Shown: positions 1-56,515 of the stretch, one piece after another
How the letters are laid out: every line of letters starts with the position of its first letter
How positions within the stretch are numbered: position 1 is the first letter of the stretch
Source: Catajapyx aquilonaris
Taxonomy: Eukaryota
Length of the DNA stretch: 56,515 nt
Reading direction: 5' to 3'
Assembly: GCA_000934665.2 (NCBI GenBank)
Contig: KZ538171.1
Location: 62,001-118,515, forward strand
The notes under the pieces: model-generated
What the model was told of the DNA's origin: nothing
What the model saw: only the letters and a program-made list of their open reading frames with translations
Database searches by the model: none
Position numbers and translations under genes: made by a program

Positions 1-229
1 CCAACATAGTTGAAGTAATGCAACAAGTTTGTTTATGCTAGCTAACACATCACTGGTTTGCTCATAGTCAGCACTTTTTGTCAAAATGAGATGGTGGCTA
101 TATTTAAAAATATCCATCCACTTCATGTTATTCCAGAATCTAGATGAACCTTGCACACTGGATCTTTAAATGCTATAAACATACTGAAATTGCTTGCTGT
201 GGGGAAAATGAGTATATTGTAACACCAAC

Positions 230-3200
230 CTGATTCCATGGTATGTTGACATTGAAGCCCTCCCCCTTTCCACTTCCCACTACAGTGTGATCTCCTTCTG
301 CTGTTCCAGGGAAGAAGCTCCCATTGTCATAACGATGTACTGACATATAGAGCACACTCAGGTCTTCTTCAAACATGCGCTGCGTCCCATTCCCATGGTG
401 AACATCCCAGTCAACGATCATGACACGCTTAGCGTCATGCATTTGAAGAGCATACTTTGCAGCTGTGGCCACATTGTTCAAGAAACAAAACCCCATGGCC
501 TCATCTGCTTCAGCATGATGGCCAGGTGGTCTAATAATGGCAACTGCAGACCTTGCCTCACCATTCATAACTGCATCAACTGCTGACAGTGCACAACCAG
601 CAGCTAGAATTGCACAGCTATATGTATCTGAGTGGTAATACACACTCTGTACTTCATCCTGCAGTTTGTCCAGTTCACGGGCCTTCATCTTGGATGTTGC
701 AAGTAACTCGGATAAGTACTCCTCCGCATGGCACATCTGGAGTTCTTCCATGGTTGCTTCTCTTGGCTTCAGCTTCAAACAACGCTCTACCAGTCCAAAG
801 TCAAGATGGGCCTGGTATGCACTAGTAATTCGGCTTGGTCGCTCTGGATGCCCTGCATCAGATATATTCCTGTGCCTTGACATTCGCTCATCATAGACGA
901 TTGCTACCTGATGTGGAGCAACTTGAAGGTTAGTTGCAAACATCAAGGCATCCAGGCGCTCATTAAACTTCCCCTTAACATCTTCTGATTGCACTGGATA
1001 GTCGTCCATGACTGGGAATTTTTCTGGGCGCACATATTCAGACAAATATATTGCCTCCACTTTGTGACGCACACCATCTGCTGCTTCTTGTGCTGCTGGA
1101 TATATTTCTTGGAAGCGAAGGGATTTCCAGTATGGTCGGTGTGCATGGATACAGTCCAATATGGCATGGCGTATGGCATTTGAAGGCTCCTTCAGGCTTT
1201 CCACACGTGGACATGGATCTCCCAGAAGGGCCCTAAGGCTGTGGGCAGCCCCCTCAGCCAAAGATTTGAGGCAATATCCACCCTCCAGGACTACTGCCAC
1301 CTTCCCACCAGCCAGGCCCATCAGGCTGCTCACCAAATGGGAGTAGAATGCTGGAGTGACTTCCATCTCACCCTAGCACAAAACATTATGTTAGAAATGA
1401 ACTCAAACATTCACCAAATGTACACTAATTACATCAATATAAAGCCCAGGCCACAAAAGATGCAATATGCTGTATTCCTTCGTTAGCATATGAAAATACT
1501 TGGATTTCCAACTCTTATACAGTAAAACCCTGATAAGATTAACGCAGGTGGTCCAAAATTTGGGTGCATTTCATATTAAACAAGTTCATACTACCTACTT
1601 CTCTCTCATTTTCCCTACCATACCTCCTTCACTCCCTGTTCACGTGCCACAATCCCAGATAAAAGATATGCACACCCTGTTAGAGACGGAGCGCAAATAA
1701 GGCATGTGCATGCAATTCCCATTTTCAAATTTTGATGGGCAAAATCTACGTGAAATGTACACAAATTAAGGGAAACAACAGAAAACAAATCAACATGAGT
1801 GAAATTCTTTTTCATAGCCCAGGAACCATGAGTAACACAATCACATTATTTTCCTCTTAACTGGCTCTCCTTCCCAACAGGATTATCTCCCACACAGATC
1901 TTGTTGCACCCCTCAATTTTTGATACCTCAGGTTAGAGATAATGGCCCCCCTGAGTCTAAGTAGCCAAAGTGACCATAAATAGCCTTCCCCACAAGAATT
2001 TCTTTCATTCTCTTTGTATGAACTGGCCTAGCACTGGACTGCTTATGCCATGACCCAACGGCCATAATATTGTGTAACACAATAATTTCATCTCATTTAT
2101 CTGACAAAACATTGAATTCCTTCTCATCTTTGGGTTTTACTTAACATATATGAGTTTGTCTTATCAGGGTTTGACTATATTATGATTGTATTGTGCAGTT
2201 TCAATATAAAAATTCACATGAAATTATATCATAACACAAGAATGTGTCAGGTATTCAAGCCTAAGAAGTAAATGGCGATTCATGAGGCATTACTGTAATA
2301 ATATCTTGAAAGCAAATACAGGGTGCTCAAAAAATTGCGGAAAGTGGCCACGTAGCCTGATAAGACTCGCACAACAAGTATAGGGATGTGGAAGTAGTTT
2401 TGGGCTAACTTGCATAGTTTTTGCGTACGAAGCCTTTAAGATTTCAGAAGTTTCATGACGTCACATCCGCCTTGAGGCCCCATTGTGTCATCATACATGT
2501 TGTTGTGGCTGTTGCCATTGGCACTGAATATTGTTGCAAATATTGTTGAGAAATAAACAACGATTTCAGTCTGGCAGCTTGTATCTTATGGCCAGAAAGC
2601 CAGACTAAAAACACTGTTTATTTCTCAGCAATCACAGTTGACAATATTCGCAACAATAATAATCAGTGCCAATGGCAACAGCCCCAACTACATGTATGAT
2701 GACGCAATGGGGCCTCAAGCCCTCAAGGCGGATGTGACGTCATGAAACTTCCGAAATCTTAAAGGCGTCGTACGCAAAAACTATGCAAGTTAGCCCAAAA
2801 CTACTTCCACATCCCTATATTAGTTTTGCGAGTCTTACCAGGCTACATGGCCACTTTCCGAGATTTTCTGAGCACCCTGTATAGTGCAATATGAATTAAA
2901 TATTTCATTCAGATAATTATCTTCAGAATTATGGACACACTTAATTACACCCAACCTCAAGGGTCCCTTGTGCAACAGTTCATATCCAAAATGTCCCCAA
3001 GTGCATTACAATATGTAGCTAAGGGCCTGCAATATTCCTCTCTCCCATTAACAATATTAATATACTAATAGCTTTCAAAATGGCGATAAATATAATATAA
3101 ACTGAACCTCTCACCAACAAGTTTAAGATAATTTTCCCAACAAACAACAATTACAAAGTAAAAAAATCAAAATTTCATAATATTGTTGCTTGATTCCGAG

Positions 3201-6200
3201 GCTCCAATTATGATCATTATTTAATTTTAAAATGATAATTTACCTGATACAATTAGTCAATTATAAAGGATACATACACGCTTCTTTAGTGCTCTTTTAG
3301 CTACAATCGAGAATAGTAGGAACCATGAACAGTGCTAAGTTAAATAATAATTAAAATGACACCAGCTAAGCTGTGAAAGTATCTTTTCTTGCACTGTTGA
3401 TGAGAGTTTAGATGTCAAAAATTAAAATTACCTTTTCATCACCCAAGGCAGAGTCAAAACCAGCAGAAACAACAACAAGGTCAGGATTAAACTGTGCCAA
3501 AAAAGTAAGATGGAAAATGCAGGTAAATGAAAAAGTATCAAACTACCATGCAGGAAGGATGGTTGCTAAGCTTAATTTTCTGCCTGTTCTCTTGCACATA
3601 TTGGTCATGCAGCCTTCTTTACATCTATACTAGGGAAATGAGGGTAAAATTTGCACACCTCGGGGCATCCTATTGCAGAGTCATACCCGGCCGACACAAT
3701 GATCAATTCCGGCTGGTACTGCAATAACAACTTCATTATTAGCCAATTGCACTCAAAAAAATAATTAAAATTTCCTACCTACTACAAACCACCCTTGAAC
3801 CCAATGAAATTCCTCGGTAACATACAGAATGGGTAAGTTAATTAACCAATCATCTGAAACCATTTTCTACAATTTCATATTTTCATTACTTTCCCACTAA
3901 CAAGTAAGACTGAAGTATACTCATTATATAAAAGCCGAAGAGATCATTCTAGAATCAAACACAAGAATTATTATCTAAAAGATTTGCTCACTTTCACATC
4001 AATGGAAAGGATATGTTTCAGGATTGACTTTGCTTTCTATGTTAAAATTTTCTTGGACTCTACTGCTATTAAAATCACTGTACATGAAAAAGCGATACGA
4101 ATGTGAGCTCAATAAGGACAATTTCCGACATAAAAAATCTGCTAGAACTAATCCAAATTTGCTCTATAGTTCACATCAATTTTTTACAAGATCCTGAAAA
4201 ATCTGCATTAAAAATATTTCAAAAGCTAAAGCCTGATACGCTGTAATATATGCATTGTGAATGCATTAAGAATTTTTTTCTGTAATGCACTACTAAGAAC
4301 ATTAGAAGAGCAATCTGTGCTGTCAAATTCATAACTGCCTGACCTCATAAGCCATGGGGAGCAACAATTGGTGAAACACAGCCATATAGTCTGAGTTGCC
4401 CATTCCAGTCTGGTTGAGAGGCACGTTGAAATTGAATCCCTTTCCTCTTCCTTCTCCAATATAGTCAAAATCGGACTCTCGAAGAAATGGCCAGAACCTC
4501 CCATTTTCGTAACGGTGAATTGAAAAGTAAACCACTCGAGGGTCATCATAAAACAGCTGCTGCGTCCCTTGACCATGATGCACATCCCAGTCCACAATGA
4601 GCACCTTCTCAAGCTTCCACTTCTCTAGTGCATGCCTTGCAGCAAGAGCTACATTATTGAAAAAGCAATACCCACAAAATTCATCTTCCATTGCATGGTG
4701 ACCTGGCGGCCTAATTATAGCCATGCCATTTTGCACCTTCTCACTGACAATTGCATCCACTAGGTTCAGAGTACTACCAACAGACAGCAGTGCCATCTGA
4801 TAGGTTGCCTCATTCATGTATATCCCATCATATTTCTCCGATGCAACAGTGAGCCGGCCCTGGTCAGTGCATCCTGCTGTTGCTTTTAGAATGTCAGTAA
4901 GAGACTTGGTGTGCAACTTGAAGATCTCAGACTCAGTAGCCTCCCTTGATGAGATGTCATCACATCGATCTACCAGTCCAAGAGCTCGGCACCTCTCTAG
5001 GACAGCAGTGAAACGCTCTGGGCACTCTGGGTGATTGCGATCCCAGGGGCAGAAATGCTCGACCATACGCTCATCATACACCAGTCCAGTGCCTTTTCGC
5101 AACACGTCTTTTGATTCATGTGCCTGGAAGAGAGGAGAAAACACTGATCACAAAGAGCATTACATGAAATCCACAAGCAATAGAATGGGTACAAAATAAT
5201 TACAACCGGGTGAATCAAAAAGTAATTGACAACTTTTTTATTTCTGAATCTTCACTACTGTACTGAAACTGACATATACATGTGAAAGGGCAAGTCTTCC
5301 CCTATTTTTAGACATAGTCACTATACTTTGGTGTACTTGTCCCAGCAGGACACTAGTTTTTCCATGCCACTGCATAAAAAAGTGTTGGGGCTGGCTTGGA
5401 AGTAGTGGCAGACGGCCTGTTTCACTTCGTCTTCGTCACTGAAGTGCTGACTGGCCAGGTGTTTCTTCAGTCGTGTGAAATGCTTGTCTTAACCATAGTC
5501 TACCATCTCTTTGGACCAAGAAAGAAGCACTGGCTTGTTAAGACCTCAGCAACATAGAGGAAGAAAGGACATCCGCCCCTGGCTTCCTAGCCGGCCTGAT
5601 GCTTTTATCTGCAGTGGCAAGGAAAAGCTGGTGTCCCGCTGGGACAAATGCACCAAATTATATGGTGACTATGTTTAAAATTAGAGGAAGACTTTTCCTT
5701 TCATATGTATATAACAGCTTCAGTTTCTGTAGTTAAGCTTCAGAAGTAAAAAAGTTGTCAATTACTTTTCGATTCATCCTCATACTTGTGCACCTACATT
5801 GCACAGTACAGAAATGAGCATGACAGGGAGCATGAACCATGTCACTCCCCCAAGTGCCTCCAGTGATTTGAGGGGTGTGGTGGAAAAAGGTGATAACCCT
5901 CATTTTGGTCATTTTTGACCTAAACACCTAGCTACTACTGTAGTATGTAAAAGACATGACAAACAGTTTGGTATACTCCAAGTTCACGTATCAGGCATGA
6001 GACAGCAACACGGGAATAGATCCAAACCCGCACTGAATGATTTGTGAAGAGAATGTAAACTTCAATTCGCTATCCTGAAAAATTACACTGTTGTGGGTTA
6101 TCACCTTTTTCCACCACACCCCTCATTTGTTAAGCATTCCTCAGCCAGAATGGGTTTGCTGCCACACCAGCAGCAGCATCAATTTTCTGTGCTTTTCCCC

Positions 6201-9200
6201 CCAAAGTTGCATGTGATCCGTATGGGTGGTTTTTACTGTGCAAGGTGTAGATAGCCTTTGAAAAAAAACACAAAATATCAAATTGTGACATGGGCTTGTA
6301 TTGATCAGAATGGGCTGCTTTAGTATAGCACATAAACATGCAATTTCTGTAATTTCTTCTCTGCATAGTTGGCAAAGTACCTTGTTTCCTATGTGTGACC
6401 ACAGCTCACTTCATTGTAAATCTGGTGCATAGGAGAAACTGTCACAGAGGTGAACCACATTTAAATTGCTGAGCATGTACATGATGTGCAACAAAAATTG
6501 CCTCCAGAATTTTAATGCACTTGCAATGCACTTTTAAAATGAAAAGAATTTAAATGCATAAATTCAAGTACATTTTACACTCACATTTCATATTCCACTA
6601 ATCAGTGCAGTTCTGTATCCAAAAAGAATCCTTACTCTGTCAATTACACGTCTTTTCAGCAAGGTCTGAATCAGAACATTGCTACACAAGAAATCCCTGC
6701 AGCAATAAAATGTATTCTTATCCAAAACACTCCTGCAACTATCACATGCAAGCATTAAAACATTTTCCCTGGTTTTCAAGTAAGGCCTCTTTACCATTGA
6801 AAATCTGGAGTCCGCAACACTGGCAGCCATTTTTAAAAGGTACAAATCTACTTCCCACACTTGTTGAGGGGCTCACTGAAGTGTCAAGGTCATGACAAGA
6901 TAAAAAGTCTCTGATAACACACTGAACCGTGAGAGCTCCTGAATCTAAAGCAAACAGGCGTGATAATTCAAGATAAACGGATGGCTTCATCTTAGCGCAA
7001 ACCAAATTATACTGCACTATGGGTAAGTTGCTATGTAAAGATCAAAGAGTAGGTCACCTCAAATATAAAGATCTACAAAGCCAGAAGTTGCAATTTACCT
7101 GAAATAATCAGGGTAGCACTGGACTTATTAACTTAGAAGGCCGCAGAAAATCTGCACCTCTTGTCTGGCTTTCAAAATATGTATAATTGCCCGTTTATTA
7201 GCAGAATATAAAGCACAATATATCTTATGATTTCCTAAATGAGCTATTGCAAATTAACTTCAGAGTTACACATGGAATCCCTTCACATTTGACAGCATCA
7301 TTTACTGCAAATACATGACATAATCATAATCAGTGTATGCCCACATCAAACAGGCCTGTAGTAATGAGAAGGCACTTTCATGTGTAATCTGAAATACACG
7401 AGCAATATAGTATGTTCTAAACGCAATTCCGCAGATTATTGTTATCAGATGTTACAGACATGGTATCCATAACATGACGAGAGTAGCACTCTTTATCGCT
7501 CGAATGATTCATTTTGTCAACTTATCACAATGAATGCTGCAATTATAATTCAAACCTTCTTCAAGTTCACTGCAGAAGGCTCTTCTTCCTTTACATCATT
7601 CTCTAATTTGCAACTGCAAGAAGCAGTCACAGAGGTATCTGTTGGTAGGCCTTGCGAAACCTCCTCCAGCTTATCATCTTTCATAACACTCATTTTGGTG
7701 GGTCTCTGTGTCAAAACTCATGAAAAGTGAACTCGGCCATTAACCTCATTAACTACAACGAAGTAAATAACCCCAACAATATGTTCATAGTTGCCTCAGT
7801 AACGAAGGTGCAGAATATAACTACCTGGATGGGTTGCAACGTGGGACATTAATTAAGGGATTAGAGGCGTAGACAAGGCATTATGTAGCAGTACTGTGAG
7901 TTATTGCATTTCATTCCATTACAGGCCATAGAATGTCCACTATGGCCAACTGTCTGACAGGACTATTGCTCTTAGTTACATGTTCATTAGTATTGTAACA
8001 AAGTGCAACTCCCAAGCAGGTATACTCGGATTTCTATCAAGTCCAAATATTTCGAAAATTGTTATTTCAAATCATTTGAAATTTTGGTAATGGATACTCC
8101 TACTAGTACTTCACAAAATCCAGTGAATTTCATCTTGGGGTTTATACACTTTTATGCCGCTCCAAGGTGAATTGGCCGCTGCCCAGACCAGTTAGGGCGA
8201 AAGTCACGTGTAGATCCTGCAACTTTCACCCCTACTGGTCTCGGGCATCAGGCGATTCATCTTGGGGCGGCACATGAATGGTGACGCCATGTATTACCTA
8301 TTTTCGCACACGTCAAAATTTTCTCCTCGATAAGATTTTCAACCTCCATGACGTTTGCCGCCCTGTAAAATTTGCCGCCCTAGGCACCTGCCTACTTGGC
8401 CTATTGGGTAATACACCCCTGGTTACACTTCACACAAAGAACAAATAGTTCATTCAAATGTAGAATAGTACAATGGCCAATGGTGATTGTCAGGAGTGCC
8501 AACAATGTAACTAACAATTAGAGGCTTGTAACATGTGAGTTATGCATTTTGTCCCAATCCCAGGGTAATGGAGAGGGTAAGTGAAAGAGGAGGGGGCTCC
8601 CAAAATCCTCTCTCGCCACTTCGCATTGCAAAAACTAGCTGGAACGTGGAGAGAGGAGAGAACAGTTGAAGATCATGTAGTGCTAGAGGTTGTTGCTAAA
8701 TGCCAGTACGCAGTACCGGGATTAAGGGAATGTATGCTGCATTTCTGTGTCTTAAAACAGCTCTTTAAAACCTTCACTATCTCTCCCCGTGGCAAGCTCT
8801 TGCCATTTTTCCACTGCATCAGCCACACTCCAGGCTGCACAAGGGTTCTGTCAGATCTCCCCATTTCCCTCCTTTTACGCCTCTTCTGATTCTCCTATTC
8901 TTCATCCCTCTTTCTCTTCAAAAGATATCACCTCAGCTATTTCGAGACGTTGGTAGAGAGCTCCACTCATTTTACCCCCTCTTCCCCCACTCTAAATTTC
9001 TGGATTCAGGATAGAAACAACAGGATAGAGGTCACACACCCTCTTCAGTATCCAGACTTGGGATCAAAAACATGCTCCAGTACTGTGCTTGAAGATTACA
9101 TGATGGAACTTCTAAAAATCAGAGTATAGCTATCCAGACAGTGCCTTCTGCGGTCCTTACTTGTAGTGTTAAAACTTATGCTGCGATATTATAAGAACAA

Positions 9201-11151
9201 TTCAATGCCATGCGGTGCTTTCACAGGTGATGGGAAGTATAGTACACTGTCTTCGAGGCACTTCTTTCGGTGTAGTGTCGGATACTGACTGCCGTCGAAT
9301 ACGTACAATCGAACATAAGATGGCGGGGTGCAAATCTCCCCACGTTCCAATCAGCCTGGAATGTATATATTGTTGGTTTTCCAGTTGTGCCAACTGGCAG
9401 GTTGTTTATACCGTCAGTAAAGGTTATTGAGTTGGCACAACTGGCAACCAACAATTGGCAGGTTTTTGGGCCGTCTCTTTCCTTCTTTTTGTTCAAAATT
9501 CGATGTAGGAGTGATATTAATGAATAACAACTTTGCGCCAAAATTAATCATTTAAATTCGTGGTGGCCCTTTTGATTGTAAAATGCCGGGAAAAAATTCA
9601 TCTGCAGGGTGTCCCAGAAATAAAACTTTTTAGAATCATCCGGCTCTCAGAAAGTCGATCGGCCTAACAGTTTACTCAGTCACTATACCAGCGGTTTCCA
9701 GCCTGGGGGTCGCTGGTGGTCGCGAGCCTTGGTTAAACTTTTTTTTTTTTTTGCAATATCTGTGTAAATTCAACCATTTTTGCGGCAGTACAGAGTATAT
9801 GTTTTCTGGAAATGGGTCAGTCGTAGAACGGGCCCGGGGGGGGGTGTCGCACATTTATGGAAACATGTTTAGGGGGTCGCAGTTGGTAGAAGGTTGGAAA
9901 CCCCTGCACTATACATTGTTCTTATGTTTACATAATATTACCACAACACTGTACTATGATAAACTCCCAAGGGTCCAGACTTTACGGCACCCTGTACTGA
10001 GGAAACATGTTTACATAAACGATCACGTAGGAGCAATGTGACCTTCGCATATACGACTCAACTTGGTGGAAACAGGGGGTATCTGGAGTTGCTATGGTAG
10101 TTGAGTCACCATCCAAGAGATGGCAGGAGCATATTGAACCGGGTTTGGCACCGCAAAGTTCGCTTTTTCTATGCACATCCTCGCGCGCCAAATTCAAAAA
10201 CCCTCAGGACATCATATTAATTATGATGTACTTAGCCGTCAAAGGGTTAATATAAGCCGGAGGGGTGGGGGAAATGATGCAGATAATTGTTGGATGAGCT
10301 TCATTAAGAACATGACCTACACCACAGGCCGCAGGCCTAGAAAAGAGCGAGCGAAGCGAGTGGTTTTCTAGGCCTGCGCCCTAGAAAAATGCGAGCGGAG
10401 CAAGACCTAGTGTCCCATTAATTACACATGCTGCTTCATTTCCCACTCCTTTCTCTCATTAGTTCATGACCTTTCTTCCTCTAAGATCACCATCAGAGAT
10501 GTCAAAGCTGCCAGTATTGGATCCTCAGGTACTAGATTTACAGCGCACTGCCTCAAAGCAATTCCAATCAAATACAATTGAATCTGGATGTAACAGCCTT
10601 GGCTATAACAGACTTTTGGTTATAACATACTCGAAAGGCCAGTCCCATCACACTTCCATATATGGCTTGTGTATTCAGCTATAACAGACATTCGTTATAA
10701 CAGACTGATTTCTGCTTGAAGTCTGTTATATCTGGATTCGACTTCATTATTTGACCCTGATATACTCTATCACATCATGGTTACAGTTGACCAATACATG
10801 ACAGCAGCAGATTACCCAAATGACTCAGTTCAATGTGATGTCTTCAACATCTGGCTTGTGGCACTAAAACTCCCCAGGATCAGTACTTGGTATAAGTCAG
10901 AAAAGTCATTTTATGCACTTTCATGTTATTCTCACCGGCTGATAAAAATCCTGCACCAGTGTTACTTTCAGTGAATCTCTCTTAGGCTTCCTTGCATGAT
11001 TCCTGTGCTCTCCCGCCTTATTTTTGGGCAGGCTTCGATGTTGCAGTACCCTGTCCCTAACTGGCACATCACCTTGCCCTGCCAATCTTGGTGGGAAACT
11101 CCTCTGCTTTCCACTCTTCTTCTTCTCTACCTTGTGCTTCACACCTTCCAT
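230..11151 (-). CDS. HDAC6: Histone deacetylase 6 (class IIb, tandem HDAC domains), multi-exon, 3'-partial (continues beyond window start)
   Basis: Exons (minus): 11151-10936 (MEGVKHK...VQDFYQP), optional 7705-7556, 5123-4344 (AHESKDVLRKGTGLVYDERM...RPPGHHAMEDEFCGYCFFNNVA...VDWDVHHGQG...LPMAYE), 3491-3432 (FNPDLVVVSAGFDSALGDEK), 1372-230 (GEMEVTP...LEGGY...RPPGHHAEADEAMGFCFLNNVA...VDWDVHHGNG...NIPWNQ). All junctions GT-AG, phase 0. Two catalytic domains in one chain are diagnostic of HDAC6. N-terminal exon assignment is less certain than the catalytic exons. Confidence 0.93.
1520..2177. mobile_element. Degenerate pogo/Tigger-like MITE in HDAC6 intron
   Basis: Terminal inverted repeats CAGTAAAACCCTGATAAGA (1520) and TCTTATCAGGGTTTGACTA (ending 2177), flanked by TA. 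Confidence 0.55.
2319..2879. mobile_element. Tc1/mariner-type foldback MITE (near whole-length palindrome)
   Basis: TA|CAGGGTGCTCAAAAAAT...ATTTTCTGAGCACCCTG|TA; the two halves are reverse complements over almost the full 561 bp (e.g. gatgtggaagtagttttgggctaacttgcatagtttttgcgtacga at ~2386 vs tcgtacgcaaaaactatgcaagttagcccaaaactacttccacatc at ~2768). Confidence 0.92.
5203..5782. mobile_element. Mariner-derived foldback element carrying transposase C-terminal remnants
   Basis: Long TIRs (ggtgaatcaaaaagtaattgacaactttttta / taaaaaagttgtcaattacttttcgattcatcc); + strand ~5622-5680 translates EKLVSRWDKCTKLYGDYV and - strand ~5470-5330 translates RLKKHLASQHFSDEDEVKQAV...GMEKLVSCWDKY, both matching the mariner (DD34D) transposase C-terminus. 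Confidence 0.85.
5870..6124. mobile_element. Non-autonomous DNA transposon, Sola-like (copy 1)
   Basis: 30-bp TIR GAGGGGTGTGGTGGAAAAAGGTGATAACCC / GGGTTATCACCTTTTTCCACCACACCCCTC; 4-bp TSD ATTT on both sides; homologous inverted copy at 44911-45159. Superfamily call inferred from GAG..CTC ends and 4-bp TSD. Confidence 0.8.
7556..7705 (-). CDS. Candidate alternative (cassette or alternative first coding) exon of HDAC6
   Basis: 150 nt between acceptor ...ttttgacacag (7708-7706) and donor AAG|gtttga (7555); open in phase 0: RPTKMSVMKDDKLEEVSQGLPTDTSVTASCSCKLENDVKEEEPSAVNLKK; contains caaaATG at 7693; joins in frame to the 5123 exon. Confidence 0.5.
8155..8272. repeat. Imperfect hairpin / small MITE remnant
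   Basis: tgccgctccaaggtgaat...gcccagaccagttagggcgaaagt pairs with actttcacccctactggtctcgggc...attcatcttggggcggca. Confidence 0.55.
9689..9906. mobile_element. hAT-superfamily (Charlie-like) MITE
   Basis: TIRs CAGCGGTTTCCAGCCT / AGGTTGGAAACCCCTG; perfect 8-bp target-site duplication CACTATAC at 9681-9688 and 9907-9914; subterminal GGGGGTCGC repeats. Confidence 0.9.
10575..10744. mobile_element. Small Tigger/pogo-like MITE
   Basis: Imperfect TIRs CAATTGAATCTGGATGTAACAG / CTGTTATATCTGGATTCGACTT with several internal TATAACAG repeats; TA at left end. Confidence 0.55.
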
Positions 11152-11759
11152 GCTGTCACCCTGAAAAGATTAAAACAGGTTATTCAGTTTTTTTAAACAA
11201 AAGTAGTTACAGTATTTGTACGCATCACATCAATAAGGAGATTAATCAATGCCTTCTTCATGAAAAATAACTTTCCTGTGAGAGGTAAAAAGTGCAATCA
11301 ATTTTTCAAGCACATAGGACATGCATAGGAATTGTGATACTAGTTCATTCTCATAAATCTGAGAATCCACAAATCATACTATTTCAGTTCGTCGTGGGTA
11401 CAATAATTTTATAAATGAGTAAAAAAAGCATTTTTGCACGGGTTGTAAATCATATTGGTAAAATAACTGTTTTCAGATATTACACCAATGTCGACTTATG
11501 AGTTTATACTAGTTCATCATGCTCAGTTCTCACAGTCACGGGTTTTCTTTGAACCAAAGCAATTACAAATGACTTGCATGCCAATAACGTAACTCTACTT
11601 AAGTAGATCAGTGCCAAATTACACTTCAGTCACTTGCTGTAATGCAGCCTTGCCTCTGTGACGTTCAAACAAGCGGCAGTGTTTTGTTAATCCTACGAGA
11701 GTTTCAAATCTCTGCAACTTATCAATAAGGAAATAGAACAGTTGCATGATGCGGCATAC

Positions 11760-13251
11760 CCTTTCGCCTGCTGTAAAGTGCAGTGCGCAATAGAGCGGTG
11801 ACAGTGGGTCAGTGTCGGATGGGCTGCGGGTCTGTGGCACGGACGCACCAGTCACTGGAGTGGCGGTGGTGGTGTCCTCCGAAAGGGAGAGGAACCCACC
11901 CAGCATCAAGAGTGGCCATGCAGGGCACCCACTCGGGCCCTACCCACGCGGTGCATGCCTGTCCTCCTTTCAAGCTTATACTATAGACCCACCCTCCCTT
12001 CTACTTTTCCTTGCCCCCGAGGTGCCCTCCCGCCCTCCCTTCGGCCTTGCCGCCCTAGCCCCGTGCTTCGAAGGACAGGCCGTCCAGAGTCCAGTCCACC
12101 CACCCACCCAATAAAAAGAACAACAACAAACAGCGATGACCCACAGACCGTAGAGATCCAATATGGCGGCGAGGGTGTCAGACGCCATTTTGAGTCCAAA
12201 TTCGATCAAAGGGCGGGAACATGAATGGGCGAATCGTACTGTACTTCACATACGTGTGCTATTTGAAACGATTTGCACCATACCATTGAATAACACCGTA
12301 CCGATAAACGCTATGTGACTACAGCGAACTCGAAAAGTATAAAAGTCAGCGATCAAATGATGGAAATGACTACTTACCCTTTTAAAACGCACGAAATTTT
12401 TTGAGGTGATGAGACCAAGTAATCCCGTGTACGGCACACGCACTACTGCAGACAAACCGTGTTTTCGTCTTTCAGTACGAAACCGTTACACTTCCGTGTG
12501 CCTACTTCTTTTCGGTTGGATACTGGAGTGTCTGGTCCCGTTCCGTACTTTGTTGTTACAGTTACAGCACCGTTGAAACAAGATAAGTTTAGGGTGATTG
12601 AATGTATGTCAGTTAGATCCCAACGATGCAAGGCAAAGAATGAGTTGCTTTTGCATACATGCATATTTATGAGAAGAAAAATCGATACATTCTGAATGTG
12701 TTGCGTGAATAATAACTGTGTGCACATTCTTCATGCGCAATCTGGGTAAATCGGGTTTGGTGGAATAATCACTGTTACGTAATTCCTCACATGTCTTACT
12801 GCACGCAATATATTAACCTGTAATGCGTATGTTTGAGCAGCATTCTCTACGAGTAGTAATTACGCAACTTTCTCATATAACTCTTATCAGCATCTCCATC
12901 TACATTGTAATAGCCTACCAAGAGACAAAATTGCTGATGGACTATTACAATGACAACCGATGAGCATTTTTATGAGTCAGTAACGCACTCGGTCTATTAC
13001 GTCACAAACTGTGTTACCGTCAGTGTTACGATCACGCAACAGGAAGCCCCCTAGTAAGAGTTTACCGGTTTTGCTCTTGCGTAACATTGGCTCCATCGTC
13101 ATCAAAGCGTCAAGTGGGTTATTTTCAAGCGTACGGTGCAAAAATCGATGCAGCTTTTTACGCCTCAAACGGAGTCAAGCGAATGGTGACCTTTGTCAGT
13201 TTTGACGTCACTAGTCATTCATATTTGGGGCCGACCTGGATCCGAACCCAG
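11760..13251. promoter_or_regulatory. Probable bidirectional promoter region with non-coding first exons (HDAC6 leftward; TENT4/MIPEP rightward)
   Basis: CpG-retaining segment between divergent genes; YY1-like motifs AATATGGCGGC (~12160) and CGCCATTTTG (~12183); TGACGTCA at 13203-13210; minus-strand donor G|GTATGC at 11759; plus-strand perfect donor CAG|GTGAGT at 13251/13252. TSS positions cannot be fixed. Confidence 0.55.
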
Positions 13252-15518
13252 GTGAGTCACATCGTTATGCCGTATCTGCATATATAGGTGTAATGCGAAA
13301 CCCGACGGGCGGGGGGGGGGGGGGGGGGGNNNNNNNNNNACAGGGAGGTTTTTTAACCCCCGGGGAAAGAACTTTGGCAAGTGGCCGAGCCCAAATGTGG
13401 GCCATTCCTATGTGGAGATCTCACTGGGGTGCGAAGTGCGAATGTTTACGGCCGAGTCTCTGCCACGCGATTATCTAATAGCAGTTTCGTGGCAACCATT
13501 TTTATGTTATTTCTTTTTTTTTCTTCCAACCCTCCAGTGTGCCCCCCTGGCCACAAATCCGAAACATGTCATGAGTCACCTGGAGGGGCTGCCACCTATT
13601 TTTGGACATTTTATCCGGATATTTTTAGGTAGGTTTAACTCTCAATTGACAGGACGGTTCGTCGGTCCCATGCAGATAGATACATACATAGTAACTAGAA
13701 TCGTTCGGGGGGGGAATGCCGTCACTACCAACCACCCACGCTGCACACCGCCATCAACCAGTCCGTATTGGGCTGCTGGCAAGCTGCCAAAGTCTGACCT
13801 GAAACCTGGCATATTTCCCCCTCCACCAGCTCCGACATTTTCCTTGAATTCGCTCCATCTAGTCAGGCACACTGACCGGAAACATGCCGGGCATATCCCA
13901 AGGCCATTTCCACGCAGGCCGAACTGGAAGAGAAAAATTCAAAAGCCCGCCTCACTTCCCTAGTCAAATCAGCATTCCGCATTTTGCATTTAATGGCGTA
14001 AATTTAGTTACACCTTTTTTTTAAAAAAAAGTTTTTTTTTTAATTTGCAATTTTTTTTTGTTGAGCTGCAATATAATCCCCCCCCCCCCTATCCCTCCAC
14101 CATCTTGTTCCTTCCCCTCCCCCTCCCCTCACGCATTTTACATCACAGCCTTCCGAGCCAATCCACCGGGCTCCCCACCTCCCTCCAGTCCGCCGCCCCT
14201 CCTCGGCTGGCTGCCCCTCTCCGGTCCGCCTGAGGTAGGCCGCCTACTGCCCGCTCCCGACATCATCGCCAGGCAGGCAGCGATCCCGCAACCCGCACCC
14301 GGAACACTACAGGGTAAAAGCCCTCATTGGGACAGATGGCATCTGGGTGTAGTGCTGTAGTACGGCAGCGTGTGTGCCTCCGAGTAGCACCTTTTATAAC
14401 GCCTGCCTGCACGTGAGGGACCCCGGTGTGCTTCCCCGACCGCGCCTCCTCCATTCCTTCCATGTTTGAAGGGTACCCGATCGATATCCACCCGAGCGGA
14501 CTCGGGTCGGGGGAAAGGGAACCCCCTCCTCCCTCAATATTTCTGACCCAGTTTGGTCTTTGGCGCACTGTGTCTAGGGTATGGAGGCTTTAAAATGGTA
14601 GGATGGGAGGAGACTGGGCTATTTTAAGGGGGAGGGTGGGGGGGACATTGCTATTTATAGGCTTGACCTCCTCAGGGGCAAGTGATGACCACCACAGGTT
14701 AGGGAGGGAGAAGGGCTTGTCCTTTGGTGATGGTACATTTTATCAGGGAGTACGCACTGGTGGTGATCCGTGCAGTGCCGAGATAGGGTGGTGGCAGATG
14801 CACATGTTGCGGTGGGGATAAGTGCAAGTCCACTGGGGGAGTGATGATAATTTTGGGAGATTGCGCTTAGATTGTCACTGTGGGGGGACACAGCTGTAAT
14901 GCAATGGAAACATCAGGATTAGATCACAAATTTTCATCCATCCATGCCTGCAGTGGGATGTCAGCTACGAATTCATGCTACCTTCTGTGTCGTCATTGAC
15001 GAGGGGCATGGGCCCATGTTGCCTGGATCTTGATAATTGCGGAACTAATTTTTCAGTAGGTTGCGTGACCTGGAGAGAGAAATATCGAATAGTTGATCCA
15101 AGAAGCCAAGAAAACAAGGTGACAAGCACAAAAAGAAAGTGTTTTCCTATGGGACTTGTTGGTATTGGCCTCATGAATGCATAGTGCTCGAGTGTGTGAA
15201 AGAAGAATGTGTATGAAAAAAAAGAGGACCATTTGCAAGTCAAACCCAGTGATTCAATAAAATTCAGAAAAGGTCAGGGTTACTTGATAAGCAAATAGGT
15301 TAACCATCAATGGGATTTGGCTGGCAAATGAGGTTTGAATTATGCATTGACCAAGTGTAGCTGTTGCAAAGGACAGCTGACACGATCTTGAGTGACGTTT
15401 ACACTCATTCTTGCTGCTTTTTTCACAATTCCAGATACCCCAGCCAACAAATGCACACTGGCAAAGAGCATTGAATGGACTTCTTGAGGGTGACATCTGG
15501 ATGCGTCTTTCTGGGTGA

Positions 15519-17558
<2,040 letters not shown>

Positions 17559-18816
17559 AAACCTTTCCATTTCTTTTCTTTTTGCGTCAGTGGCTCCCTA
17601 CTACTTAATGCGACTTTATGTGACTCCATTAGTGAACTCCTTTCCCATGCTTTTAAAAATCATGTCCCTACTTGACTCCATGAGAACATACTTTTGCCTC
17701 TTGATGATTTCATCTTCCGGGAAACCAGTGTAATTTTTTTGCTGGTATTACCCTTTACCCATTACTTATTTTGAGGATTTAACTTGTGCCTTGTTGGATT
17801 TAAGCATGTTGGTTATTGTGCTCTTTTATCTGGCGAGGCAACCACTTACTGTGCTCCTGCCCTGACCCCCCAGCCCTTACCCTTCCTTCTACTTTTGTTT
17901 TTAAAAAAAGGAAAGAAAAAGCACAAAAATAAACACACTTGCTTGTAAGTAAAATATCATTGTCCATATATTATGGACCATGTTATTTGTTGAAGGATCT
18001 CTTTTGTAAATGTTGCAGAAAAAAAAAATGTTTAAGTTTAACATGAAAAATATATAGTGTATTTTGTGAACAGTTTACTTCTGGGACAAAAAGGAAATAA
18101 TGATGAATCGCAACTTTAGTAAAGTAACTTGAGACTCGATTATTAGACTTGAATGCACGTTTTTGCAACAAAAAGTTCAAATATGTATGCATTACATGCA
18201 GCTCATGGATATTATTAACTTGTCATAATCATTTTTAAATGTTCTCAGTTTTTATACTTGCATTATTAGTGCCAGTGGTTCTATTGTTTTTGGTTTCTTT
18301 TTTTTTCGGAATGGGTGTGTTTGTGTAGGTGTGAGCGTGTTACTGAACAAAATGGAAAAAAAAAGTGCCAGACAAAGTCTGCCACAACCGTTTGGCACGT
18401 ACTGGTATATACATTGTAGTTAAGGAATGTTTGGTGATAATAAACACATTGTAATTATTGTACATACAAAAAAAAAGGCTGTCTTTCAGTGTCCCCTCCC
18501 CTACCTACCTGGTTTCCCAGCAGATAAGCAACGGGCTGGTGATTCCATTTGGATGCAAGAAAGCAAGCCAGCCTGTTCACTTTAATGGTACAGTATAAAG
18601 TTGATTGTCCGGACATATATTGACGATTATCCGGACTCACAAGGCAAAATTATTGCGTGGCATTATATTTAAATCTTTTGCAGAGTCCGGATGGTTGGCA
18701 TTGTACTGTAGCATGACTGACACCATTTTAATATAGATTAATATGTTCTGCTCAGTAATTAAGCACTTTTTTTTTTTACAGAATACTGACCACAAAGGAC
18801 TGAAGAGTGAGGAGCA

Positions 18817-21800
18817 ATGATGAATCTACTTATGAAACATGCAGGGAAGCTCCTGCCTTATTCTCGCCAGCAATGTTTATGTTCTCTCACAACGTGGTCA
18901 GCCGTTGCCACTGCATTCAACACAAAGCCAGCTCAGAAGTTTTTGCCAAACATAACATCTGCTCCTACGGTATGCAAATCATGGTTCCTTTAAATTCAAA
19001 TCCCCTTTCATTAGCAACTTAGCTACTTTAATGATATCTCTTAGCTAAGTGTTGCATTTGAGAGTTTTGTTACTCAGAATGTTCTCTTGAACACCTCATT
19101 ATGACCAAAAAGCAAAATTGTCTAGAGCACTTGTCAAATGTACGCAAAGGGATTCCTGCCATAACCAAGAATGTGTGCTGTTTTAGTTAATAAGTTGGGT
19201 AACTTGTGTCTTATTCATTACTGTAGGGAAAATGTGTTGATGATGGATGATATTGAATAAAGGCAGGCATTTAAAAGAGGGCCAGAGGCCTGCTTTGAGG
19301 TGCCCAGGTATTATTTATTAAATTCCATTGTGATCAGGTGGTATTTGTGACTGTGCCTGCTGTATGATGAGTTAAAATACCCCAAATTACTGGAAAGGAA
19401 AAATGCAGTGAAGCCTGTTTCTAGTGAAACTAGGTATGCAGTGGAAACATGTCTGCTGCAGAAAAATTATGTAGTCCTTGTTACGAGATAAAGATTAGTA
19501 TTGAATTCTTGTTAAATGCAATAAAGCCTGATCGAAACTAATGCAGGGAGCAGTTGCAGTTCTGTCAGGAATTAAAAATAATGCCTTTAATAAAGATAAT
19601 ACTGTAATATTGTACTAAAGTTTTTCCCAAACTGTTATTAATCATGATTCTTTACTCTCCTAAGGGCTTATTTGGCATCCCAGAGCTGACATCGCCAGAA
19701 GGGTTTTATCTCCTGAAAGAGCAAGCAGTACAGCAGGCTGAAACCTTGGTAACTGAGGCTTGCAGGCCAGACCGCAAGCGCAAGATGGTGTCCATTTTTG
19801 ATGATCTCTCAGATTGCCTCTGCAGAGTGGCTGATATGGCTGAATTTGTCCGCCTGGCACATCCAAAGCCCAAGTATGCCCAGGCAGCTGAAGATGCCTG
19901 CTTAAGCATTGGAGTCCTAGTGGAGAAGCTAAACACACACCGTCAACTGTATGAGGCTCTGAGAGCTGTGGTGGAGCATGGAGACATTGATGAAACCTCA
20001 GACGTGGACAACCATGTTTCTCGCTTATTCCAGTTTGACTTTGAGCAGTGTGGAATTCACTTGGAGGAGAGCAGCCGGAAGAGGGTTGTGCATTTGAATG
20101 AGTACATCTTGTACCTGGGCCAGCATTTCATGTCAAATTGCTCCAATCCTGCATCTGTGCCAAAAAGTTTGATCAACGCCGACATGAGGAGCTATTTTCC
20201 AGAGGAGGGTGGAAATCTGATGGTGTCAGGGTTGTGTGCAGAGCATCCAAATGAGTCGGTACGAGAGGCTGCTTACAGGATGTTTTTGAAACATGACCAC
20301 AAGCAGGAGGAAATCCTCATGGAGTTGCTGGAGTCACGCTTCGAGCTTGCCCGGCTCTGTGGGTTTGCCACATACAGCCACAGGTATAATTATGTCGACA
20401 TGGGGATGATCCATGTTCACTCTGGAAATTACGGGGGGAGAGCTTATTGTGTTTGATAATTTCACTTTGAGAACACAGTCATGTGAAATATCATAATTAT
20501 TTCTCAAGAAGAATGATGTAAGTTGATATAATAGTCAAGATTCACAATATTTAAAATAATTCCATCATGGAAAGGAGCGGAAAGAATAAATTGTAAGTTG
20601 GTGTAGCTAGGGCTGCACGTTACTTAATCATGAAGTGTTGGAAGAGGGGCGAAAACTGCAAAGCTAATGTATGGCCCATGCCACCATTTTGACTGCTTTG
20701 ATCTTGAAGCAGTGCTTAGCAAACATATTTGGTGTCGCAAGGGAGATTTTTNNNNNNNNNNNNNNNNNNNNNNNNNNNNNNNNNNNNNNNNNNNNNNNNN
20801 NNNNNNNNNNNNNNNNNNNNNNNNGGGGGGGGGGGGGGAGTAGGGTTGAATTGGAATGAGGGTCATGAATTTTACAGAACGATTTTCTGTGGTCGCTAAC
20901 AAAAAAGATTGGGAAGCACTGTCTCAGAGAATGGGGTGGAGGGGAGGTCACCTTTTATTAGGAAATTGGGAAGTGATTTACAGGAGCATGCTAGGACATT
21001 CATGACCTGTTGACAATGAAAGAGGAATGGGGAGGATCTACGTATGTTCTTCATTCTCCAACTCAAAAATTAAACCTCTCAAGTCTATTTTTTTTGCTAC
21101 AGTTAGCTCTGTTTCTGTCACTCACAGTAGCTTACATTGCAGCAGTGTTGGCTTAAGAATAGGGAAGACCGGGGCACAGTGGTCTACTTTTGCACATTTG
21201 AATTTTTCAAAGAGTCCGTGTTATACCTACACACCAAATATTTTCTGGCATGGTGGAGGTACTCATTGGTAATACACGTCCCTAATATATTCACAGGCAG
21301 TGCCATCCATTAGGCTTAAAAATATTTTAGAAGCTGCTGTATGCCAATGGACCCTGTACCCTGATGCCTGGGGGACAGTGGTCGGGAAATGATTGGGACC
21401 CCTAATTCACATATAAGAAACATACTTAATTTTTATCATACATCTAACCCCTCTAAATAAATAGGTAATAATTAAAAGGGACTTCTGTCACTGCAACCTG
21501 CGGACACAAGTGCAAAAGCGTCTCTCTCCGGAAAGTAGACCTTGTCCTGCCACATCCTTTGGCGCATGAACTTTATTTCATACTGGTGTCTATCAAAACA
21601 ATTAACATATAAACCTATGATGACATTAATTGCTGTGCAGAGGCTAAATGGGGCACGGTCATCCACAAAGAGGTGCACATTTGTCCATGGACCACTGTCC
21701 CCAGAGGGCAGCAACTGACATGATATGAATCATAGCTTCCGTTGCAAATGATGGTTTCCAAATTTCTAGCATTTATGCACAAAGAATGACACTATTCAAC

Positions 21801-23989
21801 AACATTTCCACATCAGGGTCATTTAAACTGTTGGTTAGAAGTAACTTCACTATCCTTCAAAGAGTTTTTCCTGATACAGCAGGATCACAGGCATCTCAGA
21901 GGTGGCTGTCATGTTTGCAGGATGCACAATAGTGACTTGTTTCACGAGGTACCAGATGGAGATGTTATTCCAGTTTCTTGTATTTTTAAAATAGAAAGGA
22001 CCACTGCGCCCCGCTCTCCCCCTATAGATCATTAGAATTGCAGAATTCCAGTCTCTTCTGTGGTTAGCATGTTCACCAGAACTTTTCCAGCATACAACTC
22101 AATAACATTTTTAAATGCAGAGCACTGCGAGGAAGCACTGCTGAGTCACCTGGGATGGTGAAAGATTTCCTGGATCTACTGTCACAGCAACTCAAGGACA
22201 GGGCAGGCAAAGACTTTGCATCCATGAGCCAGATGAAAGGATCAGAAATGTTTCCTTGGGACCCTCCATACTACACATCCAAAGCCAAGGTTCACCTGAT
22301 GCAAGGGACAGGAGGGAATTTGACCCCATACTTTTCCCTCGGTTCTTGTATGGAGGGATTAGACCTCCTGTTCCAGAGTTTGTATGGAATATCTCTGGTG
22401 GCTGAGGAGGTACAACTTGGAGAGACCTGGTCATCCGATATTTATAAGCTCAAAGGTAAGCATTGGTGCCAGGTGGCAAACTTAATGTTTCTTGGGAACC
22501 AGACCTGAATCTTGCTTATTTATCAAGGACAGGTTTTGTGGTCTATTCCAGAAATGGGCGATAAAAGTATAAAATTGCTATTGACAATATATGCTTAGCA
22601 TGAAAATTTCTTTGGTTTTTGGATCCTGCTTTTGGATTTTGGCAGGACTATTGCATCAATATTTAATTGCCTAAAAATGTGCCTTGTATTTTTTCTACTT
22701 GGTAATATTTCTGCCACATGGTGAAACCTGTCACTTGTGGACCTTTCATTTGTTCTCAGCAGGGGATTCTCAATGCAATTCTGTCATGCTTAAGGGAAAC
22801 TCAATACAGGGAAATTTCCTGAATGGTGTGACTGGGCTGTAGATAGGTTTCACCATGGATGATAAACAACTTTCCTGAGCCTCTTGACAAATCTTCCAGT
22901 GGTCCATGAGAAGGAGGGTGTGCTGGGCCATATCTACTGTGACTTCTATGAGCGATCAGGCAAGCCATACCAGGACTGCCACTTTACAATTCGTGGAGGG
23001 CGCAATCTCCCGTCTGGTGACTACCAGAACCCAGTGGTGGTCCTGATGCTCAACTTCCCCTCTCCATCTGGCTGGAGTGGAGGACCCTCCCTCCTGTCAC
23101 ATGGCATGGTAGACAACTTGTTTCATGAGATGGGTCATGCTCTGCACTCCATGCTGGCCCGCACCTCCTATCAGCATGTGACAGGGACTCGCTGCAGCAC
23201 CGACTTTGCAGAAGTGCCATCTGTGCTTATGGAATACTTTGCATCTGACCCAAGAGTGCTCTCCAGATTTGCTCGGAGGCATACTGATGGACAGGCCATG
23301 CCAAAGGAGAACATCAAAGCCTTGTGTGCTTCAAAACACCTCTTTTGTGCCTCTGAAATGCAGCTGCAAACCTTCTACTCTGCATTGGACCAGAGATACC
23401 ATGGGGAGCTTCCTCTCACGATGTCCACTACAGATGTACTAAAGGAGGTGCAGAAAGACTATTATGGATTGCCTCACGTTTCTGATGCAGTAAGTCACGA
23501 GTTGGAAATTGCTTACTTGCTTTCCCCCTTCCCCCGAAGCTCACATGATTTCTATGTACTGTACAGTACATTTTAATAGGTGATTTGGGAATAGGCCTTC
23601 AATAGCTGCTCCTGCAGCAACTCCTGTATGCCTTCTCACTGCAGCCATTGTTTCTGTTTGATCATTCACATTCCTGGTACATTTTCTTGCAGGCTTGGCA
23701 ACACCGATTCAGCCACCTGGTAGGGTATGGCGCCAAGTATTACTCATACCTCATGTCACGAGCAATTGCTTCCTGGATCTGGCAAGAGTACTTCCAAGCT
23801 GACCCTTTCGACCCAAAGTCTGGTGAGAAGTACCGCCAAGAATGCTTGGCCCATGGGGGAGGTAAACCCCCGCGAAAGCTAGTGGCAGACTTTTTAGGGA
23901 AGGAAGTGGGACCTGAGAACCTGGTCCAGTCGTTGATGACTGAAATAGATGACAGGCAGGCCATGGCAGATGCTATGAAAGGAAAATGA
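18817..23989 (+). CDS. MIPEP: Mitochondrial intermediate peptidase (M3A metallopeptidase), ~697 aa, 5 coding exons
   Basis: Exons 18817-18969 ([11 protein letters not shown]...WSAVATAFN...; transit-peptide-like), 19665-20383 (GLFGIPEL...[19 protein letters not shown]...TYSHR), 22121-22455, 22900-23489 ([10 protein letters not shown]...[13 protein letters not shown], HExxH zinc motif, [12 protein letters not shown]), 23693-23989 ([19 protein letters not shown]). Phases consistent (0,2,1,0), all GT-AG. Confidence 0.95.
20710..20921. mobile_element. Probable hAT-like MITE spanning an assembly gap
   Basis: Ends CAGTGCTTAGCAAAC / GATTGGGAAGCACTG; flanks tcttgaag vs tctcagag are only a degenerate 8-bp TSD. 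Confidence 0.45.
21162..22022. mobile_element. Non-autonomous TIR transposon (TA-flanked) in MIPEP intron
   Basis: TA|GGGAAGACCGGGGCACAGTGGTC ... GACCACTGCGCCCCGCTCTCCCCC|TA; internal copies of the GGGGACAGTGGTC motif in both orientations (~21371, ~21690). Confidence 0.75.
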
Positions 23990-25205
23990 CGAGTTGAAAT
24001 GATTTCTGCAGCAGCTGGAACAAACTGAGCTGCCCTCACCTGATGTAATATGACCAGAGGGATACCTGCCACAACGAAATGCTGCAGATGATTTTGGCTT
24101 CTGTGACTTCTGAAAGTTGACTCCTTGTGATCCCATAGCCATGTATGAGCAGTTGTGCAGCTAGACAGTTTACTACTTGAGAATTACACCCTCACAGCTT
24201 ATTAAAAACTATTACTTTCCCACATTCCCAAACCTGCAACCCATGAAACTTTTAAGGTTGAGTGCCTTTGTGTATGGGAGCCTAGACAGGGTCAGCACTT
24301 TTAGTATGTGTACCTTTGCAGACCAAACAGGTGTAAAATTCCAATCTATGCATTTTTTCCGTTACAACTGTAATTGTCAGGTAGTAACACGCTGTCTAAA
24401 AATAATCAAAATGTAGGACTTAATGTCCAAAAAAAAGTATCTTATGTGCGAGAAATCTGCTTCACTGTACTCGTGTGTAATCATTTTTGTAAGTGACACG
24501 TGAAGAAGAGAACAGGAGATAATGGAAAGTTGGGTCACATTTATTAGGACTGGTAAGAAAGAAACCACTTCCATTATTGCATTACTTTTTTGATTTTAGC
24601 TGCTTCCCAAAGGATTCAGCACTTTTTATACAAAATGCATTGAAGGTTTGTTACTTTTATTGATAAATTGACTGTAGTCTGAAAGTCCACTTTTTTGTCA
24701 CCGAGCACAACACAATACCTGTGGCATTCCTGCCAACTTTATTGTTGAGTCGACACCAGTCCCCTCATCAACAGATCCTCAAACATTTACATGAATTAAA
24801 ATTAATCGGCTGGAGCAGGGGCAGGGCTCACTTTTACACCTGGAGGGGCCAAATAAGGGGGGAGGAGAGATGCACGGAGGAGGAAAATGCTTCAGATACA
24901 CCACAAGTCCCAACCTACGTGACCAAATAAATCTCAGGGAGGTATGTAACAGGTTTTTAAAAAAAGTTCCTGCCTGATGGGAGTTCAAGCTGCAAAAATG
25001 TTCATCACTGTCTTCATACACACGAAAACTGCACACACTATTGGTATCTTTGCAGCAATACTTTACTCCAACAATGTCTTGGGCCAGTTCACAAGGGGTG
25101 GGTCAGGGGGGGAAAATGCACAAACTGGGATGATATTCCCTGCAGGCAAGGGCAAGATTAGGAAAGGAAATCATCTGGGCCAAGTGCAGAATTGGTGGTG
25201 ATTAT

Positions 25206-28200
25206 TTAGGCAACGTAGTTGTACTGGTTCGGATTGTCCTTGTCTCTCTCCATGTAATCCCGTTCGATGAGAGACTCAATGCGCTTCTTCAAGTCTGCAG
25301 GCTGTGTGGAAATGCAGATTAATTTGTATGTGCTGCTAAGGGCCATTATGTAAATGATTATCCAAATTAATATTTACCCTAAGCTGTAGTCATATTTAAT
25401 ATGGGTGAACAGTGCTGGAAAAACTGACGTGCAGCACCACAGCGGGTGGAAGCATTCATGAATCAACTCAGCAACACATTTCTGTGAGCCCAAGTCACTC
25501 TTCCACCCACACCAAGGGTACAAGCCAGTTTTTTCCTGCACTAAACCATACTCTACAAAATACACGGCCTATTGAACCACGTCAGCGGCAAAAACGTCAC
25601 TTACTTTCACTGGAAACTTGAGCTGGTTGTAGAGTTCACTGATCAGTAGGTTGTGGGTAAGTGTCTTCCTCATTTTCATGATCCGTACAATTGCTGCATC
25701 AATCTGGTACTGCCGATCCTGAAACACTCGCTCCTCTGTTGCCTTTTGCTCCTCAGTCTGAAATGATGCATCTTTGATGTTACCTTTTCAAACTGAAAAA
25801 CCTGCACCGAAGGAAAATATTACACAGTAGAAATTTTTACACATTCCTCACCTTACTTACCCTTCTACTCTACCCCTTAACTAATATCTGTCAAAACAAT
25901 AGATGCCCAAAATCTCTGGGACAAGATTGGATTAAAATTAAGCCTGCTATTTATCACAGGTCTGATATAACATACCGTCTCTTTCATCTGGATCTGATTA
26001 ATCTTGATGCGGAACAGCTTGTTACTGAACTCCCTATTGAAGACAAACCGATCACTGTCTTCAACATCCCTACCCCTGGGGACCTTCTGCAACACTCTCG
26101 CTTTTCCACAAGCCAGTGACTGTAACGTTCTTCTCAGTTCACCATCCTGTGGGTTTCAAATTGACAATTAGGTCTGGGGTCATAAGACTAGACAATTAAA
26201 CATACCTCAATGTTTGTAGCAGTCCTGACCTCGTCAAGGCCCAGCTCATCTATATCATTAAAGAGAAGCAGGACAAGAGCCTGGAAAAGGGACACCTGGA
26301 GCTCCTTCTTTCCCTGTGGAAAGTCAGCTCTAAGGACACAGTGGCCCAGAGTAGGTTGCCACTGTAGTTTGCGCCCACTGTGTTTGCCCAGGTAAAATTT
26401 ATTGAAGATGTCTTGATATTGGACCATCTCTGCCGGGAGGGTCACCTCCATCGGCTGATAGGTGGGCCAGTACCCCATGGTTAGTATGTTCACTGTCAGG
26501 TCTATGTTGGATGCTGCAGGATTCTTCATGTTTGCTGTGTACTGCAATGTTTTAATAGTGTCATGAGAAGGCTCCACTTATAAAATGCCATTAACTCAGA
26601 GGGATGTAACATACGGCACATCAACAGTTTGTTATACAATATGAAAGTTAGGATCAAGCAAAGGTCACAGTGACAGGCCTCACCTGCTTGAAAGCAATAT
26701 TGATATCCTTTCCCAGTTCCATGTCCTTAAACATGCCCTCGAGCTTGGATGTGAATCCTCCTCCACATTCCTGCTTCAACTTTGACAGCATGCTCTTCTC
26801 TGCATCCACACTGGCTGATTTGCCCACTAGTAGGCGTTTGGCCAAGTCCTTCTTATAGAAAGCCTCAAACACATCCTTGCCATGGATAAACCTGAACAAA
26901 ACCATTATTTTGTCCAGCAAACGCTCCAGCTCCTCCTCTGTTGCCTCCTTGTTTCCTGCGCGCAGCTTTGAGTCCACAAACTTGGCTGGAAGGAATCAGA
27001 TGAAATTTTTGGCAATATCATCATAAATGAACTTAATGTACTACCGTATTTACTCGCATATAAGACACACACGCGTATAAGACGCACCCCGGTTTTGAGG
27101 CGAAAAATCGTGGAAAATCGGTTGTTGACTCATATAAGACGCACCCAGATTTATTGCCGTAGTTTGGGAACTGGCCTCGAGCTGCCGGCAGCAACCTCAT
27201 GTGCAATGCATGTGCGTGTGGAATCCATTAGAATCCAGTAAAAAGGGGGGGGCAAGTGGAAAATGGGACAATGCTACGCATCTGAAACGTATAGGTGGCA
27301 AGGTCACACCGGAATTGTGCACGTGTGTGGACGGCCGAGGAGAGCGACGATGACTGATTCGAATGTGCGATGTTTTTAAATTTTTCCATAAACGATTTTC
27401 ACGATTTCTCACGGGTTTCACCCGTTGTGCCCTGCCGTATAAGACGCACACGCGTATAAGACGCACCCTACTTTTTGAGCTACAAAAATCGGAAAAAAAG
27501 TGCGTCTTATATGCGAGTAAATACGGTATATCGCTCAAAAGCATAGAGACGATTTTGAGCGATATGGTACAACCAACACCATCATATTCAGGAGTACTTA
27601 TGGCCTTTTCAGACAACCTCATGTTCCAAGTCAGGCTGAGCTAAGGCAAAGCTTCATACGCTAGTAAGTTTCACAGACCTGTATCAGTCACTCCCGTACT
27701 GTTTCCACCATCCAGGTGTAAGTGACGGGGGAACATTGATGGCTTTCCCAAATGCAGCAGTCATAATGAGCATGCATCGACCAATCCCAACCAACAGATG
27801 ACCAGGAAGTTAGGTTGTCTGAATGAGGCTTAAGTGTTTGAAAGTTCATAAACATAATTTGCATACCTATTAATTCAGCTGGCTTGTTAGCTCTTTGGTT
27901 GATGAAGTGCTCAAATGCTTCCTTCAGGCTGTTGATAAACTTTTCATTTTTCTGGAAGCAAGTTGACACGATGTTGTCCATTTTGTCCTTGAAATCCAGC
28001 AGCTCCTGCACCATCGTCTTGTCCTTCTCAGGGTCTATCACGATAGTGCGGCCTTTCTTTTGGAGTGAATAACACCCCAGACATTAAATCGGTTGCTCTT
28101 AAATTGAGAAATCACTCAGCTGAGATAAACTAACCTTTATGAAAGTATTGAAGTTGGTGCATAGCTCCTGCAACCCATTTCTGACACGGGAAAACAGGCT

Positions 28201-31200
28201 GTACATTAGGGTGAGGTCACTGAGCCTGTTCTCTTCTAGCAGATTGTCCAGGCCCTTCTGCAGGATGTTGTTCAAATGTTCACTGATCAGTTGTTTTTCC
28301 ACCGTGTGGACGAGAGGCCACTTGGTGCTTTGATCCAAGTAATGCAGCAAGCGCTCCATTTCCTCATTCAAGCGTTTATCCACATGGGCCAGGTATTCTG
28401 GGGCATCACACTCTTGCATGCATCTCTGACCCTCAGCTGCATATAACCTTTCTGTGGCCAACAAGAACCTGAAAACCAGTCAGTCACATTAGAAAAGGTG
28501 ACATGGATGATTCGAAAATAGTTTTTAGGGCTATATCAACCCCATGCATGGATGCCACATTGAACTCTCATCAGCCTGATTCAAGGCATTCATCTTTTCA
28601 TCCTTTTGTCAAAAACGCACTGCACTTTCAAACCATTAAATTCAAATGATTGAAATGCTTTGAAATTTCAGAGTGAATACAGTCCTATAGTATCATCAAT
28701 TCCCCCTTGTTACTTCTTGTCTATTATGGACAAAAACATTCTCATTACTTTCAGTAAAATCCTATACACCTGATAACAGAACTGGGACACTGACGTCACC
28801 TGCATTGAATTGTTAGTTTCATTGACATTTCTGAAAGGTGTGGTTGCCATTGTTCCAATTCTGCTGCCCAAGTTGTTTCTCTGCCAAAGATAAGTATACT
28901 ACTTTCCCCTAACAATGCATGTCATATGCTTCTCCTTATAAACTAAGAAATGTGATTCCCCAACATGGCAGATATTGATGCATCACTAGAGGGTGATCTC
29001 TCTGCTTATGAGTAGTACAGCCTGCAACATTTCACTTCACATGTGAAAACATTATGTTCTCATACTTAGTCTCAAAGGCCTCCTGGTAGATCTGCAGATC
29101 ACTCAGCATTCTGAGGAGGGACTTGAGCAGAGTTCGGTCCACAGTGTCTCCTTGTCTCTCCTTTTCTATCAGTAGGAGAAGGCCTTCTACAGTGCGTGTT
29201 TGGACCAGCTGGTTGCTGATTATGTGCTTTCGGAACATATCCAGACCCATGTCCCATATCGACATTATTGATGGGGACTGGAGAACAAAAGTCCGGTCCA
29301 AATATAAGAAGATGCTACGAATCATGATCATCTGGCGGCAGTGAGCTTGCCAGCAATCATTCATCATCTTAAGGAAGATCAGTCTGTCCATTGATTCTGC
29401 CAAGAATTGCTGGATATTTGACCTCACATGAGCCTTGGTCAGTTCTAGAAAGAGAGAGAGAGCCATGTTATACAACAACTTTATATGCAGGATACCCTAC
29501 TGTAATGCACATCGACAGAAACTTCTGCAAGATGATCACTAAGGCCCAGATGTGTGATCATTGACAAATCTCTGACAAGTGATTGGTAACAACTTTAGAA
29601 ACAATAAAAACATGGAACAAGCACGTGTTTTGGATCACACACCTGGGCCTAGTAGGAAGATATATTGATGCTGACTATGAGCCTGCATATCATAAGGCAG
29701 AATTCCTGAGAATAAGAGACGTGACTCCAAGAGATGTCTCCTGTAATAATTGTGGTCGTAACAGCCAGTAAATACATTTCTTACAATAATGTGTTTCTGA
29801 GAATGCACATAAAAGAATCACATGACTAGACAGAAATTATGATCAACTTCTAGGAATGAAATCCCACACTAAAGTAATTCAGATGTGCACCCTCTTTCAC
29901 AAAGCCAGATTTTGTCATGCCAAGGGCATCACAGAGTCAGAACTTGTCCCCATCCCAGACCAGGTGTTTGGATTCACCATTCAGCATGGGACAATTTGTA
30001 CCTATTATTATTATTCACCAAGTTAGATCCAAGGAACTATTCAAGGGATGAGGACAATAATGGAGCAGTCAGATTGTTAGATCCAAAAGTATGGCTGAGG
30101 TCATTGACCAGCCCAGGGATGGCTGTTTGTAGCTGTCAACTTAAGAGTCCCAAAATCAATTTCTCATTATACAGAGGGGAGGGTTACAAATTCCAGACCT
30201 GTTTTTTGGAGTTTTCCATAATGGTGTTTCAGAAGTGCTCCTGCAAGGCTTGTTCCTGCCTTACAGTCTTTATTACAATGCCATAATTGGAATAGCTATG
30301 GAAAAAAGTTGCCCCAAATCCCTCCAGCACCAAACACCCATTGAGATTCTGTAACTATGAGGCACAGTGCAAGTGGCTCTGCCTGAGTGTGTGAAAACAT
30401 GACTGCTGCAGTGTTCCTCAACTCAAATGATAATTTCCCCATTCACTAATGTGGAAATAAAAAAATACAGGATTTTCTCATGTGACACACCTCTGAGGCT
30501 GTCATACAGCTGTGGTGCCATCTTGTGTCCACACATGTTGGCCACTGCCTGGTATAGTTCCTCCAAACTGTAGCCAATAGATCTGGATGTTTGTATGGCT
30601 ACAACTGCCTCCTTCAATTTTTCCCATGTCTGCTCCTGGTAATTGTCAGGTAACTTGGGTCGCTCTGTTAGATAGAAAAGATAAAAGCATAAATAACATC
30701 CTTTCCAGTGGACATATGTATTGATCTTGTGACAAGCACCTCATTGCTATAAAACCACTTTGGTATATTCAAAAAATAATAACATTATAATTTAATATGC
30801 CAAATACCACAGTTTCTTAAGGTTGATCACATTAACTTCTCTGTCAGCTGAACAGTTTGCAAGGCAATCCCACTGTCATTGTTTAAAAAATGCATTTGAC
30901 CAACCATTTAAAATGAGTCGTTGGTTAAGCAACTAAGTGACCAGATTCATATATGCCACCTACAATGGCAGTTTCATTCATAAAACCAGCCTAAAACACA
31001 GTACATTGGAGGAACACAATGTGAGATTTAAGGGGCAGTAGCTCTAAAGTGACAGTTAAAGTGGTTGGGGGAACAAGGCATGGTCGCAACTACTGCATTA
31101 TTATTGACAGTTGTATAAGTTGAAAATCTGTACCACTATACAATTTCAAGGGCAGATGCAGTATGCATCTGTCAATAAGAGTCCAGGCCTATGCCATTTT

Positions 31201-31729
31201 CATCAGCACAAATACAAACTGTTGGAGAGACAATCAATGCCCATAAATCAGTTTGCAACATGGACTTGCTCAACATTTTACTGCTTCTTGTGTGTAGACA
31301 TACTTTGGCAATTAATTAACACAAACACTTTTCACCAAGAGGCTGTACAAATTCTTACTCAGGTACACCTGCATCTGACAACTAATTGCAGGTGTCACTT
31401 CCAAAATACCCTCCTCCTCGCTCACCCTTGAAGTTCTTGATAATGATCTTCTTGGTTGCGCCAGGCTTGTTGTTGGCCAGTTGCGTGGCCGATTTGCTGA
31501 CACCATTGGAGCTACTGAGGGCAGAGAAGTTGGCCCTCTTCTGGTTGGCCGCGGCTGCATCCGCCATGGCCGTGAGTCCTCCGCTCTCCCTGGGCCTCTT
31601 GGCTGCCCCTGCGGCCCCTGCCCCCCCTACGCTGCCCCCGGACGAGCTCCTCTTCCTCCTGGCACCGTTGACAAAGTCGTCCCCTGTGTTGGTGTTCTCA
31701 CCTGGGGAGGACTTAGTAAGGCTGGACAT
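25206..31729 (-). CDS. CUL4: Cullin-4, ~812 aa, 10 coding exons
   Basis: Exons (minus): 31729-31426 (MSSLTK...KKIIIKNFK), 30664-30491 ([17 protein letters not shown]...LEELYQAV), 29444-29066 ([13 protein letters not shown]), 28468-28135, 28056-27867 ([12 protein letters not shown]), 26985-26684 ([18 protein letters not shown]), 26541-26206 (LTMGYWPTY...GRKLQWQ), 26146-25976, 25757-25605 ([11 protein letters not shown] neddylation motif), 25301-25206 ([31 protein letters not shown]). Phases consistent. Start could alternatively be the downstream MADAAAA. Confidence 0.95.
27044..27526. mobile_element. Tc2/pogo-like MITE in Cul4 intron
   Basis: TA|CCGTATTTACTCGCATATAAGAC ... GTCTTATATGCGAGTAAATACGG|TA perfect 23-bp TIR; several internal TATAAGACGCAC repeats; CpGs retained, consistent with a young insertion. 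Confidence 0.92.
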
Positions 31730-32075
31730 AGGAGACCATGACACAGGCCGCAGCCTCCCTCCCTGGTTCCTGCCCCTGAGCTAGAGTCCAGCTGGTTGTC
31801 CCCTGGCGACAACAGACTAGGGCTGCCCCTAACGTGCTGTAAGGCCACAAGGGCCAAGTGTGCAGAACAGCAGGTTAGTTACCAAGATGGTAACTCGCGT
31901 TCCTTTTTCCTTTCCTTTTTTTTTTCCACCCAGGGCTGGCTGACTGGCTGACTACAGAGGCGTAGAGAGAAGTGCATGAGAATACGCGACAGAGGGAATC
32001 GGCAGCGGACCATGCTATGAGAAACACCCCTGGGGTCTGCTCCATTGCGACACCACCCCTGTCTGTTGCAACTCA

Positions 32076-46431
<14,356 letters not shown>

Positions 46432-47403
46432 TCCCAGGGAGACCACTGAAGGAACCCAGTTTGGCAAGTTTATGCATGTCAAGCAGAGAGCAGCTTTCCA
46501 ATGGGCTTGATGTTTAGATGGCAGTCATGTTGAGGACAGTTCAAGTGATGCCCCCAAGAGACCAACAAGTATTGCCCTGGGTGTGGGAAGGGAGGGATAA
46601 GATGTGTTGCTCGCATATCATCGATTTGCTGCACCAAGCGTAGAGTTTTTTTTGGTTTTGAATGTTTATTTTTGTCAGAAGGTGTGATACACATGGTTTC
46701 TTTTATTGTAAATATTATGGTTTTTGTGTCGTATATTTGATTTGTACAGTCACTCACGAGTTTTATTATTATTATCATTTTTATTTCTCATTCTGTTTCT
46801 TGTACTTCTGAAATCTATCTTATAATATTTTGATAGCAGCTTATGTGATTCCTTCCATTCACAGTGAGATTTCTACCAGATGAATTTGAACTATTTTGAA
46901 TGACCACCTGTTACATTAGCACATAATTATCTAAAGACTGTCGTGGCGAAATTTGTGGTTATATTTTGTCTATTGCCATATCTGCGTAAGCTGTTACAAA
47001 AAACACAATCTATAGTGTCTCTGTGGATCTTGTAGTACCAAGATATTTTACAGATTACCAATAAAGTATACTATTTGCAGATGACCATAGGATACTAACA
47101 GCATAAATTTTTGATACCATGAACATTTTTTAAAGCTACTTCTTTCACTTGAGCAACTTTTACATAAAAAGCTTCCATTGCAAATCAGGTGGTGGTTGTA
47201 GTTCCACAATTTAACATGTGATCCTGAAACTTGCCAATGGTTGGGGCTAACCAATATTAACAAAAACTTTTTGAAATAATTTTTTAAATGACATTTTGCA
47301 GCTGAGCACCCTGTTGTTTACTAATAATGATACCCTTTTTCCCAGTAATTCCCAGCCTGATGGGCAAAAGTAGGCACGTATTTTTCCTTAACCCATTCTG
47401 CAG

Positions 47404-47474
47404 CTGTCGACCTGCAAACTCAGCCCCCTCAGCAGAATGAAAAGTCTGATGAGGAGGGTGGATGCATGTGCTAG
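47404..47474 (+). CDS. RAB6: Alternative terminal coding exon B of Rab6 (TVDLQTQPPQQNEKSDEEGGCMC*)
   Basis: U12 branch site TTCCTTAAC at 47384-47392, CAG acceptor 47401-47403, correct phase 1, ends in GGCMC prenylation motif and TAG; AATAAA at 48161. Confidence 0.88.
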
Positions 47475-49788
47475 GCTGTATCAGTCGGATATTAACTGTG
47501 ATTCATTTCCCAATAATTATTATTATTAATTTTATTATCACTTTTGTCACTCTGTAAAAGCCTCCCCCTTGACCCATACCCACCCACAATATTGGTTGTT
47601 GCGCATTCCTTTGTTTTCTAAAATCATCCGCTCAAGTCGCAGACTGCTCTTGGTTTGCTGCGCCTCAGGTTGAGCCACTTCTGGCCAAAATCGAATAGGT
47701 GGTTTCATTTGTGTGTGGTGCTGAAGTGGAGTGGCAGGTGAAGTGGCAGAAACCCGGGAAAAGATGCCACAAGTGACAATGGAGAGTGACATTGGTGACT
47801 AGTGAAGCTGCATGTGTGCATGTTCACTCAGCATCCCATGCAGGAGGAATCGAAAATGACATGGCTCCATGTGCACCTGTTACCAGTGCTTGCACTTGAT
47901 GAGATAGTGGGATTGAAAGAAGTGATGTGCAGTTTTGTGCTATTGTCGAATCAAAATCAGACAGGGTATGCGGTATGTTCAGTTTAGTATTCACGAGGTT
48001 GAAGACCAGCATGCTTTTGTAGGCCTTCCCCCATTTTCGTTTAGTTTCCTGCAGAGCTCAAGCCATTTGATGTGAGGTTGCCATAAACATGGGTTTCCCT
48101 CCCCCTTTTGCACTACACAACAGGTACTTCTTGGTAACTCATGCTTTTGCTGAAGTAAACAATAAAGTATGTAAACTCTAAACCTTACCAAACTTGGCCC
48201 ACCTTACTCTGGTCAGAGTGGTATGACATTTGCTGATGGGATGCACTGTTTTGCTTCATATTTGAGGGACACAATTTTTTTGAACTGGTTGGTAACTGCA
48301 TGAAGCAGAAGCCAATGTGCATGGAATGAGATTTATACATCAGTTTGGTTTCCAGAATTTAAACAAGTATCTCATCACACATGGCATGTCAATCTGACAT
48401 TACTGGGACAAGTGGAAATGCAGGGATCAAGGGAGTTTGTCACATATGTGAAACAATATTTCCTGTCTGTGATCAATGGTCTATTGAGGATCACTCAGGT
48501 GATGAGTCACCATGCCAAAGGTGAATTAATGATTCTTTTGTAAGTGAAACTTGAAAAACAGTAGCAATCATGACATATGAGTGATCCAATTTCCCTGCCT
48601 TGTGAGTCAGCTAACGAGTTTACAATCAATGCTAATAATTGTGTCTGCCTCCCTTCTGATGATGTCAATAATTCCCATATGTGATGCAGGTAATAGGCGG
48701 TGCCTACTCTTAAATAATAAAAAAAAGGATGATTCCACCTCTTGTGCCTCACCCGAGCTTCGAAACCCTGCAACTTTCCCAGCAAGTGCTTAAGTAGGGA
48801 AGAGTTCAGTAGAAATTAACTGCTAAATTCTGTCGTTGCTTACAGCTTTTCTTCCACAATATTTAGTTGCTTGGGTGGGGTTGGCATAATACAGTACACC
48901 TCCCATTTCTGCACTCTTGGGAAAGGTGTTTTTTTGAGTCCCCTTCTTGATAACCAGTCAGGTGGCTGATAAGGACTATCTGTAATGTCCTGGAAGGGAG
49001 TGATTAACAACTGTGACTGCCACACAACCATTGCCCCAGTTTGTTAATTTACCTAAGTAATGCCATTTTTTTTCTATTTGGTTTTGGCCTAAATCACTTC
49101 AATCTTGTTTTCTTGCCCAGTTTTTGTTTGTTTGGTTGGTTAACTAACAGTATCAGTTGTAGCACAGTTGATTCTAGGGATAGAGTAGATGTGTGCTAAG
49201 CTACTCACGGCTATGCGACGTAACCCACTTGAAATGCAATCATGGCGCAAGTGTCAAACTAGGACTTGGTAATAATTATTATACGTAAAGGAAGTTGAAC
49301 GTTTCCCTTCGCAAAAACACACAACACACTTGTTGCTCTGAACCTTTCCATCCCTTTTCTGTACAGGTCTGTTTGGTTTATCTTGGATCTATGTGTGTTT
49401 TTTGCAGAAGGAAATGAAGCCCAGCTTTCATAGCTTTTTGTACCAAACGGTTTCCAAATGTACCTTTTTCTTGTGAAATCCAGAAATAAAGGTGTATAAT
49501 GCTTGATTTAAAAAAGTAACCTGTCACAATTGGATGCTTTTTTTATCTTGGTTAGTATCATGCAACCTGTGGCATAATCATCCCACCTGCACCATATGCT
49601 GTGAATAAGGATTCTTGTGTGTCACTTCCTGTCTTTCATCACGTGAGGCATGAGGGATGACGCTCTGGGTCCACAGTAGCATGATAATGCATATCAGTAT
49701 GGCATATATACAGTGATAATTCACAAAAGGGGATAAAAAGCTGTCTGCTGCACCATAGAGCACATCTCAGATCTACTCACTGCTGACA

Positions 49789-50606
49789 ATGAGCTGTAAG
49801 TGAAGGCTGTATCCTGCTTTATGCTCAGGTGACTCTGCATAATTATTCTTAACCCCACTATTGTGTTGTATAAATAGATCCACGCCAAGATCCATTCAAT
49901 CCGTTTGGACAGACCACTACTCGAGAGGAGATCACTCGCGATCCCTGGGGAGGCACCACAATCAGGGAAGAAGACGTCACAAGAGACATGTTTGGGAACA
50001 CAACAGTACGTGATGAGGTTGTACGCAGGGATGCCTGGGGTCGCACCACAGTTGAAGAAGATATTGTGAAGAGGGATGCCTTTGGTCGTACCACAGTTGA
50101 GGAAGACTTTGTGAGAAGAGACCCATGGACAGGAACCACTGTCAAAGAAGAAATCAAGACTGATCCATGGGGGCGCACTACTGTCTCAGAGGAGGTCAGG
50201 CGGGATGGGTGGGGAGGTGCTGCAGCCATGGGACCTCCTCCTCCGTACTACCCTCCTGGACCTGCATACCCAACTCAGGTCCCTATTGCCCCACCAGTGT
50301 TTCCAGCCCCAGTTATTTACCAGCCCACACCAGTGATTCAGGAGACTGTAGTTATTCGTGAAGGGGTGAGTTAAAGTTACTTATTATTTCAAAATATTGA
50401 AACCGTCTTTTCTTGCAACCAGCTCAAATTTGTTGTTCACTTGCTTCACCTTCATTACTGATGACTCATTCATAGGAATTGATGATTTTTTTTTTTTAAA
50501 TGACACCTTCTTTTTAATGCAGCACCACCACCATCATCTCCTTCCACAGCTGTTTGGACACCATCACCATCACCATGGACACCATGGACACCATCATGGT
50601 TGGTGA
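49789..50606 (+). CDS. Uncharacterised ~192-aa protein: ~7 tandem 14-15-aa repeats, Pro-rich linker, His-rich C-terminal tail
   Basis: Exons 49789-49795 (ATG AGC T|gtaagt), 49878-50365 (ends GAA GGG|gtgagt), 50523-50606 (tttttaatgcag|HHHHHLLPQLFGHHHHHHGHHGHHHGW*); phases join correctly; repeats vary mainly at synonymous/conservative positions, arguing for a real coding region. Confidence 0.85.
49889..50216 (+). repeat. Degenerate coding tandem repeat, ~42-45 nt period
   Basis: Units DPWGGTTIREEDVTR / DMFGNTTVRDEVVRR / DAWGRTTVEEDIVKR / DAFGRTTVEEDFVRR / DPWTGTTVKEEIKT / DPWGRTTVSEEVRR. Confidence 0.85.
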
Positions 50607-51419
50607 TAACACGAGATATTGGGATCTGACCTCTGCAGATAAATGCCAAGGAGATGGGTGATTTGTCGCTCTCTGATAACATGTAACCTTGTAATTGTTA
50701 TCCATGTATATCTTCTGTATTGCCTTTGTATAACACTTGTAGTGGTTGTGTAGTTTCAATTTGTATGGCTTGAAAGTTAATTATATGAAGGACTTATATA
50801 CCATTTAAGAGTATTATTTTTGCCTCATTGCAATGCAGTATTGCAAGACAAGCACCTGACTTTTGTGACATCATGCTTAGGTGGTAACATCGTAACTTTT
50901 ACAAAAAGAGGGCTGAGAGGTCTGCCCAATCACCTACTTGTCTGCCTGTCAAGCTTATTTGGATTCAATAAGTCAAATGTTGATGACTCACACTGCAGAC
51001 CGCTGCAGACACAGTGACAGGTTTGCCAGGCTAATGTGTGGAACTCACCTTAGATCTTATTGTGCATGATTGACTTACTCTTACCCACACTCTGGACAGG
51101 TTATCATTATGTTGCAGATTGACACCACGTGTTCTGGTGAGCATTTCAACCATTGCATTGTTCCAAGGCATACTCAAGTGTGTATGACCTTCGTATGACC
51201 AGTGTTCTGGGGCAACAATTTCTATTTTGAGATTGTACTATCTGAGATTTTAACATTGCACATCTCTGGTCAGTCATTGCATTGGTACAGTACCAATAAT
51301 GAATAGAGATAGAAAGATTAGTGCTATTTAAAAAAATTGAAATATCAATTTGGAGAATGCACCTGCTTGGATAGGAATACGATAGAATTTGCTCTACAGC
51401 ACGTGGCTCCTCCTGGTCA

Positions 51420-51817
51420 AAACCGGCTGAACCGGCAGCAGCCATGTGAGGAGCATGAGACGAGGGACCGGAACGCAATGGGAACGCGCGGAACGAAGTC
51501 CTTGGCAACCAGCGCTCCGTGCGGTGGCAATCGGAAAGCGGCGACCTATCACTCCCATTCCGCAGGTGTCGCCGCGGCCGCAGTGAGCGTTCGACAGCCG
51601 ACCAAGTGAGCCGCACTCTCCGTCGCAGCTGCCCACTCGGTGTGACTACCACCGCTCTTTTCCCCCCCTCTCTGGTCTCTGCAATCCTCCTCCGGTTCGG
51701 TTTGGAGGAAGGCACTTCACGGATCTACTGCACCCACAACTTGTCTCCTCATCCTGCGCCGCTGCTGCGTCTCCCCGGGGGCCAACCGACGACGCTGAGC
51801 TGCTGCTCCTGCCGAAG
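51420..51817 (+). promoter_or_regulatory. CpG-rich promoter and probable non-coding first exon of a downstream gene whose CDS is not visible in the window
   Basis: Abrupt GC/CpG-rich block, CGGAA motifs, pyrimidine-rich leader-like sequence ending at a perfect donor AAG|GTGAGT (51817/51818); no convincing coding exon found in the following 4.7 kb. Confidence 0.55.
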
Positions 51818-54800
51818 GTGAGTTCCCATCCGCTAAAGAGGGACGCAGTTTGGGTGGGTGGCCGGGGGAAAAGGAAAGCCAGCCAGCCAAGCCAGGGCAG
51901 GTGTGCATTAGGCCTACCTGGGCCAAACCGCCCACTTCCTCCACCAGCAGGCCCTAACCAGAAAGAGGTTGCTCAACTCGCACCGCTGCACACACACGGG
52001 AGAGGTGTGACTCACGTGGTCCGACTTTGTTGCCATCCCATGCCGACTCATTGTTGTCGGGGGGGGGGGGGGGGGAAANNNNNNNNNNNNNNNNNNNNNN
52101 NNNNNNNNNNNNNNNNNNNNNNNNNNNNNNNNNNNNNNNNNNNNNNNNNNNNNNNNNNNNNNNNNNNNNNNNNNNNNNNNNNNNNNNNNNNNNNNNNNNN
52201 NNNNNNGGGGGGGGGGGGGGGTAACAACATGTGTAATTTGAAAACACAATTGCAGTGCAGTTGACCTAATCTGGCAGCTGCCATAAAGCGTCACTTTATG
52301 GAGCTGTCAATAGTCCGGTCGTAAATAACTAATGATGTATGTTCTTCACCACTGTCAAAACAGAAGGGATGGTTCATGTCGCTTGAGAATCATGACACCA
52401 GCAGATGTAGATCGTGTGAGCCATGCAGAAATGGATCCTGAAGACTTTGTAAACAGAAAGTTGCACTCGAGTGCACGCTTCCTCGTGGGCTTATACCAGC
52501 TTGTGTAATTTGTACAGGCTACAAGTGTTACTATGTTGCAATAACGAGCCTGGAATTTCTAAATATAGCGTGTAAGCCTTTAAAACGCTCCTGGTCACGT
52601 GCATGTGTTGACTATACACAAGTCTTGTGATTGGAAAATAAGTCGCCTATACCTGCATGGTACAATGTACTATATTACATCAAATATTGACGATATCGTT
52701 AGCAGGAGAGAAAGTAATAGAATAAAAAATCTCTGTACGATCCTCGAGGCGGAAGATGAGGGAAGGAAGCACCTGCCTGTCCATCCACTTAGAAAACCAT
52801 TTCTCTGGATTCTGCTGCTGATGTTACTCGGTGGAATCCCAGACTCATCACATTCCTAATGGAGTTCCCAGATAAGGACAGAGTGGGGCTTCCCTCAGCA
52901 TTCCTCTAGGGATGCTAACATCCATTTCTTGGAAGAATTCGATGATTTTTTTTTGTGTGTGTTTTGGTTTTGAGCTTCCCCCCGCCCTTTATTTCCCAGA
53001 AATTGCTTATGGACCTAAGGGCACGTGAGAAAATATCAATTGCAGCCAACCTTGTTCAAAGGGGAGCCTTCCTAAAAGTTATTAAGTGTGGCTGGCTGGC
53101 TCTCAGCTACAAAATGTGAGAAATACGGGCCAGAGTTAGGCGCTAATAATTTTTCCTTATATCCCCGTATAATTAACGACACGGGGAAAGTTCGCAAAAA
53201 TTACGGCAATCTTATTAGTGAACGCAATCTTGAGATGCGCACACTCAGGGACGAATTTCCCATCCCTAAAATATCCCACTTGCCACTTCGATGTCTAGCC
53301 CCTATGAAATGAGGTCGTAAATGCCTCCCTTTGCTCTCTAATGACCAAAACTCATCAACTCTTTGGCCGCAGTGTATCCTGTTGACTCCAACCAAGACTT
53401 GGAATCAATAACAAGATGAGTCTGAGGTTAGCGTAGCGAAAATATGACGATTGTTTTGTTGACAAAACTTGCAGGAGCATTATGCAAATGAGGAGAATTG
53501 TGTGTGATTACAGCAATGAACTTAATTGATATGTGATATTTGTGATGAATAAAAATGACTCATTGAGGTACCACCTTGTATTTTTAATGGGAGTGTGACC
53601 TGGCAACGTATATTTGCGCATCGATGGGTGGTATTGAACATTTTTTTTGCACTGTACACTGTACAGATGTTGTTTCTAACCCCCTCTAGTCACGTAACTT
53701 AATAGGAGCGTCAATACGGGGCGGAAGTTGTGGTCAAGTAAACCACATCCAATTCCCATAGTCTAAATAAAAGGGGCTGACCTTGCTAAATCCTATTTCT
53801 GAAGCTGCATTTTCGGACCCGTGGGGGTAACTCAATTTCAAATTCAGTCGTAAGTCAGAGTATTTAAAGTGATTCTGTCGGTTTCCGATAGTCCCTTTTC
53901 GAATGGAATTATAGTGGAGATTTTGGTTTGATTGGCAACTTTTTCTGGTCCTAGCTCCTAGGACGAAAAGGAAGCTGTGCGTACCTCTTGCCAATTGAAT
54001 TACCCACTCAGGTTGAAATATTTTAAATGAGATTCCTGAATGGATGTGCCTTTCCTGGGACGCTTGTCATGCATCACGTTTTCCAGGGGATTTCGGAGCC
54101 ATTACTGCAGGCCATGTAATTATTCGGTTGTAATTATCAGCGTCAGTTAGATGCTTGCATTGATTTCCTGGCCGTTTTTGCTACAGTGCAGTGTTGGAAT
54201 TTGTTACTAAGAGCGAATGTTTCGGGGGCGTACTTTTTTTTTAATTAGCGTATTTACTGGGTGCTTGGGTATTGTGTTTTGAATGCAGTTTTGTTGACTG
54301 ATGAAATGTTTTTGCGCTTTAGAGGTTGTTTATGCCGAATCGGAGTTCTGTTGCGAAGAAGCGCTTTGAATAGGGTTTTTTTTTATAGTTGAAAATAGTT
54401 TTGATCATTATTCAACTTCGGAACAAGAGCTATTAGCAGTCTGCAAACTTTGAATACGACCTCCATATTTGTAAAAAAGCAACATTAGCCCCTAATGAGC
54501 TGAATGCTTGTGTCACGACAAAATAATTTGAATAACTTTGTTGATTTGAAACTATTTAATATGCAGGATGGCTGGATGCATACAAGTTGCTAATAATGCC
54601 TATGTACGTAATATGTAATCATATCCCATGAGGGGCGCTGCAGAGCACAGGTCGTAACGCACACTCTGCCAATAAGGTACACACTGCAGAAATTCAATAT
54701 TATCTTTGGGCTTAAATGTAACGAGTTCGCTGTTTGTTGTTGCAACGCCGGAGAATGGGCTTTTGCGGGTAAAACAAATATAGAGCCTGTGTAGGTAATA

Positions 54801-56515
54801 GCTATTCGGAAGTAAACTTATAGATTTTCTCCCGGGTTTGTAAGTTGACTATACTGTATATAGTACATTTTTCTTTGAGATTACCCTTCTCTGTGAGACC
54901 TTTTGGCAGACTGTCAAAAAGGCAAGAACTGTATAAGGAGCATGCGATATTACATTTTGCTGTTTTACTCTCAGTCTGGATGTACTGTATGCTTCTTTTG
55001 GAGTTCCTGCACAGCTCGTTACTAAACCCAGCATGCGATTTGGGGTTGACCTCAATAGAAGGCTTTTGAGGAATGCTAGCCTGATAGGAACCAACCGTGG
55101 GGTAAAAAAGAGACGGAGGAAAAACAAAAGAGGAAAATCGAACATTTGGTGTGATACGATATCTGTGACTGGCACGATGCCAAATTAATTTCATAGGTTA
55201 TGAATTTTGCGACTGTCGGACCCGGCCGCGGGAATTTTTTTGTCGAAAAGAGAAAAATCCAGATTTCAAAAAAATATAGCGGTGTAAAGCGTGAAAGGAA
55301 GGCGACAGATGTCGAATGAGGGGACATTTTAATTTCGCACCCTTTTATCCGCTGTTGTCAAAAAAAGTTGCGGAGCTTCCACGAACATCCCAGTGAAGAA
55401 GATGGAGTATTCTATAGCTAAGCATGGAAAGTTTAATTGAAAAAGAGCAGCTGTCGCAAGGTCAACTCGGTGACGTTATATGGTACTTGTAAAGAAACAC
55501 TGTACTGTACTCTTACAAGGATATGGATTGCCAAGGGGAGCTGATGTATATAGCCTACACCGCCATCATCATCAAACAGCGGCGTGGCCATCATCAGCTA
55601 AGGGGATGTCATCTTGGCCCCTGGGCATTAGCAGAGCACAAGGGCGGAGTCTCCCCCAACCCAAGCCTAGTCTGATATTGAGCGGAACTGCTCCTTCAAT
55701 TAACTGGATTGTATTCTAGTCTGCTCCGTGTTTACCTGCACCCAAACAACGCTTGGTGCAGCGGGAAAATTTGATTTGCAAAAGTGAGGAACTGGCTGGT
55801 GGGGAAAATTGAGGATAAGTGGAGGTGAATTTACCTGAGTTTTCGGATGGCATAGTGCCTGCTGCAATTATTCTCAAAAGTGTGTTGAAGGTTAGTTGGG
55901 GGCACAACTGGGCTCGAGTTTTCAGGGCAAATTTGGCTTTACGTTGTATTTGAAATAGTATTAGGTTCCACTGGCAGGCAATACTGCGAGCAAGTCAGCA
56001 CCCAGAGAGGGGCTGACAGAGATTTTGGGGGGAACTTGAAGCGTGCCTGAATATTTTAACCGAGGTCCCTTTGTAAAAATTTTTGCCCGGGGCTCCCTGA
56101 AGGCGGTGAGGTGTAATGATTTCCGTCTGGTAACAACCCCGTGCCGATAATGTCGCTGGTCCCGACTTAATAATTAACCATATTCTCTTGCCTTTTGATG
56201 GCACACGTGTGATGACATTTTGGACCAGGACGATAACTTGTTCGATCAGTTTTTGGGGCGGATGGGACATAAAATCTCAACCTGGCTGAGATTTCATTAT
56301 GAGGAAAGCGAGGAATATTTGCAGGGGTGTAATTCACATCCAGCATATTATTGGCGGTGTTTTATGGGGTGTTTTGTGAGCTAGGGAACAAATTTGATCC
56401 GACAGTAGTCCGGTCTAAAATGTATGGTGGTATTGATTTATGTACATATGTGAAAAAGCATTTGTTGGGAGGGGTAAATTTTCATGAGGCTGCTGAATTA
56501 TACAACCAAACAGTA

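Follow-up and report, generated by a model that had tools for sequence, protein, structure and literature searches.

The MIPEP gene of Catajapyx aquilonaris raises the question of where its transcription begins. In the window, by which we mean the whole stretch of 56,515 nucleotides from contig KZ538171.1 that was analysed, the first coding exon of this gene (18782..18969, plus strand, placed by homology and outside contig cover) has 35 nt of UTR before an ATG at 18817 and starts directly after a strong acceptor, T11 followed by ACAG and ending at 18781, only 337 nt past the AATAAA signal of the same-strand TENT4 gene at 18439, as the preliminary description had stated. A YAG placed in this way is uncommon, since it follows only 2 of the 33 runs of at least eight T in the window, both strands counted. 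The identity of MIPEP is given by Pfam (PF01432) and by its best matches, which carry the name mitochondrial intermediate peptidase. The ATG at 18817 leaves a presequence of normal length ahead of the conserved TWS motif, termite-like and bee-like contigs place the intron after this exon at an identical codon position, and an in-frame TGA at 18808 precedes the ATG, so that any exon upstream of it must be non-coding. The remaining coding exons (19665..23989, plus strand) were placed by Pfam and contigs at 19665-20383, from 22121, at about 22900-23489 and at 23693-23989, with a contig joint from 23489 to 23693 and a loose contig end at 20383 that matches the exon at 22121. The start of the MIPEP exon had no exact match in metagenome contigs. 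According to Pfam and the contigs the gene is intact and expressed, and some promoter is thus required.

The transcript evidence comes from a single sequencing run (X1), used as contigs and taken as RNA-derived since spliced joints are present. These contigs drop rare forms and show presence only; they are without cover over 12192-14047 and 18688-19615, and hence over the donor at 13251 and the exon at 18782-18969, a lack of cover that counts neither for nor against a reading. For TENT4, they describe a complete unit. A non-coding leader exon (14257..14313, plus strand, the contig-covered part, with a possible acceptor at 14188) is joined to 15435 across a GT..AG intron of 1121 nt in the 5' UTR (14314..15434), and the terminal exon (15435..18467, plus strand) is spanned from 15434 to 18445 without a joint. 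This replaces the acceptor at 15550 and the junctions from 13251 or 14234 to 15551 that had been proposed for TENT4; of the two donors named there, 13251 did prove to be near-perfect, but neither is used in the one contig covering the TENT4 leader. The terminal exon holds a 240-nt UTR with five upstream ATGs and then the intact, intronless TENT4/Trf4 reading frame at 15675-17558 (627 aa; Pfam PF22600, PF03828 and PF01909), of which the N-terminus agrees with arthropod TENT4 in sequence comparison and which has one match in the own-genome search. The 3' UTR runs to the AATAAA at 18439, where the TENT4 contig stops, at 18445, and cleavage is predicted near 18467. Among the contigs listed, none bridges TENT4 and MIPEP. 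As no ATG is found in 14100-14313 or 18782-18816, and the stop at 18808 precedes the MIPEP ATG, the two genes share no coding sequence.

The interval between the two genes (18445..18781, plus strand) is poor in CpG, with 39% GC, 6 CpG and an observed/expected ratio of 0.48, and resembles the gene bodies of this genome, so the earlier statement that it is AT-rich and without a promoter-like CpG block stands. It contains one weak donor at 18538 (score 2.5) and a TATA-like hexamer at 18594, both at chance level; donors as strong as 18538 occur in the background at 2 sites per kb, and no Inr-like motif was found in 18445-18781 with the one consensus tested. It is also true that no strong donor is present there, but this does not discriminate, since the four contig-supported donors themselves reach no more than 1.2-2.5, and donor strength was for that reason dropped as a test for a first exon in the interval. 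The weakness of the contig-supported donors counts against our preferred reading in that it makes 18538 possible on strength. In the own-genome search the interval and both upstream promoter blocks are single-copy, giving no sign of a repeat within the limits of that search.

To place the CpG content on a common scale, we took for each gene the 300-nt window richest in CpG from the 1.5 kb that precede its first coding match. The results showed 15-29 CpG in each of the 20 proteasome and chaperonin genes sampled and 15-26 CpG in all seven genes of the window's own contig, while the MIPEP flank has 7 CpG between the TENT4 stop and the ATG (10 if the measuring window reaches into the TENT4 coding sequence), the lowest value measured against 15-29 in the 27 control genes; among gene-body tiles, 15 CpG were found in only 3 of 24. 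Three additional control intervals gave 22, 13 and 10 CpG, of which the last two lie between the genes for cohesin SA and hydroxy-acid oxidase, where start codons are unlocated. Because of these two intervals, the genome may contain 5' regions that are poor in CpG, and with them as exceptions, CpG as a proxy indicates no promoter-like block between TENT4 and the MIPEP exon. The design proposed for MIPEP recurs by sequence in the CUL4, CWC15 and PIGZ-like genes, which have a CpG block, a donor and an intron, with the acceptor of CUL4 and CWC15 shortly before the ATG. A YY1-like motif was set aside as a promoter marker, being present at HDAC6, CWC15 and the PIGZ-like gene but absent near most of the listed controls.

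Promoter-like composition is found upstream of TENT4. The CpG-rich block at 12000..13300 (71 CpG, observed/expected 1.1) is probably a divergent promoter region, serving HDAC6 on the minus strand and a candidate promoter, P1, on the plus strand. The HDAC6 non-coding leader exon (11760..11968, minus strand, with a 5' end maybe nearer 12200) is spliced to 11160 by a contig joint that skips 599 nt, and the HDAC6 coding exons carry the Pfam Hist_deacetyl domain; the leaders of both HDAC6 and TENT4 are therefore genomic and cis-spliced. The plus-side CpG peaks lie at about 13018 and 14222, each ending in a donor. The second falls within a further CpG-rich block (14050..14500, plus strand, 29 CpG in 451 nt), which is the candidate TENT4 promoter, P2, and its donor serves TENT4, so that the donor at 13251 and the acceptor at 18781 both lack a partner. 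The donor at 13251 scores 8.0 in a consensus-based matrix, and only 8 sites of at least 7.5 occur in 233 kb on both strands. The putative P1 leader exon that it would end (13196..13251, plus strand, outside contig cover) contains Inr-like motifs at 13196 and 13215 and a CRE-like palindrome at 13203. An assembly gap of 10 N (13330..13339), following a G run, separates the donor at 13251 from TENT4 and MIPEP and is a point against our reading. No Pfam match indicating a hidden gene was obtained within 13340-13960, and Rfam gave no match over 11500-20000.

Taken together, we consider it probable, at roughly 0.78, that MIPEP transcripts start in the upstream promoter region and are cis-spliced over the entire TENT4 exon. 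MIPEP would then have no promoter beside its coding exons; it would be transcribed from the CpG-rich region shared with HDAC6 on the opposite strand, and a short non-coding exon there would be spliced to the acceptor at 18781. Splicing would thereby take out an intron of 4.5-5.5 kb in which the terminal exon of TENT4 lies whole, together with its poly(A) site. That the leader is an exon of MIPEP's own ending at 13251 is close to an even bet, and TENT4 would in that case lie nested within MIPEP on the same strand, using a leader of its own and a promoter at about 14.1-14.3 kb. A leader common to TENT4 and MIPEP, either that ending at 14313 or one spliced from 13251 to both acceptors, is a more tentative option. 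Under either arrangement, which protein a transcript makes would depend on whether the TENT4 acceptor and poly(A) site are used or the distal acceptor, which is the stronger. Both arrangements, nesting in MIPEP intron 1 and a common first exon, had been put forward before, and they fit the CpG control, the unpaired donor and acceptor and the HDAC6-MIPEP layout of termite-like contigs described below; the contigs show no joint into 18782 or from 13251, and the start sites, the use of that donor and the junction into 18782 are ones that we infer.

The alternative nearest to hand is an unusual, CpG-poor promoter of MIPEP's own in the TENT4 3' UTR or in the interval, with either a short first exon that ends in a weak donor, for example 18538, or a 5' UTR that runs unspliced from the TATA-like site at 18594. 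That donor equals the best of four contig-supported donors (2.5 against 1.2-2.5), the hexamer at 18594 is TATA-like, two control intervals reach only 13 and 10 CpG, and the promoter interval of the termite-like contigs is itself AT-rich. We regard this promoter as unlikely, since a CpG block was present in all 27 controls with the MIPEP flank the lowest, 337 bases of AT-rich sequence should by chance contain one such donor and one such hexamer, the Inr-like consensus tested has no match there, and the donor at 13251 would be left unexplained. Less probable again is a spliced dicistronic TENT4-MIPEP mRNA, which would read through the AATAAA, join 17944, 18328 or 18538 to 18782 and express MIPEP by internal initiation or re-initiation. 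Long first reading frames and upstream ATGs disfavour re-initiation under scanning, and a stop far upstream of a junction is unfavourable with respect to nonsense-mediated decay; here the first reading frame has 627 codons and is preceded by five upstream ATGs, making re-initiation unlikely, and its stop would lie far upstream of a junction. Donor-like sites are available at 17944 (3.5), 18328 (2.2) and 18538 (2.5), and such pairs are common in Drosophila, with 159 pairs given in the accessible portion of PMC4528330, but the TENT4 contig is unspliced across 17944 and 18328 and ends at the AATAAA, with the reservation that contigs drop rare forms.

The spliced-leader operon raised in the preliminary description, in which cleavage of one pre-mRNA at the TENT4 poly(A) site would be combined with trans-splicing of a leader onto 18782, gained no positive support and seems to us very improbable, as does the position it implies for MIPEP, downstream in a spliced-leader operon of an arthropod lineage that belongs neither to winged insects nor to malacostracans. 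A poly(A) signal, a short gap and a strong acceptor without a strong donor are the anatomy of such operons, and the available part of PMC7986045 describes the same combination, with no proximal promoter, in nematodes and tunicates. The median gaps given there (about 100 nt in C. elegans, 1-57 nt in tunicates and 517 nt in Trichuris) are so spread that 337 nt does not decide. The TENT4 tree places the organism outside winged insects, weakly (quick tree, support 84), and spliced-leader trans-splicing is present in copepods (PMC4664967, as far as the accessible text goes) and listed for amphipods in the available part of PMC7986045. However, the same part of that paper states that operons are unreported in copepods and amphipods, the crustaceans with spliced leaders; the neighbouring TENT4 and HDAC6 genes have genomic cis-spliced leaders; and all 20 sampled housekeeping genes have a CpG block of their own, including two that lie behind a same-strand neighbour (a DDX23-like gene before L009 and a tRNA-binding-domain gene before L027). 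An unpaired genomic donor upstream is available as well.

Gene order in relatives was examined as had been suggested. In two termite-like contigs (L097 and L100) HDAC6 and MIPEP stand head-to-head, with the HDAC6 N-terminal exons on the minus strand and the MIPEP ATG on the plus strand about 950 nt away, no TENT4 match, and an interval that is AT-rich as judged by eye; a leader intron in the MIPEP 5' UTR was sought in these two sequences, which are 95% identical. The HDAC6 and MIPEP accessions are consecutive in Periplaneta and Eufriesea. In bee-like contigs, CUL4 and MIPEP are tail-to-tail as in the window (L079), and a methyltransferase gene, not HDAC6, faces MIPEP (L080). Compared by eye, HDAC6 and MIPEP lie on contigs of equal size in 12 of the 30 species common to both match lists, none of the six flies and mosquitoes and neither decapod being among the 12, so the linkage is not universal. 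TENT4 and MIPEP, also compared by eye, lie on contigs of unequal size in all 18 other arthropods common to both lists. Insects have HDAC6, MIPEP and CUL4 as neighbours, crabs show linkage of HDAC6 with TENT4, and the genome of the window has all four genes together. The locus could be what remains of an old promoter hub of HDAC6, TENT4 and MIPEP, resolved reciprocally into HDAC6 with MIPEP in insects and HDAC6 with TENT4 in crabs; we hold this to be doubtful, yet likelier than the spliced-leader operon. TENT4 may instead be a retrogene, recently inserted and captured by a 5' intron of its host, as its coding sequence is intronless, TENT4 is absent from the site in termite-like contigs, and an A9 run (18468..18476, plus strand) stands 23 nt past the AATAAA at the predicted cleavage site, where it is possibly the remnant of a retroposed poly(A) tail. 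Such a run after AATAAA was found at 3 of 330 sites in sampled DNA, this one included, a comparison made post hoc. Against a retrogene, single-exon genes occur otherwise in the genome, for example an 893-aa Vps41 frame, and in crabs TENT4 shows linkage to HDAC6.

Same-strand and shared-promoter gene pairs are many in flies and humans, and to our knowledge TENT4 and MIPEP have no functional link. The layout that we prefer for MIPEP is of a known kind, represented in FlyBase by shared-promoter and same-strand nested genes, and is ordinary as a mechanism. The Drosophila melanogaster models (Crosby et al. 2015, PMC4528330) differ in the gene pair and, in the part of that paper available, rest on transcript evidence, whereas the key TENT4/MIPEP junction is one that we infer. 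In human pairs of the CPNE1/RBM12 type, as the accessible part of PMC2568002 presents them, the proximal coding sequence lies whole in one large terminal exon after non-coding exons, as in TENT4, and the distal gene is reached by skipping, as proposed for MIPEP, the choice being credited to polyadenylation and splicing; their shared leaders are proven by cDNA and RT-PCR, whereas TENT4 seems to own its CpG block and leader. The cholinergic locus is alike in that the single-exon VAChT frame lies in the first ChAT intron on the same strand, with several promoters and alternative splicing, and unlike in that those two genes are functionally coupled and the layout is kept from nematodes to mammals (PMC3053374, available part). 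For the TENT4/MIPEP pair itself our literature search, mainly of the open literature without supplements, found no paper.

In terms of annotation, the MIPEP model should begin about 5 kb upstream and enclose TENT4. If the reading is true, a single choice of splice site and poly(A) site may decide between a nuclear enzyme that tails RNA and a mitochondrial processing protease. Of greater interest is the comparative aspect, as the locus may illustrate how access to a divergent promoter is retained or acquired by one gene when another arrives beside it or leaves.

The window lies at the end of a 118.5-kb contig in a 286-Mb genome and carries HDAC6 (minus strand), TENT4 and MIPEP (both plus strand), a cullin with CUL4-like sequence (minus strand), and a Rab gene. 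The MIPEP start codon is at 18817, with a presequence length in line with that of its homologues, and an in-frame stop at 18808 implies that any exon upstream of the one beginning at 18782 is non-coding. The preliminary description was right that this exon stands behind a strong acceptor, a short CpG-poor distance past the TENT4 AATAAA: the gap measures 337 nt, with 39% GC and 6 CpG, and the acceptor, which ends at 18781, is unusual in that only 2 of the window's 33 long T runs lead into a YAG. Contig cover does not reach the exon at 18782 but includes later MIPEP exons, where it shows a single joint plus a loose end that matches the next exon. A MIPEP contig extends to 24553, past which depth increases (23989-24700), and the 3' UTRs of MIPEP and CUL4 may overlap tail-to-tail. 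A piece of MIPEP intron 3 (20880-20928) is a dispersed repeat, as it is matched by several unrelated contigs with loose ends.

Since gene bodies in this genome are CpG-poor and 5' ends CpG-rich, CpG density could be used as a promoter proxy. At 20 proteasome and chaperonin loci (one with only 875 nt of upstream DNA), we scored the best 300-nt CpG window in the 1.5 kb preceding the first base matched by Pfam; about eight further loci were dropped because they lacked upstream DNA, their identity was doubtful, or the sample was set at 20. The results showed 15 to 29 CpG at all 20 loci and 15 to 26 for seven genes on the MIPEP contig, while gene-body tiles reached at least 15 in 3 of 24 cases and stayed at or below 10 in 18 of 24. 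The best MIPEP window has 7 CpG between the TENT4 stop and the ATG, or 10 if it enters the TENT4 coding sequence, which, in comparison to 15 to 29 in the controls, makes an own promoter in the gap unlikely, even when weighed against three more control intervals of 22, 13, and 10 CpG, the two low ones lying between genes whose start codons were not located. The lack of a strong donor in the gap, also put forward in the preliminary description, is not an argument, because with a consensus-based matrix the gap site 18538 scores 2.5, such sites occurring at a background of 2 per kb, and the four contig-supported donors score 1.2 to 2.5. A TATA-like hexamer at 18594 is at chance expectation for AT-rich DNA. 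A CpG-rich island (27000-27500; 34 CpG, o/e 1.3) within the CUL4 gene body may be an insertion or an internal promoter. On the compared stretch L006 (7115-9770, minus strand), a TFIID-18kDa-family gene, presumably SUPT3-like, lies downstream of a same-strand WD40 gene, with a WD40 frame on the opposite strand in between (9037-9759); its best CpG window, only 15, falls inside 700 nt of GC-rich sequence that contains open frames but has no Pfam match, and this gene, too, may lack a promoter of its own.

Upstream of TENT4, two plus-strand CpG peaks were found, at about 13018 and 14222, ending in donor 13251 and in the donor used by TENT4, respectively. RNA evidence came from one public run, of a kind not on record, whose contigs are spliced. 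TENT4 is a single open frame (15675-17558) with an N-terminus as in arthropod TENT4 and is the one match in a search of its own genome; its contig joins 14257-14313 to 15435, so that the leader intron is 14314-15434, rather than using the donors 13251 and 14234 and the acceptor 15550 proposed earlier, and cover is continuous up to 18445, at the AATAAA. The 5' UTR (15435-15674, plus strand) holds five upstream ATGs with frames of 5 to 45 codons, all closed before the main ATG, which makes translational control conceivable; the unused acceptor 15550 would take out three of them. Donor 13251 is one of 8 sites scoring at least 7.5 in 233 kb on both strands, another being the apparent first-exon donor of CUL4; it closely follows Inr-like and CRE-like motifs, with no ATG after the first Inr-like site. 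By sequence, CUL4 and CWC15 are laid out in this way too, with a CpG block, a short non-coding exon, an intron, and an acceptor near the ATG. The simplest bookkeeping would pair donor 13251 with acceptor 18781, since each is without another partner, a 10-N assembly gap at 13330 being a caveat. An acceptor at 13537, pyrimidine-rich, and a donor at 13628 (score 4.8) flank a candidate 91-nt exon (13538-13628, plus strand), possibly a non-coding cassette between the two leaders. The HDAC6 leader is cis-spliced in contigs (11968-11760, minus strand), and two opposed YY1-like motifs at most about 30 nt apart (12160-12191) lie at its probable start.

Splicing of MIPEP from this upstream region requires a long-standing promoter partnership with HDAC6, and gene order in relatives bears on it. 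By eye, with same or different contig size as a proxy for linkage, HDAC6 and MIPEP share contig size in 12 of the 30 species present in both hit lists; among those where they do not are every one of the six flies and mosquitoes, the two decapods, and several assemblies that are fragmented. The accession numbers of the two follow directly on each other in Periplaneta and Eufriesea and differ by 3 to 5 in Cephus and in two crickets; in Anabrus and Schistocerca the two genes are wider apart on a common chromosome. The orientation was confirmed at the DNA level: in termite-like L097 and L100, HDAC6 N-terminal exons stand head-to-head with MIPEP, whose ATG is about 950 nt away. Bee-like L079 has CUL4 tail-to-tail with MIPEP, as in the window. 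This neighbourhood identifies MIPEP as a long-standing partner of the promoter that diverges from HDAC6. In bee-like L080 (1-3120, minus strand), a methyltransferase gene (PF01170), which we take to be TRMT11-like, occupies HDAC6's place head-to-head with MIPEP. In all 18 species common to the TENT4 and MIPEP hit lists, again counted by eye, the two genes are on different-sized contigs, and TENT4 had no match in the 78 loci examined.

Taken together, the arrangement is a real feature, and the two genes most likely form a same-strand pair that is either nested or joined by a shared leader, with a probability of roughly 0.78. Its anatomy, with a predicted junction into 18782, is the same as that of human CPNE1/RBM12 and of the ChAT/VAChT locus, as outlined in PMC2568002 and PMC3053374, respectively; TENT4/MIPEP would most likely work like CPNE1/RBM12, although it can be placed in that class only provisionally, as no contig showed a junction into 18782. 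FlyBase counts 130 genes with a common promoter and common 5' non-coding exons, and does not single out same-strand nesting as an exceptional case (PMC4528330), and same and opposite orientations are broadly similar in number among mammalian nested pairs (PMC11694760). An operon with a spliced leader at the MIPEP acceptor is very improbable: spliced leaders are known from copepods, according to PMC4664967, but PMC7986045 states that neither copepods nor amphipods have any reported operons. Our search of main article texts found no paper on the TENT4-MIPEP pair.

The arrangement may have arisen by insertion of a TENT4 retrocopy into the MIPEP leader intron, because the TENT4 coding sequence is intronless and an A9 run stands at its predicted cleavage site (3 of 330 AATAAA sites; noticed after the fact). 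It also fits a route in which TENT4 was the older occupant, as HDAC6-TENT4 linkage in crabs suggests; MIPEP would then have gained the promoter by a splice that skips TENT4, which was later relocated in winged insects. HDAC6 and TENT4 share a chromosome in three crabs, with accessions two apart in Eriocheir and about 100 to 260 apart in Portunus and Scylla, but such linkage was not found in Rhipicephalus sanguineus or in any of the insects, about 29, that occur in both lists. The intronless TENT4 does not decide between these routes, since the genome has other single-exon genes. One of them, on stretch L024 (1434-4112, plus strand), is Vps41, which occupies a single open frame of 893 aa and faces a chaperonin gene head-to-head; the lineage is intron-poor. 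A quick TENT4 tree placed the organism, though with weak support, among neither the winged insects nor the malacostracans. The main interest of the locus lies in the conserved gene block.

Follow-up and report, generated by a model that had tools for sequence, protein, structure and literature searches.

A spliced arthropod gene for a predicted beta-hairpin repeat protein with candidate relatives among marine protist PX-domain proteins

The G-box of CPAP/SAS-4 (TCP10 C-terminal domain; PDB 4by2, 4ld3, 4lzf) is an open antiparallel meander of tandem hairpins, which forms a single-layer sheet and binds a Pro-rich peptide of STIL/Ana2. MORN repeats (MORN1; 6t68, 6t69) are likewise tandem beta-hairpins, arranged in an elongated sheet and built from units that span about 23 residues and bear a G-x-G signature, and members of the vitellogenin family cradle lipid or pigment in open sheets. 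A further point of comparison is provided by PPxY ligands and by Eps15/epsin arrays, in which short linear motifs such as DPW/DPF and NPF are repeated.

The gene described here lies in a window of arthropod DNA (the whole stretch analysed, 56,515 nt), and its product would be a cytosolic protein of 192 aa consisting of beta-meander repeats, a disordered Pro/Tyr linker with PPPY, and a His-rich tail ending in Gly-Trp. The data are best explained by a real protein-coding arthropod gene on the + strand, spliced in three exons, whose repeat module probably represents an undescribed family with unnamed marine eukaryote transcripts as its other known members; to this reading, taken jointly, we assign a probability of roughly 55%.

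Repeat array and predicted fold

Near the N-terminus the protein carries seven repeats of 14-15 residues (49898..50203, + strand; residues 10-111), each predicted to comprise one beta-strand and one D-x-W/F-G turn. The units start at 49898, 49940, 49985, 50030, 50075, 50120 and 50162 (+ strand), and a degenerate eighth unit, DGWGGAAAMG, follows at 50204..50233 (+ strand; residues 112-121). All seven stand in register on the consensus D-x-[W/F]-G-x-T-T-V-x-E-E-x-V-x-R, with seven D-x-[WF]-[GT] anchors at 14-15-residue spacing in addition to a first unit that reads N-P-F-G and the degenerate DGWGG at the end. When residues 1-128 were shuffled, a run of at least three anchors arose in only 1 of 20000 trials, and no other ORF among the 341 of at least 60 aa in the six frames of the window contained more than one anchor. 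Likeness at the DNA level is confined to two units (50027-50114, period 45, 86%) and third-codon-position identity between units at conserved residues has a mean of 0.37, indicating that the motif has been kept at the protein level and does not stem from recent duplication. Pro is found at position 2 in four of the eight units, the conserved core being D-x-[FW]-G. Dibasic pairs (RR or KR) end four of the seven units, and short motif strings are present as DPF at residue 7, NPF at residue 10 and DPW at residues 24, 84 and 98.

For this protein AlphaFold2 predicted seven strands of 9-11 residues (10-20, 26-36, 41-50, 56-65, 71-81, 86-94 and 100-108) with D-x-W/F-G turns between them, a pLDDT of 76-85 across the repeat block and disorder in the first ten residues, bearing out the run of beta-hairpins that a preliminary description of this locus had proposed. 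Five such strands (pLDDT 84-88) were obtained for one of the protist relatives (P0008), which was modelled from an alignment without the window protein. Both models were built on shallow input alignments of 5 and 15 rows, and their mean pLDDT was 69 and 68 at a pTM of about 0.5. The predicted fold is a seven-stranded antiparallel beta-meander with one strand per unit, in which, given the AlphaFold2 strand limits, an aromatic residue would be placed at each hairpin tip and Glu/Asp in mid-strand.

Foldseek returned no match to the PDB at E<=0.001, and the best scores of the wide VIA search (Z 9.9 and 8.1) fell on barrel walls and other generic meanders. The model resembles the open meander of tandem hairpins of the G-box at low significance (Foldseek E between 0.08 and 0.18; VIA Z 7.4 at an rmsd of 2.3 over 69 residues), but no sequence or Pfam match between it and the window protein was found, and these scores lie in the range common for unmatched models. 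MORN1 was recovered at a Foldseek E of about 0.3, with no Pfam MORN match found. Among the better structural matches to both models were sheets of the vitellogenin family, namely the Tettigonia green pigment protein (9kue_D; Z 9.2, rmsd 2.5 over 82, and Z 8.1, rmsd 3.0 over 71), lipovitellin (1lsh_B; Z 7.2 and 7.8) and honey-bee vitellogenin (9enr_A), at sequence identities of 3-7%. Since outer-membrane barrel walls score equally high (Z up to 9.9), the vitellogenin match reflects a generic curved meander and points to no family. A membrane beta-barrel was itself dropped as an identity, the strands being too polar with Glu at their centres; Argonaute-hook GW/WG repeats and nucleoporin FG repeats were dropped as well, half of the aromatics being Phe and the units predicted to be folded.

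C-terminal to the repeats, a Pro/Tyr-rich linker (50234..50338, + strand; residues 122-156) contains 15 Pro and 4 Tyr in 35 residues and is predicted to be disordered (pLDDT about 50-55), with PPPY inside it at 50237-50248 (+ strand; residues 123-126). The tail contains 16 His in 27 residues and ends in a C-terminal GW. A Pro-rich linker with PPPY and a His-rich tail had both been noted beforehand and are indeed present (15 Pro/35 and 16 His/27). The hydropathy profile (Kyte-Doolittle; highest 19-residue mean 0.83, residues 1-25 mean -1.51) gave neither a signal peptide nor a membrane segment, in agreement with the earlier reading.

Gene structure, splicing and constraint

Translation would start from the ATG at 49789, and the three joined exons give a CDS of 579 nt and a product of 192 aa; read without splicing, the frame meets a stop after four codons. 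The coding part of exon 1 (49789..49795, + strand) encodes Met, Ser and the first base of a Tyr codon and runs directly into GTAAGT. Exon 2 (49878..50365, + strand; GC 0.53), which is preceded by AG and followed by GTGAGT, encodes residues 3-165, and the coding part of exon 3 (50523..50606, + strand) encodes the 27-residue His-rich tail and a TGA stop at 50604-50606. Intron 1 (49796..49877, + strand; 82 nt, GC 0.38) and intron 2 (50366..50522, + strand; 157 nt, GC 0.30) both have GT..AG ends and are both missing from a contig of run X5, which bears the same organism code as the window and comes from another sample and another study. This contig (855 nt) aligns to 49735-49795, 49878-50364 and 50522-50803, skipping 82 and 157 nt, each with GT..AG ends; its second joint is given as 50364>50522 with the qualifier 'cut +1'. 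X5 cover is absent at 49528-49734 and at 50880-51500, gaps to which no weight is given here.

The preliminary description had joined three exons at 49795->49878 and 50365->50523 into a 192-aa product, and this model is matched exactly, with the spliced form seen in an independent run. As the run type of X5 is unrecorded, a processed DNA copy would yield an identical contig; such a copy would itself require spliced mRNA. To the extent of X5 cover, the 5' UTR (49735..49788, + strand; 54 nt) has no upstream ATG, has an upstream in-frame stop and places an A at -3 of the start codon, while the 3' UTR extends over 50607..50803 (+ strand), with neither AATAAA nor ATTAAA found nearby. A TATA-like ATAAAAAG (49733..49740, + strand) about 50 nt upstream of the ATG is a possible core promoter element, judged from the sequence only; as the first aligned base of the contig is 49735, the transcription start relative to this element is not fixed.

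Constraint on the protein is suggested by a related species (organism B). Aligned to 49921-50365, its 448-nt contig showed 34 substitutions and no gaps over 445 nt of exon 2, at a depth of 4.65, at which sequencing errors may account for some of the differences; in its contig across the upstream 3' UTR, 35 substitutions and 19 gaps were counted in 391 nt. Twelve of the 34 exon-2 differences were listed, and nine of these are synonymous changes at codon position 3 (binomial p = 0.004), the other three being conservative (V>I, R>K, S>T). One antisense frame has seven of the 12 differences synonymous, its third positions coinciding with those of the + frame. The preliminary description had counted an absence of purifying selection in related species as evidence against the gene; the differences visible in organism B are mostly synonymous (9/12 listed).

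The gene is surrounded by arthropod genes. An adjoining TENT4-like ORF shares 74-79% identity with proteins from cockroach, termite, cricket and dragonfly, exons of HDAC, peptidase M3, cullin and Ras-family genes also occur in the window, and these neighbouring genes are, by their sequence, insect-like.

Candidate relatives in marine protists

Searches of domain and sequence libraries returned no named relative. Pfam (residues 4-165) gave no family at E<=10, hence no match to MORN, TCP10_C, PX, Chitin_bind_4 or Nucleoporin_FG; no NCBIfam score came close to any cut-off, and PDB sequences yielded only two chance rows (E 0.2). Exon 2, compared by words with proteins of similar length, produced 61 candidates, none of them at E<=0.01, and word-based, phmmer and profile searches yielded no relative from any named animal proteome. 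The ESM Atlas contained no usable match to the window protein and gave scores of only 0.77 for the protist tail. Seventy pattern matches in bacterial and archaeal genomes included no relatives, and among 163 in viral contigs there was one related stretch, L011. It encodes another kind of repeat protein, a secreted one that has a signal peptide, is built of RTDMFGNTTTTH / RDSYGRTTG repeats and closes with WTW. In the literature searched, no repeat with a DMFG motif was found; six hexapeptides of the units occurred there only in p16/CDKN2A peptides and fibulin-2, as what were judged to be chance strings, and nothing of use emerged on single-layer beta-sheet repeats. The undescribed family that had been suspected earlier is in keeping with the Pfam, NCBIfam and PDB sequence results, and none of the searches run produced a confident match to a characterised family. 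That the gene was not found in the protein collections searched shows that small, repeat-rich, three-exon genes can escape annotation.

Relatives were found among unnamed eukaryotic proteins. With phmmer, 1.84 billion representatives gave 17 matches at E<=0.001, four of which (P0006, P0008, P0013, P0015) carry the repeat unit of the window protein, the remaining 13 being unrelated repeat or low-complexity proteins; with a profile, 18 proteins passed E<=0.001, none of them carrying a name other than 'hypothetical'. The protist alignment A3 comprises 15 unnamed proteins from marine eukaryote metatranscriptomes, with loci L001-L010; a search for a name in print returned none. In hhalign it matched the window protein with a probability of 97.3% (E 2.2e-11, 69 columns, 43% identity) over 4.5 units, and single arthropod and protist units are identical at up to 10 of 15 residues. 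An HMM built from A3 alone scored the window protein at 56.0 bits, compared to control maxima of 7.1 (2000 global shuffles), 13.8 (2000 local shuffles) and 12.6 (reversed). Among the 15 family members no Pfam match exceeded its curated cut-off; those to DUF2076 (23.2 bits, cut-off 38) and DUF7319 (24.7 bits, cut-off 27) fell on low-complexity parts and were rejected.

Several traits are common to the window protein and the protist family. Their units of 15-16 residues follow one pattern (D-x-F/W-G, then Thr or Glu, Val, an acidic centre, Val-Val and Arg), both proteins contain a His run and a stretch rich in Pro and Tyr, and Trp is the last residue of the window protein and of 12 of 15 A3 members. 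For both, a beta-meander with one strand per unit is predicted. Full-length protist ORFs contain PY-rich linkers and His runs such as HHGHHGHHGHHG, the latter in L002 and L005-L010, and a PX domain scores above the Pfam cut-off in P0006 and in seven of the eight long locus ORFs, the eighth being 5'-open. The two groups differ in size and layout. The protist proteins (380-430 aa) begin with the PX domain, followed by a PY/Q-rich linker, the His run, a Gly/Ala-rich hydrophobic segment and, last, 3-5 units; they also have FGG repeats, and their units read D-M-F-G with Met at position 2. In contrast, the arthropod protein (192 aa) has its units first, no PX domain was found in it (Pfam, residues 4-165), and of the hydrophobic segment only GGAAAMG is left. 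As the unit, the His run, the PY-rich stretch and the terminal Trp all recur in unnamed protist PX-domain proteins, the label of orphan given in the preliminary description is not supported. What ties the arthropod protein to the protist ones is a short repeat together with low-complexity features, and the order of parts differs.

The protist relatives are possibly dinoflagellate. CTCAAG opens L005 and L006, GCTCAAG occurs close to the beginning of L002, the other seven loci being without such a match, and the DinoSL primer, as given in Table 1 of PMC4451421, has CTCAAG / GCTCAAG as its last 6-7 bases. A dinoflagellate origin is only hinted at by these DinoSL-like ends.

Possible function and alternative readings

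As a guess, the protein may serve in the cytosol as a scaffold or adaptor, possibly linked to endosomes. Because the relatives carry a PX fusion, the protein may be a soluble adaptor at endosomal or other membranes with the sheet as a binding platform, a tentative reading to which we give limited credence. PPPY would then be a putative recruiter of WW-domain (Nedd4-type) proteins, and the His tail would putatively confer metal or pH dependence. A more far-reaching reading, which we regard as unlikely, would make the D-x-F/W-G hairpin repeat an old, unnamed eukaryotic membrane-trafficking module, tied through PX to PI3P membranes in protists and free-standing as a soluble protein in one arthropod lineage; the sheet, with its aromatic tips and acidic central ladder, would dock on endosomal membranes or partners, PPPY would recruit Nedd4-type ligases and the His tail would give metal/pH dependence. 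In a variant of this reading, the module may have passed horizontally from a protist to the arthropod.

The gene adds a repeat family missing from domain libraries, whose predicted architecture looks confident and is simple (one strand per 15-residue unit), and which would link a small arthropod gene with marine protist PX-domain proteins. If the kinship is real, it provides a testable way into an uncharacterised module of endosomes or other membranes and a case in which very distant eukaryotes reused a module or passed it on; if the likeness is convergent, the protein is a clean natural minimal beta-hairpin repeat of use for protein design.

Convergence is possible, though doubtful. The gene would be restricted to an arthropod lineage and would have arrived at the protist unit without common ancestry, both units being simple hairpins of a turn and a charged strand, and would encode a generic soluble, highly charged or His-rich protein, e.g. 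for metal buffering or stress protection. Such an origin would fit the lack of a relative in the named animal proteomes, the differing order of parts and the missing PX domain and hydrophobic segment. His runs and PY-rich stretches are, moreover, common low-complexity features, and L011, clearly a different protein, has a nearly identical turn-plus-Thr unit, which shows that unrelated proteins can come to carry such a motif. However, the window protein scores 56 bits where no composition-matched control exceeds 13.8, the hhalign probability is 97.3% across 4.5 units, and four more features are shared (period 15, His run, PY-rich stretch, terminal Trp). Horizontal transfer of the repeat module from a marine or freshwater protist, with introns, PY linker and His tail gained later, is very unlikely. 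It would explain a patchy distribution in which the module is known from protist transcripts, this arthropod and one close relative with nothing between, but the gene has two ordinary GT..AG introns, is flanked by arthropod genes on one contig and has an exon GC (0.53) ordinary for the coding exons of the window, and the gap may reflect only the sampling and annotation of small repeat genes, eukaryotic genomes lying outside the collections searched.

Other readings concern the nature of the product itself. The preliminary description had read DPW/DPF as AP-2 motifs, and in its full form, which is quite improbable, this idea makes the protein a disordered chain of short linear motifs for endocytosis in the manner of Eps15 or epsin, DPW/DPF being ligands of the AP-2 appendage and NPF of EH domains. 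The strings themselves stand (DPF, NPF, three DPW and one PPPY), disorder is predicted for the first ten residues, and the PX domain of the protist relatives points to endosomal membranes. The AP-2 assignment is nevertheless weak, as Pro occupies position 2 in only four of eight units, the relatives have D-M-F-G, and three of the five motifs fall in turns of a confidently predicted sheet (pLDDT about 80); unlike in Eps15/epsin arrays, the prediction places the D-x-[FW]-G core in structured turns, with Pro not conserved, and the disordered linker holds PPPY alone. A secreted product is highly improbable, whether taken as a cuticle protein, as an antifreeze protein or as a multi-copy peptide precursor whose units end in RR or KR. 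Four of the seven units end in dibasic pairs, the strands are Thr-rich and two chance phmmer matches are insect cuticle proteins, yet these matches arise only through low-complexity repeats of their own, and neither a signal peptide or hydrophobic segment nor Chitin_bind_4 or any other Pfam match was found; neuropeptide precursor, cuticle protein and antifreeze protein were dropped as identities because no signal peptide was found. Finally, the idea of a non-coding or antisense transcript whose open frame arose by chance can hardly be credited. Antisense ORFs do run over exon 2 (49721-50185, 154 aa; 49858-50247, 129 aa), and one of them scores 7/12 synonymous. Against this, the GT..AG ends are those of the + strand, an A stands at -3 of the first AUG, and the frame stays open only once both introns are removed. 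The repeat has been conserved as protein while its DNA diverged, the related species shows no indels, and the product fits an independent protein profile.

Gene structure and constraint

The gene at 49789-50606 (+) opens with an ATG at 49789, with A at -3, and runs through AGC and T to the donor GTAAGT. The acceptor AG of intron 1 has its last base at 49877, and exon 2 (49878-50365, +; 166 codons open between stops) is followed directly by the donor GTGAGT. A pyrimidine-rich acceptor ending at 50522 precedes exon 3, which can be read in the sequence to a TGA stop at 50604-50606 (+), so that the joined coding sequence of 579 nt specifies 192 amino acids. If the first splice is omitted the frame closes after four codons, and if intron 2 is kept the predicted protein stops two residues inside the intron, without the His tail.

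An 855-nt contig from X5, a run of the same organism code but of another sample and study, covers 49735-49795, 49878-50364 and 50522-50803, and its joints leave out two stretches, of 82 and 157 nt, each bounded by GT..AG. The sequence thus agrees with the three exons and the 192-residue product of the preliminary description, and both of its junctions, 49795 to 49878 and 50365 to 50523 (the second joint being given with 'cut +1'), coincide exactly with joints in this contig, although the run is not on record as RNA. A processed DNA copy would yield an identical contig, yet it also presupposes a spliced mRNA. On its 5' side, before 49735, the contig carries 23 A that merge with the genomic AAAAA belonging to the TATA-like ATAAAAAG; an assembly artefact could account for them, or the real 5' end may lie elsewhere. 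No canonical poly(A) signal was found near the contig end at 50803. A second X5 contig, of 2102 nt, represents an upstream plus-strand transcript (Ras-family exon 45420-45722 upstream) ending at 49505, 15 nt past an AATAAA at 49485-49490 and about 230 nt before the start of the studied gene, which is therefore a separate transcription unit.

The gene is constrained in a related species. A 448-nt contig (depth 4.65) from X6, a run of this organism B, spans 49921-50365 with 34 substitutions and no gaps; over 391 nt of the upstream 3' UTR, an X6 contig shows 35 substitutions and 19 gaps. Nine of the 12 exon-2 differences inspected, out of 34, are synonymous and fall at codon position 3 (binomial p = 0.004 against one third), and the other three are conservative (V>I, R>K, S>T). 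In the antisense frame with coinciding third positions 7/12 are synonymous; the plus frame is preferred because the strand of the splice sites decides. Two long antisense ORFs of 154 and 129 amino acids overlie exon 2 (49721-50247, -) and are a by-product of the codon pattern of the repeat; one of them has the coinciding third positions just mentioned.

Repeat units and predicted sheet

Seven D-x-[WF]-[GT] anchors, spaced by 14-15 residues, keep a common register along the protein. Across eight units the columns read D 7/8, W or F 8/8, G 7/8, T 7/8, T 7/8, V 5/8, E 6/8 and E or D 7/8. A run of three anchors arose in one of 20000 shuffles of residues 1-128, and none of the other 340 window ORFs of at least 60 amino acids has more than one anchor. 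Tandem Repeats Finder reported just two units still similar as DNA (50027-50114, 86%), plus His-codon microrepeats. Since third-position identity between units at conserved residues averages 0.37, the units are old and the motif has been maintained at the protein level.

AlphaFold2, run on exon 2 with a five-row alignment, places strands at residues 10-20, 26-36, 41-50, 56-65, 71-81, 86-94 and 100-108 (add 3 for the full protein). The repeats have pLDDT 76-85, and residues from 112 onwards about 50 (mean 69.2, pTM 0.50). The model of P0008, a protist-type relative, built from 15 protist rows with the window protein left out, has five similar strands at pLDDT 84-88. Both models suggest that one unit forms one strand and that D-x-W/F-G-x forms the turn, in line with the proposed run of beta-hairpins. 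From the strand limits and the hairpin pairing rule, the aromatic residues would lie at alternating sheet edges, and a central acidic ladder would be formed by position 11, which is Glu or Asp in 7/7 units; Glu at this position is invariant in A3, an alignment of 15 unnamed marine-eukaryote relatives.

A folded-looking sheet is predicted, as envisaged. Foldseek returned nothing at E<=0.001, and the CPAP/SAS-4 G-box and MORN1 are among its weak rows. VIA, where unmatched models typically have a best Z of 7-8, gave the window protein model a best Z of 9.9 (BtuB barrel wall), with 9.2 (rmsd 2.5 over 82) for the green pigment protein of Tettigonia and 7.4 (rmsd 2.3 over 69) for the SAS-4 TCP domain, and the P0008 model 8.1 (9kue_D again) and 7.8 (lipovitellin). 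The structural matches of both predicted models are generic meanders only.

Probable relatives in marine eukaryotes

Pfam (E<=10), NCBIfam, PDB sequences, a word-based protein search and the ESM Atlas gave no relatives, in keeping with the earlier view that the family is not a recognised one. The protein, earlier supposed to be an orphan, is not strictly one: phmmer against 1.84 billion representatives gave 17 matches at E<=0.001, four of which (P0006, P0008, P0013, P0015) bear a strikingly similar unit, for example T-D-M-F-G-N-R-E-V-R-E-E-V-V-D against R-D-M-F-G-N-T-T-V-R-D-E-V-V-R. The other 13, among them two insect cuticle proteins and one D-D-F-G-D-F protein, are unrelated and either repetitive or of low complexity. 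Units 14-16 residues long, of the form W-x-E-T-T-T or W-G-T-T-T-E-E, occur in two unrelated-looking phmmer matches (P0014, P0011): in the wasp Ampulex compressa, a 1630-residue hypothetical protein has more than 20 N-P-W-x-E-T-T-T units, and the second match is a 480-residue ENA protein with H-H-W-G-T-T-T-E-E-P units. Short repeats of a Trp turn and a Thr/Glu strand seem to arise often.

A profile search added 14 relatives, giving 18, all from metagenome, metatranscriptome or run assemblies and annotated at most as 'hypothetical protein'; none was found in bacterial and archaeal genomes (0/70 pattern matches). Ten metagenome loci show the full architecture, with ORFs of 380-430 amino acids that comprise, in order, an N-terminal PX domain, a long PY/A/Q-rich linker, a His run, a Gly/Ala-rich hydrophobic segment, FGG repeats, 3-5 units and, last, Trp. 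PX exceeds the Pfam cut-off in P0006 and in 7/8 long locus ORFs, the eighth being 5'-open. The C-terminal Trp is present in 12/15 A3 members and 7/10 locus ORFs, the exceptions among the latter being one that leaves its contig (L002) and two 52-residue pieces (L003, L004). GC of the loci is 0.53-0.66, and two have a poly(A) end. CTCAAG at the start of L005 and L006 and GCTCAAG in L002 equal the bases that close the spliced leader of dinoflagellates given in Table 1 of PMC4451421, which only hints at a dinoflagellate origin.

Judged by sequence, the kinship of the window protein with A3 is far above composition: hhalign gave a probability of 97.3% (E 2.2e-11, 69 columns, 43% identity), and an A3-only HMM scored 56.0 bits, whereas 2000 global shuffles reached at most 7.1, 2000 local shuffles at most 13.8 and the reversed control 12.6. 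Convergence of the units stays a rival, because the turn-plus-Thr motif can recur, as it does in a distinct 183-residue ORF (L011:1902-2453, +) on a 104-kb contig of a viral collection. Six 26-residue repeats (R-T-D-M-F-G-N-T-T-T-T-H / R-D-S-Y-G-R-T-T-G-T-S-T-T-G) and a W-T-W end make this protein resemble the window protein in its turn-plus-Thr motif and terminal Trp. It has a typical N-terminal signal peptide, and its context is that of a secreted, bacterial-looking protein. It reaches no Pfam or NCBIfam cut-off. No description of the unit repeat was found in the portions of the literature searched, where unit strings matched by chance alone. The fold class of tandem beta-hairpin sheets is known; the repeat family is undescribed.

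Proposed role and genomic neighbourhood

The protein is soluble and combines a repeat sheet that looks folded, a disordered linker bearing PPPY and a tail rich in His; the absence of signal peptide and membrane segment noted earlier holds, and the lack of a signal peptide makes a secreted product very unlikely. Because a similar sheet is joined in the protist relatives to a PX domain, which binds PI3P, it would most simply serve as a binding platform at membranes, endosomal or other, the arthropod protein acting as a free adaptor whose PPPY may recruit WW-domain ligases and whose His tail may confer metal or pH dependence. We give this membrane-linked adaptor a chance of roughly one in four. 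The reading of DPW/DPF as AP-2-binding motifs, put forward previously, is weaker, since conservation does not extend to the Pro and the motifs fall within predicted structured turns.

The window also carries an HDAC gene with two histone-deacetylase domains (173-5147, -; unusually large exons, 399 and 272 codons open), a TENT4/PAPD5-like ORF (15519-17558, +; a single 679-codon open frame), peptidase M3 exons, cullin exons (-) and one Ras-family exon. The HDAC and TENT4-like exons are presumably larger than in vertebrate orthologues. The TENT4-like ORF matches 2225 proteins at E<=1e-20; among the best 120, those named are nearly all arthropod, mostly insect. The top matches, from cockroach, dragonfly, damselfly, termite and cricket, have 74-79% identity over about 61-67% of the query, and none is near-identical. 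This marks the host as an arthropod, probably a hexapod, whose own proteins are absent from the collection searched. Beyond the studied gene, a GC-rich stretch at 51146-51900 contains a 192-residue minus-strand ORF with no Pfam match and a short, low-depth X5 contig at 51595-51817; the stretch possibly represents the promoter of the next gene or its first exon, and is followed by an N run at about 52080-52210.
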